Assembly (NCBI GenBank): GCA_009729775.1
Contig: GCA_009729775.1_4081.1
DNA: 64,000 nt
Strand: one strand, 5' to 3'
Source: Escherichia coli
GTDB lineage: Bacteria; Pseudomonadota; Gammaproteobacteria; Enterobacterales; Enterobacteriaceae
Shown here: piece by piece, positions 1 through 64,000 of the stretch
How positions within the stretch are numbered: position 1 is the first letter of the stretch
How the letters are laid out: every line of letters begins with the position of its first letter
Notes under the pieces: generated by a model
The model's input: only the letters and a program-made list of their open reading frames with translations
Told to the model about the DNA's origin: nothing
The model's database searches: none
Made by a program: the position numbers and the translations under genes

Positions 1-2625
1 ATTAACGTTGATAATATCAACGAAACTGATGTATGGGTTCAAGAAATAAATGAAGATGGTATTGTTCGTACCAAATGGACAAAAGTTCCATCAATGGAAA
101 GTATTGCATATAACACTGTTAATCGTCAATTAAAAACAATTTTTGCTGTTACTACTCGTGATAAAGACCAAATAACAATTAAGTACCCAGACTCAAGAAG
201 TGGTGTTGTTCCCCGTGGGACGTTCCGTGTATGGTATCGTGTTAGTAATGGTAAAACATATAACATTAAAACTTCTGAAATTCAAAACAAAAGCGTAAAA
301 TATACATATCGTACAAAAACACAGTCAAGTTATGAATCTAGTACATTGGATATACGTTTTTCATTACAATATGAATCCGACCGTGCACAAAGTGCTGAAA
401 CTATTGAGCAGATTAAAGCACGTGCACCACAAATGTACTATACCCAAAACCGTTTTGTCAATGGTGAAGATTATAATATAGCACCACTTAGTTTAGGAAA
501 TACAGTACTTAAATCTAAAGCTATTAATAGAATTTATAGTGGTCAATCAAGGTTCATTGATATCAATGATCCTACTGGTAAGTATCAGAATACCGACGTT
601 TTTAGTGATGATGGTGCATTATATCAAGAAAACACGCAATTTAATAGATCGTTATTGCTCCCAACTACAAAAACAAATGCTAGTATTGTTATTGACAATA
701 TTCAACCATTGATTGGGGAAAATGCAGTAATACAACGTTACCAAGCGTATCCATCCAATACAATTGGTATTGAAATACAACAAGCATGGACTCCAGTGTA
801 CAATTCAAATTACACAACCAATACATATGGCAGAATTTTGGGTTCGTCTGGAACAGTGTATGGTTCGTATCAGGTAGGTACTCTTATTAAATTTTCTAAT
901 TCTGGTACTACGATATGGGCAAGTGTTGTAAGTGTGTTAGATAATGGTTTTTATGTACTAAGCACATCTGTTCCTAGTGGAATGCAAGCAATAGAGTACA
1001 TATTACCATATAGAACTAGATTTAACACAGTTGAAGTTCAGTCTATTTCTGCTATGTTGGATAAAAAAACCGATTTTGTAATTGTACATGATAAAGAAAC
1101 AACTTCATGGGTTCCAATCGAAGCAAGTACTAATGACGATACTATTGTGTATAATGGTAATGAAGTTTTAATTATAATAAATGTAAAATATACAGCAGAA
1201 ACTTGGGAATTTGATGCTAACGGTATTGAATATATTTTTGTGGGTGGGGAAAAAGTAAGATTTTACTTTGTATCATCTAAAAAAATTACTGATATAAGTA
1301 CTGGTACAGTTCAAAGTGATAAGATTGAAATTTTATCATCTAACACTACTAGTAGTAGTAATTCAGGATTGACAAGTAATATAGATTTTCAAATTTATGA
1401 CACAATTCAACAAGAGAATGGCTATCTAGATGGTTCTCGTGTTATTGTTACATCTAGGAAAGTAGATAGTAATGGTATACCATTGGAACCAAACCAATTT
1501 AAAGAAATTGTTCCTACTTGGACTGGAACCGATGCATTAAAATATGGTGGTATTTTGGTATTTCAGGAAAATAGTGATTTCACTATATCAGTACTGTCGT
1601 TACCAAATGATACCTTCACACTTCTTGATTCATCGTGGTCTTATACAATGGAACAAGCTTTGGCAGAGCCGAATGCATATAAAAGAACTGAATTTGTTAG
1701 AAATAACGCAATTCGTTCAACCACATTGAGTGGATTATATAGTAAAGGTTCTGGATTTTTAGTTGGTTTTAACTATGATGGTAAATATTATTTTATTGAA
1801 CAAACAGTTGGCAATAACAATGATCGTTTGGGACAACTAATTAGTAATTTAACTTATTCCGATGATACTGGCACTGTTAGTCCTGAATTGGCTTTTTATC
1901 GTGCAATTAATAACATGGGAACTAATGCTGACGAGAATCAGAAGCTAGATTATTATGGATACAAAGATGTTACTTCACAGTACACTGTTAAAACTAATGC
2001 ACGTACTAGTATAGACTTCCATTGGAAACACTATGCACCTGACGACAATCGCATTGATCCTAGTAGAACAAACTTAATTGATATGTATGTATTAACCAAT
2101 TCATATAAAACTGAAGTTGACGTTTGGTTGAAAAATAATGCTGTTGGTAGTATTCCTAAACCACCAACATCGGTTGAATTAAAAGATATGTTCAAAGATG
2201 TTGAACAAAAAATAGTCATTAGTGATAGTATCATTTGGCATAGTGCTGAGTACTTACCTTTATTTGGAAACAGTGCTGCTGAAGATTACAAAGCTGATTT
2301 TAAAGTAGTGAAATTACCAAACAGCACAATGAGTGATGATGAAATTCGTCAAAATGTCATAGCATTAACTAATGAATACTTCAATGTTGATAACTGGGAT
2401 TTCGGTGAAAGTTTCTATTATACTGATTTGTGTACTTACATACACTCACAGTTAGGTAGACATATTAGTACTATTGTTATAGTTGCACAAAATCCAAATT
2501 CAAAATTTGGTTCTCTATTTGAAATCCCTTCACGTTCAGACCAAATATTCTTGAGTACTGCATCTGTTGAAAATGTTCAAATTGTTAACTCACTAGCTAA
2601 AAGTAATATTAATATCGGTTCTTAA
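1..2625 (+). CDS. virion structural protein (baseplate/tail-associated?), 5'-partial
   Basis: Frame is open from nt 1 to the ATG at 94 with no stop, so the gene probably starts upstream of the window; 843+ aa; stop at 2623-2625 followed by a terminator hairpin. No recognisable catalytic motif. Confidence 0.65.
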   Translation: MNVDNINETDVWVQEINEDGIVRTKWTKVPSMESIAYNTVNRQLKTIFAVTTRDKDQITIKYPDSRSGVVPRGTFRVWYRVSNGKTYNIKTSEIQNKSVKYTYRTKTQSSYESSTLDIRFSLQYESDRAQSAETIEQIKARAPQMYYTQNRFVNGEDYNIAPLSLGNTVLKSKAINRIYSGQSRFIDINDPTGKYQNTDVFSDDGALYQENTQFNRSLLLPTTKTNASIVIDNIQPLIGENAVIQRYQAYPSNTIGIEIQQAWTPVYNSNYTTNTYGRILGSSGTVYGSYQVGTLIKFSNSGTTIWASVVSVLDNGFYVLSTSVPSGMQAIEYILPYRTRFNTVEVQSISAMLDKKTDFVIVHDKETTSWVPIEASTNDDTIVYNGNEVLIIINVKYTAETWEFDANGIEYIFVGGEKVRFYFVSSKKITDISTGTVQSDKIEILSSNTTSSSNSGLTSNIDFQIYDTIQQENGYLDGSRVIVTSRKVDSNGIPLEPNQFKEIVPTWTGTDALKYGGILVFQENSDFTISVLSLPNDTFTLLDSSWSYTMEQALAEPNAYKRTEFVRNNAIRSTTLSGLYSKGSGFLVGFNYDGKYYFIEQTVGNNNDRLGQLISNLTYSDDTGTVSPELAFYRAINNMGTNADENQKLDYYGYKDVTSQYTVKTNARTSIDFHWKHYAPDDNRIDPSRTNLIDMYVLTNSYKTEVDVWLKNNAVGSIPKPPTSVELKDMFKDVEQKIVISDSIIWHSAEYLPLFGNSAAEDYKADFKVVKLPNSTMSDDEIRQNVIALTNEYFNVDNWDFGESFYYTDLCTYIHSQLGRHISTIVIVAQNPNSKFGSLFEIPSRSDQIFLSTASVENVQIVNSLAKSNINIGS

Positions 2626-2632
2626 TATAACG

Positions 2633-2656
2633 GGCGTTCTTCGGAACGCCTTTTTT
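2633..2656 (+). terminator. intrinsic terminator (GGCGTTC-TTCG-GAACGCC + T6)
   Basis: Perfect 7-bp GC-rich stem, tetraloop, T-run directly after the stop of the first gene. Confidence 0.6.
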
Positions 2657-2674
2657 ATATCATAAATAAATCAA

Positions 2675-5600
2675 ATGAATGAACGAATTATATGGAGTCC
2701 AAAAATGACTAATAATTTTAAGTTTCAACCTACACAGATGGCTGAAGCAGTACAGAAGAAGCTTTTTATTAAAAGATTGCCTGAGTGGATGCAAGGCTTA
2801 GAAGATATTCAAAAAGTCAGTGATGATGTTATTCAACAATGGTTTAATCCGGCTGAAAACGAATTAGTTGACGGCTATATTGGTGATATGGGTTCTCCTG
2901 CCGCTGCTGGTAATATCTTCTTACATGAAAGTACTGTAGCACGTCAACTTTATCAGTTGTCCACTGCTTACGTCTCAAAAAATGATGATTCGACAATTCG
3001 TTCAATTCAATTTTATGATGATCTAGTTGGATACATGAATCATTATGGAGCACTAACCGATAATGAAAGCCGTTTGTTCAACGGTAAGTTTTATGCATGG
3101 ACTCCAGCTATTAACCCAAATAAAATGAACAATTTTAGCTCATATCTTTGGGATACTAAAAACTCTTATAATATTACTTCACCTGATTACATTGTAATGG
3201 AACGTGGAGCACTTAATGGTAATACATGGTCACTACAAAACTTTTGGTATACTTTAGGTGAAACATTAGAAGATGGCTCAATATTAACTGAAGAATTAAT
3301 GCAAGATTCACGTTTTATTCGTGCACGTGCACCAATTATTGAATATAATAAAAATATTGAGCTAATTAACTACGGTACAAAATTCCGTGGAACTGTTGAT
3401 CTGTTCTCTGATATTATTAAACCTGAAGATATCGTTCAAAAAGATATTAATAGTGGTATACGTATTGATGGTATTATTCCGCAAGATGGAATGCGTATTC
3501 TATTCACCAGTATTGGTAACAATGGTGAAAACAATAGAATTTATAATGTATATGTGAAAAAAATGCAAGATGGTACTCGTGTTTATGGTTTAGCACTAGA
3601 TCCAGAAGAAGAAACCGAATCACGCCCAAGTGGTGAACCTCAAGATGGTGATGTTGTTCTAATCACTAAAGGTAATGAGTATGGTAATAGTTCTATGTAC
3701 TGGAATGGTTCTTTGTGGGTTCGTGCACAATCAAAAACTAGTGTTAACGTATTCCCTAAATTCCAACTTTATGATCGTAATGGTATCAAACTTGACAACA
3801 GTACTACATATCCATCAAGTAACTTTAAAGGTTCAGAGTTGTTTGGTTTTAAAATAAATTACAACTATGCAACTGATAGTGTATATGGATATAACATTGA
3901 ACTTGGTGATTATAATTATTACATTTATGAAAACTTTTTACAATCACAACGTTATACCTATGACCATCTTGGAAAAGAAGTTGAAATTGATGGTTTATAC
4001 TATTATAACATTATTGATGAAAATAATGAAATGAATCTTCAAACCGATTGGGTTCGTTCAGAAGAGTACTCTAAACAATTTGTAAAACAAACTCCACAAG
4101 TCCAACGTACTGATATGTATCGTGTATTCAGTACTGTTTATGATATGGAAGTTTTTAAAGAACCAGTTGATGGTATGTATGCATATGTTATTGAAGTTGA
4201 TAGAACATATCAGTACTATAAAGCTGACCGTGAAACTTATCTAGATTGGCATCCAATTACTGGTGATGGTGTTCAGATTGTAAAATATGACCATACATTC
4301 GAATTGGCACAAAAAGTTTTAGATAATGATTCTGATATTATTGAAGTTGTGGTTGATGGTGTTGATGTGTCCAAATATACCAAAAATGTTTCAAAAGGTC
4401 AAGTACAAAGCATCACTCTAGATAGTACTGTAGAATTGGATGAAGATTCTGTTATTCAAATTAGAACTTATAGCAGTACTGTAACACCTGATAAAGAATT
4501 AGGTGCTTATGAAGTTCCAATCAACCTACAAAATAACCCATATAATTCTAATATTATATACATTAACCAAGGTGACTACACTTTACATTTTCAGGATATT
4601 ATTCAAAAGAACATTACACGTGGTTCTTCTGATGATTTCAATGACTATGAAGAACGTTTGGCTAAAGGATTGGTTAATAATGGCGTAGGTACTAAAATTA
4701 TCCAAAATGAAGCATCTATGCTTCCATTGATGGCACATACTGCAAATGAAGATATTGATTTGTTTGAAGCAACTATGTTTATGCAATCTGAATATTTTAG
4801 ATTCATTAATAAATTTAATACACAAATGCTTCGTATGTATGATGAAAATCCATCAGACTTTTTACAAAATAGTGCTGCAAACATTGTTGATGCAATTTTA
4901 ACTACTATTAATATGGGACGTGATAGTTCATTCCCATTCTATTATGATAATGTTGGAAGTACTTCTGGATTCATTCGTGCATTTATACCACCAACACCAC
5001 AGTTCTTAGGTATTCTTCAAGCATATGTACCAGAAAAAGCGACATTCCTCACTGCTGGTAGTAAACCAAGCTGTTATAACATCAGTCATACTGGTATTAT
5101 TTCCAAAGCATACCGTGTTATCAATGGTGTTGATAAAATGGATGATGTTGTATATGAATTAGAAAATAGAATTTTTAATAGTATTGATAATAAATTCAAA
5201 GATGTTGATTACGTACCAGTATTGAATAGTGATGACCTTTTCCCTACACCATATTTCACTAAAACTGAATATAGTGCTGAAGAGAAACAAACATTATTAC
5301 TACGTGGATACATTAACTTCACCGCAACTAATGGTATCAGTAATAGTACACATGATTATGATCCTAACAATTGGAGAACTTGGAACTATACTGGCACTTA
5401 TTATGTAGTTAATGGTCAAAGTACTGAAATTCCTGCACGTGGTTCATGGCGTGCCATTTACACTGACCAATATGGTACATATCGCCCAGCTACCCATCCG
5501 TGGGAAATGTTTGGCTTTACACAACGTCCAACTTGGTGGAACCAAGAATACGAACCAACGGCTGTTCAAGTTGGTGAACGTGATAGTGATGTTGTATATG

Positions 5601-8600
5601 TATATGAAGCACTTGTTATGAATGAGCAAGGTGATTTAGTTCCTAGTGGTCTTTGGGATATTGACGGAACTATTGGAGATAGCAGTACTGGAACTATTTT
5701 ATTTGGTGATCGTCGTGGTCAATATGACAAATATAAAAGATTTGGTGTACAGCCATTCAAAATTACAAAAACTGGAAATAAAACATCTTCTGGTATTGAT
5801 ATTTGTGTGGTTGAATATATTGCACCTGAAATTTTAGGTTTAGTGTCTGGTTCTTTAAATCATAGAGCAGAACCTTGGACATATGGTGATATGGGTGACA
5901 TGGAATTTACATACATGAACACTACATTGTTTGCATATGACCAAATGATGCTTTTGTATAAAGCTAAACCAGCACAATTTGCTAACTATTTCTGGGATAC
6001 CCGCAACGATAACTTAAAAGAAGTATTCACTGATGGTTCACAATTCCTTTATGGTGATACACGTAAGCGTATTAATTTTGATAAAAATACAGTAGTTCAT
6101 GGTGAAAATAGCACAAGAACAATTGGTTATCAAATGTTTGTAAGTGACCATTTGATGTATCAAAATAAAAATATTACCACCAAGTATGGGGATGTAGTTC
6201 GTTCTTCTTATATAAATGTTGGTCATAAAATTGGAGGATTTACTAAAGCAGATCAGCTAACATTCAATGCTAAATCTTTCGGTCTTATTTCACAAGAAAA
6301 CCAAACCATTGGTCTTGTTCGTTCTAATAATATCCGTGATGAGCAAATGAGTGCGATCAAAATTACTTGGAATGGTAGTGCATATCAGATTGATGGATAT
6401 GACCTAGTTGGTGCTAAATTTAAATATAAACTTCCAGTAAAAAATGGTAGAAAAGTAACTCTTAAATTGGAAAACCGTAATGTTGTTCATTATAATGAAT
6501 GGAAGTCTGAAGCTTCAATTGAATATGGTAAAGTTTTCAATAGTTACCAAGAAGTTTATACTTTTATTTGTGGATATGGTGAATATCTTAAAGAACATGG
6601 TTGGATTTTTGAAGATGTAAATGATAGTGGTGCTCAACAAGATTGGAACACTATTGCTAAAGATTTCGTGATCTGGAGTCAGAATTCTCTAGTAACTGGT
6701 GAATTTATTTCTTGTACCCCAAGTGCTGCAAACGCTAAATTTGGGGCAGACTTTGGTTCAGTACAATCTATTACGCAAAATAATGGTGGTGTATGGTCAT
6801 TACTTGATGATAATAACCAAGGTATTCGCCAATATGAAATTGAAACTTCTCGTATTGGAAATATCTTCACTGTTAGAACTTTAGAATCTAATAAACGCAT
6901 TGCATTGATTCGTTTAAGTTTGTGTTCATATGAACATGCTGTTATTTTTGATGATAAAACTATTTTTGGTGATTACATTTATCAGCCAACATATGGTTCT
7001 ATTCAAGAACTAATTAAAATGTATGGATATATTACTGGTTCATGGACTGGTCGCCTACAAGCTCCTGGATTTATTATATTGGAAGCTGGAACACTACCAT
7101 CATTTGAAAAATTAGTGTCGGATTTCCAACATTATTATGATAGTGAAACTCCAGTAAGTGATGTACAATTACAAGAGTTGTCAAACCATTTGATTGGTTA
7201 TCAATCTCGTGATTATCTACAGCGTATGATTAGTAGTGATGTTAGTCGTGTTGATTTCTATAAAGGATTCATTCACGATAAAGGTACTAACCAAGTTTTA
7301 GAACGTGTACTTCGTGTTTCTAAATCATATGACACTGATGAATATAAAGCATTACAAGAATGGGCATTTAAAATTGGTACATATGGTAATATTGATGGTA
7401 AGAAAAACCTTCAATTTAAACTAATCAATGACCAATTTAAACAACAACCTCAAATGGTTTCTTTTGATGTAAATGCAACTTCAAATGGTAATGGTAATCA
7501 TATTGTATACTTCGGTGAGCAGGGTAAAGATCCTCGTTGGATTACACGTCCAAATGGTAAGTTCTCATTCCCAATGCGTAGTGGAAGAAGTGAAAATATC
7601 CAACTTCCAGATATTGGTCCAGTAACATTGGATGAAGTATCGTACACAACAAAAGATTTCAGTACTGCATATAATGACCGCATAACTTATACTAATGGTA
7701 AAGGTGAAAATCCTGAATCTGTGTGGATGTTTAAAGACGGTAATGGTTTGTGGAACATTTTTGAATTGGTTGATACTAATGTGCAAATGGTTTCTATAAC
7801 ACCTATTGAAAATACCGATGTGTATGCTGAACAATTTTGTAAAGTAACTTTAACTGATAATGTGCCACTTGAAGATGGTGATTATTATTATTTTGTTGAT
7901 GAAACTAACTTTATGCCAGATACTTTAACAGTAGAAAGTCAATATTATACTGCTGGTTCTGATCCTAAAGTTATGGTAGTTCCATTTGACACTTCTATTG
8001 ATATTGAATTTACTGATCCAGATACACGTCCACGTTTGTATCGTTATGTATCACGTTTTGCCAGTACTGATGAACGTCAAGCTTACATTGACAAGAAATA
8101 TAGTTTTAAAGCACCACAAAGTACTTTATTTGATCGTCCAACGACATATGATGAACGTACTAACATTACTGAGCTATATCTAAACGTTTATGACCCAATT
8201 AATGGTGTTATTCCAGGTGCGGCTATGCAAAACGTAACATATACTTCACCAGTTGATCCTGCACAGTATAATAGTAATGGAGAGTTAATCCAGGCTTGGG
8301 GTGCTGATAAAGTTGGTCAAGTATGGTGGAACACTAGCACTGCATTTTATTTGGATTATACTCGTGCAATTTATGACGCAGACGGTAATGTTGACATTGA
8401 TGCAACCAATGAATACAAACGTTACAACTGGGGTCGTTTATTACCACATAGTACAATTGATGTGTTAGAGTGGGTTTGTTCACCAGTTGAGCCATATAAC
8501 TGGGACAAATACTGTAAAGATGTTGCTAAGAAAAACAAAAATAATACTATGTATCTACCAAGTGGAACTGCACTTGAAGATAATTATAGTACATTTTTGG

Positions 8601-11600
8601 AATATGATAGTTCAACTGATAGTTATGTGACAAAATACTATTTCTGGGTACGTGATACAATTTATGTACCACCACTACATACCAGAACAAAATCATGTAC
8701 TGACATTGCTCGTATTATTAAAGATCCAACACAGCTAAACATTCCTTGGTTCGCTCCAATCAATGAAAACTCGTTTATTCTTAGTAATATGCAATTTAAA
8801 GTGAATGATGATACCAGTATTTTAACTGTTTCTTATTACATGGATAGTACTGAAGTTGTTAAACATGACCAGTATCAACTATGTAAAGAAGGTGACAGCT
8901 ATAACTTTAACCCACTAATTTGGGATTCAATGTGGAACTCACTAATTGGTCAAGAAACAACTGAATCAGGTTCTGTGATTAATTTATTATATCCAGATGT
9001 TGATAACGGTTTAGGTTCAAACAAAACTTGGTTCCAAAATGTTATAGAAGCTCGTAGAAACTTTGTAGAAAGTGCTAATAATTATTATAGGTCACAAAAC
9101 ATAACCACTAATAGTGTTGTTATGGAAGATGTGTTTAATGTTAAAACCACTGAAGTTAACCCGAATGAAGTTTCTTTCCGTGTATTGTCTTACAATAATG
9201 AATTAGTTATTGCAGTTGAAAGTGATAAATTTAAAGAAAATGACGCTGTTATTTTAAGTACTAGTGGATATCTACCAAATCCATTAACTTCTAGTGCTGT
9301 TTATTTTATTCACTTCGACGAAAATGGATATATTCAGTTAATGAATAGTCCAGCAAACGCGGGTAGTGTTGTTACTATAACGTTAGAGAACAAAGGTGAG
9401 GGACAACATAAAATGATTAAACAATCTGATTATGTTGAATCACTAGGAACTTCATTGGACATGACTCAGTACTGGTCATATGCTGATTGGTATGATGTTG
9501 GGTATGATAGTAACACGACTTATACTCAAGAGTCAAGCTTAGAAGATGCTAATACTAAAAACTACCAAGTTGGCGATATTATCAGAGTTACCGATAGTGA
9601 AAACATTTGGACATTGTATATTAAATCACAATCACGCGATTCAATTTATTGGAAAGCGATTGGTCGTGAAAACAGTACAGTTGAACTCAATGATATGCTT
9701 TACGCAGATTATAGTGTTCATAATGATAATGGTTCACTAAGCAATCGTGAAATCAACGTTCGTAAAGCACTAGCTTTACTCAAAAATTCTTTCGATTTAC
9801 ATCAAAGCGAAATTGTTTTTGATATGGTCAAATATGTACATGTTGAACAAAGTGTTGTGGATTGGGTATTTAAAACATCATATATCTATATTGTTGGTTT
9901 GGAACAATCATTAGTTCAAAACTATTCAAACGATAATTTGATTAATCAAATTGTTGAATATTTTGAAGAAGTTAAACCTTATAGAACTAAAATTCGTTCA
10001 CAAATAGAGCAAAAGACATCTGATGATGATTTAATAAAAGGTCTATGTAATGATTTAGATCCTAATGGATATATTTTCGTTGACGGTTCTTGGATCAAAA
10101 CTGAAAAAGATATTTGGGATTATGAGTACGCTCAATTTAATGAAATTACCCAAAAATGGGAACAGGTAGGTTCACTACCAAGTGATTTCGTTACACCAAA
10201 TAGAAGATTCCAAGAAATTGATATTATTATGCATTATGATAATATTCAGTGTAAACCAAATGAAGATTTGGCAAGCATAAATGAATTAGTAAGTGTTAAT
10301 AACAAATATCAATCCAATGAAAAGGATGCTGTTAGTAACTATGAATTACAACGTTATATATATTCTTTCCCAGAATATAGTGAAGAAACTTTCGATCTTC
10401 TTATTGCTTATCAAATGCAAATCTACTATCCAGAATTGGATGTAACACTAGGAACAGCATATGGCGTTAACCAGTGGTATAAAGACCATGCGGAAGATTT
10501 AGAAGCAACTGATGAATTTACTGCTACATTGGAGCGTGTTTATAAAGAATCAACGCAGAACGATATGTTTACTGACCTTAGACAATATGTTCAGTATAAC
10601 ACATTGGCAAACCGTTTGAAACTTTATAAAGATATAAGTGATGAGAAAATTCACGATGAAGTTGGTTGTGGATTTAGTGGACTTACCTATAATGACAATC
10701 CTAGTACTAGACTTCCATTAGGCTTTTCTTCTAGTAATGATTATAACTATGGATATTTTGAAATAAGCAGTGAACTGTATCAAAAATATATTTCATTAAT
10801 TAAAGATAAAAATCCTGACGCATCAGACTATGAAGTAAAAGTTAAACTTGAAGTTGAGTATGGTGTATATGTTTATCGTTATGATGAAGTAGGTGGTGAT
10901 ACCCGTTTCTATACTGATGCTATTCACGTATTAGCAGGTATGAGAGGGTTATTCGACAAAGACGCTACTGATAAGTACGAAAAAGCTGAAGAGATTCTTA
11001 GTAAGACCCCAATTGATATCTATGCAATTACAATGATTCCACGAAAATATGTTTACTTAAATGTTAACGGTGTATATCAAAGTATACCTGATGAACAAAG
11101 TATTGATGATTTCATGGAAGATTATTTTATCACAAATGGTGAAATGATTGAACTAGCTGAAATAAATCTAGATGATTTACCACTAGATCAAAATAATCCA
11201 ATGTATTCTGATTATCAATATATACTTGATAGTATTACTGAAGCTAAGTACTTCAATGATATGAATGCATTTGATAACCTAGCATTGGAATCTCAAACTT
11301 CTTCAATAAAATGGGAAGTTAAAGATGATGAAGTTGATCCTTATATTGTGGATATATCTGACATAAACCCTTCTGGGCGTGATGTTGGTCAAATTAGATT
11401 TACAGTTGATGGATATGGGTTTGACAATGTATCTCTTGTACAATTACGTGATAACAGCAGATATCAAACTGAAGGTATGGCAATTATCAATCCATATAAA
11501 CATACAGAAGCAATTGTTAGTATTCCTTCATATGCTAAGATTGAAAATGATATTAATAAAACAACATCGAAGTTTGATGAAAAATATTTCTATCGTGTGA

Positions 11601-12676
11601 GATCTATTAATAGCTTAACTGAAGCAGAAATAGTTGACAATGACCTATCTGATGGTGATAAGGTGATGATTTTCACTCCTGATGGTGAAGATTTTGTGAG
11701 ATATCAAAATCACACATGGGAAACAATCTTGCGTGTATCTAACATCAAAAACAATACAACTCCGATCCTATTCACTGTAAGAAATACAGGTAAAGAAACG
11801 ATTGAATTGATTGATGAGAGTACTGGTGCAGTTCTCCGTTATGATAATATCACTCTTGCACAACAAAATGAGCCAGTACAGCCTCTTGCATTGAACATTG
11901 TTCGTGTTAGAACATTTGCTGACCCAGAATTTGTGAAGAATGGTATCAAATTGTACGAACAAAATAGAAATTACACAATTGATGTAATTAATTATGATGT
12001 TTTCTACGATACTACTTTAAATGGTGGTAAGTACAATGACGGAATAACACCAGATGACGTTGACGTTTGGATAATCTCTAACGAAATATTTGATGTTGAT
12101 GGAATTACTATCGACAACGGTTATAACCTACCAATTACTGGTGCGGGAGTTCTTAGTGAATTAGCAAGAACTAAAATGACTGATAGTTTAGAAATCAACG
12201 TTATTGAATATGATTCAAGTGTTATTCAACCGTTTAGAAATAATGAAGGTATATGGGTTTATGGATATCCAATGGTTGACGGTATGTACATCGGTGTTGT
12301 TGGTGGCACGGTTACTAACATCACAACCATTAGTGAAGAAAATACAACCTATGTTTCTCAACCTAAATCAATAAGTCCTTATAGTATTAGAAATAATGTT
12401 TTATCCGGTTCTGCCGCGAACATGAATGATATTATATCGATTGGATATGAAAAAGTTGAAGTTAGAAATGCAAATAATTTACTCCGTGGAGTAATGTATA
12501 GTGCAGAACATGATTTTAAACTTAATACTACATATTCATTCAATGGAATTAATTTAGGTAATTATGATATGTTAAAACGTTACACACAAAATAGTTACAC
12601 TATAGATCTTTCAGTATACACTGATAGTCTACAAGTTAGTGGTAATGATATTAAAAATATATTATTAGTTAAGTAA
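2675..12676 (+). CDS. giant virion-associated protein (3333 aa in ORF track)
   Basis: Uninterrupted 10-kb ORF. The likely true start is the ATG at 2705 (MTNNFKF...), 7 nt after a GGAG motif. Its position between structural genes suggests a tail/baseplate or fibre component; no motif recognised. Confidence 0.85.
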   Translation: MNERIIWSPKMTNNFKFQPTQMAEAVQKKLFIKRLPEWMQGLEDIQKVSDDVIQQWFNPAENELVDGYIGDMGSPAAAGNIFLHESTVARQLYQLSTAYVSKNDDSTIRSIQFYDDLVGYMNHYGALTDNESRLFNGKFYAWTPAINPNKMNNFSSYLWDTKNSYNITSPDYIVMERGALNGNTWSLQNFWYTLGETLEDGSILTEELMQDSRFIRARAPIIEYNKNIELINYGTKFRGTVDLFSDIIKPEDIVQKDINSGIRIDGIIPQDGMRILFTSIGNNGENNRIYNVYVKKMQDGTRVYGLALDPEEETESRPSGEPQDGDVVLITKGNEYGNSSMYWNGSLWVRAQSKTSVNVFPKFQLYDRNGIKLDNSTTYPSSNFKGSELFGFKINYNYATDSVYGYNIELGDYNYYIYENFLQSQRYTYDHLGKEVEIDGLYYYNIIDENNEMNLQTDWVRSEEYSKQFVKQTPQVQRTDMYRVFSTVYDMEVFKEPVDGMYAYVIEVDRTYQYYKADRETYLDWHPITGDGVQIVKYDHTFELAQKVLDNDSDIIEVVVDGVDVSKYTKNVSKGQVQSITLDSTVELDEDSVIQIRTYSSTVTPDKELGAYEVPINLQNNPYNSNIIYINQGDYTLHFQDIIQKNITRGSSDDFNDYEERLAKGLVNNGVGTKIIQNEASMLPLMAHTANEDIDLFEATMFMQSEYFRFINKFNTQMLRMYDENPSDFLQNSAANIVDAILTTINMGRDSSFPFYYDNVGSTSGFIRAFIPPTPQFLGILQAYVPEKATFLTAGSKPSCYNISHTGIISKAYRVINGVDKMDDVVYELENRIFNSIDNKFKDVDYVPVLNSDDLFPTPYFTKTEYSAEEKQTLLLRGYINFTATNGISNSTHDYDPNNWRTWNYTGTYYVVNGQSTEIPARGSWRAIYTDQYGTYRPATHPWEMFGFTQRPTWWNQEYEPTAVQVGERDSDVVYVYEALVMNEQGDLVPSGLWDIDGTIGDSSTGTILFGDRRGQYDKYKRFGVQPFKITKTGNKTSSGIDICVVEYIAPEILGLVSGSLNHRAEPWTYGDMGDMEFTYMNTTLFAYDQMMLLYKAKPAQFANYFWDTRNDNLKEVFTDGSQFLYGDTRKRINFDKNTVVHGENSTRTIGYQMFVSDHLMYQNKNITTKYGDVVRSSYINVGHKIGGFTKADQLTFNAKSFGLISQENQTIGLVRSNNIRDEQMSAIKITWNGSAYQIDGYDLVGAKFKYKLPVKNGRKVTLKLENRNVVHYNEWKSEASIEYGKVFNSYQEVYTFICGYGEYLKEHGWIFEDVNDSGAQQDWNTIAKDFVIWSQNSLVTGEFISCTPSAANAKFGADFGSVQSITQNNGGVWSLLDDNNQGIRQYEIETSRIGNIFTVRTLESNKRIALIRLSLCSYEHAVIFDDKTIFGDYIYQPTYGSIQELIKMYGYITGSWTGRLQAPGFIILEAGTLPSFEKLVSDFQHYYDSETPVSDVQLQELSNHLIGYQSRDYLQRMISSDVSRVDFYKGFIHDKGTNQVLERVLRVSKSYDTDEYKALQEWAFKIGTYGNIDGKKNLQFKLINDQFKQQPQMVSFDVNATSNGNGNHIVYFGEQGKDPRWITRPNGKFSFPMRSGRSENIQLPDIGPVTLDEVSYTTKDFSTAYNDRITYTNGKGENPESVWMFKDGNGLWNIFELVDTNVQMVSITPIENTDVYAEQFCKVTLTDNVPLEDGDYYYFVDETNFMPDTLTVESQYYTAGSDPKVMVVPFDTSIDIEFTDPDTRPRLYRYVSRFASTDERQAYIDKKYSFKAPQSTLFDRPTTYDERTNITELYLNVYDPINGVIPGAAMQNVTYTSPVDPAQYNSNGELIQAWGADKVGQVWWNTSTAFYLDYTRAIYDADGNVDIDATNEYKRYNWGRLLPHSTIDVLEWVCSPVEPYNWDKYCKDVAKKNKNNTMYLPSGTALEDNYSTFLEYDSSTDSYVTKYYFWVRDTIYVPPLHTRTKSCTDIARIIKDPTQLNIPWFAPINENSFILSNMQFKVNDDTSILTVSYYMDSTEVVKHDQYQLCKEGDSYNFNPLIWDSMWNSLIGQETTESGSVINLLYPDVDNGLGSNKTWFQNVIEARRNFVESANNYYRSQNITTNSVVMEDVFNVKTTEVNPNEVSFRVLSYNNELVIAVESDKFKENDAVILSTSGYLPNPLTSSAVYFIHFDENGYIQLMNSPANAGSVVTITLENKGEGQHKMIKQSDYVESLGTSLDMTQYWSYADWYDVGYDSNTTYTQESSLEDANTKNYQVGDIIRVTDSENIWTLYIKSQSRDSIYWKAIGRENSTVELNDMLYADYSVHNDNGSLSNREINVRKALALLKNSFDLHQSEIVFDMVKYVHVEQSVVDWVFKTSYIYIVGLEQSLVQNYSNDNLINQIVEYFEEVKPYRTKIRSQIEQKTSDDDLIKGLCNDLDPNGYIFVDGSWIKTEKDIWDYEYAQFNEITQKWEQVGSLPSDFVTPNRRFQEIDIIMHYDNIQCKPNEDLASINELVSVNNKYQSNEKDAVSNYELQRYIYSFPEYSEETFDLLIAYQMQIYYPELDVTLGTAYGVNQWYKDHAEDLEATDEFTATLERVYKESTQNDMFTDLRQYVQYNTLANRLKLYKDISDEKIHDEVGCGFSGLTYNDNPSTRLPLGFSSSNDYNYGYFEISSELYQKYISLIKDKNPDASDYEVKVKLEVEYGVYVYRYDEVGGDTRFYTDAIHVLAGMRGLFDKDATDKYEKAEEILSKTPIDIYAITMIPRKYVYLNVNGVYQSIPDEQSIDDFMEDYFITNGEMIELAEINLDDLPLDQNNPMYSDYQYILDSITEAKYFNDMNAFDNLALESQTSSIKWEVKDDEVDPYIVDISDINPSGRDVGQIRFTVDGYGFDNVSLVQLRDNSRYQTEGMAIINPYKHTEAIVSIPSYAKIENDINKTTSKFDEKYFYRVRSINSLTEAEIVDNDLSDGDKVMIFTPDGEDFVRYQNHTWETILRVSNIKNNTTPILFTVRNTGKETIELIDESTGAVLRYDNITLAQQNEPVQPLALNIVRVRTFADPEFVKNGIKLYEQNRNYTIDVINYDVFYDTTLNGGKYNDGITPDDVDVWIISNEIFDVDGITIDNGYNLPITGAGVLSELARTKMTDSLEINVIEYDSSVIQPFRNNEGIWVYGYPMVDGMYIGVVGGTVTNITTISEENTTYVSQPKSISPYSIRNNVLSGSAANMNDIISIGYEKVEVRNANNLLRGVMYSAEHDFKLNTTYSFNGINLGNYDMLKRYTQNSYTIDLSVYTDSLQVSGNDIKNILLVK

Positions 12677-12680
12677 TAAA

Positions 12681-12712
12681 AAAGGAGAGCAATATGCTCT
12701 CCTTTTCTTTTT
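12681..12712. terminator. bidirectional intrinsic terminator between convergent genes
   Basis: GGAGAGC-aatat-GCTCTCC hairpin flanked by an A-run upstream and a T-run downstream, between the giant ORF (+) and the clpA-like gene (-). Confidence 0.65.
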
Positions 12713-15000
12713 TATGCCAGTGCTTTATCTACAGCTTTGGAACGTTTCGGTTTAATACCGATTTTACCATCAATAACATCAAATGTAATGTTACCACCAT
12801 TCACAAGTGAACCACACAACATTTCTTTAGCTAGTGGTACACGAATGTTTTGTTCAATGGTACGTTTCATTGGACGTGCACCCATACCAACTTTTACCCC
12901 ATTTTTCGCAAGCCATTCACGTGCAGCTTTTGTCAATGTAACTTTAACATTACGGTCTTTGACTTGTTCATTCAAACCACCCATGAACTTATCAATGATG
13001 CTGTCAATAGCTTCACTGCTTAGGTCTTTAAACGTAACGATACTATCAATACGGTTAATAAACTCTGGTGGCAAGAATGCTTTAATTGCCTTGTCCTGTG
13101 CAGTGTCACTACCGCTCATACCAATGCTACGCTTTGTTGAATCAGCCGCACCAAGGTTTGTAGTCATAATAACAGTTACGTTATTAAAATATACAGTTTT
13201 ACCTTGAGAACCAGTCAGACGACCTTCATCCAAAACCTGTAGGAAGGTTAGTAGTACTTTACGATCTGCTTTTTCAATTTCATCAAGTAACAGTACTGCA
13301 TTAGGGAACTGCTCAATTTTATCCAACAGTAAACCGTTACCAGAATCATGACCAACATAACCTGGAGGTGAACCAATTAGTTTAGAAACAGTATGTTCTT
13401 GAGAAAATTCTGACATATCAAAGCGAATGAGTTCCGCACCAGTTGCGTCTGCTAATGCTTTGGTAATTTCTGTTTTACCAGTACCAGATGGTCCAACAAA
13501 CATAAATGCACCCTGAACACTAGATTTGTCACGCAGTCCTGCACGAGCTACCATCACGTTATCAACTAATTTTTGAATAGCTTCCTCTTGACCGTATACA
13601 CGTGAGCGTAGTGCATCTGGTAGATTACGCATACGATCACTTTCAGTACATGCAACCACGTTGATATCCAAATTGGCAATACCAGCAACAACTTCTTGAA
13701 TCAAATTGGCAGTAATAAGCTTACTATTGTTGTCACGTGAACGAACTTTTGCAGCAGCAGCGTCCATTAGATCAATTGCTTTATCTGGGAAGTGCTTATT
13801 CTTCAGGAATTTATCACTGAGAGAAATTACAGCATCCATTGCATCAGATGTGAACTCAACATTATGGAATTTTTCATACGTTGGTTTCAAACCATTAACA
13901 ATTGCACGAGTTTCATCAATTGACGGCTCAACTACATCAATTTTCATAAAACGACGAGTTAATGCACTATCTTTCTCGATATTTTTACGATATTCATCAT
14001 ATGTTGTTGCACCAATTACACGAATCTCACCACGTGAAAGTGCTGGCTTAAGCATATTGCTCATATCCATAGAACCATTACTTGCGGAACCAGCCCCAAC
14101 CATAATATGAATTTCATCAATGAAAACAATAGTATTTTCACGTTTCTTTAGTTCTTTTAGCAAATTGTCGATGCGTTCTTCAAATTCACCACGATACTTA
14201 GTACCAGCAGTCAATGCACCAACATTTAGTGAAAGAATTTCAACGTCTTTCAGGTGTTCAGGTACGTTACCATCAGCAATAGCTTGTGCAAGCCCGTCGA
14301 TGATTTGTGTTTTACCTACACCAGCTTCACCAGTGAGAATAGCATTCTTTTTGGTTTTGCGAGCAAGAGTCTCAATCAATGCAGACAATTCTTTCTGGCG
14401 ACCAATCATAGGATCTAGTTTGCCTTCTTTTGCAAGAGCAGTTAGATTCGTTGTATAGTCTTCCAAACCTTTTTGTTTAGATGATTGCTGCTGTTGAGCC
14501 ACTTTTTTATCTCCAATCGGTTCGTCATTAATACTTTGTAAGTTGATACCCTTATCAAGTGACTCAACGTGTTTTTGCAATGCACGTGCAGCTTCAGTAC
14601 AGCTAACACCTTCTTCTTTTAACGCAGCTTCTAGTGCTGTGTTAGGGAAAGACAGACATTCGAATAGAACAAAATATGCATCAATCGAAAAATCATCACT
14701 TTTTAGTTGTTCAATAACTGATTTTTTAGAAAGCTCATGTACAACGCGATTCACTAGAAGTGAAGTTCGATTCGCGTCTTCATCTTTAACACTTTTTGGT
14801 GCATGTGGAACTGTTGTATTTTTAAGATAGTTCATCAGGCGGTTGTGCAGTTTGTCTGCATCAATGTTCATATCTTCAAATACGTTCTTGATGCTATCAA
14901 TAGTCAGTACTGTGGCACTTACGTGGTCAATAGTCAAGAATGTATGACCTAGAGATGTTGCCAGTTCGTCGCTTTTTTTGAACAATTGAGTAAGATTCAT
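12712..15000 (-). CDS. clpA: ClpA-like two-ring AAA+ unfoldase (Clp ATPase)
   Basis: Clp N-domain, D1 Walker A GEAGVGKT and D2 Walker A GPSGTGKT, Walker [10 protein letters not shown], no ClpB middle domain. A loop KRSIGMSG sits where ClpA carries its ClpP-docking IGL tripeptide. ORF track begins at GTG 15021; probable start is the ATG at 15000, 5 nt after AGGAG. Confidence 0.85.
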
Positions 15001-15040
15001 GTATTCTCCTATGTGATTCACGTCACTCTAATTAATAAAC

Positions 15041-15068
15041 ATTATATCACATTCTTACGGTTTGTCTA
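15041..15068 (-). promoter_or_regulatory. sigma70-like promoter (TAGACA-N16-TGaTATAAT) for the clpA-like gene
   Basis: Minus-strand reading gives a -35 TAGACA, 16-nt spacer and extended -10 TGATATAAT about 35 nt upstream of the SD/ATG. Confidence 0.5.
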
Positions 15069-15110
15069 CAAGGTAAATAAAGATATACCCGATTTATTTT
15101 GGAGACAAAC

Positions 15111-16604
15111 ATGACATATAGAATGTGGAAAAAAGGGAGAACCAATGATTACAAGTTCATTGATTCTGCCATTGCTGAACAATACAACATTGGTGGAGTT
15201 GACATGTGGCTTTATGCATATGTCGGTCCAAAACAAGTTGCTGACAACACTGACTTATCCTATGGAGGTGATTATACATCTTCAGGATCAGTTGTGTCAA
15301 GTATTGGCGATTTAATTTTTGGTGACACACCAAACAGAAACTACAACCTTGAAGCTATCACACTTAGTTGTGTCTATCAAGTTCAAGAAGCAACTCCAGA
15401 CTTGAAAATCCCAGGATTGTTCTTTAATTTCAACACTATGGACATCACAATCCATTATAATACAATGATGCAGCGTTTAGGTAGAAAAATCATGCCAGGG
15501 GATGTGATAGAACTACCAAATTTACGTGATTTTGATGTATTGGGTAAAGATACAGGTCTAAACCGCTTCTATGTCGTCCAAGATGCATTTCGTACATCTG
15601 AGGGATACTCGGTTACGTGGCAACATCACATTTATAAACTTAGAGTTAAACCGCTAACCGACTCACCTGAGTACTCCGATTTACTCGGTAACAATAATTA
15701 TCCTGATAATCCAGATGACCCTAATAATGGTAATGGAAATACCGATGATGGTTCGTCGGAAAACAGTAACTATGGCAATGAAATGGATATCATGAACCGT
15801 ATCATCATGCAAGCTGATGATGAAGTACCCTATATTCATTATACAAATGAACATTTGTATGATGATCGACCTGATACAGTAGATTTATCAAAATATATGC
15901 TTAACGGTTATGATTTTCCAGAAGAACCTGCCGATGGAATGTATTTTTTGAAAAAAACATACCCAGTACTCAAAGAGTTTGTTAATGATACATGGATTTC
16001 TGTGGAAGTCAAGCGTGGAACCATCTTTCCCAGAAAACCAATGGATGGTGACTTCTTCTTTAAAGAAAATGACGCAGATGTGACAGGTTATACGTTGTAT
16101 CAATATGATAAAAGTGCTAAAAAATGGTTAAATTGTGATGTAGAATATACTACCAGTGATGTTCCACCAGAAGATGTGGAAGATTTTTGTATTTTTTATA
16201 AAGAACCACACATTTATCAGTATAATGATGACAAGTGGGGGGAACCAAAGGTAACTTATGTCAATGAACCATTCACGTCCAATTGTGTATATGGTAATAT
16301 TGATTCGCAACAAGATTATCGTCCTAAAATTCCACCAGCACGAGGTACAGTCCCTGAAGGAAATATGTTCCCAACTGATGCAGTAGATGGTGACTATTTC
16401 TATCGCACCGATTATACTCCAGTTACGTTATGGGAATTCAATGCAACTAAGAATTCATGGGTTATTTTTGATTATGGTGGAAGAAAACCGTGGGAAGGTG
16501 CAGACTTAGCACTTACACAGTTTGTAAATAGTGATAACAAAGTTCCATTACATGACGCAGTTAAACCTAATACTGTTTATCGCATACATAAGGACACAGA
16601 ATGA
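15111..16604 (+). CDS. virion structural protein (neck or baseplate-like?)
   Basis: ORF track starts at TTG 15099; the ATG at 15111 follows GGAGA by 5 nt. Weak by-eye resemblance to T4-type neck proteins; Asp/Asn-rich low-complexity stretch in the middle. Confidence 0.7.
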   Translation: MTYRMWKKGRTNDYKFIDSAIAEQYNIGGVDMWLYAYVGPKQVADNTDLSYGGDYTSSGSVVSSIGDLIFGDTPNRNYNLEAITLSCVYQVQEATPDLKIPGLFFNFNTMDITIHYNTMMQRLGRKIMPGDVIELPNLRDFDVLGKDTGLNRFYVVQDAFRTSEGYSVTWQHHIYKLRVKPLTDSPEYSDLLGNNNYPDNPDDPNNGNGNTDDGSSENSNYGNEMDIMNRIIMQADDEVPYIHYTNEHLYDDRPDTVDLSKYMLNGYDFPEEPADGMYFLKKTYPVLKEFVNDTWISVEVKRGTIFPRKPMDGDFFFKENDADVTGYTLYQYDKSAKKWLNCDVEYTTSDVPPEDVEDFCIFYKEPHIYQYNDDKWGEPKVTYVNEPFTSNCVYGNIDSQQDYRPKIPPARGTVPEGNMFPTDAVDGDYFYRTDYTPVTLWEFNATKNSWVIFDYGGRKPWEGADLALTQFVNSDNKVPLHDAVKPNTVYRIHKDTE

Positions 16605-17944
16605 AAATAGATTATTATTATGACGGTCAATTTCGCAGAGTACTGAAACATCTTATCAGAGTTTTTGGTGAATTTCAAGTACAAAATGGTATTGATGCTA
16701 ATGGAAACCCAAAATACAAAAAGGTTCCATGTCGCTATGCCGATATTTCAAGAATGGCAGCAGCAATTATAAATGGGAATAGTGAAAATGTTCTCCCATC
16801 AGCACCTATAATGACCATAAGTGTTAATCAACTAAAGTTGGATCGTAAAAATATTCGTTCTAATGCCAACGAAACTATAGTAATGGGGTCTAACAAGTCC
16901 CCTGCTATTAATGAGTACACAAAAGATCTTGACACACAATACAAAATTGTAAGACATAACCCAGTACCTTGGACTTTTACGTTTGATTTGAATATTTGGG
17001 TAACTCAAACTCAAACTAAAATGGAATTATTCGAACAAATCTCAACTTTGTTTGCACCTAGTATACAACTTCAATTATCTGATAACCCGTTAGATTGGAC
17101 ATCGCTTAGTGATGTTGAACTAATAGATTGTCAGTTTTCTACTCGTGGTTTTCCACAAGGAACTGACCCAGATTTGGATATAATGGTTTTAACATTTGAA
17201 ACGACAATATGGTTTTCTTTACCAGCTATTGTTGAAAAACCCAAATTAATCCAACAGATTACTACAAATATTAAAGGTGCTCGTGACGAATTTGATTTTG
17301 AAATGGGAAATTATTCAGATATAATAACAGATGTTTTTACACCCAAGAATTTATGCATTAAAGTTGAAGAAATTACTAATTCCAAGTATAATTTACCTGA
17401 TACATACCAACTTACCTTGGTTAGCCAATCGCTATCTGCGGTTTCTCCCAACGGTGGAATATATTCATGGGAAAAATATCTTAAATATCTAGAACCAAAT
17501 TTTGATGACAAAAAAGTAGGGATTAAATTTCAACAATCTATTGAAGAAGACAACCCACTAAAAGGTCATATAGCGTCGTATGGTGAAAATGAAGATGCCA
17601 ACAAAATTATAGTACAGCTTGATAATACCAATTATACTGTTGATTACACTATACATGGGTTTGTGCAGAAAGATTCAGTACTTTCAAGTGCATTACCTGA
17701 ACAATATTATGTAAATAACAGTATACATAACATCATTTATAAAGAAACCGAAATCCCATCAAATTATTTGTTTAAAATTACAAATGACGGTGCACAATTA
17801 ATTGATCCATCTACTGTACGAAATTACATTTATAATAAAGAAGACAATGGTTATTATAGATATAATGACAAATTTAAATGGCATAAAAGTATCATGCCTG
17901 TGTATCGTCAGGGATATTGGAAAATAACTTTCACTGACAAATAA
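16601..17944 (+). CDS. hypothetical virion structural protein
   Basis: ATGA start/stop overlap with the upstream gene (translational coupling), AAGGA SD; 447 aa. Confidence 0.7.
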   Translation: MKIDYYYDGQFRRVLKHLIRVFGEFQVQNGIDANGNPKYKKVPCRYADISRMAAAIINGNSENVLPSAPIMTISVNQLKLDRKNIRSNANETIVMGSNKSPAINEYTKDLDTQYKIVRHNPVPWTFTFDLNIWVTQTQTKMELFEQISTLFAPSIQLQLSDNPLDWTSLSDVELIDCQFSTRGFPQGTDPDLDIMVLTFETTIWFSLPAIVEKPKLIQQITTNIKGARDEFDFEMGNYSDIITDVFTPKNLCIKVEEITNSKYNLPDTYQLTLVSQSLSAVSPNGGIYSWEKYLKYLEPNFDDKKVGIKFQQSIEEDNPLKGHIASYGENEDANKIIVQLDNTNYTVDYTIHGFVQKDSVLSSALPEQYYVNNSIHNIIYKETEIPSNYLFKITNDGAQLIDPSTVRNYIYNKEDNGYYRYNDKFKWHKSIMPVYRQGYWKITFTDK

Positions 17945-17957
17945 AGGAGGTGTTGTT

Positions 17958-18422
17958 ATGAATGAAGCGGTTGGTGCTATATTTTTATCAAAAAGTACTG
18001 GACATATGATGTTAAACTTGCGTTCTGAAAGAAGTACCTATTCTAACAACTGGGCATTTGTTGGTGGAAAGCTTGAACATAACGAAACACCACTACAAGG
18101 TCTGATGCGAGAAATTAAAGAAGAGTTGGGCAACTCAATACCTAACATTATTGATATTATACCGTTTGATGTATTTTGTACAAAAAATGGTAAATTTAAA
18201 TATTATTCATTTGTTATTGTAGTTGAGAATGAATTTGTACCAACTTTAAATCATGAAAGCTCTGGTTATGCTTGGGTTAGAATTGGTTCTTGGCCTAAAC
18301 CATTACACCCTGGTGCTAAAAATACTTTACTTAACACAAACTTAATGAAAGATTTTTACTCACTATGGGAAAGTATACGTGAAGGTACACAGTTTGTCAA
18401 CAGTTTACCATATAGATATTAA
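17958..18422 (+). CDS. Nudix hydrolase
   Basis: Nudix box GGKLEHNETPLQGLMREIKEELG (Gx5Ex7REUxEExGU); AAGGAGG SD. Confidence 0.75.
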   Translation: MNEAVGAIFLSKSTGHMMLNLRSERSTYSNNWAFVGGKLEHNETPLQGLMREIKEELGNSIPNIIDIIPFDVFCTKNGKFKYYSFVIVVENEFVPTLNHESSGYAWVRIGSWPKPLHPGAKNTLLNTNLMKDFYSLWESIREGTQFVNSLPYRY

Positions 18423-18428
18423 AACAAA

Positions 18429-18454
18429 AAGGAGCCGTGTGGCTCCTTTTTTTA
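18429..18454. terminator. bidirectional intrinsic terminator
   Basis: GGAGCC-gtgt-GGCTCC hairpin with an A-run before and T7 after, between the convergent Nudix (+) and fibre-like (-) genes. Confidence 0.6.
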
Positions 18455-19552
18455 TACTCCAATAATCGGAATACCTGTAATATTTAACAACACGGATGCT
18501 TGTAGTTTAACGGATTCACCAGCAGTCAGATTACTAATGCTACCATCAACTCGAAAACCTAAATTTTTATTTGAGTTTAGTGAATTGATAACCCAATTTT
18601 CATAATCAGCTTTAGATGTTCCATTAGGATTTGGGATAGATGGATCTACACCATTAATAACAATATTTACGTCCCAGTTTGGGCGACTACTGGTAATAAC
18701 ATCTTTAATGGATTCTAATTGTGTAATCCTACGTGGGTCTGGCATTTGACTTGCCCCCACCGAACCAGGAACAAAAGTTCCTTGATTATCTACATAAAAT
18801 TGCCCTTTTATAAAAAAGGTTTTGGAATTGTATGGAAGAGAAACTATCTCACCAGAAGAATCATTTACTTCTCTAATCATAATTTTTAATTCATAGAAAT
18901 AGTTGCTACCAAATTCAAAGACACCAGTACCATTAGTTAATGTTGTCCAGTTATTTGTATCTACTTGTGAAGTACCACCTAAGTTAAAATACGCAATCGG
19001 TTTAGTACTATTACTTTGTGTGAACTCTATATATTTTTTACCATTATCATAGTTAATATCTAATAATGATGAATACTCTTTGTTTTCTGGTCTAGATGTT
19101 TGAATTTCACGCCATTCTTTGTTTTTCATTAACACACGAAGAGAATCACCGTTACTAGTTAATACCATACGACCCATAACACTATTTTCACCATCAGGTA
19201 CTGTGTTAAAAACAGTAATCATAGGGATAGACGCCCATTCAGCTTCACTTACCATATCAGCAGGTTGTCTAGCATTATCAACTAATGATATCAATAACTC
19301 ACCAGTACTACCAGTGTTTCTATACCAAAGTTGACCATTGACGTTGCCACGTGGTGCAGATGCTGAACTGAAATTTTCAACTAAATGTAAAAAGTTTTCA
19401 TTCCATGCTTGACCGTAACTTACTTTATTTCTACCAACTAAATTTAACGGAACTGGGTTACTTCCGGGCTGGTTTGGTCCTAAAATAACATTATTTGGAA
19501 TGGTAGCATAAACACTACCATTACTTCTATAAATTGTATAATTAACACTCAT
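18452..19552 (-). CDS. tail fibre-like protein
   Basis: 366 aa. The N-terminus (MSVNYTIYRSNGSVYATIPNNVILGPNQ...) resembles phage fibre N-terminal domains; glycine/asparagine-rich C-terminal part. Confidence 0.6.
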   Translation of the reverse strand: MSVNYTIYRSNGSVYATIPNNVILGPNQPGSNPVPLNLVGRNKVSYGQAWNENFLHLVENFSSASAPRGNVNGQLWYRNTGSTGELLISLVDNARQPADMVSEAEWASIPMITVFNTVPDGENSVMGRMVLTSNGDSLRVLMKNKEWREIQTSRPENKEYSSLLDINYDNGKKYIEFTQSNSTKPIAYFNLGGTSQVDTNNWTTLTNGTGVFEFGSNYFYELKIMIREVNDSSGEIVSLPYNSKTFFIKGQFYVDNQGTFVPGSVGASQMPDPRRITQLESIKDVITSSRPNWDVNIVINGVDPSIPNPNGTSKADYENWVINSLNSNKNLGFRVDGSISNLTAGESVKLQASVLLNITGIPIIGV

Positions 19553-19564
19553 TATATGTCCCCA

Positions 19565-20173
19565 TTATTGTAATTGTACACGAACTGTGTATTTAATTTG
19601 TAAGACACGGTTTGCACTTTTCTCAACTGGGTGAAAAATGATATGGGTTAAAGGAATACCACTATCGCCATCCGTGTACAATCCCAATTCATCAAATACA
19701 TAAGTTCCATCCATGCTTGTCCCTGAGCTTACACCTTGGTCGGATGGTTCACCTAACCCTAGAGTACAAATACATACAATATCAGTATAGGACTGTCCTG
19801 GTATATGTACAGTTGTAATATTATTGTATTGTGAATCAATACCTGCCGTAATTCGTGGGTTGATTTTTTTCAAATATGTTTGTGAATACAAACCACCAAA
19901 TGATGTAACACGTGGTTTTTTATAAGTAACACGACCAGTACTTAAAACTACTGTACCACCATTACCAAAACGCATCTCGCTAATAGAACCAATAGGAATA
20001 CCAGTACTGTCTTGATTATATGCTAACGCATTAGCAATGGCAGTACTCATATTTTCAGGGTGAATAGCGTTAGATTTATCTAAAACGATTTTTTGATTTG
20101 ATGGATCAGTAACGTCAGTAATTAGGACATGACCTTTAACAAATAGTTTTGGTTGTTCTGTTTCTAATTTCAT
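19565..20173 (-). CDS. hypothetical structural protein
   Basis: 202 aa, AAGGAT SD, tightly packed with the flanking fibre-like genes. Confidence 0.6.
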   Translation of the reverse strand: MKLETEQPKLFVKGHVLITDVTDPSNQKIVLDKSNAIHPENMSTAIANALAYNQDSTGIPIGSISEMRFGNGGTVVLSTGRVTYKKPRVTSFGGLYSQTYLKKINPRITAGIDSQYNNITTVHIPGQSYTDIVCICTLGLGEPSDQGVSSGTSMDGTYVFDELGLYTDGDSGIPLTHIIFHPVEKSANRVLQIKYTVRVQLQ

Positions 20174-20182
20174 TTCTAATCC

Positions 20183-20680
20183 TTAGTAGTTAATTAAAAT
20201 TTGTTCTAACTTACCAGCTAAACTTTTCTGGACATCTGATGGGTACTTACTAATATAATCACGGTCGATCCCAACTTTAAGGTATGTAAAGTTTCCAGTT
20301 ACTGTTTCAGCAAATGTTCCGGTAGTTCCTTGTTGTCTAATTAAATCCCCACCATTTGGATTTAAAATAACCATATCAGTAAATTCAAGATAATAATTAC
20401 AACTTTCAGTGAATTTAATTGGAAACCAATCATCATCAGTAGGATTACTAGCTAATGTAGCTAACACATAAATTCTACCAATAAAATTACGTAGTGTAAA
20501 TGAAATAGTATGTAAACCTGTAGTACAGCCATAGTAGCCACCACTTGCGAGTGGTAACGTTTGTTCATTCCAGTGATAATCCAAGTTAGCTGGATACCAG
20601 CTATCAGATTCAGGAAAATCTTGCCATGAACCATCTTTTGTTTTTCTTCTGAAGAGAAAGTCTTTTGATCTTAATGCCAT
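20183..20680 (-). CDS. hypothetical protein
   Basis: 165 aa, first gene of the 3-gene minus-strand unit divergent from the fibre operon. Confidence 0.6.
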   Translation of the reverse strand: MALRSKDFLFRRKTKDGSWQDFPESDSWYPANLDYHWNEQTLPLASGGYYGCTTGLHTISFTLRNFIGRIYVLATLASNPTDDDWFPIKFTESCNYYLEFTDMVILNPNGGDLIRQQGTTGTFAETVTGNFTYLKVGIDRDYISKYPSDVQKSLAGKLEQILINY

Positions 20681-20790
20681 TGTTTAAGCCCTTTTAGTAG
20701 TGAACTTTCATTTATTTATTAATGATAACGAAATGTATTTTGTACTGATAAATATTGGTATATGACATTAACTCATACAAGGGAAATATT

Positions 20791-21906
20791 ATGACAATTT
20801 CATTTAATGGTTCATGTAATAACTCCGGCATCAAAAGTCTAGTTATTAATGGTGCTGGGCATTTAATTGTAACCTATGCAGATAACACAATTCAAGATTT
20901 AGGTCTTGTTGTAGGACAGAATGGCGAGAATGGTAAAAACTTTTATCCTAATGAGATTGGTTTTGAAATTCCTTCCGAACAATTTAAAGTTGGTGAACCA
21001 CTTGGGTGGTGCTACTTAAGCTTGGCTAACAATACCAGTACTCTATACTTTAAATCAAATGATGCACAAGATCCGACAAGTACATGGATTAGTGTTGAGT
21101 TTGGTAAAGGTGATACGGGTGAAGCGGGTAAGCCGTTCCACATTGATAGTGCTGGAACCACTTTCCCAACAACTGGTCTTTTTAATAACTATACATTTTA
21201 TAATACTCAAGATGGTAAACTTTATTTCTATCAAAGTGTAACTGCTACTTGGAGTGATGGTATACCTTTCCGTGGTGAACAAGGTCCGCGTGGTCGTTTC
21301 CATATTGATAGCAGTGGTGATCAATTTCCAAGTATTGAAAATCTTCCAGTTGATTATTGTTTTTATAACAACACTGATGGAAAACTATATTATGTTGATG
21401 AAGTAACTACAACTACCCCTCCTTCAAAAGAGTGGAGTGATGGTATTCTATTCCGTGGTAAAGAAGGTCAGCAAGGTATTCAAGGTATACAAGGCGAACC
21501 AGGTGCACCAGGTAAAGATACAATTTCTATTAGAAATACCATAGATAGCTCATGGACTAACGCACTATTAGTTATTGGTACATGTCCTGCTGGATATGTA
21601 GTTTCTAATATTGATGTAAACGTTATACAACCTTATTCTCTTCCAGTAACTGATATGTTTGTACGTTTTGGTGGTGAAGCACAAGAAGATATTGGCGGGA
21701 CGGTAATTGCACCAACTTCCTACTTTGATATCAATCGTCAGATGCGTTTTATTGTTAATGAAACTAATCATGCAGCATCCGATGTTGATGAAATTATTTC
21801 ATGTGTATTCAACGATTCTGTTAACAACAGTCCTTATGGAAAAATGGAAATTATTTGTACTCTTTCATGGCAAGCTCCTATCCAACCGATTCAAGATAAT
21901 ATTTAA
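20791..21906 (+). CDS. tail fibre protein with short collagen-like Gly-X-Y stretches
   Basis: ORF track start 20755; the ATG at 20791 follows AAGGGA. Internal duplicated module (FHIDSAGTTFP... / FHIDSSGDQFP...) each ending in Gly-X-Y triplets (GEQGPRGR; GKEGQQGIQGIQGEPGAPGKD). Confidence 0.7.
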   Translation: MTISFNGSCNNSGIKSLVINGAGHLIVTYADNTIQDLGLVVGQNGENGKNFYPNEIGFEIPSEQFKVGEPLGWCYLSLANNTSTLYFKSNDAQDPTSTWISVEFGKGDTGEAGKPFHIDSAGTTFPTTGLFNNYTFYNTQDGKLYFYQSVTATWSDGIPFRGEQGPRGRFHIDSSGDQFPSIENLPVDYCFYNNTDGKLYYVDEVTTTTPPSKEWSDGILFRGKEGQQGIQGIQGEPGAPGKDTISIRNTIDSSWTNALLVIGTCPAGYVVSNIDVNVIQPYSLPVTDMFVRFGGEAQEDIGGTVIAPTSYFDINRQMRFIVNETNHAASDVDEIISCVFNDSVNNSPYGKMEIICTLSWQAPIQPIQDNI

Positions 21907-21920
21907 GGGAGGATGTCATA

Positions 21921-24062
21921 ATGGCAGTATTTTCTAATTTTGAAGGAACTATGCAGCCCAAATTCATATTGGGGAAAAAAGGTGCTTCAATAAATTTTAT
22001 CAATGATTCAGTTTCTATAAAAGATTATCTAGGAGAACAGTTCCTACCACTGAAGGTAGGAACTTCATCTGACCCTAATTCAGCAGTTAACGTAAAATAT
22101 CTTGAAGATAACCCTAATGCATTATTTGGTGTTGTACCCCCTACCGATGATGTAGGAAAGAACAATAATACGTATTTTCAAATTGATGAAGATGGTATTG
22201 TTGATATTTTTGCAAAAAGTAATGGTACATGGGTAAAATCATTATACATTAATAAAAAAGTTCTATCCAGTAAAAATGGTGGCGATTTCATCGGACTTAT
22301 TACTGGAGGTACAGTTCAACAGGCCCAGTTTTATATAACACCAGAAGAATTTGGTGCTAAAGGTGATGGCGAAACTGATGACACTGCTGCTGTAAATTTA
22401 TGTGCTGCTTATGCTAAAGAAAATAAAATCCAAATTCAGGCTGGTGGTAATTACCGTATCAAAACTGCAATATACCTAGAAGATGTAACTTGGTTTGGGG
22501 GAACTATTACTGGTAACGGTGGTACTATGGTATCTGTTATTAATTCCCAAATACAATTTGCAACACTTACTGGATGTTATTTAAAATTCTTCGGTGGCGA
22601 TGGTAAGTTTTATTTTAATAAATTTATAAACATCACAAGTACTGCTGCATTTTTAATGCAAGGTATGACACAACCAGGAACAATAGATTTTTGCTTTAAT
22701 GAAATGACCCAATGTAAGTATGGTGTTCTTCAACAAGGTACTGGTGAGAAAATGAAGGTTGGTAGATATTCATATAACCATATTCATGATATCTATGGTG
22801 ATGCAATTGAACTAAACGTAATTAACTCACATTATCCTGATGGTTTTGTGATTGAAGGAAACGTAATTGAAAACGTTGATGGTTCTAACGCTCCAATCCC
22901 ACTTTCAAACTGGGGCATTGGTATTGGCGTTGCTGGTTCTGGTCCTTATGGTTTAGATGCACCAGATACACAATATGTCAGAAACTTTGTTATTAAAAAT
23001 AACAGACTATATAATGTTAGACAATGTATACACGTTGAATTAGGAATGGACTTTAAAATACTTAATAATGAAGTTTATCCATCATCTTTAGTTTCTGTTG
23101 GTACTGGATTAACCACTGCTGGTGTTATAACTTATGGTTCGAAAGAATTCATTATTGATGGGTTGACTGGTCATTTGCTTAATGATCCTTCTATCACAAA
23201 TAGAATGGTTTCAATAAACTGGGGTGTAACTTCTGGTCGTTTTGCTGGACCACCTAGAAACTTTAAAATTTCTAATCTCTATATTCCAGAGTCTTCTATA
23301 CTTGTTTATACTTCCGGTTCTGATAATTGGTTAAATAATACAGAATTGAGCAATATCACTTGTTCTAAAATCCTTTGGCGTGGTTTGCCATCATCATCTA
23401 AATTTAGTGATATTAGAACTAAAGAATTAGATGTAATTGGTCAACACCTCTCTACCGAAGGCGAAGGTGGTGGTATCTATACTCGCTCTAAATATACTTA
23501 TACTAATTGGACTAACTGTGTTGTTCAAGATGATTGTAATGTTTCAAAATATAGTTTTTCTAAAATGTATGTAGACAGAATAGACCAATCATCTAATAAC
23601 TTTAAAGTTACAACTGCAATCGATGGTACAGGTCACCGTGGCCCAGTACTGATACCTGTAGTTGAGCAATATTATATTCCATACGATACTTTTCCTGGGG
23701 GACGCTATTTCTCTGAAGGCACGATTATTCATAAACAATCGGGTGGAAAATATATTGTAACTGTTGGTGGTTCTTTTTTCGGAAAATATGACACAATTAG
23801 ACAAACGGTAGCAGGACAAACATACATAGAAGCATTGGGTGTGTCATGGGGTGAAAACCAATATGCAAAAGCTGCTGGTACTGAGATCATTATATCCGGT
23901 GCTGGTGAAAATGGTGGTGATTTGAGAACGTATATAACTCGTGCAGTGTATGTTGTAAACAACGTATATAGAATTGATATTGCAGATCCTATCATAACAG
24001 CAACTGCCGCTGGTGCAGCATTAAAAGCTGCCCAACCCGTAACTTACATAACCCTACCATAA
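21921..24062 (+). CDS. tailspike with pectate-lyase-type beta-helix (putative polysaccharide depolymerase)
   Basis: Motif PEEFGAKGDGETDDTAAVNLCAAYA, typical of the pectate lyase 3 / tailspike beta-helix start; AAGGGAGG SD. The N-terminal ~45 aa are paralogous to the next gene. Confidence 0.75.
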   Translation: MAVFSNFEGTMQPKFILGKKGASINFINDSVSIKDYLGEQFLPLKVGTSSDPNSAVNVKYLEDNPNALFGVVPPTDDVGKNNNTYFQIDEDGIVDIFAKSNGTWVKSLYINKKVLSSKNGGDFIGLITGGTVQQAQFYITPEEFGAKGDGETDDTAAVNLCAAYAKENKIQIQAGGNYRIKTAIYLEDVTWFGGTITGNGGTMVSVINSQIQFATLTGCYLKFFGGDGKFYFNKFINITSTAAFLMQGMTQPGTIDFCFNEMTQCKYGVLQQGTGEKMKVGRYSYNHIHDIYGDAIELNVINSHYPDGFVIEGNVIENVDGSNAPIPLSNWGIGIGVAGSGPYGLDAPDTQYVRNFVIKNNRLYNVRQCIHVELGMDFKILNNEVYPSSLVSVGTGLTTAGVITYGSKEFIIDGLTGHLLNDPSITNRMVSINWGVTSGRFAGPPRNFKISNLYIPESSILVYTSGSDNWLNNTELSNITCSKILWRGLPSSSKFSDIRTKELDVIGQHLSTEGEGGGIYTRSKYTYTNWTNCVVQDDCNVSKYSFSKMYVDRIDQSSNNFKVTTAIDGTGHRGPVLIPVVEQYYIPYDTFPGGRYFSEGTIIHKQSGGKYIVTVGGSFFGKYDTIRQTVAGQTYIEALGVSWGENQYAKAAGTEIIISGAGENGGDLRTYITRAVYVVNNVYRIDIADPIITATAAGAALKAAQPVTYITLP

Positions 24063-24078
24063 AGGAGATTATATTAAA

Positions 24079-24975
24079 ATGGCAGTTTTTTCTAATTTAG
24101 AAGGAACCATGAAGAAGTCCTTCATTCTTGGGAAGAATGGTGCACAGATTACCACAAATGGTAGTGTTGTGCAAATTCAAAACTACTCAGGGACACAACT
24201 TCTTCCAATTTCAGCAGGTGAACCAACTGCAAACACACACTTGGTTACATTGGGATATTTAAACGCACACAGTGGTGGTGGTAGTTCTGGTATCTTACGT
24301 GGAACAACAGCACCATCCGATTCGATCGGTCTAGATGGTGACGTTTACTTTTTGGTTGATAGTACTAATGTTCTTCAAATTTATATTAAAGACCTTGGTA
24401 TTTGGAAACCATTTAAAGGTAGCTCACCTGGGACTGATAGCTCATATGTAACTACTGAAATAGTTCCTGTTTCTGCATTTACATTAGTACCAGATACTAC
24501 TGATCATTATACTTACACACTACCAGAATCAGTTCATGGTAGAGGTTCTGATATTATGATCCAACTACAAGGTGACCCAGGTAATGTTGCATTGGAATCA
24601 GTATTCCAAACCACAGTAACAGTTAGTGGTATTGGGGATATAACAATTGATGTGATTGGTCAAATCACAGATTATGCAAGTGTTAAAGTAAACATTATAG
24701 GAGCAACAACAATGACAGTACCTTATAGTAAATTGGTAAACCAAGCAGATTGGGTTTCTAGTGCTGGTGATTTTACAATCACTATTCCTGCATCTGAACA
24801 CAATCAAACACCAGATAATTTGTATATTTCAATTTATGCAAATAAAACACCTGGGAGTGTTGCGTCATCTCCATTTGAATTGGTAGTGACTGATACACAA
24901 ATTAGTAGTACTGGTGATGTAATCTTCACTTCTGATATTTCTTTCAGTGGTAAGATTGTCATCTCTGGTAAGTAA
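24079..24975 (+). CDS. tail fibre/spike protein sharing the N-terminal anchor domain with the depolymerase
   Basis: MAVFSNLEGTMKKSFILGKNG... is near-identical to the N-terminus of the 21921 gene; AAGGAGA SD. Confidence 0.7.
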   Translation: MAVFSNLEGTMKKSFILGKNGAQITTNGSVVQIQNYSGTQLLPISAGEPTANTHLVTLGYLNAHSGGGSSGILRGTTAPSDSIGLDGDVYFLVDSTNVLQIYIKDLGIWKPFKGSSPGTDSSYVTTEIVPVSAFTLVPDTTDHYTYTLPESVHGRGSDIMIQLQGDPGNVALESVFQTTVTVSGIGDITIDVIGQITDYASVKVNIIGATTMTVPYSKLVNQADWVSSAGDFTITIPASEHNQTPDNLYISIYANKTPGSVASSPFELVVTDTQISSTGDVIFTSDISFSGKIVISGK

Positions 24976-24982
24976 AAAATTA

Positions 24983-25016
24983 ACCAGACTTGTTCTAAAT
25001 AAGTCTGGTTTTTTAT
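24983..25016 (+). terminator. intrinsic terminator
   Basis: AACCAGACTT ... AAGTCTGGTT stem followed by T6. Confidence 0.55.
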
Positions 25017-25112
25017 TATATTTGCTTTTGTCAAATAACATATTAATTGTTGGATAACAGCATAATAAAACTAAATATATACATATTAACAAGGTTATAA
25101 TGGAGGGTATAA

Positions 25113-28100
25113 ATGTACTCAATAAAAACTGACTTAGATATTACTGGTGCTGGTACGGTTGGTAAGGATCTTTTAGTCAAAGGAAATGCTGTTTTCAACA
25201 ATAACCTAACTGTAAATGGTACTGTAACTTTTGCAAATGCAACTTTTACTGCCATTGAATCATCAACTGCCAATATTACATCTACTTTAGATGTAGGTGG
25301 CAAAGCAACACTTTCTGGTGGTCTTGGTGTTGAGGGTAATACTACAATCGGTAGTGCAGTGGTCGGGTCTGATACAGCAACAATTAATTCAAACGCTACC
25401 TTTAACGGTACTGTATCAGTTGGTTCTGATTTTACACAAACTGCTGGTACAACCACTCTACAAGCAACTAAAGTTAAAAACTTAGAAGTTGCTGAAACAA
25501 CAGCATTTAAAGGTAATATTACTGCTGATGTTGGGACTACTGCTGCATTTGATAAAGTTACTGCTAATACCGCAGAAATTACTAATGTAAGTACAACAGA
25601 TATTAGTAGTACTGGTACTGCTACATTTAAAGATGTGACAATTAGTGGTACACTTGGTGGTGAGTTTAATCTATCTGACTTAAATGCAGTAACATTGAAC
25701 GTTACTGGTGCATCTAACCAACAAGGTGCAGTAACTTTCGGTGCTAACGTAACTGGTATTAACAGTACTGCTACTTTTAAAGACATTCGTATTGGTTCTA
25801 ACTCTGAATCACAAACCTTCAGATTAAGCTTCCCTTACACTGCTCCTGGTAAACGCCCAACTGTTATTCTACAAAACGAAATTCAGTCCGAGCTAATGTC
25901 ACCTGCAAACTTGACAGTATTGACCTCTGCTTCTTTTGGTAATGCGTCATTATCTTCTTATGGTATTACTGGTAATGGTCTAAACAAATTAGATTATCTA
26001 ACAGTTTCTGGTAACAATACACAATCACCAGACACACCACTATTAGAAGTTCAAAAAGGCAAAACTAAAGTTGCGGACTTTGAAGTAACCGGAACTGCAA
26101 CTATTCCAAATATCGAAAGTACTGGTACTGCTAATTTTAATAACATTAATGTTTCTGGTCTTCTTGGTGGAACGTTCCAACTAGACGATATCAATGCAGT
26201 ATCTTTGAACGTTACTGGTGTAACTTCATTAGTTGGTGGTGTTACTCTTGGTTCTAATATTACTGGTTATAACAGTACTGCATCCTTTAAAGCTATCAGC
26301 TTAGGTCAAAATAGTCAAGATGCGGCAGTGAAACTAGGTTTTGGATATACTGCACCAGGTCAACGCCCAACAGTTATTCTACCTAACGAAGTTCAATCAG
26401 AAGTCGTTTCTCCTTCTACATTGAACGTTCTTAAAACAGCAACTTTCGGTAACGCTTCTCTTTCCACTTATGGTATTACTGGTAACGGTCTAAACAAACT
26501 AGATTACCTAACTATTACTGGTAACGAAACACAAGCTCCAGGTACACCATTCCTACAAGTTGGTGGTAAAGCAATTCTTAATGATGTTGAATTTACTGGA
26601 ACAGTAACTGGACTAACTGTTGATGTTAGTGGTCAGGATCTAACACCTAATTCTGTTGTCGCGGCAGCAAATATTAAAGGTGCAACACTTGAAAGTACTG
26701 GTAACACTACCGTGGGTGCTAAACTAACTGTTACTGGTGATATTGCTGGTACAACTGCAACTCTTTCTGGTGCATTATCCGCTGGTTCAGTAAGTTCTGG
26801 TTCTATTACTGGTACAACTTCTGTATCTGCACCAACAATTAGTGCATCTACTGAAGTAACGGCTCCTACTATCACTGCGAGTGGAACTGTAAGTGGACAA
26901 ACAATTAACGGTACTAATATTAGTGCAACAACTCTGACTGCACCAACTATTAGTGGTAATACTAACTTCACAGAAAATGTTGATATTACTGGAAATCTAA
27001 CAGTTACTGGTACAGTAACCCCAGGTACAATTGATTTGAGTACTACTGATGTTAGTGCGAAATCAATCACTACTACCGCTGGTGCAAATATTGGTGGAGA
27101 TCTTGTGGTTCAAGGTTCTTTTGATTTATCAGCAGCAGACATTAACGTTAAATCACTAACTTCTTCTGGTATTGTTAAAAGTAATGACCTTGTTAATGCT
27201 AACGTACTTCCTGTACTTAATAGTACTACCATAACGGCAACTACTGTTAATGCTGATGATATAACTGTTACCGGATCTGCTAATTTGGGTACAATTTACT
27301 CAAGCTCATCTGTTCTAGTTGGGTCAACTTTAACTGTAACTGGTGAAACTACAACTGCATCGTTGGTTACCCCAACCATTTCAAATGCAAGTGGTGTCAC
27401 TATTTCCAATAATACAAATGTAACTGGTGACCTAACCGTTACTGGTGCAGTTATTCCAGGCTCTATCGATCTAGCAACAACTGATGTTAATGCTAAATCC
27501 ATTACTACTACTTCTGGTGCAACTATTGGTGGTAACCTAACTGTTAATGGTACAGTAGATCTTACTACTGCTGATGTTACTGTCAAATCTTTAACTAGTT
27601 CTGGTGCAATTGTTAGTAATGAATCTACAATTAGTAGTGTTCTACCTAAACTTCAAAGTACTGATGCAACTATTGCAACCCTTGGTTCAACAACTGCAAA
27701 TATTACTAATTTGAATGTTACTGGTGCATCTACCGTAGCTGACGTAACTTCTTCAGGTAAAGTTAAAGCAGTTTCTGTAGAAACCCCAACAATTAGTAAC
27801 GTTGATGGTGTATCTATTTCCAATAATACATCTATTACTGGTGACCTAACAGTTTCTGGTACAGTAACACCAGGTGCAATTGATTTGAGCACAACTGATG
27901 TAAGTGCAAAATCCATTACTACTACCGCTGGAGCAAATATTGGTGGAGATCTTGTTGTTTCTGGTACAGTTGATTTAAGTGGTGCTGATGTATCTGTTAA
28001 ATCTCTAACAAGTACTGGTATTATTACAGTTAGTAGTGCAGAAGGTATCAACGTTCTACCTAAAGTTCAAAGTACTGAAGTTACAGTGTCTGCTCTAAAT

Positions 28101-30992
28101 GCAACAAATGCAGTAGTTTCTGGTGATGTTTCAGCAGCAACAGCTTCAATCTCAGGTGCAATTACTGGTGGGTCAGCAACACTATCTGGTGTTGGAACTG
28201 CTCTAAATGTAACTAATAACGCAACTGTTGGTGGTGTACTTACTGTTGGTTCTATTACTTCAGCGGCAGAAAATGTATCCATTACTAAAAATACCGCGAT
28301 TACTGGTAATTTAGCAGTATCTGGAACACTAACTGCGGGTGTTATTGATCTTAGCACAACTGATGTGTCTGTGAAGACATTAACTTCGCTAGGTGATGCA
28401 ACCGTTCAAGGTAACTTAACTGTTGATGGTTCTATTGACCTAAGTTCTGCAAACATCGTCGGTGTAACACTAGAAAGTACTGGCTCTACCACTGTAGGTA
28501 CTGATTTGATTCTAACTACAGGTAACATTACAGGTAGTCCATCTATTTCTGGTAACTTGGGTGTAACTGGAACCACAACGTTAACTGGTGCAACTACAGT
28601 TTCAAATACATTGAATACTGCTGGTAAACTAACAGTTAATACTGGTGGTATTCAAGTAGTTGGTGGTGGTATCCAAGTTGATGCAGGAACTATTACCGCA
28701 CCAAGTGCTAATATTTCTGGTGACTCTACCCTTAATAGTGCAACTGTAACTACTACCCTTGGTGTTACTGGTGCAGCTAGTATGAATGGTGGCCTTACTG
28801 CATCTACCCTAGATGTAACTGGTGACAGTACTGTACAAAAACTAACTGTTAAGGGTGCATTTATTCCTGAAGGTGGTTTGGACCTATCTGGTGCTGATCT
28901 TAACGTGAATAGCGTATCTGCTGCAACCACATTAAGTGTTACTGGTGCTAGTACTCTAACTGGTGGCGTTTCCACTTCAACTGTTACTGCATCCGGTAAG
29001 GTAACCGCACAAGAATTAAGTACTGGTACATTGGCAGTAACCACAAATGGAACAGTTGGTGGTACTTTAGATGTAACTGGAAAGGCAACAGTCGGTTCTC
29101 TTGATTCAGGTGCAATATCTGCAACTTCTGGTACATTTAGTACTACACTAGGTGTAACTGGTGTAGCAACATTTGGTAACAATGTTAATATTACTGGCAC
29201 GTTAACTCCAGGTGCATTGGATTTATCTAGTACTGATGTAGATGCTAACAGTCTTTCTGTTGCAACAACCCTACATTCAAACGGCAATGCAACAATTGGT
29301 GGTACACTAGGTGTAACAGGTGCAGCAACTGCTCCATCAATAGCTCTTAATGGTGAAGGAACTGCATTAGCAGTTACTAACAATGCAACAATTGGTGGCA
29401 CACTAGGTGTAACTGGAAAGGCAACAGTCGGTTCACTAGATTCAGGTGCGGTATCTGCAACTTCTGGTACATTTAGTACTACAATAGATGTAACAGGTGT
29501 AGCAACCTTTGGGAATAATGTTAACATTACTGGTACATTAACTCCAGGTGCATTGGATTTATCTAGTACTGATGTTGTTGCAAACAGTCTTTCTGTTGCA
29601 ACCACACTACATTCAGATGGTAATGCAACAATTGGTGGTACATTAGGTGTAACTGGTGCAGCAACTGCTCCATCAATCACTCTTAATGGTGAAGGAACTG
29701 CATTAGCAGTTACTAACAATGCAACAATTGGTGGTACACTAGGTGTAACTGGTGCAGCAACTTTAGGTTCACTAACAACTTCTGGTGCAGTGAAAACTGG
29801 TTCTAATGTTATTATTGGTACTAAGATCGGTGAACAACCAGAAACAGTTCAGATTTTCCCTAACACTTACATCGCAGGTTCCTTGCGTGTAGACGGTGGT
29901 ATCAACGCTGATATCGATGTTAGTGGTCAAACGATCGAACCATATGCGGTTGTTGCTGCTGATACTATTAGTGCAGCAGGTAATATCACATCTGGTGCAG
30001 AATTGATTTCTAAATCTGCAACTATTGGTGATGTTGGTTCACAAAACAACAACTTAACCATCAATGGTAACGTAGTTAACAATGGTAACTTTACAGTAAC
30101 GGGTGTTCTAAACGCAACGCTAAACCAAGCTAACTCTGATGTGGCTGTTAAATCTTTAACTGCAACTAACAGTGTTGCTGCTGGTACTAGTATTACCGCA
30201 GGAACAAGCATTACTGCAACTGGTTTACTAAAAGGTAACACTCTTGAAGTAACCACTACTGGTTCATTCGGTGGTGCAGTTACTATGTCAAGTGGTGCGA
30301 ATATCACAGGAACTGTTGGTATTACTTCTGGTAACCTAACTGTCGGTGGTGATATTTCTGCAACTGGTACTGCTACCCTTGCTGCTACTTCTGTGACTAC
30401 AATTACTACTTCTGGTGCTGCTACTCTTGCTAGTGCATCTGTAACTGGTGCAGCAACCGTAGGTGGTACTTTAACTGTTACTGGTTTAATGACTGCAAAT
30501 GGTAGTGTTGTTCTAGGTGACGCTGCTGCTGATACATTAACTGTCAATGCAACATCTTCTTTCAAAGAAAATGCAGTATTTGATAAAGATGTAACTGTAA
30601 CTGGTCAATTAACAACTACTAATGCTGACCTAACTACTACAACAGTAACTACTAAAAAATATGATGTTATTCCTAATCAAGTAACTTCTTCTGTTATCGC
30701 ACCAACTGGTACTTGGACCCCAGACGGTACTAGCAACGTATACTTTATCACTCTAGATCAAGATACAACTCTAGCACCAATCACTGGTCTAATCGGGGGT
30801 GGTAAAGCATCTTCAGTATACATTTATGTTAAACAAGATGCAACAGGTAATAGAAACTTTACTACTGATGGTACTTATGCGGTTGTTGATGGTACACTGA
30901 ACAAAACTGCAAACTCTGTAACTATCTACCAAGTCATTTATGACGGTGTGAGTCCAGTAACAGATATGTTTATTGCACAACGTACTGCTTAA
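25113..30992 (+). CDS. giant repetitive tail fibre protein (1959 aa, Thr/Gly/Val/Ser-rich beta-repeat)
   Basis: GGAGGG SD. Multiple internal repeat families, including four ~65-aa modules (xTGDLTVTG...IDLSTTDVSAKSITTT...) and a near-identical tandem 112-aa duplication. Confidence 0.85.
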   Translation: MYSIKTDLDITGAGTVGKDLLVKGNAVFNNNLTVNGTVTFANATFTAIESSTANITSTLDVGGKATLSGGLGVEGNTTIGSAVVGSDTATINSNATFNGTVSVGSDFTQTAGTTTLQATKVKNLEVAETTAFKGNITADVGTTAAFDKVTANTAEITNVSTTDISSTGTATFKDVTISGTLGGEFNLSDLNAVTLNVTGASNQQGAVTFGANVTGINSTATFKDIRIGSNSESQTFRLSFPYTAPGKRPTVILQNEIQSELMSPANLTVLTSASFGNASLSSYGITGNGLNKLDYLTVSGNNTQSPDTPLLEVQKGKTKVADFEVTGTATIPNIESTGTANFNNINVSGLLGGTFQLDDINAVSLNVTGVTSLVGGVTLGSNITGYNSTASFKAISLGQNSQDAAVKLGFGYTAPGQRPTVILPNEVQSEVVSPSTLNVLKTATFGNASLSTYGITGNGLNKLDYLTITGNETQAPGTPFLQVGGKAILNDVEFTGTVTGLTVDVSGQDLTPNSVVAAANIKGATLESTGNTTVGAKLTVTGDIAGTTATLSGALSAGSVSSGSITGTTSVSAPTISASTEVTAPTITASGTVSGQTINGTNISATTLTAPTISGNTNFTENVDITGNLTVTGTVTPGTIDLSTTDVSAKSITTTAGANIGGDLVVQGSFDLSAADINVKSLTSSGIVKSNDLVNANVLPVLNSTTITATTVNADDITVTGSANLGTIYSSSSVLVGSTLTVTGETTTASLVTPTISNASGVTISNNTNVTGDLTVTGAVIPGSIDLATTDVNAKSITTTSGATIGGNLTVNGTVDLTTADVTVKSLTSSGAIVSNESTISSVLPKLQSTDATIATLGSTTANITNLNVTGASTVADVTSSGKVKAVSVETPTISNVDGVSISNNTSITGDLTVSGTVTPGAIDLSTTDVSAKSITTTAGANIGGDLVVSGTVDLSGADVSVKSLTSTGIITVSSAEGINVLPKVQSTEVTVSALNATNAVVSGDVSAATASISGAITGGSATLSGVGTALNVTNNATVGGVLTVGSITSAAENVSITKNTAITGNLAVSGTLTAGVIDLSTTDVSVKTLTSLGDATVQGNLTVDGSIDLSSANIVGVTLESTGSTTVGTDLILTTGNITGSPSISGNLGVTGTTTLTGATTVSNTLNTAGKLTVNTGGIQVVGGGIQVDAGTITAPSANISGDSTLNSATVTTTLGVTGAASMNGGLTASTLDVTGDSTVQKLTVKGAFIPEGGLDLSGADLNVNSVSAATTLSVTGASTLTGGVSTSTVTASGKVTAQELSTGTLAVTTNGTVGGTLDVTGKATVGSLDSGAISATSGTFSTTLGVTGVATFGNNVNITGTLTPGALDLSSTDVDANSLSVATTLHSNGNATIGGTLGVTGAATAPSIALNGEGTALAVTNNATIGGTLGVTGKATVGSLDSGAVSATSGTFSTTIDVTGVATFGNNVNITGTLTPGALDLSSTDVVANSLSVATTLHSDGNATIGGTLGVTGAATAPSITLNGEGTALAVTNNATIGGTLGVTGAATLGSLTTSGAVKTGSNVIIGTKIGEQPETVQIFPNTYIAGSLRVDGGINADIDVSGQTIEPYAVVAADTISAAGNITSGAELISKSATIGDVGSQNNNLTINGNVVNNGNFTVTGVLNATLNQANSDVAVKSLTATNSVAAGTSITAGTSITATGLLKGNTLEVTTTGSFGGAVTMSSGANITGTVGITSGNLTVGGDISATGTATLAATSVTTITTSGAATLASASVTGAATVGGTLTVTGLMTANGSVVLGDAAADTLTVNATSSFKENAVFDKDVTVTGQLTTTNADLTTTTVTTKKYDVIPNQVTSSVIAPTGTWTPDGTSNVYFITLDQDTTLAPITGLIGGGKASSVYIYVKQDATGNRNFTTDGTYAVVDGTLNKTANSVTIYQVIYDGVSPVTDMFIAQRTA
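29076..29747 (+). repeat. near-identical tandem duplication (2 x 336 bp) inside the fibre gene
   Basis: Two consecutive in-frame 112-aa units (KATVGSLDSGA...NATIGGTLGVTG) differing at only a few positions; period 336 bp. Confidence 0.8.
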
Positions 30993-31055
30993 TAATTATA
31001 ATAATAAAGGTGTCACTCTTTTGGGTGACACCATCATAACAAGTGAGGTAGTTAT

Positions 31056-31835
31056 ATGTTCACATATGTGAAAGGAAATTCAAAAGAAAATTATGAATTG
31101 GGTAGCATTATTTCTAACCCAATTGGTGTAAAAGGATTGAAAGAACGTCCAGGTGCTACACCAGAAGATCCACAAACCTATCGTTATCTTTATAGTGATA
31201 TTAGAACTCTTTATGGTATTTCAAGTAAAGATGGTTCTCCAGTGGAACCTAATGATGCTGTTAGAAAAGAAGAAGGTTTTTGGTGGTTAGTGTATAAAAA
31301 TATTGGCAATGTTAATGCTATTGAACAACCATTGGAGTTTATTAAGTTAAAAGATGATAATCAACCAGTTGTTGAATTTATTGAAGAAGCTACATCAGAG
31401 TATAAAGCACTAACAGTACTGAAAACATACCATTACGTTGATATGAATATTACTGATGTGAAATATGATTTAAAATCCAGAACTGTAGCAGAACGTGGTG
31501 AACGTATTAATCGTGGTTATTTGTTTAAAGAACAACGTTATAGTACTGATCTAGCTGGTCGTCAAATGTTACTTAACTATTATACTCAAGTAACTTCTGG
31601 TGCTGAAACTGTATCTATATTTCTCGATGATGCAATAGTTAAACTATCTGCTGCTGAAATGACACAACTATATACTGAAGCATTTGCTATGGTAGAACAG
31701 TTGTTTGCTGAATGTGATCGTCAGTGTGCTGCAATTGATGCAGTTAATGATTTAGATCCTGATGCAATTTATAAAGCACAACAAGCTGCAACTTGGGTAT
31801 ATGAAGGTATTGATATTCCTGAACGTATACGTTAA
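31056..31835 (+). CDS. hypothetical protein (possible fibre assembly/chaperone by position)
   Basis: 259 aa immediately downstream of the giant fibre gene; GAGGT SD. No motif recognised. Confidence 0.65.
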   Translation: MFTYVKGNSKENYELGSIISNPIGVKGLKERPGATPEDPQTYRYLYSDIRTLYGISSKDGSPVEPNDAVRKEEGFWWLVYKNIGNVNAIEQPLEFIKLKDDNQPVVEFIEEATSEYKALTVLKTYHYVDMNITDVKYDLKSRTVAERGERINRGYLFKEQRYSTDLAGRQMLLNYYTQVTSGAETVSIFLDDAIVKLSAAEMTQLYTEAFAMVEQLFAECDRQCAAIDAVNDLDPDAIYKAQQAATWVYEGIDIPERIR

Positions 31836-31843
31836 ATAATAAA

Positions 31844-31867
31844 GGTCAACACTAGTTGGCCTTTTTT
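31844..31867 (+). terminator. intrinsic terminator
   Basis: GGTCAAC-acta-GTTGGCC (one G-U wobble) followed by T6. Confidence 0.5.
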
Positions 31868-31889
31868 GCTTCATTATAAGGAAAAATAT

Positions 31890-32765
31890 ATGTATAATAT
31901 AAGAACAGATATTATTGTAAATGGTGATATCAGTTATGACGGCGAACTAATAGGCAAAATACCAGTACCAGATATTAGTACAAAAAATAAAAATATTTTA
32001 ATTCATGAAAATGATGGTTTATATGTTCCAGATAACACTATTAATTATCAAGGTGGAACTGGTATATCAATAACCTCTAATTTAATATCAACAAAAATAA
32101 GCACAACTCCCGGCAATAGTTTAACATCTGATAGTACTGGATTATTTGTACCTAGTAGTTCATCTTCATATACTGCTGGTAATGGAATATCGATTAACAG
32201 TAATGTGATTTCATCTAAAATAAGTAATACATCTGGTAATATATTAACATCTGATAGTACTGGGCTGTTTGTTAATGGCACTAATACTACTAATTTAGTT
32301 CGTAGAAAAAGAGAACTATATTATTCAAACTTAAATATACAATTTACTGATGGTATTGAACAAAATTTAATTCAAATACTCAAGTCATTGACACCAACAA
32401 GCGGAACACTAGATACATTCTTTAACACTACTAGTAATAAACTAAATGTTTATAATTTTAACTCATCACTCAACTTTAAATTGAATATATATGGAACATG
32501 GACGACAAGTTCATCTAATATGAGTTTTGCTATAAATTTTACAAATACACAATTTAATAATATTAATCAAGTTAGAACACCAACTATTACTGTTGATACT
32601 ATATCATTTAATACATTTTTAAGTGTTGATGAAAATGGTAACCTAGTAACTAATGGAACACCTATTACGTTAATGTCACATGGTGGCAAGTTTACAGTTA
32701 CTAATTTATTATTAATTGCTGAGCAAATCGTTCCACCTTCAATGAGTGGGGTTTCTGTAGTTTAA
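31890..32765 (+). CDS. fibre-like protein with tandem internal repeats
   Basis: ORF track start is TTG 31866; the ATG at 31890 follows AAGGA. Repeated unit G(T/N)GISI(T/N)SN(L/V)IS(T/S)KIS(T/N)T(P/S)GN...LTSDSTGLFV occurs twice. Confidence 0.7.
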   Translation: MYNIRTDIIVNGDISYDGELIGKIPVPDISTKNKNILIHENDGLYVPDNTINYQGGTGISITSNLISTKISTTPGNSLTSDSTGLFVPSSSSSYTAGNGISINSNVISSKISNTSGNILTSDSTGLFVNGTNTTNLVRRKRELYYSNLNIQFTDGIEQNLIQILKSLTPTSGTLDTFFNTTSNKLNVYNFNSSLNFKLNIYGTWTTSSSNMSFAINFTNTQFNNINQVRTPTITVDTISFNTFLSVDENGNLVTNGTPITLMSHGGKFTVTNLLLIAEQIVPPSMSGVSVV

Positions 32766-32775
32766 TAACATATTA

Positions 32776-32806
32776 AGGTCAAGTCTATGCTTGGCCTTTT
32801 CTTTTA
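32776..32806 (+). terminator. intrinsic terminator
   Basis: AGGTCAAG-tctatg-CTTGGCCT hairpin then a T-rich tract. Confidence 0.5.
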
Positions 32807-32852
32807 ACTAAAATAAATACATCATATAAATCTATTCTGAGGAAATATTTAA

Positions 32853-34817
32853 ATGAGTATAAATCGAATTAGAGGTGATGGTGGTGTAATTATTGATAGT
32901 AAATCTTTTTTAGAGTTACCGAAAGCACCATCAAAAGAAACCGCTGATGTAATAAGATCAGGGATGATTAGATACAATAAGGAATGGAAATCATTTGAAG
33001 GTGTTCTGGATTTTGAAGATGGTACTATGGCATATCGCCGCTTTGCAAACTTAGATGCAAATGGTAAACTTCTTACTTCCCAATTACCAGATTCAGTAAC
33101 TAGTGGTTTGCAGTTTGTTGGTACATATAATCCTATTCCAGATGATATTGACCCACCTTTAGCACAAACGCCACTACCAGCACCATCAGCATCACTAAAT
33201 GGTGATTATTATGTTGTTCGTGGTATTATGGATGCAGCACAAGCACACTTTGAAGCAAATAACCCACAAACAAGTCCGGTTACATTTACACCTACGAACC
33301 CAACTGGTCAAGGTAATTGGATTGAAATTTTATATTATGTTGACTCCAATCCAAATATATCTGGTGCTAAACTTGTAACATACGCTTTTGCAAGAATTAT
33401 TACTGCATCTATTCCTAGTACTGGTCATGATGGTCTTAAAAATTTAGCAACAGATGCTGACTTAACCAAACCATTTGCTTCAGGCGTTCCAATGAACCAA
33501 ACCGCACTATCAGATGGTGATTGGATCATTATAACTGAAGATAAAAACATACGTCTACGCCAGTCAAGAACAAGCATTTCTGCTGCTTCTGTATTATATG
33601 ACAATACAGTAATGATTGCAAACCATCGTCAATTTAGAACGAACGCAGGAACCGTACAAACATCCATAGATAACGTTGTGATTGAATGTTTACGTAGAAC
33701 TGGTGATTCCATGTATAATGATGGAACAAGCGGCTCAGGGCGTTTTGGTGTGGTGTATGGTAGTGCAGCAGCACCAGCATTGACATTTAATAACAATCCA
33801 TTTGATCCAACCAATAACCCAGGTAATGACCCAGCTAAGTGGTCCGATGCTAATACTGGTATATTTCATCCAGCCGATGACGCAATTGGGTTCAGTACTG
33901 CTGGTACAGAACGTGTTCGAATTAATAATTCAACACTAACATTATATCAATCAACATCAACACCTGCATCAACACCAGTACTAAGATTTGATAATGCAAC
34001 TAATACTAATGTGGGATTAAGTGCTAGTAGTAATATTATTTCATTTAGTTCAATGAATAAAGTTCAAGTTGAATTTAAAAATGGCGAAAGTGCGTTTCAT
34101 GGTAATATTGTTGTTGATGGTACAAGTACATTAACTGGGGATACATCAGCTAGTAATATAACTGCTAGTGGTAATTTAAACATTCAAGGTAATACCACAT
34201 TAGGTGATGCTGCATCAGATACCATTACAGTTAATGGTGTTAGTACTTTTACAGCTAATACTAATTTTAATGGAACAACTAATAAATTTAAAAATATAAA
34301 TCTATTAGCTAATGGTATAATTACATTAGAAAGTACTACTAATCAAAGTACAATCCAATTAGTTAGTTCTGATTTAAAACTATCAATGGGTAATTATGCT
34401 GATGTAAGTATCTATGATAATGGAACTATAAGAACACGTTTTAATAGATATGGTATCCAATTACCAGTACTAGCTACTATTGATAACTCTGTTGGCGTTG
34501 ATGGTATGATTGCATACTCCAATACCGAGCGTACTTCAATGCAAAAAGTTCAAGGTCAATGGGTTCCAATTGGTTCAGGTTCAGTGAGAACCGATGCTTT
34601 TACCATTTCATCTTGGGTATTAAGTGGTGACTACTACACCCTTACTGTAACAGCCTCAAACATCGTCACAGCAGAGATACAGGAACAGGTTAGTCCTGGT
34701 GTCTATACTCGTGTTGAGGTCGATAGCGTGACGTTTAACGGCACTAACGTAGTGTTCAGTATACCTTCAACACCTGATGTACGTTTCGACGGAAGAACAT
34801 TGGTAACAATTAGATAA
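32853..34817 (+). CDS. tail fibre-like protein
   Basis: 654 aa, GAGGAAA SD, Thr/Asn/Gly-rich beta-type composition, last gene of the + strand fibre cluster. Confidence 0.7.
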   Translation: MSINRIRGDGGVIIDSKSFLELPKAPSKETADVIRSGMIRYNKEWKSFEGVLDFEDGTMAYRRFANLDANGKLLTSQLPDSVTSGLQFVGTYNPIPDDIDPPLAQTPLPAPSASLNGDYYVVRGIMDAAQAHFEANNPQTSPVTFTPTNPTGQGNWIEILYYVDSNPNISGAKLVTYAFARIITASIPSTGHDGLKNLATDADLTKPFASGVPMNQTALSDGDWIIITEDKNIRLRQSRTSISAASVLYDNTVMIANHRQFRTNAGTVQTSIDNVVIECLRRTGDSMYNDGTSGSGRFGVVYGSAAAPALTFNNNPFDPTNNPGNDPAKWSDANTGIFHPADDAIGFSTAGTERVRINNSTLTLYQSTSTPASTPVLRFDNATNTNVGLSASSNIISFSSMNKVQVEFKNGESAFHGNIVVDGTSTLTGDTSASNITASGNLNIQGNTTLGDAASDTITVNGVSTFTANTNFNGTTNKFKNINLLANGIITLESTTNQSTIQLVSSDLKLSMGNYADVSIYDNGTIRTRFNRYGIQLPVLATIDNSVGVDGMIAYSNTERTSMQKVQGQWVPIGSGSVRTDAFTISSWVLSGDYYTLTVTASNIVTAEIQEQVSPGVYTRVEVDSVTFNGTNVVFSIPSTPDVRFDGRTLVTIR

Positions 34818-34820
34818 TAA

Positions 34821-34851
34821 AAAAGGGAGAACTGATGTTCTCCCTTTTCTT
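34821..34851. terminator. bidirectional intrinsic terminator
   Basis: GGGAGAAC-tgat-GTTCTCCC hairpin with an A-run before and a T-run after, between the convergent fibre (+) and thyA (-) genes. Confidence 0.65.
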
Positions 34852-35781
34852 TTATACAGCCATCGGTGCTTTAATTGTTGGCATTGGATTGTAATTCACT
34901 AATTTGAAAGAATCCATTGTGAAATCTTCAATATTAGTAATTGTAGGATCAAGCCATAATTCAGGTAATTCACGAGGTTTTCTCTGTAGTTGTTCTTTTA
35001 CTTGTTCAACGTGGTTTTTATAAATGTGGCAATCACCACCATTCCAAATAAATTCTCCAACATCTAAACCAGTAATTTGTGCAATCATATGAGTTAGTAG
35101 TGAATAACTACTGATATTAAATGGAACTCCCAAAAATAGATCAGCGGATCTTTGATGTAGAATGCAGCTTAGTTTCCCTTGTACTACACAAAATTGTACA
35201 AAGCTATGACAAGGTGGCAACGTCATATCATCAAGCTCACCAACGTTCCATGCACTTAGAATATGGCGACGACCATATGGATCGGACTTTATACCATTGA
35301 TTAGTTCCTGTAATTGGTCAGTTGTACGTTTCATAACAACACCATGTGAACCAGTATAATCGATAACTTTGTATCCTTTATCTTTTAATTCTTGAATTTC
35401 TTCAGTACTGGAACTAAATTTATAATCTTCCCATTCACGCCATTGCTTACCATACACTGGACCTAACTCACCATCAGTATAACCAAGAGCAACGCCTTGA
35501 TTTAGGTAATTATCTGTCCAAATAGTTTTCTTTTCTGTATCACGAGTTCCATGCAAAATTTCACAAAGGCGACGCTCATCATGGGAACCTTCAATAAACC
35601 ATAGTAATTCTGAAGTCATTGCTTTCCAAGCTAGACGTTTTGTCGTCACTGCTGGGAAACCATCTTTAAGGTCAAAACGCATTTGTTGACCGATAAGTTT
35701 GATTGTTCCAACACCAGTACGGTCAACGCTTTCTACGCCTTCATCTAGAATTTTTTGATATAGTTCTTGTAGTTGTTTCAT
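34852..35781 (-). CDS. thyA: thymidylate synthase (ThyA family, T4 td-like with insertions)
   Basis: Aligns by eye along its whole length with E. coli ThyA: catalytic PCH, conserved HQRSADLFLGVPFNISSY with the uracil-specifying Asn retained, C-terminal IKAPMAV. Confidence 0.9.
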   Translation of the reverse strand: MKQLQELYQKILDEGVESVDRTGVGTIKLIGQQMRFDLKDGFPAVTTKRLAWKAMTSELLWFIEGSHDERRLCEILHGTRDTEKKTIWTDNYLNQGVALGYTDGELGPVYGKQWREWEDYKFSSSTEEIQELKDKGYKVIDYTGSHGVVMKRTTDQLQELINGIKSDPYGRRHILSAWNVGELDDMTLPPCHSFVQFCVVQGKLSCILHQRSADLFLGVPFNISSYSLLTHMIAQITGLDVGEFIWNGGDCHIYKNHVEQVKEQLQRKPRELPELWLDPTITNIEDFTMDSFKLVNYNPMPTIKAPMAV

Positions 35782-36374
35782 TATTCTTCCTTGAAAAATG
35801 TAATAAAATGTTCCATATGTTTTTCTGTGGCATTGCGTGAACCAATACCAGTCCAGTTACCATGTGGTGCTGGAACGACGAATGTTTGTGTGAACTCTTT
35901 CAGTACTGTATCGAAATAAAATACTGAACGTGAATTCATATCATAACAATAAATTTCAGGATTTTCAACTGAATCCATATACATCTGTACTGCCCATGCA
36001 GTACCACCACTTACCTTAGTTGGTGATGTGATATTTGCAATACAATATATTCTTTCTGTATTAAGTATCTGATAACTATTCCTTGCAAGTAAGTTGTAAA
36101 CATAAGAACCTGGCTTTGGTACTTTTCGCTGCAACGAGTAACATGCAATGTTTAGTTGATTTAATATAGAAATATCAGATAGAATATTGGATGGTATTTC
36201 TAATATAGTACTTTCATCTACACTATGCTCATGACCTTTGAATGAAAAATTAATAACTTCAAATCCATTATTTTTTGCATAGATAGAAAAAAGGCGGTCA
36301 GCACCTGCTGCCCCGCCACTAAAACATACATTAGATAAACCTTTAATTGCTTCATCTAATTCATTCTTTTTCAT
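35781..36374 (-). CDS. SLOG-like (LOG/DprA/YpsA-type Rossmann) nucleotide-processing protein
   Basis: Gly-rich motif FSGGAAGAD near the N-terminus and a second SGGTAWAV motif, as in SLOG-superfamily proteins; TAATG overlap with thyA. Confidence 0.45.
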   Translation of the reverse strand: MKKNELDEAIKGLSNVCFSGGAAGADRLFSIYAKNNGFEVINFSFKGHEHSVDESTILEIPSNILSDISILNQLNIACYSLQRKVPKPGSYVYNLLARNSYQILNTERIYCIANITSPTKVSGGTAWAVQMYMDSVENPEIYCYDMNSRSVFYFDTVLKEFTQTFVVPAPHGNWTGIGSRNATEKHMEHFITFFKEE

Positions 36375-36377
36375 ATT

Positions 36378-37034
36378 TTATTTTGCTTTACGTTCTGCAA
36401 ATAGTTGTTTTACTTTCTCAATAGCTTTAGTCTGTGAAATACCTTCTGGAATTTCTAGATAAATTGTTTTACTATCTTTCGGTTGTTCAACAACTTGTGT
36501 TTGCGGACGCAAGCTTGGCTCTAAATTGTATGCACGTTCATAATGTTCTTTAGCCAGTTTTTCATATTTTTGTGCATCAGTGAGAAGTTGTTCTACAATA
36601 GTAGCTTCTTCTACTTTAGTGTCTGCTTCTTGTGGATTGAATGGGTTAAAGTCTTTTACTTTACCATCTTCTTGTACTTTCGCTTGATTTTCATCTAATG
36701 CTTTGTTTAGAACATCAAGAGAAATTTTATTATTACCACCAGTGTGCATATCAATATCACAAGTACGAACGCGACGTAGATGCTGCATGTTGTGTAGAAC
36801 ATCTAGCATTTTGCGTCCATCGAGATAACCAATTTTATGCATTACTTCCCACAAATCAATATTAGATTGACCATGACCCATAACAATATCAGTTACTGCG
36901 TGTACATATGCTTCTGGTAGTGAATCACGATAAACGATAAGGCAGTGTTCAGGATCATCTGGTAGTGAACGCCAAACAACAAAAACACGAGAACCTGTAT
37001 TACGCATTACACCAACATGACGAATAGCTGCCAT
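36378..37034 (-). CDS. hypothetical protein
   Basis: 218 aa, AAAGGAGA SD, 3 nt from the next gene. Confidence 0.65.
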   Translation of the reverse strand: MAAIRHVGVMRNTGSRVFVVWRSLPDDPEHCLIVYRDSLPEAYVHAVTDIVMGHGQSNIDLWEVMHKIGYLDGRKMLDVLHNMQHLRRVRTCDIDMHTGGNNKISLDVLNKALDENQAKVQEDGKVKDFNPFNPQEADTKVEEATIVEQLLTDAQKYEKLAKEHYERAYNLEPSLRPQTQVVEQPKDSKTIYLEIPEGISQTKAIEKVKQLFAERKAK

Positions 37035-37036
37035 AA

Positions 37037-37297
37037 TTATTCTCCTTTATCTTCTTGAGTTTCACTATCTTGTGATTCAGCTTCTTCTTTAGCTGCATCT
37101 TCTTGTGCTTTAATATCTTCAAGAGCTACATTTGCAAAAGAAACAAATTTAGATACAACTGGAGCAACCTCAACAAGTTCTTCAACTTTAAAGGTGTTTC
37201 GTGCAACAGCAGCTTCCATGATTTTTGCAGCATTGATTAGGTCTAGAAGGGTTAGTTGAATTTGATTATTTTCTTGTTCCATTTTAATACTCTCCAT
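37037..37297 (-). CDS. small acidic hypothetical protein
   Basis: 86 aa, acidic C-terminal tail; preceded by an extended -10 element and a short leader without SD. Confidence 0.5.
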   Translation of the reverse strand: MESIKMEQENNQIQLTLLDLINAAKIMEAAVARNTFKVEELVEVAPVVSKFVSFANVALEDIKAQEDAAKEEAESQDSETQEDKGE

Positions 37298-37391
37298 GTA
37301 TATTGGTACATTAACTATTATATCATATTTTTATAAGTTGTCCCACTTATAAAAGAAGAGAACGGAAAATTCCGTTCTCATTATTTAGTAC

Positions 37392-38816
37392 TTAACTACG
37401 TTGACGCTTTTTATCAGCTTCATATTCGTAGTGTACAGTCTCACCAAATGGTGCAACTTTATTTGGGTTACTGTGAATCACGAACAGTGTTTTACAGTAG
37501 TTTGGATCACCCCATGACTGCCACGGTTCACCATCAGTAAACATTACAAGCTGTTTAGGCTTGTAGTTGTCGTTCTTCATATGAACCCATACTGCTTCAA
37601 AGTCAGTACCACCACCACCTTTTACTGGATATTCCAGAATCTTACGTTCTTCGCCAGTTTTGTAATCCTTTACAGTATAAACTTCAGTATCAAAAGTCAT
37701 GATACGAATCTTAAACTGTTTGAATTGTTTAGTGATGCCAAGAACTTCACTAATGAAATCACGAAGCATATCTTCAGAAATAGACCCAGAAGCATCTAGT
37801 GCAATCGCAATATCAATATCATCATCTGGTTTCATCCCTGGGTAAATTGGATTACCATAGAATGAACCATTAGAACCAAAACCTGCACCCCAAGAACGAC
37901 GATTAGGATTTTGATATGTTGCATCAGACTTCAACCAACTACGAAGTGTACGTTGAAGTTTTGAACGCCAGTCAATCTTTGGTTCTTTAAAGTTGTTAAT
38001 CATACGAGCGATTTCTGCTGGTGTACCACCTGCACGAGCAGCATTCATCATTGCTGTTTTGAAATCATCCATGTAATCACGTTTTTGCTGTTCACTTGAA
38101 CCACCCTCTTGACCTTCTTGTGGAACGTCATGCTGGTCAATGGTAGTACCTTTTGGTTTACCCTTACCATCTTTAATATCGCCAAAAGTACCGCGATTTT
38201 TACCTTCACCTTCGCCACCACCACTTTGTGGTTGACCTTCACCTTCACCATCTTCTTTTTGTTCTTCTTCTTCAAGAAGAATGTAAATCTCTTCTGCGGT
38301 CATACCTTCATATTTTTTATCATACAACCATGAACTTTGGATTTTTCCAATTTTCTCACGAACGATGATTTGGTTAATGGCATAATCCGCTGCACGGTTA
38401 TAACGTTGTGGATCACGCATACCACGACGAAGGAAGTGATCGTAAGCACAGTGTAGAATTTCATGACAAATTACAGCAATAAGGTTTTCATCAGTCAAAC
38501 CTTCAGTCATTTCTTTTAATTGTTCGTCTGTAACTTCAGGATGCTTTTCACGAATAGCTTCTTCATATTCTTTCTTTTTAGATGGGTCTTGAATACCCAT
38601 TACAAATTCTACGTTGTAGAATAGATGTTTACCATCAACTGCTAGAGTACGACACCATGTATTATTAGCAACTGGACGTAAACGTGAAGCGAGTACACCA
38701 AAGAATGGTGCAGTTAACATCAAAGATGTACGAGCCAGAACCAGACGATCTTGACATTCTTTCTGGAGTGCCGGAGATACTTCATTGAATCTGGAAGTAG
38801 ATTTGTTATCTGACAT
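37392..38816 (-). CDS. vWA-domain protein with N-terminal HExxH metallopeptidase-like domain (MoxR-partner type)
   Basis: HEILHCAYDH (HExxH) in the N-terminal half; C-terminal vWA with MIDAS DASGS (IAIALDASGSISE) and a downstream FTDGEP. Confidence 0.8.
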   Translation of the reverse strand: MSDNKSTSRFNEVSPALQKECQDRLVLARTSLMLTAPFFGVLASRLRPVANNTWCRTLAVDGKHLFYNVEFVMGIQDPSKKKEYEEAIREKHPEVTDEQLKEMTEGLTDENLIAVICHEILHCAYDHFLRRGMRDPQRYNRAADYAINQIIVREKIGKIQSSWLYDKKYEGMTAEEIYILLEEEEQKEDGEGEGQPQSGGGEGEGKNRGTFGDIKDGKGKPKGTTIDQHDVPQEGQEGGSSEQQKRDYMDDFKTAMMNAARAGGTPAEIARMINNFKEPKIDWRSKLQRTLRSWLKSDATYQNPNRRSWGAGFGSNGSFYGNPIYPGMKPDDDIDIAIALDASGSISEDMLRDFISEVLGITKQFKQFKIRIMTFDTEVYTVKDYKTGEERKILEYPVKGGGGTDFEAVWVHMKNDNYKPKQLVMFTDGEPWQSWGDPNYCKTLFVIHSNPNKVAPFGETVHYEYEADKKRQRS

Positions 38817-38837
38817 GTATATTTCCTCGTTTAGTTA

Positions 38838-38869
38838 AGATAAAAGAAGGATACCATTAGGCATCCTTC
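38838..38869 (-). terminator. hairpin/attenuator between the MoxR-like and vWA genes
   Basis: 10-bp stem with one mismatch, followed on the minus strand by CTTTTATCTT directly ahead of the vWA SD. Confidence 0.4.
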
Positions 38870-38890
38870 TTGTCAACAACTCTTTGTTAA

Positions 38891-40216
38891 TTAGCCAAGA
38901 GAGCGTGCTTTACGTACAAGTTCAGAGTACTTAGCGATGAAATCTTTAAACGCTGGTACATCTTTAATGGAAATCGCAACCTTATGAAGCGTGATGGTAC
39001 GAATTGCCAGTACTGCCAGTTCTGCTTGAGTTGCAGAGAAGTTATGGTCTAGGAAGGTGATGAAGTTGTTACACAGTTTACCCCATTCTTCCACTGGTAG
39101 ACGTTGTTCTTGCTTCTCATTGAACAGGTCGATAATTTTATAAACCAAGTTCAGAGTGATAAAGTAGTTCGCAGAAATATCCAGAGTTGCGTCGATTTCT
39201 TTGATTTCACCAGACAGAATAGACATAGTATCTGGTAGTTTAGCAACGTTCTCAACGTACTCAATGTATTCAGTTGCAACACCTTCACCAACACGACCAG
39301 CAATCATTGCACGGAACACTTCTTTATCAATTGTCTTAGTTTTCTTGAGATCTTCGTAGCGTGCTACTGCTTCCCATGAACGTGGAGAAGTACCACCGCT
39401 GTGAGAAGGATCTTGTGGACTAAGTGTGTTAAAGTACTTAGAACCAGTGTTGTTGATGAACGCAACAGTTGCTGGGTTCAAACGTTTTGCAATCGCATAA
39501 TCGTTAATCCAATCTTGATGGTAAGGAATCATCTCAATGTGAGTCATACGGTCACGCAGTGGTGTAGCAAGAGAGAAAGTTACACCGCCATCAGTTTCAC
39601 GGTTACCTGCTGCAAGAATCAGTGCAGTCTTAGGTAGCTTCATCTCACCAACACAACGGTCGAGGATTAGCTGATAAGACGCTGCCTGAACAATAGGCAT
39701 TGCAGAGTTAATTTCGTCAAACAGAATAACACCTTTCCAATCTTCGGACAATTTCAGAACTTTAGGTGCAGCCCATACTACCGCAGTTTCAGCTACATAA
39801 TCTTTTGCTTCGGCAAGCTCAGATTCTTTCAGAAGAGAACCGTCAGTTTTACGGAAAAGCTTCTCTGGTACTGGAATACCGCGAAGGTCACTTGGTTCGA
39901 TTTGAGACAAACGGAAATCGATAAAGTTAGTATCTTGGTCGATTAGTTTTGCTTCAAATGCAGCCAGTTCACGGCGTAGCTGATCAGCATTTTCAGGGTC
40001 AGCTTCGATTTGTTGTTTCATGAACTCGATTTTAGCTACGTTATCTTTACGCAGTGGGTAATTTTCATCAGCATATTGACGAGCGATAGCAGACTTACCG
40101 ATACCTGGGCTACCCCAAATCATCAGGCTATCTTGAATCATGTCAGCCAGTGCCATTGCTTCTTTAGCTTTCTTTGGAGTCAGTTTAACGTTCAGGATAT
40201 CGTTTTGAGTAGTCAT
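38891..40216 (-). CDS. MoxR-like AAA+ ATPase (AAA_5 / CobS-like)
   Basis: Walker A GSPGIGKS, Walker B ILFDEINSA, sensor region LILAAGNRETDGG; single AAA+ module plus C-terminal helical domain. Confidence 0.8.
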   Translation of the reverse strand: MTTQNDILNVKLTPKKAKEAMALADMIQDSLMIWGSPGIGKSAIARQYADENYPLRKDNVAKIEFMKQQIEADPENADQLRRELAAFEAKLIDQDTNFIDFRLSQIEPSDLRGIPVPEKLFRKTDGSLLKESELAEAKDYVAETAVVWAAPKVLKLSEDWKGVILFDEINSAMPIVQAASYQLILDRCVGEMKLPKTALILAAGNRETDGGVTFSLATPLRDRMTHIEMIPYHQDWINDYAIAKRLNPATVAFINNTGSKYFNTLSPQDPSHSGGTSPRSWEAVARYEDLKKTKTIDKEVFRAMIAGRVGEGVATEYIEYVENVAKLPDTMSILSGEIKEIDATLDISANYFITLNLVYKIIDLFNEKQEQRLPVEEWGKLCNNFITFLDHNFSATQAELAVLAIRTITLHKVAISIKDVPAFKDFIAKYSELVRKARSLG

Positions 40217-40385
40217 GTATATATTTCCTTTTGTTGGATAAAATCGTTTAAGTTTCTATTATAGCCAATCCGTGGGCAAAAGTAAAGGAACTGTGTTAAA
40301 ATAATTTAACTTATCAGTTCCTTTGTTACTTCATGAATCATCCGTGTGTTTAAAAGGTAAATCTCTTTGCTGTCTTGATGTGAAC

Positions 40386-40413
40386 ATTATATCACATCGT
40401 TTCAACTTGTCAA
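40386..40413 (-). promoter_or_regulatory. sigma70-like promoter P1 (TTGACA-N16-TGaTATAAT)
   Basis: Consensus -35 and extended -10 when read on the minus strand; about 170 nt upstream of the MoxR-like start. Confidence 0.55.
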
Positions 40414-40478
40414 TCACTTTTTTTCTTTTTTTTCAAACTCACATCTTGTGTCGCTTGAAAACTTTATGTCTGATGCTT

Positions 40479-40506
40479 ATTGTATCACATCATTCTATCT
40501 TGTCAA
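40479..40506 (-). promoter_or_regulatory. sigma70-like promoter P2 (TTGACA-N16-TGaTACAAT)
   Basis: Second copy of the same promoter architecture, about 90 bp upstream of P1. Confidence 0.5.
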
Positions 40507-40529
40507 CATTTATTTTTAATTCATTTTTC

Positions 40530-40910
40530 TTACATATGAATAGAAAATAACTGTTTAAAATCATCACAACACAATGTTAATTCAGTTATTATCATTGCAT
40601 CTGTCAGATATATGTACTGACCTTCAACATAATAAGGTGAAGTACATATTCTGTCAAGTGATGTAAACATTATAGAACTTTTAAATTCTCTTTGCAAGGG
40701 GATTTTTGTAAATTCATAAAGATTATTTTCTTTACAAATTCCATACCCAAACTTGCTAAGACGTAAACCACCGCCAGTTCTGAAATTTTCAAAAATTGAC
40801 ATCAGAAGCATACGGTCTGTTATTTCTGAATCTGATTCATGTACTTCCCTAACTTTGGAAAGTACATTATTTTGATATTCAGTACTGTTATGTGATGGTT
40901 CTGGAAACAT
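40530..40910 (-). CDS. hypothetical protein
   Basis: 126 aa ORF, 3 nt from the upstream gene. Confidence 0.6.
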   Translation of the reverse strand: MFPEPSHNSTEYQNNVLSKVREVHESDSEITDRMLLMSIFENFRTGGGLRLSKFGYGICKENNLYEFTKIPLQREFKSSIMFTSLDRICTSPYYVEGQYIYLTDAMIITELTLCCDDFKQLFSIHM

Positions 40911-40913
40911 ATA

Positions 40914-41309
40914 TTAGTCTCCAACAAAACCTTGACGTGCAGCATAAGATGGTGCACCAGGTTCATTATAGTGTTGTACACCTTCTTTGTCAATTGTTGG
41001 TCCCATACCTTCAGTACCAAAACAACCTGCAATGGCTTCCAACACTTCGTCATCAGCAACTTCAGTACTTTCATCATTATATCGAATATCAGACAAAATG
41101 TCACAGGCTTTTTGTAGTTTATCTACAATTTCTTTTTGGTCTTCACCAGATTTAATCTTATCAACAATGTTAATAAGACATTTGGTAATATCCTTAAGAA
41201 CATCAACTGCTACAACATCGGATTCAACTTCAACTGAAAAACTTTCGTCTTCATCTCTTCCGGTAATTTCGTCTAACGCTTCAACTAGTTCACGATAATT
41301 ATATTGCAT
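40914..41309 (-). CDS. acidic hypothetical protein
   Basis: 131 aa, Asp/Glu-rich. Confidence 0.6.
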   Translation of the reverse strand: MQYNYRELVEALDEITGRDEDESFSVEVESDVVAVDVLKDITKCLINIVDKIKSGEDQKEIVDKLQKACDILSDIRYNDESTEVADDEVLEAIAGCFGTEGMGPTIDKEGVQHYNEPGAPSYAARQGFVGD

Positions 41310-41310
41310 A

Positions 41311-42291
41311 TTATTTGTCTCCTAAAAATTTCTTGTATTTTTCTTGGAGACTTTCAAAAATATCTTCTACTTCTTCATCAGAATCATCTTCCAAGTCAAT
41401 GTTACCTTCAGGTGAATCATCTTCTTCACTTTCATTAACATTTAGTGGGTTATCTCCTAATGCAGTGCCTGGGAATTTTGGTTCAAATTTATGAACACGA
41501 TTTTCGTTCCCTTCATTATCATAATACTCAGGTTCTGGACGATTGTCAAGATCTTCATCTACAACACGTCTCCAATAAAACTGATTGCCTTTTGCAATTA
41601 CAACAAAATGGTCACCTTCAACACCATTAGTCTTTAGTTGACCATCACGAACTGCATCAGCTTCTGTTCCATATGGACCGTAATCAGTACTGTTAGATGG
41701 TTCTTCATCTTCAGAGATACTTAGATCTGGTAGAAATTGGGTATCTTTCATTTCTTTATCGGTGGCAGGATTACCCTCTACGGAAAAATCTTCGTCTTCT
41801 TCTTCGTTAATACCAGCAAGGGATAGCATACGACTAAAATCGAATTCTTCTTCAATAATTTCTTCTTCTTCCTCATCGTCTTCTTCAACTGATTCTAGTT
41901 GAGGTTGACCACTAAGGTCAAGAGAAAAATCTTCTTCACCTTCTACACCTGGTTCTGAAAATTCAGCATCCATACTAACTTCATCTGAGTCAGCACCAAA
42001 ATCACCAACATCAGCGGAAAGATCATCAACTGCCGCTGCTAGTGGGTCTTCAACTGAAGTTTCAATTCCACCAATTTCTTCTTCAGCACCAATAGAATCT
42101 AGATCTAGTGGAGCAATAGGTGGAAGAGATGGAGTCATAGACCCCATTGATGGTACTGGAGCAGCAACAACTGGGTCTTGACGTTCAGCTTGACCAGCAA
42201 GTGCTAACATACGTGATAGTGTTTCCAAATCATCAGATTCTAAACCTGCGATATCGATTTTAACTTGTGCTTCATTAATTTTTTTAGCCAT
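41311..42291 (-). CDS. hyper-acidic protein with Glu/Asp runs
   Basis: 326 aa with EEDDEEEEEIIEEE and many D/E clusters; duplicated SRML(A/S)LAG motif. Confidence 0.7.
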   Translation of the reverse strand: MAKKINEAQVKIDIAGLESDDLETLSRMLALAGQAERQDPVVAAPVPSMGSMTPSLPPIAPLDLDSIGAEEEIGGIETSVEDPLAAAVDDLSADVGDFGADSDEVSMDAEFSEPGVEGEEDFSLDLSGQPQLESVEEDDEEEEEIIEEEFDFSRMLSLAGINEEEDEDFSVEGNPATDKEMKDTQFLPDLSISEDEEPSNSTDYGPYGTEADAVRDGQLKTNGVEGDHFVVIAKGNQFYWRRVVDEDLDNRPEPEYYDNEGNENRVHKFEPKFPGTALGDNPLNVNESEEDDSPEGNIDLEDDSDEEVEDIFESLQEKYKKFLGDK

Positions 42292-42313
42292 TTTAAATAA
42301 ATCCTTTTAGTTA

Positions 42314-43831
42314 TCAATCATTATTATTTAATGATTTTAAAATTTGCACTGTTTCATCCTTTTTACCTGAAAGTAAAATGTCAGCAGCAAGTAGAGAAAC
42401 CTCATCACCACGAGTTAGTAGCACTGTGATTTTTTTAGCATAAGGTGACTCTTTAATTTTAGAAGCTAATGATTGTACGTCATCACCAGCAATTGTTTCA
42501 GATTTAGTTTCTGGTTCAGAAACTTCGTCTGGTTTTTGTTCAGATTCTGGTTCTTTCTTAGGTTCTTCTTTTGATTGAATTTGCTCAGTACCAGAGTCTA
42601 CTTCAGGTGTTTCATCACTTTTAACTTCTTTATCTTGTTCATATTTGGCAAGTAATTTAGCAGCAGTTGCTTTTGGTATAAACTTACCATCAGCACTAAT
42701 GAATCTGTCACCACCAACATACGAATATTCTTTGCCTTGTTTGGATTTAACTTTTGTACCGATTTTCATAGCACCGGAATTGTTATGACGGAAAATATCA
42801 CGCTGTGCTGCTCGTTCAACACTTTTAGAAGCACTTGTGTTAAGTTGCTTTTTACTTTCGATATCATACCACAAGTTATTTTTCTTAGCGTATGTTTTTC
42901 CTTTAGAAGAAGTCATTCTATAACCGTCAGGAACAGTAATGCTTTCAAATTCTTCAATTTCTTCATCTGCTTCATTAATTGATTCTTTAGTTGCAAATAC
43001 TGGCTGTTTAGCAGGTTGTGAAGCTTGTTGTGGCTTTTCACCTGAACCAAAACGTTGCTCACTATGTTCTTGTTCACCCGTTAATGTTGGAAAATCACTT
43101 GGGTTATTCTTAACAAATTGCTGATATGCATTAATAATTGCATGTGCATTTTGTTCTGGAATTACTACATTACCATCATTATCACAAAATTCTTTACCAT
43201 TCCACTCACAACGTGTATTGCCTTGTACTAAGGTTGATTTGATTGGAATTAGTTTATTTTTAGAAGCTAACTGACGAGCAATACGCATACCTTCATCTGA
43301 TAGTTTACGGGTCATTGCTGGATCAACTGCTCGGCCTGATTTCATATCAACAAAACGGTGATTCTTTGGAACAAATTTAAAACCACTTACTTCCATACCT
43401 GCTGGAATTGATATATCATCAGCATATGGTGGAAGAATGTAAAATTTTAATGCATTCCATTCTTTTTGTAGTGTTTCTTTAGAAACATTATATACTCGAT
43501 GATCATCTGCCATTAATTCAGTGATGAATTCACTTTCAGTTAATAGAATTCCATCTTTTGAATTGAAACGGTTTTCACCAATAAATGTACACTCTTTACC
43601 TTCAACAATATATTTGTTACCAATCTTATATTCATTTGAAGCTAGATTGTGCTCGACAATCTGTTGTCGAGCACTTGCGTACATGGATGGGTATTTTCTA
43701 GGGTCTACCATTAACATATTATTGTCATTGAACCAGAATCCTTCAAGAAATACATATTTTGCACCAGTATGTGACGTATATACATATCCATTAGGAACTG
43801 TGGTAGTTTCAGTACTGAAAAAATTATCCAT
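42314..43831 (-). CDS. hypothetical protein with internal domain duplication and Lys/Glu-rich linker
   Basis: 505 aa; the N-terminal module (PNGYVYTSHTGAKYVF...GNKYIVEGKECTFIGENRF) recurs in the C-terminal half (PDGYRMTSSKGKTYAK...GTKVKSKQGKEYSYVGGDRF). Confidence 0.7.
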   Translation of the reverse strand: MDNFFSTETTTVPNGYVYTSHTGAKYVFLEGFWFNDNNMLMVDPRKYPSMYASARQQIVEHNLASNEYKIGNKYIVEGKECTFIGENRFNSKDGILLTESEFITELMADDHRVYNVSKETLQKEWNALKFYILPPYADDISIPAGMEVSGFKFVPKNHRFVDMKSGRAVDPAMTRKLSDEGMRIARQLASKNKLIPIKSTLVQGNTRCEWNGKEFCDNDGNVVIPEQNAHAIINAYQQFVKNNPSDFPTLTGEQEHSEQRFGSGEKPQQASQPAKQPVFATKESINEADEEIEEFESITVPDGYRMTSSKGKTYAKKNNLWYDIESKKQLNTSASKSVERAAQRDIFRHNNSGAMKIGTKVKSKQGKEYSYVGGDRFISADGKFIPKATAAKLLAKYEQDKEVKSDETPEVDSGTEQIQSKEEPKKEPESEQKPDEVSEPETKSETIAGDDVQSLASKIKESPYAKKITVLLTRGDEVSLLAADILLSGKKDETVQILKSLNNND

Positions 43832-43844
43832 GTGTTGATTCTCC

Positions 43845-44387
43845 TTAAGAAAGCATACGTAACAGTTGGTCGCGTTGCTCTGGACTTAATTTTTGTAGAG
43901 CATCAGGGATACTGGAACCTTGTGCTTTTGGTTGTTCTTGTTGTGCTGGTTGCTCAGTTGAGGTCGATTGTGATGGTTGTGATTCTGAACTTTCTTCGCC
44001 ACCTTGTTGGTCACGGTAGTCATTCATTATATCACGAGCAGCATTTAATAGAGCAGTACCTACATCTTTTGGTGTAAAAGAACGACGAGGATTGTTCCCT
44101 AAATGTTTAATATCAAGATTGTTACCTTTAAAAAACTGTGCCACATCAGCGTAAGGTACTGATGGTTGAGCTTTACCATATTTACGTCCAACATAACGTT
44201 TAAACTCTGCCCATAAGCGGTTGGCTTCAGCACCAACTTCTTGTGCACCTTGTTCAATCTGTCCACTACCAAAAAAGCCTTTTACTTTTCCTTTTGCACT
44301 ATCAACTGCACTTTGTGAACGACTATAAGGACGAGCTTCATTTAACTCATTGTCTTCATAATCTAACATTTCATTAAGTATACTCAT
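43845..44387 (-). CDS. hypothetical protein
   Basis: 180 aa ORF with ATG start, packed 3 nt from the next gene. Confidence 0.65.
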   Translation of the reverse strand: MSILNEMLDYEDNELNEARPYSRSQSAVDSAKGKVKGFFGSGQIEQGAQEVGAEANRLWAEFKRYVGRKYGKAQPSVPYADVAQFFKGNNLDIKHLGNNPRRSFTPKDVGTALLNAARDIMNDYRDQQGGEESSESQPSQSTSTEQPAQQEQPKAQGSSIPDALQKLSPEQRDQLLRMLS

Positions 44388-44390
44388 GTG

Positions 44391-44927
44391 TTAATCCTTT
44401 TTACCAAAACCAGCACTCATATATTGAGAGTATTTATTGTCTTTTTTCGATGCTTCAATTGCATCATCAACGGCAGTGTCTGCACGTTGTTGTCCAGCTA
44501 AGTCATAACTGTCTTCTGGTTTGCCAAAATCCACTCCAATAACTGGTTCATCAACATCATCAAAATCGATATCATCTTCCAAATCAGTCATTTCAATTTG
44601 ACGAGGTTCATCTTTACTACGAACACGAATCAATGCTTCTGTCATGCTTAGTAAATTGCCAATTTCATACATTAGTACATTTGATTGAACGCCACGATGA
44701 CATTTAAAGTCAAACATCCAAATTTCACCACAATCTAATTCATAGAAATCTAATGGTTTTTCCATAAAAATTGTTTTCTTTAGTGCTCCAATTTCAAACG
44801 CATCATAGCGATCCATTAGTCGCTGTGTTACTTTACTAAGTTGTTCAGGTGTTGGTTCAACTGCAAACTTAACTCGGTATTCATAAACTGGTTTCTTTTC
44901 AGTTAGGATTTGTTGTAATCTATTCAT
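44391..44927 (-). CDS. hypothetical protein
   Basis: 178 aa ORF, acidic C-terminal half. Confidence 0.65.
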   Translation of the reverse strand: MNRLQQILTEKKPVYEYRVKFAVEPTPEQLSKVTQRLMDRYDAFEIGALKKTIFMEKPLDFYELDCGEIWMFDFKCHRGVQSNVLMYEIGNLLSMTEALIRVRSKDEPRQIEMTDLEDDIDFDDVDEPVIGVDFGKPEDSYDLAGQQRADTAVDDAIEASKKDNKYSQYMSAGFGKKD

Positions 44928-44954
44928 TTTAATAACTCCATAAGGTCGTTTAAG

Positions 44955-47062
<2,108 letters not shown>

Positions 47063-47073
47063 TCATTATCTCC

Positions 47074-47850
47074 TTAAAATCCTACACTACCAAAAACACG
47101 ATCAATGATATCTAAACCTTGATTGACATTTTCAGGTAAAAGTGAATTAATTCTGGTACTATACATTTCTTCAATGTTATCAAATTGTATACAATTATCT
47201 GGTTTGATAGTCACTACCATTTCAACTGGAGAACTTGAACTATAGTCTAATGAATCGTATGATATGTTTTGAATAACACATCCGGTTAAAACAAAGTATT
47301 CCATAACACCAGCACTGTTATAAGAAGAACCACCAATAAATTGATCTACTGCATTTACTAAGCCAGCATTATTTGTTGCAGCAGTTGCAGCATCTACTAG
47401 TGTATCTCTTCCTAGATTTTCTAGTGTATCATCTGAGTTACGACCACTCAACATCTGTATAACTAAACCAAATTTATAAGAACCATAATCTTGGTCATTT
47501 CTTGAAGTTATTCTGCGTTGAAAGTCAAGTTGTTTTTGTAGTTGGCGTGATAATGCTTTTGCTGATGCATTTCCAACTGAATCACGTATAGATATAGTAA
47601 TTGGTTCCCAATCATGACTACCTATATAGGAAGTATTAGTTGTAAATTGATATAGTTTATGAGTACTAAATGTTACAGTAGGTCTATCAATTTTATCAAC
47701 ATCTAATGCGATGTGATCACGTTCATCTATATCAGTACCGAAATTATACACAATAACACGAAACTTGTATTTTGCTTTCGGTTGTAGCATTGAACGATTA
47801 CGCCCCGATGGTAAAGGAACGCCATATTTATTAATCATGTTATTTGCCAT
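47074..47850 (-). CDS. tail tube protein paralogue 2 (gp19-like)
   Basis: Paralogous to the 47945 gene (MANNMINKYGVPLPSGRNRSMLQPKAKYKFRVI...), immediately downstream of the sheath gene as in T4 (gp18-gp19). Confidence 0.6.
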   Translation of the reverse strand: MANNMINKYGVPLPSGRNRSMLQPKAKYKFRVIVYNFGTDIDERDHIALDVDKIDRPTVTFSTHKLYQFTTNTSYIGSHDWEPITISIRDSVGNASAKALSRQLQKQLDFQRRITSRNDQDYGSYKFGLVIQMLSGRNSDDTLENLGRDTLVDAATAATNNAGLVNAVDQFIGGSSYNSAGVMEYFVLTGCVIQNISYDSLDYSSSSPVEMVVTIKPDNCIQFDNIEEMYSTRINSLLPENVNQGLDIIDRVFGSVGF

Positions 47851-47895
47851 AGCAACCTCTTTTTATTTTATAAGGCATTATACTTTATTTAGCAT

Positions 47896-47922
47896 AAAAA
47901 AAGCCCCGAATAGATTCGAGGC
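47896..47922 (-). terminator. intrinsic terminator between the two tube paralogues
   Basis: On the minus strand GCCUCGAA-ucua-UUCGGGGC followed by U7. Confidence 0.6.
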
Positions 47923-47944
47923 TATATATTAAGTTTAAATAAAA

Positions 47945-48631
47945 TTAATTTTCGTAGAAGTTACTATCTGGTAGAGTAGTACTACTAATATTAGTTTGTG
48001 CACCAGAAATAGAGGTAGCAGTTGATGGATTACCGAAACCACTAACTTCATCACCGAACGCTTCGCCATTTGGACCCAATTTAGCACAACCATCTGGTTG
48101 AACTGTCATTGAAATAACTTGTGCTTCACTTGAGGAATAATCCCAATCACCAAAGTTGCTGGATTCAATAAAGCAACCTTGACATACCCAAGTACTCAAT
48201 GTTCCTTCAAACAAGTTTGTTGTATTTTCACTATTAGAACCATCAAGCTCTTGAATCCACATTTCAAATTTAAATTGTGAATCTGTCATGCGAGATTCTT
48301 GACTGTAGTAGTTAAATTCTTTACGCATTTGGTTGTATAGTGCTTTAGCAGAAGCATTACCTACAGAGTCACGGAAAGCAACATCAATTGTATCCCAAGT
48401 GTATTTCCCTTTGTAGTGTGCAGAACTGTTGTAACTATGAACAGTGACGTTTTCATGTGATACAGATACTGCCCCAACTGTATTGGTGTCTAGTGTAATC
48501 ATATTACCATCATCATTAGTACCAAAACCAAAGAAAATAACACGAAATTTGTATTTTGCTTTTGGTTGTTTCATAGAGATACGACCACCGCCAGCGAGCG
48601 GTACGCCATATCGATCAAGCATTGTAGCCAT
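47945..48631 (-). CDS. tail tube protein paralogue 1 (gp19-like)
   Basis: MATMLDRYGVPLAGGGRISMKQPKAKYKFRVIFFGFG...; AGGAGA SD; position after the sheath. Confidence 0.6.
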   Translation of the reverse strand: MATMLDRYGVPLAGGGRISMKQPKAKYKFRVIFFGFGTNDDGNMITLDTNTVGAVSVSHENVTVHSYNSSAHYKGKYTWDTIDVAFRDSVGNASAKALYNQMRKEFNYYSQESRMTDSQFKFEMWIQELDGSNSENTTNLFEGTLSTWVCQGCFIESSNFGDWDYSSSEAQVISMTVQPDGCAKLGPNGEAFGDEVSGFGNPSTATSISGAQTNISSTTLPDSNFYEN

Positions 48632-48992
48632 TTATATTCTCCTATTATGGAATGACATCTTTATATTATTTATCTATCTGGAAGTATATTTTTAATTAAC
48701 TAAAGTGTCATCAACAGGGAACCAATTAATATTAACACAATATAAGTATCTTTTTCGTTTAGTGTGGTCAATATAGTTTACTGATATAGACCATTTTCCA
48801 TTTGTGTATACTTCGTATTTTTCAATTATACCGACAATCTTCTAAATTTTTTAAAAATATATTTAGTATGTGTATTGATTCTAACTGAGTTAAAACTATT
48901 TTACTGACATCTTGTATTGTTCTTTTTAGTATTTCTTCCATATCCATAATGTCCCTTTATAACATCAATATAAAGGTATTTAATTTTAAACA

Positions 48993-49020
48993 ATAAAAAA
49001 GGGAACCAAAAGGTTCCCTT
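48993..49020 (-). terminator. intrinsic terminator downstream of the sheath gene
   Basis: GGGAACC-aaaa-GGTTCCC hairpin flanked by A- and T-runs, starting a few nt after the sheath stop. Confidence 0.6.
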
Positions 49021-49026
49021 AGTGTT

Positions 49027-51690
49027 TTATTGAGTTTTTTCGATACGGATTGGTACGTAAATGAAGTTAATACTCTTAGTTGGTTGGATTGCAATATCCA
49101 TCCAAAGTTCATTACGGTCAATACGCTCTGCGGTATTGTTACTTTCATCACAAACTACTGCGAAGTTATAAAGACCCTGTTGTTGAACAATTTCAGCCAA
49201 GAAACTATTAACTACACCACTAAATTCCTGACGAGTACTTGGAGTATTCAAACGGAATAGGAATGGTTCGGAAATAATTTCTAGTTGACGACGAATATAA
49301 ACAACTAAACGAGCAACGTTAACACGACTTAGTGCAGAAGTTTGATTAGCAGATAGAGTTTTATCTCCATAAACAAGCAAACCACGGTTAGGACGCATTG
49401 CAATTGGGTTAATGTTGTTAGTATACATAACGTCACGTTGACCTTGGTTATATACTACTGGTTGATATTCACCTTCGCTGTTGATAAAACCAGTACTTGC
49501 AGCGTTTGTTACAACACCACGAGTTGTACCAGCAGGTGGATACCATACATAACTAACACTATCGCTATATGCATATGTACGCATTGCAATAGTACTACCA
49601 GGAACTGCAACCTCTTCACCATCAACGTTAGTACTTAGACACCAACCCATATACTGAGCAGCATAATCATAAGCAGTTGTACGACCAACTGAACCGTTAC
49701 TTGGTGCATTGTTAGCATTAGTAGCCCATTGTTGTACAGCACTACCGTTTCCGGTTGGATTCAAACGTGCTGGAACGTCAGTAACAATAAATGCAGTTTC
49801 TTTACGATCAGTGTTTAAAGTTACACATTCATCAAGTGTTTCAACATAACCAGGTACACAAATTAGGTTAAAATCAATAAATTCAGAACGAATGTCATCA
49901 TTACCAATAATAACAGCAGCTAGTGCTTCAACTACTAGTTGACGTTGTGCAGCACGACCAAATAGGCCAGCACCATCAAGACTTACACCACTAACAACTT
50001 CCCATTGACCATTAACCATTTTCTTAACAACACCTTCAGTGTTACCTAGGTCAACAGCAAGCATACCATTTTGATACAATGCCGCAGCAGGAACTTGGCT
50101 TGGGAAATTAAAGTCTTGGAAAATCATACCATTTAGTGTACTTTGGTCAGTACTGTCAAGTTTAACCCATTCACCATCAACGTTACGATAGAAATCATAA
50201 CCATCAATGCCTTGAGACAAAGGACAAACCCAAATTAAACGGTCAGCCGCTGGTTCATCAACTTGTACATATTTGTTTTCTTCTTGTACTAGATCCCATT
50301 CATCATTAGCAACATCAGCAACATACATAGTTACAGTTAGATTATCGGAGTTCCCGAAATCATACCAGAGAGTTCCTTCTTTTGCTACACTACGTGGTAC
50401 TGAATAACTAACACGGAAGTTATTAACGTTAATTAGAGAGTAGTTGTTACTATCTACTGTTAGTTTTTGTAGTTCAGATTCAGCAAAAATATCATCACCA
50501 CTTTGTGTGATTTTGAAACTGTAACCTTTTGTATTGGAAACAACTAAACCACCATTAGTTTCACGTTTAAATTTAAAACCATCGTTAATAATTTCAGCAT
50601 TTGCATTTAGATTATTGATGATAGTTTGGGTATTAATAACACCGCCTTGTGGAACTGCTAGTACTTTAACTGATTTATTCAAATAAACAAAAGTCATATA
50701 ACTATCAGCACCTGCTTGTTCAATAATAGTTTCACCAAGTGGCAAAGCAGGAGCACTAATTGTTGTTAGTTTTGCACTTTGAATATAGAAAGAGAAACTC
50801 TTACTATCTTCATCAAAACGAGATGCGATATAACTATTGTTTAGTACACCACTTTTCGCTTCAATTTCTTGGAATGAATTACCAGTATATGCTGGTACAA
50901 TATTCCAAACTTGAGTTAGGGATGCATAACGTTTAATAACAAAACGAGTACCAAAATAGTTTGAACCATTTTGGGTGTAACCATCACGAATCCAAATGTT
51001 ACCTTTTTCTACAGTTGAGCCAACTGGAACTTTGTTAATTGGTGATAGGTAAGTTTCCATTTGCACTAGCCCAGAAGCAGAACGTTTATACATTAGCATC
51101 TGACCATTGCTTGGTTTGTAACGTAGAACTAAATCATCAACATTTAAACCTACTAGACTTACATCTTCAACTTCTTCAGCACTTACAATAGTTACTGGCT
51201 TAAGTTGCCAATCATAAAAACTGCTTGGACTATCTTTCTTCGCTACATACGCTTCTACTTGTGATTGTGCGGTATCAAACCACAAAGTACCATTGGATAC
51301 TGGGCCAGTTGGTGCTTCAGCACTTGGTGCTAGTTGTGCTAGATCGATATCAGCACGAATTACATATGCACGGTTAGTAATGCCTAGATAAGAATATACT
51401 GCATGTAGGCCATATTCGTTTAGTTCATCACCTTGAACAACAGAACCGTTATTCATTTGAAAAATTGGTGTACCATAGGTATCAAGTGAACTTTTTTGTG
51501 ATGTTAGAAGCTGTAGTTTTCCAGCGTTTGCTTTAGTAGTTCCCGCAGCTATTGCACTGCTTCCTGGGACAAGTTTGTCTTCAGCAGTAGCGATTACAAA
51601 TAGTGGTACAGTGCCAGGAGCAGCAGCGGTACTCATACTTTCATCAGTTACTGAAATGGAAACGCCAGGTGAGAGTAGATCTCCTGCCAT
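49027..51690 (-). CDS. contractile tail sheath protein (T4 gp18 family)
   Basis: N-terminus MAGDLLSPGVSISVTDES parallels T4 gp18 MTLLSPGIELKETT; C-terminus ...VVCDESNNTAERIDRNELWMDIAIQPTKSINFIYV parallels gp18 ...VVCDTTNNTPSVIDRNEFVATFYIQPARSINYITL; GGAGGA SD. Confidence 0.92.
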   Translation of the reverse strand: MAGDLLSPGVSISVTDESMSTAAAPGTVPLFVIATAEDKLVPGSSAIAAGTTKANAGKLQLLTSQKSSLDTYGTPIFQMNNGSVVQGDELNEYGLHAVYSYLGITNRAYVIRADIDLAQLAPSAEAPTGPVSNGTLWFDTAQSQVEAYVAKKDSPSSFYDWQLKPVTIVSAEEVEDVSLVGLNVDDLVLRYKPSNGQMLMYKRSASGLVQMETYLSPINKVPVGSTVEKGNIWIRDGYTQNGSNYFGTRFVIKRYASLTQVWNIVPAYTGNSFQEIEAKSGVLNNSYIASRFDEDSKSFSFYIQSAKLTTISAPALPLGETIIEQAGADSYMTFVYLNKSVKVLAVPQGGVINTQTIINNLNANAEIINDGFKFKRETNGGLVVSNTKGYSFKITQSGDDIFAESELQKLTVDSNNYSLINVNNFRVSYSVPRSVAKEGTLWYDFGNSDNLTVTMYVADVANDEWDLVQEENKYVQVDEPAADRLIWVCPLSQGIDGYDFYRNVDGEWVKLDSTDQSTLNGMIFQDFNFPSQVPAAALYQNGMLAVDLGNTEGVVKKMVNGQWEVVSGVSLDGAGLFGRAAQRQLVVEALAAVIIGNDDIRSEFIDFNLICVPGYVETLDECVTLNTDRKETAFIVTDVPARLNPTGNGSAVQQWATNANNAPSNGSVGRTTAYDYAAQYMGWCLSTNVDGEEVAVPGSTIAMRTYAYSDSVSYVWYPPAGTTRGVVTNAASTGFINSEGEYQPVVYNQGQRDVMYTNNINPIAMRPNRGLLVYGDKTLSANQTSALSRVNVARLVVYIRRQLEIISEPFLFRLNTPSTRQEFSGVVNSFLAEIVQQQGLYNFAVVCDESNNTAERIDRNELWMDIAIQPTKSINFIYVPIRIEKTQ

Positions 51691-51784
51691 ATTAAATCCT
51701 CCAAAAATAATTGGTTATTCGAAATATATTCGTATAGTCTTATTTATTGAAGGATTTAATTGTCCAGTCCTTATTGTTTATAAT

Positions 51785-52411
51785 TTATGTATTAGAATAA
51801 ATAATGTCCATTGCTTTTTTATGTAAATCATCAATAGTACTGTTATTCTGTACAATTATATCAGGATTGTTTATTCCAATCCAAGCCCACTCAGATTCGT
51901 GTACTGATTCTAGTTCAACTGGTTTAATATTAATATCCCCTTTATTATAAGAGGCAGCCAAACCATACCAATGTGGTAGAACACGTTGAACTTCAATAAT
52001 AGTCCCATTATTCGATCTAATCATTTTTAATTCATTTGGAAAACGGCAATCAGTGATGATAATATTTCCATCTATGTCTTGCATTGATTTTTCTAAACTG
52101 AATACCCAAATATCATTATGAAAATACTTACGCAAAATATTAGTACCATAATTCTGCAATACCCATCGAGGGGATACATCATTACGACCTAACTTATCAC
52201 ACCAGTACTGATCCGGTTCTTCACGAATCTTACGACTTTCCTTAGTTGACCCCTCAAGCATTTCACGGTCCCATCCAAAGATGGCAGCAACTGAATCTTT
52301 TAGATTGGTTGCGAATGACATTCGTGTGTAACCATTATTAATAAAAGATTCACCAAATGTATCTTTACCACTTCCAATAGTTCCGTTAATTGCAATTATT
52401 TGTCTTCCCAT
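51785..52411 (-). CDS. deoxynucleoside monophosphate kinase (T4 gp1-like)
   Basis: P-loop GTIGSGKDT at the N-terminus; overall similarity to T4 gene 1 dNMP kinase (IITDCRFPNE region). Confidence 0.7.
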   Translation of the reverse strand: MGRQIIAINGTIGSGKDTFGESFINNGYTRMSFATNLKDSVAAIFGWDREMLEGSTKESRKIREEPDQYWCDKLGRNDVSPRWVLQNYGTNILRKYFHNDIWVFSLEKSMQDIDGNIIITDCRFPNELKMIRSNNGTIIEVQRVLPHWYGLAASYNKGDINIKPVELESVHESEWAWIGINNPDIIVQNNSTIDDLHKKAMDIIYSNT

Positions 52412-52429
52412 TATACTACTCCATGTATT

Positions 52430-52699
52430 TTATATAATTTCTATTAAATCCTTTCCTACTAAACTTTCAAGTAATCCAAGAATTGACTCATTACCATAAT
52501 ATATAGAAACATAAGTAATAAAAAATGTTTCCCCATCATCATCACGATATATACTCGCCCATGCATTTATTCGATCTCTACCGATAACATCAATGATTGA
52601 ATCTTTGATAAATTTCCAGTACTTTTCAGTTGATTCATAATCAAGCGTTGGTCTACCACAACGATATCTGTTATACGTTACATTTATGTTATTATTCAT
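52430..52699 (-). CDS. hypothetical protein
   Basis: 89 aa ORF with ATG start; preceded by an extended -10 (TGaTATAAT) at ~52727-52735 and a terminator hairpin at ~52745-52772. Confidence 0.55.
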   Translation of the reverse strand: MNNNINVTYNRYRCGRPTLDYESTEKYWKFIKDSIIDVIGRDRINAWASIYRDDDGETFFITYVSIYYGNESILGLLESLVGKDLIEII

Positions 52700-52744
52700 G
52701 ACAAGTTCCTTTAGATTAATATTATCATTATATCACATAATATG

Positions 52745-52772
52745 AAAAAAGACTCCATATAGGAGTCCTTTT
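52745..52772 (-). terminator. intrinsic terminator (GACTCC-atat-GGAGTC + T-run)
   Basis: Palindromic hairpin flanked by A6 and T-runs, directly after the stop of the neck-like gene. Confidence 0.5.
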
Positions 52773-52775
52773 AAT

Positions 52776-53567
52776 TTAACCAATAATCATACCGAGTGGT
52801 TCAGCACCATCTTGATAACGTTTCAAACGCTCTTTAAGCTGTTCTTGAAGCTGTAAACCTTCATTGCGTAAGGTATCACCATCCATAGAAAACGTTCCCT
52901 GTGGTCCAGGAAGCGATGCAAATTTAGCACGGTTACGACCCAACATAATCATTGCTTCGGATAAAGCCCAATCACGCAACCAAGGATAACTTTGCTGCCT
53001 TTGGAACAACAATGGTTCAGGAATATTATGATAGACGTGTAATAGTACTTCTTCAGTACCACGAATATCACGATCTATAATTAATTTTTTGGTCATTGGG
53101 TTAAATTGAAATATAATATCACGACCAAACATACGACCTACCAGTTCTTGGAACTGAAAACTAAAATCATATGTAGTTAGATCATATCCACCAGCATTTC
53201 GTGCTGAAGTCAATAAGTAAGTGTTGGTGAATGCTAGAGAGAACGGGTCTACTGAGTTCCCACTACCAGAACTTAAGTAACCATTACCATAACGATAAAT
53301 CTTTTTAACAATTTCAACTTCAGTTGGTAGCATATATACAGATTGTGAATCATAAAATTTCATATTTAAAAATGCTTCTTCTTTAGAAGCAGAACTCCAC
53401 GCTCTGTAATTCGATACCGCATTATCAATTGCAATTTCTAATTGACCATCAGTAATTTCTACCTCAACGGCCCCAGCACCCAACATTTGAGTGATAACAT
53501 CTTTCAGTTTTTCACGATGGTCAAAGTTAGGAGCAGCAGGGTTTCCACCCATATAATCGTAAGACAT
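52776..53567 (-). CDS. neck (head-tail joining) protein, T4 gp13-like
   Basis: N-terminal ...REKLKDVITQMLGAGAVEVEITDGQLEIAIDNAVSNY resembles the T4 gp13 N-terminus as recalled from memory. ORF track starts at ATG 53582; the ATG at 53567 follows GAGGTG by 7 nt. Confidence 0.5.
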   Translation of the reverse strand: MSYDYMGGNPAAPNFDHREKLKDVITQMLGAGAVEVEITDGQLEIAIDNAVSNYRAWSSASKEEAFLNMKFYDSQSVYMLPTEVEIVKKIYRYGNGYLSSGSGNSVDPFSLAFTNTYLLTSARNAGGYDLTTYDFSFQFQELVGRMFGRDIIFQFNPMTKKLIIDRDIRGTEEVLLHVYHNIPEPLLFQRQQSYPWLRDWALSEAMIMLGRNRAKFASLPGPQGTFSMDGDTLRNEGLQLQEQLKERLKRYQDGAEPLGMIIG

Positions 53568-53617
53568 AAAAAAGCACCTCATTAATGTTTATATACATTA
53601 TTTAGAGGTGCTAATAG

Positions 53618-53836
53618 TTATTTTGAATTATACAAGCAGTACAGGTATACCAATGGAGTAAAATGTTCGGAATCTATTATATATATTAACTGAGTAACAT
53701 ATATTCCATATAGATCTCGTGATTTATCTCTGTACATTAACAATGATTTATTTAAGTAAGGATCAACCCAGTACTTAATATCATTGTACTTCAACGTGTT
53801 GTTACGGTAACCTGATAGTTTTGAATTTTTATTCAA
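53618..53836 (-). CDS. hypothetical small protein
   Basis: 72 aa; 8-nt overlap with the upstream gene. Confidence 0.5.
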   Translation of the reverse strand: MNKNSKLSGYRNNTLKYNDIKYWVDPYLNKSLLMYRDKSRDLYGIYVTQLIYIIDSEHFTPLVYLYCLYNSK

Positions 53837-54206
53837 TTTTCTTACAATTACTCAGTAAGTGAATGATATCATCAGCAGTGAATGGTCCCAATACCAGAAC
53901 TTCTTCACCATTACCGAAAATGCTCAATGGCACTGATTGTTGACCAGCTAGATATTCAATTTGTTCCAGTTCGAAAATGTCATCAGCAGCATATACTACC
54001 TGCTCCATTTCATTATCTTTAATCCATGACTGCCAATGTTCTTTAAACTTCTTAGCTTCGTATTCTTGAACATAGTTAGGTGATTCAGGGTTGTATTGAT
54101 GTAACATAGTCATCCCAGCCATTACTAATTCTTTAGGGGATGGTGTAGAATCTTTCAGTACTACGATAGCTTGGATAGTTTTTACTTTAACGTCATTAGC
54201 AGCCAT
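53829..54206 (-). CDS. peptidyl-tRNA hydrolase PTH2-like protein
   Basis: N-terminal VKTIQAIVVLKDSTPSPKELVMAGMTMLHQY and C-terminal EEVLVLGPFTADDIIHLLSN resemble the Pth2 fold signature (VVVR.DL.M..GK.AAQ..HA / TVLA.GP...LID.VTGHLKL). Confidence 0.45.
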   Translation of the reverse strand: MAANDVKVKTIQAIVVLKDSTPSPKELVMAGMTMLHQYNPESPNYVQEYEAKKFKEHWQSWIKDNEMEQVVYAADDIFELEQIEYLAGQQSVPLSIFGNGEEVLVLGPFTADDIIHLLSNCKKIE

Positions 54207-54218
54207 TATATACCTCTA

Positions 54219-54536
54219 TTATAGAATGATTTTATTCTCAGGAACGAAAACTTTTGGAGTGTTTTCGATTGCTTTAATAGCATCAACATAAGCATCAACT
54301 AATGCAGGGTTTGCATCACTAACACTAATAATGTTGGATTTATAAAAAATAACATTTTTCTCCATACTAACAAACTCTAGATAATCACGAAGAATGATTT
54401 CACCATTTTCGTCAGTCCCTAGTTGTGCTGGGTAGTTAACTACAACAGCTTCAGCAGAATCGGTTTGAAGAACTGCTAGTACTGGGCCAATGTTATTGAT
54501 GTTTAGTAGTTTAACGGTCATAGTCATTTTTGTCAA
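54219..54536 (-). CDS. hypothetical protein
   Basis: 105 aa ORF packed between the macrodomain and Pth2-like genes. Confidence 0.6.
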   Translation of the reverse strand: MTKMTMTVKLLNINNIGPVLAVLQTDSAEAVVVNYPAQLGTDENGEIILRDYLEFVSMEKNVIFYKSNIISVSDANPALVDAYVDAIKAIENTPKVFVPENKIIL

Positions 54537-54546
54537 GTCCTTTTGT

Positions 54547-55023
54547 TTATTTTAGAATGTATAAGTGTTTTTCTGCATTGACCAGACGGTGATCAATGAT
54601 TTCTTTGATAACGTTCCAGTTACCGCCGCCCAAATCGGCTCCAATTTTCGGGAAATGTACATGAACATCTCGATCAACTTTACAAAAATAATTTAGATGT
54701 TTGAACACATCGTCAATTGCATCATAACTGACATATTTAGCACCGTCATTACCGTACATTTTTTGGGTAATACAGTTTGCAATAATCAAATTATCGTTAA
54801 TTGCTGAATATGCAATTTGTCCAATTCTAAGAAATCCCATTTCCTTTTCATATGCTTTATAATCATCATATGCCATTGGATAACGATTTCTTAGTTCTTT
54901 TGCAAAACCTGAACCCATTTTACCCTGTGCGTTACAACCATGAGCAATTATATGTAATGCATTTTGATCATCGGTAACAGTACTGAACAATTCAAACAGA
55001 TTACCTCTGTGTTCATGTATCAT
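54547..55023 (-). CDS. macrodomain protein (TARG1/OARD1-like ADP-ribosyl hydrolase)
   Basis: ALHIIAHGCNAQGKMGSGFAKELRNRYP and FPKIGADLGGGNW match the TARG1-type motifs (AHCISEDCRMGAGIA ... PRIGCGLDRLQW). Confidence 0.75.
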   Translation of the reverse strand: MIHEHRGNLFELFSTVTDDQNALHIIAHGCNAQGKMGSGFAKELRNRYPMAYDDYKAYEKEMGFLRIGQIAYSAINDNLIIANCITQKMYGNDGAKYVSYDAIDDVFKHLNYFCKVDRDVHVHFPKIGADLGGGNWNVIKEIIDHRLVNAEKHLYILK

Positions 55024-55033
55024 TATATTCTCC

Positions 55034-55063
55034 GAAAAGAAAGGACTCTTTTACAGAGTCCTT
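55034..55063 (-). terminator. terminator/attenuator hairpin upstream of the macrodomain gene
   Basis: AAGGACTCT-tttac-AGAGTCCTT stem followed on the minus strand by UCUUUUC, then GGAGAA SD and ATG. Confidence 0.45.
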
Positions 55064-55071
55064 ATTTTAAA

Positions 55072-55314
55072 TTATTCTTCTTCACCGAAACGGATTTTCT
55101 TTAATTCTTTTCGATGCTTTCTAGCTATTGTACTTTTGTGAAGTCTATTACTGCGTTTTGTGTCTTTTGTAATGTACCATGAATCTTCTGGTGCATCATA
55201 ATCACAAAATCCATCTTCCGTAATTGTTCCTAAAAATGCAGATTTTTTAGGAATATTAGTTTGAGCTTTAGCCTGAAATTGACCTTTTGCTAATTGTTCA
55301 CGAAAACTGAGCAT
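55072..55314 (-). CDS. hypothetical small basic protein
   Basis: ORF track start is TTG 55329; the ATG at 55314 (MLSFREQ...) follows GGGAGA by 7 nt. Confidence 0.5.
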   Translation of the reverse strand: MLSFREQLAKGQFQAKAQTNIPKKSAFLGTITEDGFCDYDAPEDSWYITKDTKRSNRLHKSTIARKHRKELKKIRFGEEE

Positions 55315-55360
55315 AATAGTATCTCCCAAATTGTTAAGAAGAACTTTTTGTTCTTCACAT

Positions 55361-55603
55361 TTATTTAGGGTTGCCAGAAACCTTCACATATTTGATAAAT
55401 GCCAAAATATCATCTTTACTAAAAGATTTTACAATAAATTCGACAGCCGAATCATACTGTTCTTGTTTAGATAGATATTCTTTCATTTTGTTAATTTTAA
55501 TCTGGGCTTTTTCTTTAGCTATTGAAATATCAGGAATTTTGAACTCTACTCCCAACGTATCAGCTAGTTGTTTTGCACGAGATGATACTTTTTCAATATC
55601 CAT
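55361..55603 (-). CDS. hypothetical small protein
   Basis: ORF track start is TTG 55612; the ATG at 55603 forms a TAATG stop/start overlap with the glutaredoxin gene. Confidence 0.55.
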   Translation of the reverse strand: MDIEKVSSRAKQLADTLGVEFKIPDISIAKEKAQIKINKMKEYLSKQEQYDSAVEFIVKSFSKDDILAFIKYVKVSGNPK

Positions 55604-55851
55604 TAGTTCCAACGACCTTCTTTAAGACCTTCAATAAATCCAGTACAACCACCTGGTACATAAATGTCATTTACGAAAATTTGAGGAACTTGACGAACTG
55701 GTTCACCACAAATTTCAGACAGTTTTGAACCATCGATACCTTCAGCAACAATATCTACAAACTCCATTTCAAATTTATTTTGTTCACATACAGCTTTTGC
55801 AGTGTCGCAAAATTTACAACCAGTCTTGCGACCATAAATTTTAACTTTCAT
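55603..55851 (-). CDS. glutaredoxin (T4 NrdC-like)
   Basis: 82 aa; CxxC active site in IYGRKTGCKFCDTAKAV; resembles T4 NrdC (CVYCDNAK). Confidence 0.75.
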   Translation of the reverse strand: MKVKIYGRKTGCKFCDTAKAVCEQNKFEMEFVDIVAEGIDGSKLSEICGEPVRQVPQIFVNDIYVPGGCTGFIEGLKEGRWN

Positions 55852-55852
55852 G

Positions 55853-56251
55853 TTATTTCCTTCTATTTCTTTGAAAAGCTTTAACAGCTTTAATAATACT
55901 GTTACACATTCGTTCAGTCAAATACTTTTGACATTCTCGTACATCAATGTACATGAACTTATCCAATTCTGGATGACTCTTACCATATCTATTAGTGTAA
56001 GTACTTTTACAAACTAATTCATCTGGTATTGGTTTGTCTTTGGCAGTATAAAAGAAAAGTACTAACCTTTTTCCCTTTCTATAGGATACATCACCAAGAA
56101 ACAGAAGATCATCTTCATCGATTTCGTATCCTGTCTCTTCGAAACATTCACGTACAGCAGCTTCTTTGAAAGTTTCATTACCCTCAGCTTTCCCTTTAGG
56201 TAAATCCCAATGATTCTGTCCGTGTTGTATGTCCGATAAGTATCTGACCAT
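55853..56251 (-). CDS. Nudix hydrolase
   Basis: Nudix box GKAEGNETFKEAAVRECFEETGYEI. ORF track begins with GTG 56254; ATG at 56251. An extended -10 (TGgTATAAT) lies ~12 nt upstream, suggesting a near-leaderless mRNA. Confidence 0.75.
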   Translation of the reverse strand: MVRYLSDIQHGQNHWDLPKGKAEGNETFKEAAVRECFEETGYEIDEDDLLFLGDVSYRKGKRLVLFFYTAKDKPIPDELVCKSTYTNRYGKSHPELDKFMYIDVRECQKYLTERMCNSIIKAVKAFQRNRRK

Positions 56252-56362
56252 CACGATAAAATATTATACCACAACTATAACGCATATCTTATCTCTTTGT
56301 CATCAATCGATGTTCAGATACTAATAATTATATCAGTTATTGGTTTTTTGTCCCACTATTTT

Positions 56363-57475
56363 TTAGAACATTTGTTTGATTGCTTCGTAACGAAGTTCAC
56401 AAACAAAATCACGAATTTCTGACGTTTCAAGTTCACCATCTTTGACCATTTGCTGAATATCAGGCAATTCAACATCAGTATAACGATCATAAACTTTAAT
56501 AATTAGATCTTCAAGTTCTAAATCAATTTCTTTTCGCAAAATGAAGTATTCCAAAACTTTATAAAGGAATTCTTCACCTCCGTTATTTTTAATATTCATA
56601 TCCAATAAAATATTACCCATTTCAATAGGGGTCTTTTTACGGAATGTTTTGATATCATCACGGAAACGTTTGATATAATTACTAAATTTAACATACTTAA
56701 CTGGAACTTTAATAGCACCGTTAAGTACTGAATCATTATTTACTTCTTCATTTTCAAGAAGAATAGACCACAGAAAATATGGTTTATATACATCCGTACA
56801 GTTCTCTGCAATATAATCAATAAGGTCTAAATTCTTTTTGGTCAAAGATGTATTAAACACCTTTTCGTAATAACCAAATTTACTTAGCGTCTTAAGGAAC
56901 TTTGCAGGCTTTTCTTCGGAAAATGCTTTTTCGAATTCCACAAAAACACGGTCAGGAACAAGATGATTTAGTTCACCACTATTGACCATTCCAATAGCGA
57001 GTTCCTCAGTGCTTTCATGGATAGTAAAGTCTGAATAACGAGTAGCAAATCGAGCAAGACGTAACACGCGTAATGGATCTTCTTTAAAATGGTCAGAAAC
57101 ATGACGTAGTATCTTGTTCTTGATATCAGCTTTACCACCGTATGGATCGATGTGAATTTGTAGTACTGGATCATACGCAATTGCATTAATTGTAAGGTCA
57201 CGGCGATACAAATCTTGTTCTAGTGTTACGCCTTTTGTATCCACTTCAAAGCCACCATATCCAGTACCAGTTTTACGCTCAGTACGGGCTAATGCGTGTT
57301 CATTACCTTCTGGACTTAGATATACTGGGAAATCCTTACCTACTTGCTTATAGCCAATACTTTGCAAGTACTTAAGATCAGATTCGGATGCACCAACAAT
57401 GACATAATCTTTGTCTTTTGCACGGATGCCCATTAAACGGTCACGGACGTAACCGCCAACCAAATACTTTTTCAT
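56363..57475 (-). CDS. cca: CCA-adding tRNA nucleotidyltransferase (class II head domain)
   Basis: MKKYLVGGYVRDRLMGIRAKDKDYVIVGAS parallels E. coli Cca MKIYLVGGAVRDALLG...DRDWVVVG; the RRDLTINA motif is present. At 370 aa it is shorter than E. coli Cca, so an HD domain is probably absent. Confidence 0.85.
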   Translation of the reverse strand: MKKYLVGGYVRDRLMGIRAKDKDYVIVGASESDLKYLQSIGYKQVGKDFPVYLSPEGNEHALARTERKTGTGYGGFEVDTKGVTLEQDLYRRDLTINAIAYDPVLQIHIDPYGGKADIKNKILRHVSDHFKEDPLRVLRLARFATRYSDFTIHESTEELAIGMVNSGELNHLVPDRVFVEFEKAFSEEKPAKFLKTLSKFGYYEKVFNTSLTKKNLDLIDYIAENCTDVYKPYFLWSILLENEEVNNDSVLNGAIKVPVKYVKFSNYIKRFRDDIKTFRKKTPIEMGNILLDMNIKNNGGEEFLYKVLEYFILRKEIDLELEDLIIKVYDRYTDVELPDIQQMVKDGELETSEIRDFVCELRYEAIKQMF

Positions 57476-57476
57476 G

Positions 57477-57599
57477 TTATTCCCCCATCAGCCAATCACG
57501 TAGACGTTCCCAGAAGCCTTTTGGTTGGTATTCTGGGTATTCATATTCATCTGTGCCTTGCTCGGAAACACCCCAATCTTCTTCTAACATAGCAATCAT
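57477..57599 (-). CDS. small ORF (40 aa, acidic, Trp-containing) not in ORF track
   Basis: MIAMLEEDWGVSEQGTDEYEYPEYQPKGFWERLRDWLMGE; GGAGG 4 nt upstream; exactly fills the gap between two genes, with TAACATG-type junction to the cca start. Confidence 0.3.
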   Translation of the reverse strand: MIAMLEEDWGVSEQGTDEYEYPEYQPKGFWERLRDWLMGE

Positions 57600-57610
57600 A
57601 ATGCCTCCAA

Positions 57611-58033
57611 TTAAATTAATCTATCACGTAGACGGTCGTAATATTTTTTGTGTATAGCTAGTATACACTGATATGCAGAATAGTCAATACCAAATGTATC
57701 ATCAATGAACATGTACTGATCAAGTGTTTCCGGTCCATTATCATCAACTGGTAATGTCCCTTCTTTTTTTGATAGTGTGTGCCACATCAACTCACTTTCA
57801 ATATGGTGAGTTGCGTATGTCAATTCTATCTTACTTTTTCGTAGTAAAATTAACAATTCATCATTGTCGTCGAGTGCATTACGAAATTTAATACGAACTG
57901 TACCCTGGAAATTATTAGTGTACATAACACGATGATGATTGTATGAAATCAAACCACGTCTTTCAGTACTGATTTCGTGTTCAGCAAAGTACTTTAACGT
58001 TTCATTAAATTTTGGAATTTTAGTAACGTCCAA
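57611..58033 (-). CDS. hypothetical protein, paralogue B
   Basis: C-terminal EGTLPVDDNGPETLDQYMFIDDTFGIDYSAYQ is paralogous to the upstream gene; apparent TTG start behind GAGGA, overlapping the upstream gene by 14 nt. Confidence 0.6.
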   Translation of the reverse strand: MDVTKIPKFNETLKYFAEHEISTERRGLISYNHHRVMYTNNFQGTVRIKFRNALDDNDELLILLRKSKIELTYATHHIESELMWHTLSKKEGTLPVDDNGPETLDQYMFIDDTFGIDYSAYQCILAIHKKYYDRLRDRLI

Positions 58034-58436
58034 TCACATAATCCTCATAAAGTTCGTATACCCTCATTATACTCTGATATGTATCAAAGTCAATACCAAA
58101 GGTATCCTCAATGAACTGATATTGCAAAAACTCTTCCTCTGTAGCAGCAATAGGAAGAGTCCCGTTTCGTTGTTCTGTGGATTGAACATCCTCAATATAC
58201 ATCAACACTATACCTTCATCCAGATTTATATCTATCATAAAAACATCTTCACTATAAAATATGTTATATGTACGGATGAAGAGATTTCCTGTTCTATCAT
58301 AACTTGACACGTGTGTTTCATAATACATTTTATCTAAACTAAAGAACAAACCTGTACTATCTGGCTTTTTAGTATTTTTTAATTTAATTTCGATAGCATC
58401 AATAATAGGTTTAATATCAAATTTTTTCATAGACAA
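58020..58436 (-). CDS. hypothetical protein, paralogue A
   Basis: NGTLPIAATEEEFLQYQFIEDTFGIDFDTYQ; 138 aa. Confidence 0.6.
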   Translation of the reverse strand: MSMKKFDIKPIIDAIEIKLKNTKKPDSTGLFFSLDKMYYETHVSSYDRTGNLFIRTYNIFYSEDVFMIDINLDEGIVLMYIEDVQSTEQRNGTLPIAATEEEFLQYQFIEDTFGIDFDTYQSIMRVYELYEDYVIGRY

Positions 58437-58612
58437 ATCTCATATCGATTAGTGTTTGGATCATAGCAATAATTATCATTAACTTTAACACCAGGTTTAA
58501 GTGTTATTGTTGTTCCTACTTCAGTACTGGATTCCGCATCACAGTAAATCATCACACCAACTCCTGCGAGTAAGGCTACGATACATACAATTACACCAAT
58601 GGTATATTCCAT
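58427..58612 (-). CDS. small single-pass membrane protein
   Basis: 61 aa; N-terminal hydrophobic helix IGVIVCIVALLAGVGVMIY; Cys-rich C-terminus. Confidence 0.5.
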   Translation of the reverse strand: MEYTIGVIVCIVALLAGVGVMIYCDAESSTEVGTTITLKPGVKVNDNYCYDPNTNRYEICL

Positions 58613-58625
58613 TTCAATTCCTCGG

Positions 58626-59021
58626 TTATAAAAAGTAATTATACAGTTTATTGTACAATATAAAAAGGTCTTTCACATTATCATAAGTAATATCAGATAC
58701 ATCATGAATTAATGATAACTGAAAAAATGAAGCTTCGTCTATTTCTGCTGGAATTATAACATCACCATCGTCTTCGTCCATTTTATTAGTGTAGTATTTT
58801 ATGTGATCTACATTCAACTCAATAGAGAACGCAATGTTGGTTTTTGTATAATCTTCAATTAATCCAATATATTGAGATTTTTCATTAATAAAAAATCCAA
58901 TCCCAACACAACGGTTATCTGGATATGGATAGTACCATCTATTAATAACTAGGTGTTCAGGTAAGTCCATATCATGTGTTGATATTATAGATTTTACAAT
59001 TTCCATCCAGGAATAATTCAT
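58626..59021 (-). CDS. hypothetical protein
   Basis: 131 aa; GGAG SD; downstream of the HPF terminator. Confidence 0.6.
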   Translation of the reverse strand: MNYSWMEIVKSIISTHDMDLPEHLVINRWYYPYPDNRCVGIGFFINEKSQYIGLIEDYTKTNIAFSIELNVDHIKYYTNKMDEDDGDVIIPAEIDEASFFQLSLIHDVSDITYDNVKDLFILYNKLYNYFL

Positions 59022-59033
59022 AATTAAAACTCC

Positions 59034-59065
59034 ATAAGAAAAGGGACAGAATTAATCTGTCCCTT
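59034..59065 (-). terminator. terminator hairpin downstream of hpf
   Basis: AAGGGACAG-aattaat-CTGTCCCTT followed by a U-rich tract on the minus strand. Confidence 0.45.
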
Positions 59066-59074
59066 TAGTATATA

Positions 59075-59407
59075 TTACTCTTCGTTTTCTGTCAAATCAT
59101 CAAGAACTGGGTGTTCTGGATGGTTTCGGCGGTGTAATTTAATGCTTTTGTCTTTACTGAATACAGTTTCCATTTTTTCAAATGAATCACCAATTGCTTT
59201 GTATAAATCTGCTGCATCGGCAGTAACTGATTTACTACCTGATGTTAGAGTCACAGAGTATTGAGACTTATGCTCTTTCTTCACATGAACTTCAATATCC
59301 ATTACAGTTGAAGTACGGAACTTTTCAAGACATTTAGCACCATCGTAAATTGCATCTTGAATTGCTGTAGTAAAATCAACATTACCTTGAATATTTAATT
59401 TTAGCAT
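59075..59407 (-). CDS. hpf: ribosome hibernation promoting factor (HPF/RaiA/YfiA family)
   Basis: MLKLNIQGNVDFTTAIQDAIYDGAKCLEKF... aligns with E. coli HPF MQLNITGNNVEITEALREFVTAKFAKLEQYF and the C-terminal LYKAIGDSFEKMETVFSKDK with DMYAAIDGLIDKLARQLTKHK; AAGGTAGG SD. Confidence 0.75.
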   Translation of the reverse strand: MLKLNIQGNVDFTTAIQDAIYDGAKCLEKFRTSTVMDIEVHVKKEHKSQYSVTLTSGSKSVTADAADLYKAIGDSFEKMETVFSKDKSIKLHRRNHPEHPVLDDLTENEE

Positions 59408-59423
59408 AATTTACCTACCTTTT

Positions 59424-60383
59424 TTAGAGTGAACTTAACAACAAATCTGCTCGGTTTGTAACTTGACGATACCATAAGGAATTCATTATTTCTTTTTTAA
59501 ATTTCTTAGGGTTATCATTTTTTACACTGTTCCAAAGTTTATTAAACGAAGCTAACTTATCTACTCCCATTGTATAGCACATTTCAAAAAGAATACGTTG
59601 TTGTTCTTTGGTCAGATTTACTGCTTGTTTTTTCTGCATCAATAATAAAAAGTCATCATATGTTCTTTTCATATCTTGCATTAAAAGTTTGTTGGCTTGA
59701 GCTTTGGTAATACCGTTTCTGTACTTGATAGCATCAGATTCTTTTCTTCCCAAATAATGCCCATAACCGATTGTATAATTACCTTTCATATCCTTGTAAG
59801 GATGAAATTTAGAATTGTGGAAAGGAACTCCGACTTTCCCACCAAGTAAACGGCGTTTGTTCTTGGACTGAAATTCAATTGAACCTTCAGCTTCTTTGAT
59901 GTGATTGACAATTTCTGGATCATTATAATCAAACTGTACAGTCACATCTGGTAACAATACGTTCTTCAAATCCTCTTTTGTTGGGATAAAGATACCCTGA
60001 GAAGTATGAAGAGTAGCATTTAAATTGATATTTTTCAACAAAATAACATACTCTTCAAGTTGTACATTTTTAGGTTTAAACTTTTTAGCAATAGAATAAT
60101 AACTATCACCAGGTTGAACCGTATAATGCTTCTCGCCGCGTGGAACATCCTTTGATATTTCTACCTTTGGTAATTCCTGCTTTTGAATTTGCGTAACTTG
60201 TGGTTTTAAATTGTGTACCTGACTTTCGTCCGATGATGATACACGATCATTTTGAGAAAAACCATAAAATCCAATCGCAGCGACAAGTACTGTGCAAACT
60301 AGAACACCATAAGTAGTCTTAGTTTTCAGTGCTTTTTTCGCTTGTTTCAAAACGCCTCCTTTGTTGATTGTTAAGATGGGCAA
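59424..60383 (-). CDS. membrane-anchored lysozyme: signal-anchor + LysM + GH24 (T4 lysozyme-like) domain
   Basis: GNYTIGYGHYLG and SLWYRQVTNRADLL parallel T4 lysozyme YTIGIGHLL and SRWYNQTPNRAKRV; LysM-like YTVQPGDSYYSIAKKF; N-terminal TM helix YGVLVCTVLVAAIGFYGF. No ATG before residue ~200; candidate starts are the TTG at 60383 or the TTG at 60350, which lies 4 nt after AAAGGAGG. Confidence 0.85.
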   Translation of the reverse strand: MPILTINKGGVLKQAKKALKTKTTYGVLVCTVLVAAIGFYGFSQNDRVSSSDESQVHNLKPQVTQIQKQELPKVEISKDVPRGEKHYTVQPGDSYYSIAKKFKPKNVQLEEYVILLKNINLNATLHTSQGIFIPTKEDLKNVLLPDVTVQFDYNDPEIVNHIKEAEGSIEFQSKNKRRLLGGKVGVPFHNSKFHPYKDMKGNYTIGYGHYLGRKESDAIKYRNGITKAQANKLLMQDMKRTYDDFLLLMQKKQAVNLTKEQQRILFEMCYTMGVDKLASFNKLWNSVKNDNPKKFKKEIMNSLWYRQVTNRADLLLSSL

Positions 60384-60466
60384 TCACAAAGATGGCAAAG
60401 AGGCCATTTGCAAAAGCCTCATCGGACTTTCTACAGTACAAAAACGTTCTTTTCAAATGTTTAAGT

Positions 60467-60494
60467 AGTATAGCATATTTTTATTTTATTACAA
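60467..60494 (-). promoter_or_regulatory. sigma70-like promoter (TTGTAA-N16-TGcTATACT) upstream of the lysozyme gene
   Basis: Minus-strand -35/-10 pair with extended -10 TG; ~115-nt leader containing a GAGGC...GCCTC hairpin. Confidence 0.4.
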
Positions 60495-60518
60495 GACATA
60501 TTTACTGTAAAAACCACA

Positions 60519-60929
60519 TTAATCGTAGTAGGTTCTACCTACAGTTATGTGATATTTAAAGTACTTGGTTGGTAGTCCTAGTTCATTTCTAATATGTGTG
60601 ATGAAATCATCTTCAAATTCAATGATAAAGAATGAACCTGGATTCTTTTTATCTTTTACTATCTCAATACAAGGATTGAACTTTATCTTTACTTTCATTC
60701 CATCGTATTTTTTCCAGAACTCTTCATGTGGTGGTACTTCACCACGCACTATACTAACATGTGCTCCCCATTGAGGATCTTTAACGTCAATATGTAAATC
60801 AGTTCTGATGAAGTACTGGTAGTATCTAACCAACTGTAATGGAAGTTGCAGTACTAACCAGAAGTCCTTCTTCTTTTTCATAGTGCCACGGTCTGGATCA
60901 TACACCAGAGTTCCTTCCATTTCAATCAT
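60519..60929 (-). CDS. 2H phosphoesterase (LigT/Acb1-like cyclic phosphodiesterase fold)
   Basis: Two H-x-[ST]-x motifs about 70 aa apart (GAHVSIVRG and KYHITVGR), the hallmark of the 2H superfamily; 136 aa. Confidence 0.5.
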   Translation of the reverse strand: MIEMEGTLVYDPDRGTMKKKKDFWLVLQLPLQLVRYYQYFIRTDLHIDVKDPQWGAHVSIVRGEVPPHEEFWKKYDGMKVKIKFNPCIEIVKDKKNPGSFFIIEFEDDFITHIRNELGLPTKYFKYHITVGRTYYD

Positions 60930-60936
60930 ATTTTAC

Positions 60937-61140
60937 CTATAAAATTACATATATGTTTTTATTTTCAATACGAACATATGTTTCCAAAACATCTTTCGGA
61001 ATTTTATTACTTGTTTTGAACCATGTAGTATTCTCTACTAAAACAAAAGTTTCACCTTCAGTTTCACCAAATGTACTTAGTGCATAAATGAAGTAATTTG
61101 GTGCTGCACTACAATAGATATCAGCATTAATTTCAATCAT
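60937..61140 (-). CDS. hypothetical small protein
   Basis: 67 aa ORF. Confidence 0.5.
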   Translation of the reverse strand: MIEINADIYCSAAPNYFIYALSTFGETEGETFVLVENTTWFKTSNKIPKDVLETYVRIENKNIYVIL

Positions 61141-61143
61141 ATG

Positions 61144-61275
61144 TTACACCACAATAAAGCTTAATACAACGAGTGTAATAAACACACCCACAATAGCAGT
61201 CATTTCTGGGTTTGCATCATATGTATAGCGTATACATTTTAGAAAATCTTTACCAAATTTCTTTAGTCCATTCAT
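61144..61275 (-). CDS. small membrane protein ORF (43 aa) not in ORF track
   Basis: MNGLKKFGKDFLKCIRYTYDANPEMTAIVGVFITLVVLSFIVV; AAGGA SD 6 nt upstream; C-terminal TM helix; stop abuts the next start. Confidence 0.3.
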   Translation of the reverse strand: MNGLKKFGKDFLKCIRYTYDANPEMTAIVGVFITLVVLSFIVV

Positions 61276-61286
61276 ATATTTTCCTT

Positions 61287-61643
61287 TTATTTCTTGTGTA
61301 AAGGTTCATCACTTTCATAATAAATTGTATCATTATTTCGCTCTATAGTAAAGCTCTTTTGACACAACTCTTCAGCTAAACCCTTTGCATAGTTTAATAC
61401 ATCTCGGTTGAGATATACTTCTTCTTTTGGAAAGCGTGGGTACTGAATAATACGAGCACACATCCCACTTTCAAGACCGCCAGTGTAGATATATTCACAG
61501 GGAATTAATTGTACACAAAAGCCATACTTAAACGCAAATTTTCTTGTGTACTCTCTTGCTGTTTGAATATCACCAGCAATATGGATATTCCAGTACTGTG
61601 TCTCCACTGTACCTTTATCGATGTATTTCATACTCATCTCCAA
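61287..61643 (-). CDS. hypothetical protein
   Basis: 118 aa ORF. Confidence 0.6.
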   Translation of the reverse strand: MEMSMKYIDKGTVETQYWNIHIAGDIQTAREYTRKFAFKYGFCVQLIPCEYIYTGGLESGMCARIIQYPRFPKEEVYLNRDVLNYAKGLAEELCQKSFTIERNNDTIYYESDEPLHKK

Positions 61644-61660
61644 TTATAGCACTAAAAATC

Positions 61661-62050
61661 TCACTTTCCCAACTCTTCTATGATTCTTTTTATTGAATCA
61701 TGATTTTCCAGACATAAAGTACTGTAATTTCTGCCAGTTTTTTCATTGAGGTCGTCGATTTCAATCATAAGATATCCATATGTAATATCTTGAACCCTAC
61801 TTCGTTTTACCCTTGAGTACAGCTTGATTGGTACTGATACACGAGTATTCAAAAACAATTCAGATAAATCATAACGATACACCTGGTATTCATTCTTGGA
61901 ACGCTTACGACTGTACGATTCTAAACACTGCGGATAACGTCTATCAAAAATACTGGTCCTTAGCTGAAGAATCATCGGATCTAACTTATGTGAGTAATAT
62001 TTTTTAATTATTTTCTCAAAACGCTTAATGTGACGTTTCTTCCATCTCAT
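61661..62050 (-). CDS. basic hypothetical protein (possible nucleic-acid binding)
   Basis: 129 aa, Lys/Arg-rich N-terminal half; 4-nt overlap with the upstream gene. Confidence 0.6.
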   Translation of the reverse strand: MRWKKRHIKRFEKIIKKYYSHKLDPMILQLRTSIFDRRYPQCLESYSRKRSKNEYQVYRYDLSELFLNTRVSVPIKLYSRVKRSRVQDITYGYLMIEIDDLNEKTGRNYSTLCLENHDSIKRIIEELGK

Positions 62051-62544
62051 GTTCTAACTCCTTTCAATAATACAATAGGAAAATACTGTGTATCTCTATC
62101 AGAAATACTATTACAGTACTCAATAATTTCTTGATGGAGTGTGTTTATATAAATGCTAGGATATGGAATTGGTGTTTGTATTAGTCCAGAACTATAAACA
62201 CAATCAGTTCTTTGACAATCAATATAGTGTGTTGTTGGTATACCTTTACCACGTTCCTCAACTACAATTGAGTACGTGTCAGCAATAAAGATGAACGCAT
62301 TGTTAATTGATACATATTGGAGGGAATACACATCATCATGAACTTCAATCAAAGGACCATCAAAATTCATCAATACCGAACGGCGATATCCTAACACATC
62401 ACTCATTGCATCGAACTGTTCTTGTGATGAAAGAAAACAAAAACACGTATCACGACATACGTCTATAAAACGCTTAAATGTTTCTGTTTCTATAAGCATA
62501 TAATTTTCCTTAAAAAAGACCCCACATAGTGAGGTCAAATACAT
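62047..62544 (-). CDS. hypothetical protein
   Basis: 165 aa ORF; stop abuts the upstream gene. Confidence 0.6.
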   Translation of the reverse strand: MYLTSLCGVFFKENYMLIETETFKRFIDVCRDTCFCFLSSQEQFDAMSDVLGYRRSVLMNFDGPLIEVHDDVYSLQYVSINNAFIFIADTYSIVVEERGKGIPTTHYIDCQRTDCVYSSGLIQTPIPYPSIYINTLHQEIIEYCNSISDRDTQYFPIVLLKGVRT

Positions 62545-62769
62545 TTAATCGTTATCATCATCCAATGCGTCACGGTAAACATAATAAACATGTGCACCTA
62601 GCAAAGCAATAAGTACAATAAAGACTAACCAGAATGGTACAAAATGCAGTACTAGAGAAAATGCCAGTACTGTAATAACCATTACAACTGAACTGAAAAT
62701 AAGACGGACTGCTTTTTCAAATCCAGATAGTAAATTTTTAAAGATTTTTTTCATAAATGAATCAACCAT
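62545..62769 (-). CDS. two-TM small membrane protein (holin-like)
   Basis: 74 aa; two hydrophobic helices (AVRLIFSSVVMVITVLAFSLVL, FWLVFIVLIALLGAHVYYVY) and a charged C-terminal tail RDALDDDND; GAGGAT SD. Confidence 0.5.
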   Translation of the reverse strand: MVDSFMKKIFKNLLSGFEKAVRLIFSSVVMVITVLAFSLVLHFVPFWLVFIVLIALLGAHVYYVYRDALDDDND

Positions 62770-63112
62770 TTTTAATCCTCAAGAAAGTATGCTTACATTT
62801 TAGTTTATTACCATAGAATGAAATAGGAACATTAAACATTTCAATCTTATCTTCTTTCAACAAACGTAGAATATCAGGATCATTTTTTGTTTGAATACAA
62901 TGAAGACCATTAACCTGAATTTCTAAACCTTTCTTTAGATATTCATAAATTTTTTGACGACGCATCCCGCCATAACTATCATTATGTACCACATCACGTA
63001 GTTCTTTATATTCTTCCTTTAATGTTCGGTCTACAAGTGTTCCATCTTTCTTCCTGATCTCTGCAATACATTTATATTGATTTGAACCTCTAAGAGCCAT
63101 GTTGTACCTCAT
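62762..63112 (-). CDS. hypothetical protein
   Basis: 116 aa ORF, basic. Confidence 0.6.
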   Translation of the reverse strand: MRYNMALRGSNQYKCIAEIRKKDGTLVDRTLKEEYKELRDVVHNDSYGGMRRQKIYEYLKKGLEIQVNGLHCIQTKNDPDILRLLKEDKIEMFNVPISFYGNKLKCKHTFLRIKNG

Positions 63113-63569
63113 TAGGGTATTTTTTCATCAATTCGTGTAAACGCTGAATCTCTTGTTCTTTTTTTCTATCACTCTCGTATTTTCGAGAAAGTTTCTTTTT
63201 TGTATTTGCTTCTTCTAATCTAATATCAGTACAGAATTTGTCATTTTTTAAAAAATTGATACGCAATGCATTGTAAACAGCATTGAAATCGTTTCCTAAT
63301 TCTTTAGACGTGTCAGTGTAATTATGAAAATACATGTTATTTGTCATATTTACATGTTCAATTACTGCACCATTATGAGTTACGATAAACATTATATCGC
63401 CATACTGTTCATGTGGTTTTGAACGATATAGATATATATGTTGACGTAAATAATCTTTTAATTCATGTTCAATGCCACTTTGTTCATAACTTTGATATAC
63501 TAAAACCTCACCATCAGTTGAACTGTTGTCAGATTCATATGGTTCGCGGATAATTATAAGATTATACAT
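63090..63569 (-). CDS. hypothetical protein
   Basis: 159 aa ORF, Lys/Glu-rich C-terminus. Confidence 0.6.
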   Translation of the reverse strand: MYNLIIIREPYESDNSSTDGEVLVYQSYEQSGIEHELKDYLRQHIYLYRSKPHEQYGDIMFIVTHNGAVIEHVNMTNNMYFHNYTDTSKELGNDFNAVYNALRINFLKNDKFCTDIRLEEANTKKKLSRKYESDRKKEQEIQRLHELMKKYPNEVQHGS

Positions 63570-63577
63570 ATTACTCC

Positions 63578-63859
63578 TTATACCGGAGATACGGTACTCA
63601 ACATTAGTAAAGCTGTATTTTCATCAATTTCATGATAGTTGTCGCATACAAGTGTTTCCAACAAATCAGGATGATAATAATAATGTTCATAATCAGTATC
63701 ATTAGGAATATGATGATATACAAATACAATATCAAAAACATCATCATCATTTTCACACTTGAAACGCTTTAATTCATCGACACTTTCAACAAAGCCATAT
63801 TCTTCAAAAGCAGTTGTACCATCTGGTAGTTTCATCCATGCACTTGCAACAATTTTCAT
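63578..63859 (-). CDS. hypothetical acidic protein
   Basis: 93 aa ORF. Confidence 0.55.
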   Translation of the reverse strand: MKIVASAWMKLPDGTTAFEEYGFVESVDELKRFKCENDDDVFDIVFVYHHIPNDTDYEHYYYHPDLLETLVCDNYHEIDENTALLMLSTVSPV

Positions 63860-63876
63860 AAATTTGTGAATCCTTA

Positions 63877-64000
63877 TTATTTTGTAATGTTTAGTTTAGA
63901 AACGAAGTATTCTTTGGCTTCTTCATATGTCATTGAAGTATACATAGGATTCCATTTATCGTCAATATCGATAAGTACTTTAACTTCCATTACATCTTCT
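63877..64000 (-). CDS. possible small ORF running off the window edge (partial)
   Basis: Minus-strand frame ...MEVKVLIDIDDKWNPMYTSMTYEEAKEYFVSKLNITK-stop is open to the window end; the start may lie beyond the window. Confidence 0.25.
   Translation of the reverse strand, partial: EDVMEVKVLIDIDDKWNPMYTSMTYEEAKEYFVSKLNITK

Follow-up and report, generated by a model that had tools for sequence, protein, structure and literature searches.

The window, which is the whole 64,000-nucleotide stretch of DNA that was analysed, matches Escherichia phage 121Q (348.5 kb; a jumbo phage in the genus Asteriusvirus) at 99% identity. An open reading frame on its minus strand (60519..60929), with an ATG start codon and a Shine-Dalgarno-like AGGT 6 nt upstream of it, encodes a protein of 136 amino acids that is 100% identical to 121Q gp531 (YP_009102118), which is annotated there as a hypothetical protein and belongs to a PHROG group (12204) that carries no function label. 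By sequence identity and family profile, the gene is assigned here to the 2H phosphoesterases (Pfam 2H-SAK family). The proximal motif of the protein, H57-V-S59-I-V-R62-G63 (60741..60761, minus strand), contains the predicted general-acid histidine and an arginine at position +5, and the distal motif, H127-I-T129-V-G131-R132 (60534..60551, minus strand), contains the predicted general-base histidine and a predicted phosphate-clamping arginine. The initial annotation of this 136-residue open reading frame, which noted the motifs HVSIV and HITVG at the spacing of 2H enzymes, was accurate: HVSIV spans residues 57-61 (nt 60747-60761) and HITVG spans residues 127-131 (nt 60537-60551), and 70 residues separate the two histidines.

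Read along the minus strand, gp531 is preceded in 121Q by small open reading frames without known function and is followed by a LysM lysozyme and a homolog of the HPF/RaiA-type ribosome hibernation factors (gp533; 59075..59407, minus strand; PF02482, 4.2e-9). The latter belongs to a conserved downstream block and is regarded as a context gene; its position does not imply joint work with the 2H enzyme. Further downstream are five open reading frames without known function (gp534-gp538), a class II CCA-adding tRNA nucleotidyltransferase of 370 amino acids (gp539; 56363..57475, minus strand), a NudE-type Nudix hydrolase identified by RefSeq annotation and its open reading frame (gp540; 55853..56254, minus strand), a glutaredoxin, a Macro (Appr-1''-p processing) domain protein identified by RefSeq annotation and a weak Pfam Macro match (gp544; 54547..55023, minus strand; E 0.018), and then neck and tail genes. 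Adjoining the Macro gene, gp546 (53829-54206, minus strand; 125 aa) has a weak match to the CARF domain of Csx1 (E 0.023, below threshold) that is probably noise; if real, it would mean that a phage encodes a fold that binds cyclic oligoadenylates. The 25 promoter-like sites are about as many as chance predicts (25.8). Terminator-like sites number four in the scanned stretch versus 1.5 +/- 1.3 in shuffled sequences, and among the features seen is a terminator-like hairpin between gp525 and gp526 (62518-62536, minus strand) with an 8-bp stem of which five pairs are G-C, followed by TTTTTT.

The CCA-adding enzyme gp539 consists of the PolyA_pol head and RNA-binding domain only: it is without an HD domain or even an 'HD' dipeptide, and solved CCA enzymes align with it over residues 2-211 only. 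The CCA enzymes of Serratia phage BF and of contigs L015 and L022 likewise have neither an HD domain nor an 'HD' dipeptide. The HD domain of the E. coli host's CCA enzyme acts as a 2',3'-cyclic phosphodiesterase and as a phosphatase. Gp539 is a candidate downstream partner of the 2H enzyme. Elsewhere, 121Q encodes an Rnl1-like RNA ligase (gp438, about 50 kb from the 2H gene) and a Pnkp-type polynucleotide kinase (gp443), and there are nine tRNAs in the stretch examined for them (72-78 kb). Two annotations of 121Q proteins can be refined: the 'nucleotidyltransferase' gp506 (L001:27249-28481, minus strand) belongs to the RlaP RNA-repair Pol-beta family (PF10127, 6e-16), and the 'hydrolase' gp458 (L013:9638-10057) is a PTH2-type peptidyl-tRNA hydrolase (2e-5). 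A cluster of Sir2, Nudt16-like Nudix, cREC, membrane protein and PIN/PhoH genes (gp476-480; L013:20175-23604, record positions 220175-223604) matches the sirtuin-centred RNA-repair neighbourhood of a published analysis (PMC9503650); location of the 2H gene inside this cluster was considered and rejected, the cluster being present in 121Q without it. No homolog of HAD_SAK, DUF2828/TROVE, NADAR, PRTase_3, OB-fold ligase or YqeY was detectable in the 121Q genome, and the linkage of 2H to RNA repair is weaker in 121Q than in its relatives.

A pair of motifs of this kind is by itself not above chance in the 121Q genome, where nine stop-to-stop open reading frames of 90-400 aa contain a pair of H-x-[ST]-hydrophobic motifs separated by 45-130 aa; the 2H feature of gp531 is counted as real because of its conservation and its fold. 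Two small hypothetical proteins of 121Q with 2H-like motif spacing, gp150 (L010:31194-31613; HRSV...HVSI) and gp282 (L011:43365-43688; HVSV...HCTV), match no Pfam family, and their motif pairs could be due to chance or to very divergent 2H-like proteins. Whole-genome HMM and motif scans of 121Q found no second 2H gene besides gp531. In an alignment of 74 homologs that are 26-51% identical to gp531, no column other than H57 and H127 is invariant, and conservation reaches at least 90% at G6, Y10, P12, W24, G63, W72, R114, G118 and T129. Within the proximal motif, H57 is found in 74/74, serine or threonine at residue 59 in 74/74 (54 S, 20 T), arginine or lysine at residue 62 in 61/74 (58 R, 3 K) and G63 in 69/74; within the distal motif, H127 and T/S129 are each found in 74/74, G131 in 66/74 and arginine or lysine at residue 132 in 55/74 (37 R, 18 K). 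R114, which is located in helix 2, is kept in 71/74.

The only match in a Pfam scan of gp531 is to PF22547 (2H-SAK), at 26.0 bits versus a cutoff of 27 bits and over the C-terminal half (residues 87-136) only. The 2H-SAK domain is the 2H domain of 'Swiss Army Knife' RNA-repair proteins, reportedly defined through comparative genomics by Burroughs and Aravind in 2016. The PF22547 profile matches 20/20 close aligned homologs of gp531 (E<0.01; best 3.9e-10); P0001, which is 97% identical to gp531, has a precomputed PF22547.3 call, as do most homologs, and the UniRef name of the ortholog in Yersinia phage fHe-Yen9-04 agrees with 2H-SAK. RNA-repair syntax of the SAK type is present in relatives: HAD_SAK_2 adjoins 2H in L022, and an RNA ligase and a HAD gene are upstream of it in L015. 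In contrast to such systems, gp531 is stand-alone and 121Q has no detectable HAD_SAK partner. With its own score just under the cutoff and its homologs matching the profile, gp531 is placed in the computationally described PF22547 2H-SAK family. A profile search of 1.84 billion representatives found 1,169 clusters (50% identity) at E<=1e-3, with 578 reaching E<=1e-10. Almost all are stand-alone proteins 130-170 aa in length, known from big phages and from metagenomes, and both motifs are kept in 147 of the 149 best cluster representatives, the two exceptions being fragments. By tblastn, homologs are present in 77 phage records; all of the records listed are jumbo phages (about 310-600 kb), including the 121Q and RaK2 groups, the GAP32/BF/CBB group, Vibrio phage 2.275.O, Atu_ph07, Bacillus phage G and RsoM2USA. 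A pattern-limited scan of 185,579 cellular genomes found no cellular relatives, NCBIfam has no match for gp531 or distant family members, and the searchable literature has no mention of 2H-SAK or PF22547, nor was experimental or biochemical work on the family found there.

The predicted structure of gp531 has the two lobes of a 2H fold, and its HxT motifs each lie on a central beta-strand, the proximal motif on strand 57-62 and the distal motif on strand 126-132. Structure prediction had been named at the outset as a check on the assignment, and the contrary outcome named with it, absence of a 2H fold, was not seen; together with the invariance of H57 and H127, the fold sustains the description of gp531 as a small 2H phosphoesterase. 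From its modelled fold and the conservation of its catalytic residues, gp531 is predicted to be a catalytically competent 2H enzyme of minimal size (136 aa). Comparison of the model with solved structures gave scores of 7.0 for Acb1 of phage FBB1, 6.7 for coronavirus ns2, 6.1 for Usb1, 5.9 for PH0099 LigT, 5.8 for penguinpox cGAMP phosphodiesterase, 5.7 for drCPDase and 5.5 for CNPase. A Foldseek search of the PDB instead placed Usb1 and LigT on top, with no match at E<=1e-3 and with Acb1 absent from the top 50, and neither phmmer nor either family profile found a 2H chain in the PDB by sequence. The 2H fold is established, yet no solved subfamily is clearly closest, because the structure rankings differ in placing Acb1 or Usb1/LigT first. 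Usb1 (the U6 snRNA 3'-end phosphodiesterase) and the coronavirus ns2/AKAP7-type 2',5'-oligoadenylate phosphodiesterases are eukaryotic or eukaryotic-virus enzymes that share 9-16% identity and no profile match with gp531.

The initial annotation described gp531 as resembling LigT/Acb1-type phosphodiesterases, and its placement in the 2H superfamily is upheld by conservation and fold, but membership in the Acb1 family is not. The Pfam model of Acb1 (PF23474), which matches T4 57B at 2.7e-60, has no match to gp531 at E<=10. Alignment of the gp531 family with T4 Acb1 or an Acb1 alignment by hhalign gave probabilities of 0.5%, 17% and 24%, all out of register, with each run pairing the C-terminal lobe of the gp531 family with the N-terminal lobe of Acb1; this pairing is interpreted as reflecting the internal duplication that all of the 2H superfamily shares. 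A broad HMM made from 32 Acb1 sequences scored at most 12.9 bits on the 74 members of the gp531 family, the HMM of that family in turn scored at most 8.7 bits on Acb1 sequences, and gp531 was not among the best six 121Q matches listed for the broad Acb1 HMM. The Acb1 signature HxTIxYSR ... PHITLSY, with an aromatic residue at +5 in both motifs, is absent from the gp531 family: the +5 residue of Acb1 is Y/F in the proximal motif (32/32) and Y in the distal motif (31/32), whereas that of the gp531 family is predominantly basic in both. The conserved blocks and gene context also differ between gp531 and Acb1, the anti-CBASS 2H nuclease of phages T4 and FBB1, and no family-level sequence relationship connects them. 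Thus the Pfam model, three hhalign runs, two locally built HMMs and the motif comparison all reject gp531 as an Acb1, and by these sequence measures it is not a member of the Acb1 anti-CBASS family. Whole-genome HMM and motif scans detected no Acb1 in 121Q, where gp57 was considered and rejected as a 28-residue chance match, and a scan of IMG/VR for Acb1 yielded no Rak2-like contig among the 80 of 263 matches listed.

Comparison with ThpR/LigT, the other family named in the initial annotation, gives a mixed picture: Foldseek ranks Usb1 and LigT first and the distal motif has the form HxTxxR, but there is no match of gp531 to LigT-type Pfam models at E<=10 or to LigT-type PDB sequences. The extended motifs of E. 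coli ThpR are HxTxxF48 and HxTxxR130, and its Arg130 is a phosphate clamp that is essential for RNA CPDase activity and confined to the ThpR/LigT RNA-cyclic-phosphodiesterase branch (PMC4201822). The distal arginine is common to ThpR and gp531 (R132), but the proximal +5 residue is arginine in gp531 versus the base-stacking Phe48 of ThpR, and gp531 is ~40 residues shorter than ThpR/LigT and archaeal PH0099-type RNA 2',3'-cyclic phosphodiesterases. The gp531 family is characterized by a partial match to ThpR combined with a family-specific "double-Arg" signature, as read from the alignment, and this signature may bear on the choice of substrate. The roles of H57 and H127 as general acid and general base are predicted by likeness to ThpR, in which His43 corresponds to H57 (PMC4201822). 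CPDases of the Cpd1/plant type, which act on ADP-ribose 1'',2''-cyclic phosphate (Appr>p), have tyrosine at the +5 position of the distal motif (PMC4201822), and gp531, with arginine at this position (arginine or lysine in its family) and no Pfam CPDase match, is not among them.

The genes that surround 2H in relatives of 121Q recur in a recognizable order. Upstream of it, GAP32/BF-type phages and L015 have an RNA ligase with an OB fold (confirmed in BF), a HAD gene (L015), a PRTase_3 gene (L015), a DUF2828/DUF7788 gene and one other gene; downstream of it, one other gene is followed by lysozyme, HPF, CCA, Nudix, glutaredoxin and YqeY genes and then by PTH2 (L015) or Macro (BF). The protein that combines DUF2828 and DUF7788, between the OB-fold RNA ligase and 2H, is about 510-530 aa long; the PRTase_3 protein precedes the DUF2828 protein in L015 (the loci concerned are L015:5269-6081, L015:6222-7814 and L002:5987-7513), and at the equivalent place RsoM2USA has a TROVE/Ro60 gene, which is directly upstream of 2H. 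The order 2H-lysozyme-HPF-CCA is kept in the Rak2-like phages and is seen in Serratia phage BF and contig L015, and the same gene order is reported for Vibrio phage 2.275.O, in which HPF and CCA, separated by one gene, are about 3 kb downstream of 2H (L003:9362-9745). BF, L015, L022 and the Vibrio phage all have a CCA gene in the neighbourhood of 2H, and a Nudix gene occupies the same position in BF and L015. In L022, whose 2H protein has 26% identity, the order is PTH2-2H-HAD_SAK_2-CCA, with the 2H and HAD genes overlapping by 4 nt. In L020, NADAR is 7 nt downstream of 2H and an RNA ligase is upstream, as it is in L023; SIR2 is 2 kb upstream in L026, NAMPT is nearby in L025, and an HD-domain protein is encoded directly upstream of 2H in L047. 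DnaB helicase and sulfotransferase genes are the neighbours of 2H in a clade of ~40% identity (L046, L048, L050), and no informative neighbours were found in L019 or L024.

P0034 (L018:952-1959, metagenome contig JACYYJ010138311.1), a protein of 335 aa in which 2H is joined to a C-terminal YqeY/GatB-like domain (PF09424, 4e-17), is the one fusion with another domain that proved informative among the family members found. YqeY is a tRNA-binding domain of the GatB type. Separate YqeY genes are within 0.4-4.5 kb of 2H in four lineages (BF/L015, L021, L025 and Atu_ph07). Phage YqeY genes are rare (34/50,697 records), and about 20 of the 34 records also carry the 2H family, a genus-count estimate that is not accession-matched and an overlap that is inflated by shared ancestry and genome size. 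Macro genes are within 3-6 kb of 2H in four lineages as well (121Q, BF, Bacillus phage G and Atu_ph07). A census of 121 neighbours includes microbial PARG and also unrelated families. In about 14 sampled 2H contexts there is no gene for cyclic-oligonucleotide signalling, and tRNA/RNA-repair genes recur. Several of the contexts share ancestry, and because jumbo phages are rich in RNA-repair and NAD/ADP-ribose genes, chance alone should place some of these genes within +/-6 kb of 2H.

The explanation that best accommodates this gene context, to which we would assign about an even chance, is that gp531 acts on damaged tRNA or other RNA, opening its 2',3'-cyclic phosphate ends for a phage repair pathway. 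The pathway would begin with host metal-independent nucleases, for example those that cut the anticodon or acceptor stem, which leave a 2',3'-cyclic phosphate; gp531 would open it by metal-independent 2H catalysis, in which H57 may act as general acid and H127 as general base while the phosphate is clamped by R132 and probably also by R62 and R114. The resulting phosphomonoester may be cleared by a phosphatase (HAD_SAK in relatives, the Pnkp-type gp443 in 121Q) or by NAD-dependent removal through the Sir2, cREC, Macro and Nudix genes, and the end would then go either to the phage RNA ligase (gp438) for sealing or to the HD-less CCA enzyme (gp539) for rebuilding. YqeY, which some relatives have fused to 2H or encoded nearby, may direct the enzyme to its substrate there. 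The T4-like polynucleotide kinase/phosphatase of 121Q could heal cyclic ends by itself, as T4 Pnkp does, so the need for a 2H enzyme in 121Q is questionable. A role in tRNA repair, in keeping with the cca gene nearby, was the alternative offered in the initial annotation; the CCA gene is confirmed and is near 2H in relatives too, but the linkage in 121Q itself is the weaker one noted above. Comparative genomics already predicts an RNA-repair or NAD-linked cyclic-phosphate role for the 2H domains of jumbo phages (PMC7824862, PMC9503650).

A rival explanation is that gp531 blunts abortive-infection defence as a functional analogue of Acb1 from outside the Acb1 family, degrading an immune signal such as the cyclic di- or trinucleotides of CBASS, the cyclic oligoadenylates of type III CRISPR, the cyclic NMPs of Pycsar, or 2'3'-c-di-AMP or a similar messenger. 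A 2025 preprint by Doherty et al. lists 75 phage 2H enzymes, which it shows to be very diverse, with no entry from the 121Q/Rak2 group, and reports that many divergent lineages cleave immune messengers with distinct specificities; the same preprint describes two structural groups of phage 2H enzymes that were inactive on all 18 messengers. Since Acb1 is not detectable in 121Q, the niche would be open there. Against an immune-signal substrate are the two inactive structural groups, the presence in Yersinia phage fHe-Yen9-04 (by BFVD/UniProt naming only) of an Acb1 of 148 aa in addition to the 2H-SAK homolog, the failure of gp531 in every Acb1 sequence test, the arginine at both +5 positions in place of tyrosine, the Foldseek ranking, and the recurrence of tRNA/RNA-repair genes rather than cyclic-oligonucleotide genes around 2H, all of which make this explanation unlikely.

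That the main activity of gp531 is instead phosphodiesterase action on Appr>p is improbable, even with the ADP-ribose-processing genes that recur near 2H: Macro in the four lineages listed above, NADAR in L020, SIR2 in L026, NAMPT in L025, PARG in the census, and the NudE and Macro genes downstream of gp531 in the window. The substrate would be the by-product of NAD-dependent removal of RNA 2'-phosphates, or a related ADP-ribose signal, and the product would pass to a Macro/NADAR phosphatase and then to a Nudix hydrolase; 2H CPDases of yeast and plants act on this compound, and such a pathway has been proposed for phages (PMC9503650). Macro domains are found in over half of jumbo phages (PMC9503650), so the proximity of Macro is weak evidence. 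The distal +5 tyrosine of Cpd1/plant-type CPDases is replaced by Arg/Lys in the gp531 family, the YqeY fusion and the linkages to HAD_SAK, CCA, TROVE and RNA ligase point to a macromolecular tRNA substrate, and the cREC domain beside Sir2 in 121Q is already predicted to do the same job. As a secondary activity of gp531, action on ADP-ribose 1'',2''-cyclic phosphate is plausible. A role in the nucleotide pool (on free 2',3'-cyclic NMPs and short RNA degradation products) or as a non-catalytic RNA-binding protein is very improbable: many 2H enzymes do hydrolyse 2',3'-cNMPs in vitro, and gp531 is among nucleotide-metabolism genes in 121Q (Nudix, glutaredoxin, dNMP kinase), but both histidines are strictly invariant, and the tRNA-binding YqeY fusion and RNA-repair neighbours favour a polymer substrate.

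A more specific form of the RNA-end-healing explanation, which we consider doubtful when taken together with its immune counterpart, is that the stand-alone double-Arg 2H clade is the core of a dedicated system for rescue of tRNA 3' ends, or else destroys an immune messenger outside current panels. In the former case, the cyclic phosphate would be opened by 2H, the end cleared by a phosphatase of the HAD or another type, the tRNA targeted by YqeY and the end rebuilt by an HD-less CCA enzyme, countering toxins of the host or of competitors that cut tRNA acceptor stems; in the latter case, the messenger might be, for example, a cyclic phosphate signal derived from ADP-ribose. Either would be a counter-defence activity distinct from that of Acb1.

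The Pfam model for this family and the prediction of an RNA-repair or NAD-linked role for jumbo-phage 2H domains were already known; what is added here is the clean separation from Acb1, the double-Arg signature and the recurrent linkage to YqeY. The separation from Acb1 guards against a tempting mis-annotation of these proteins as anti-CBASS factors. The linkage to YqeY, HAD_SAK, CCA and RNA ligase genes leads to a testable hypothesis about the substrate, in which jumbo phages would use the 2H enzyme in the upkeep of tRNA under nuclease attack; if the substrate should prove to be an immune messenger, gp531 and its relatives would constitute a new specificity class among viral 2H phosphodiesterases.
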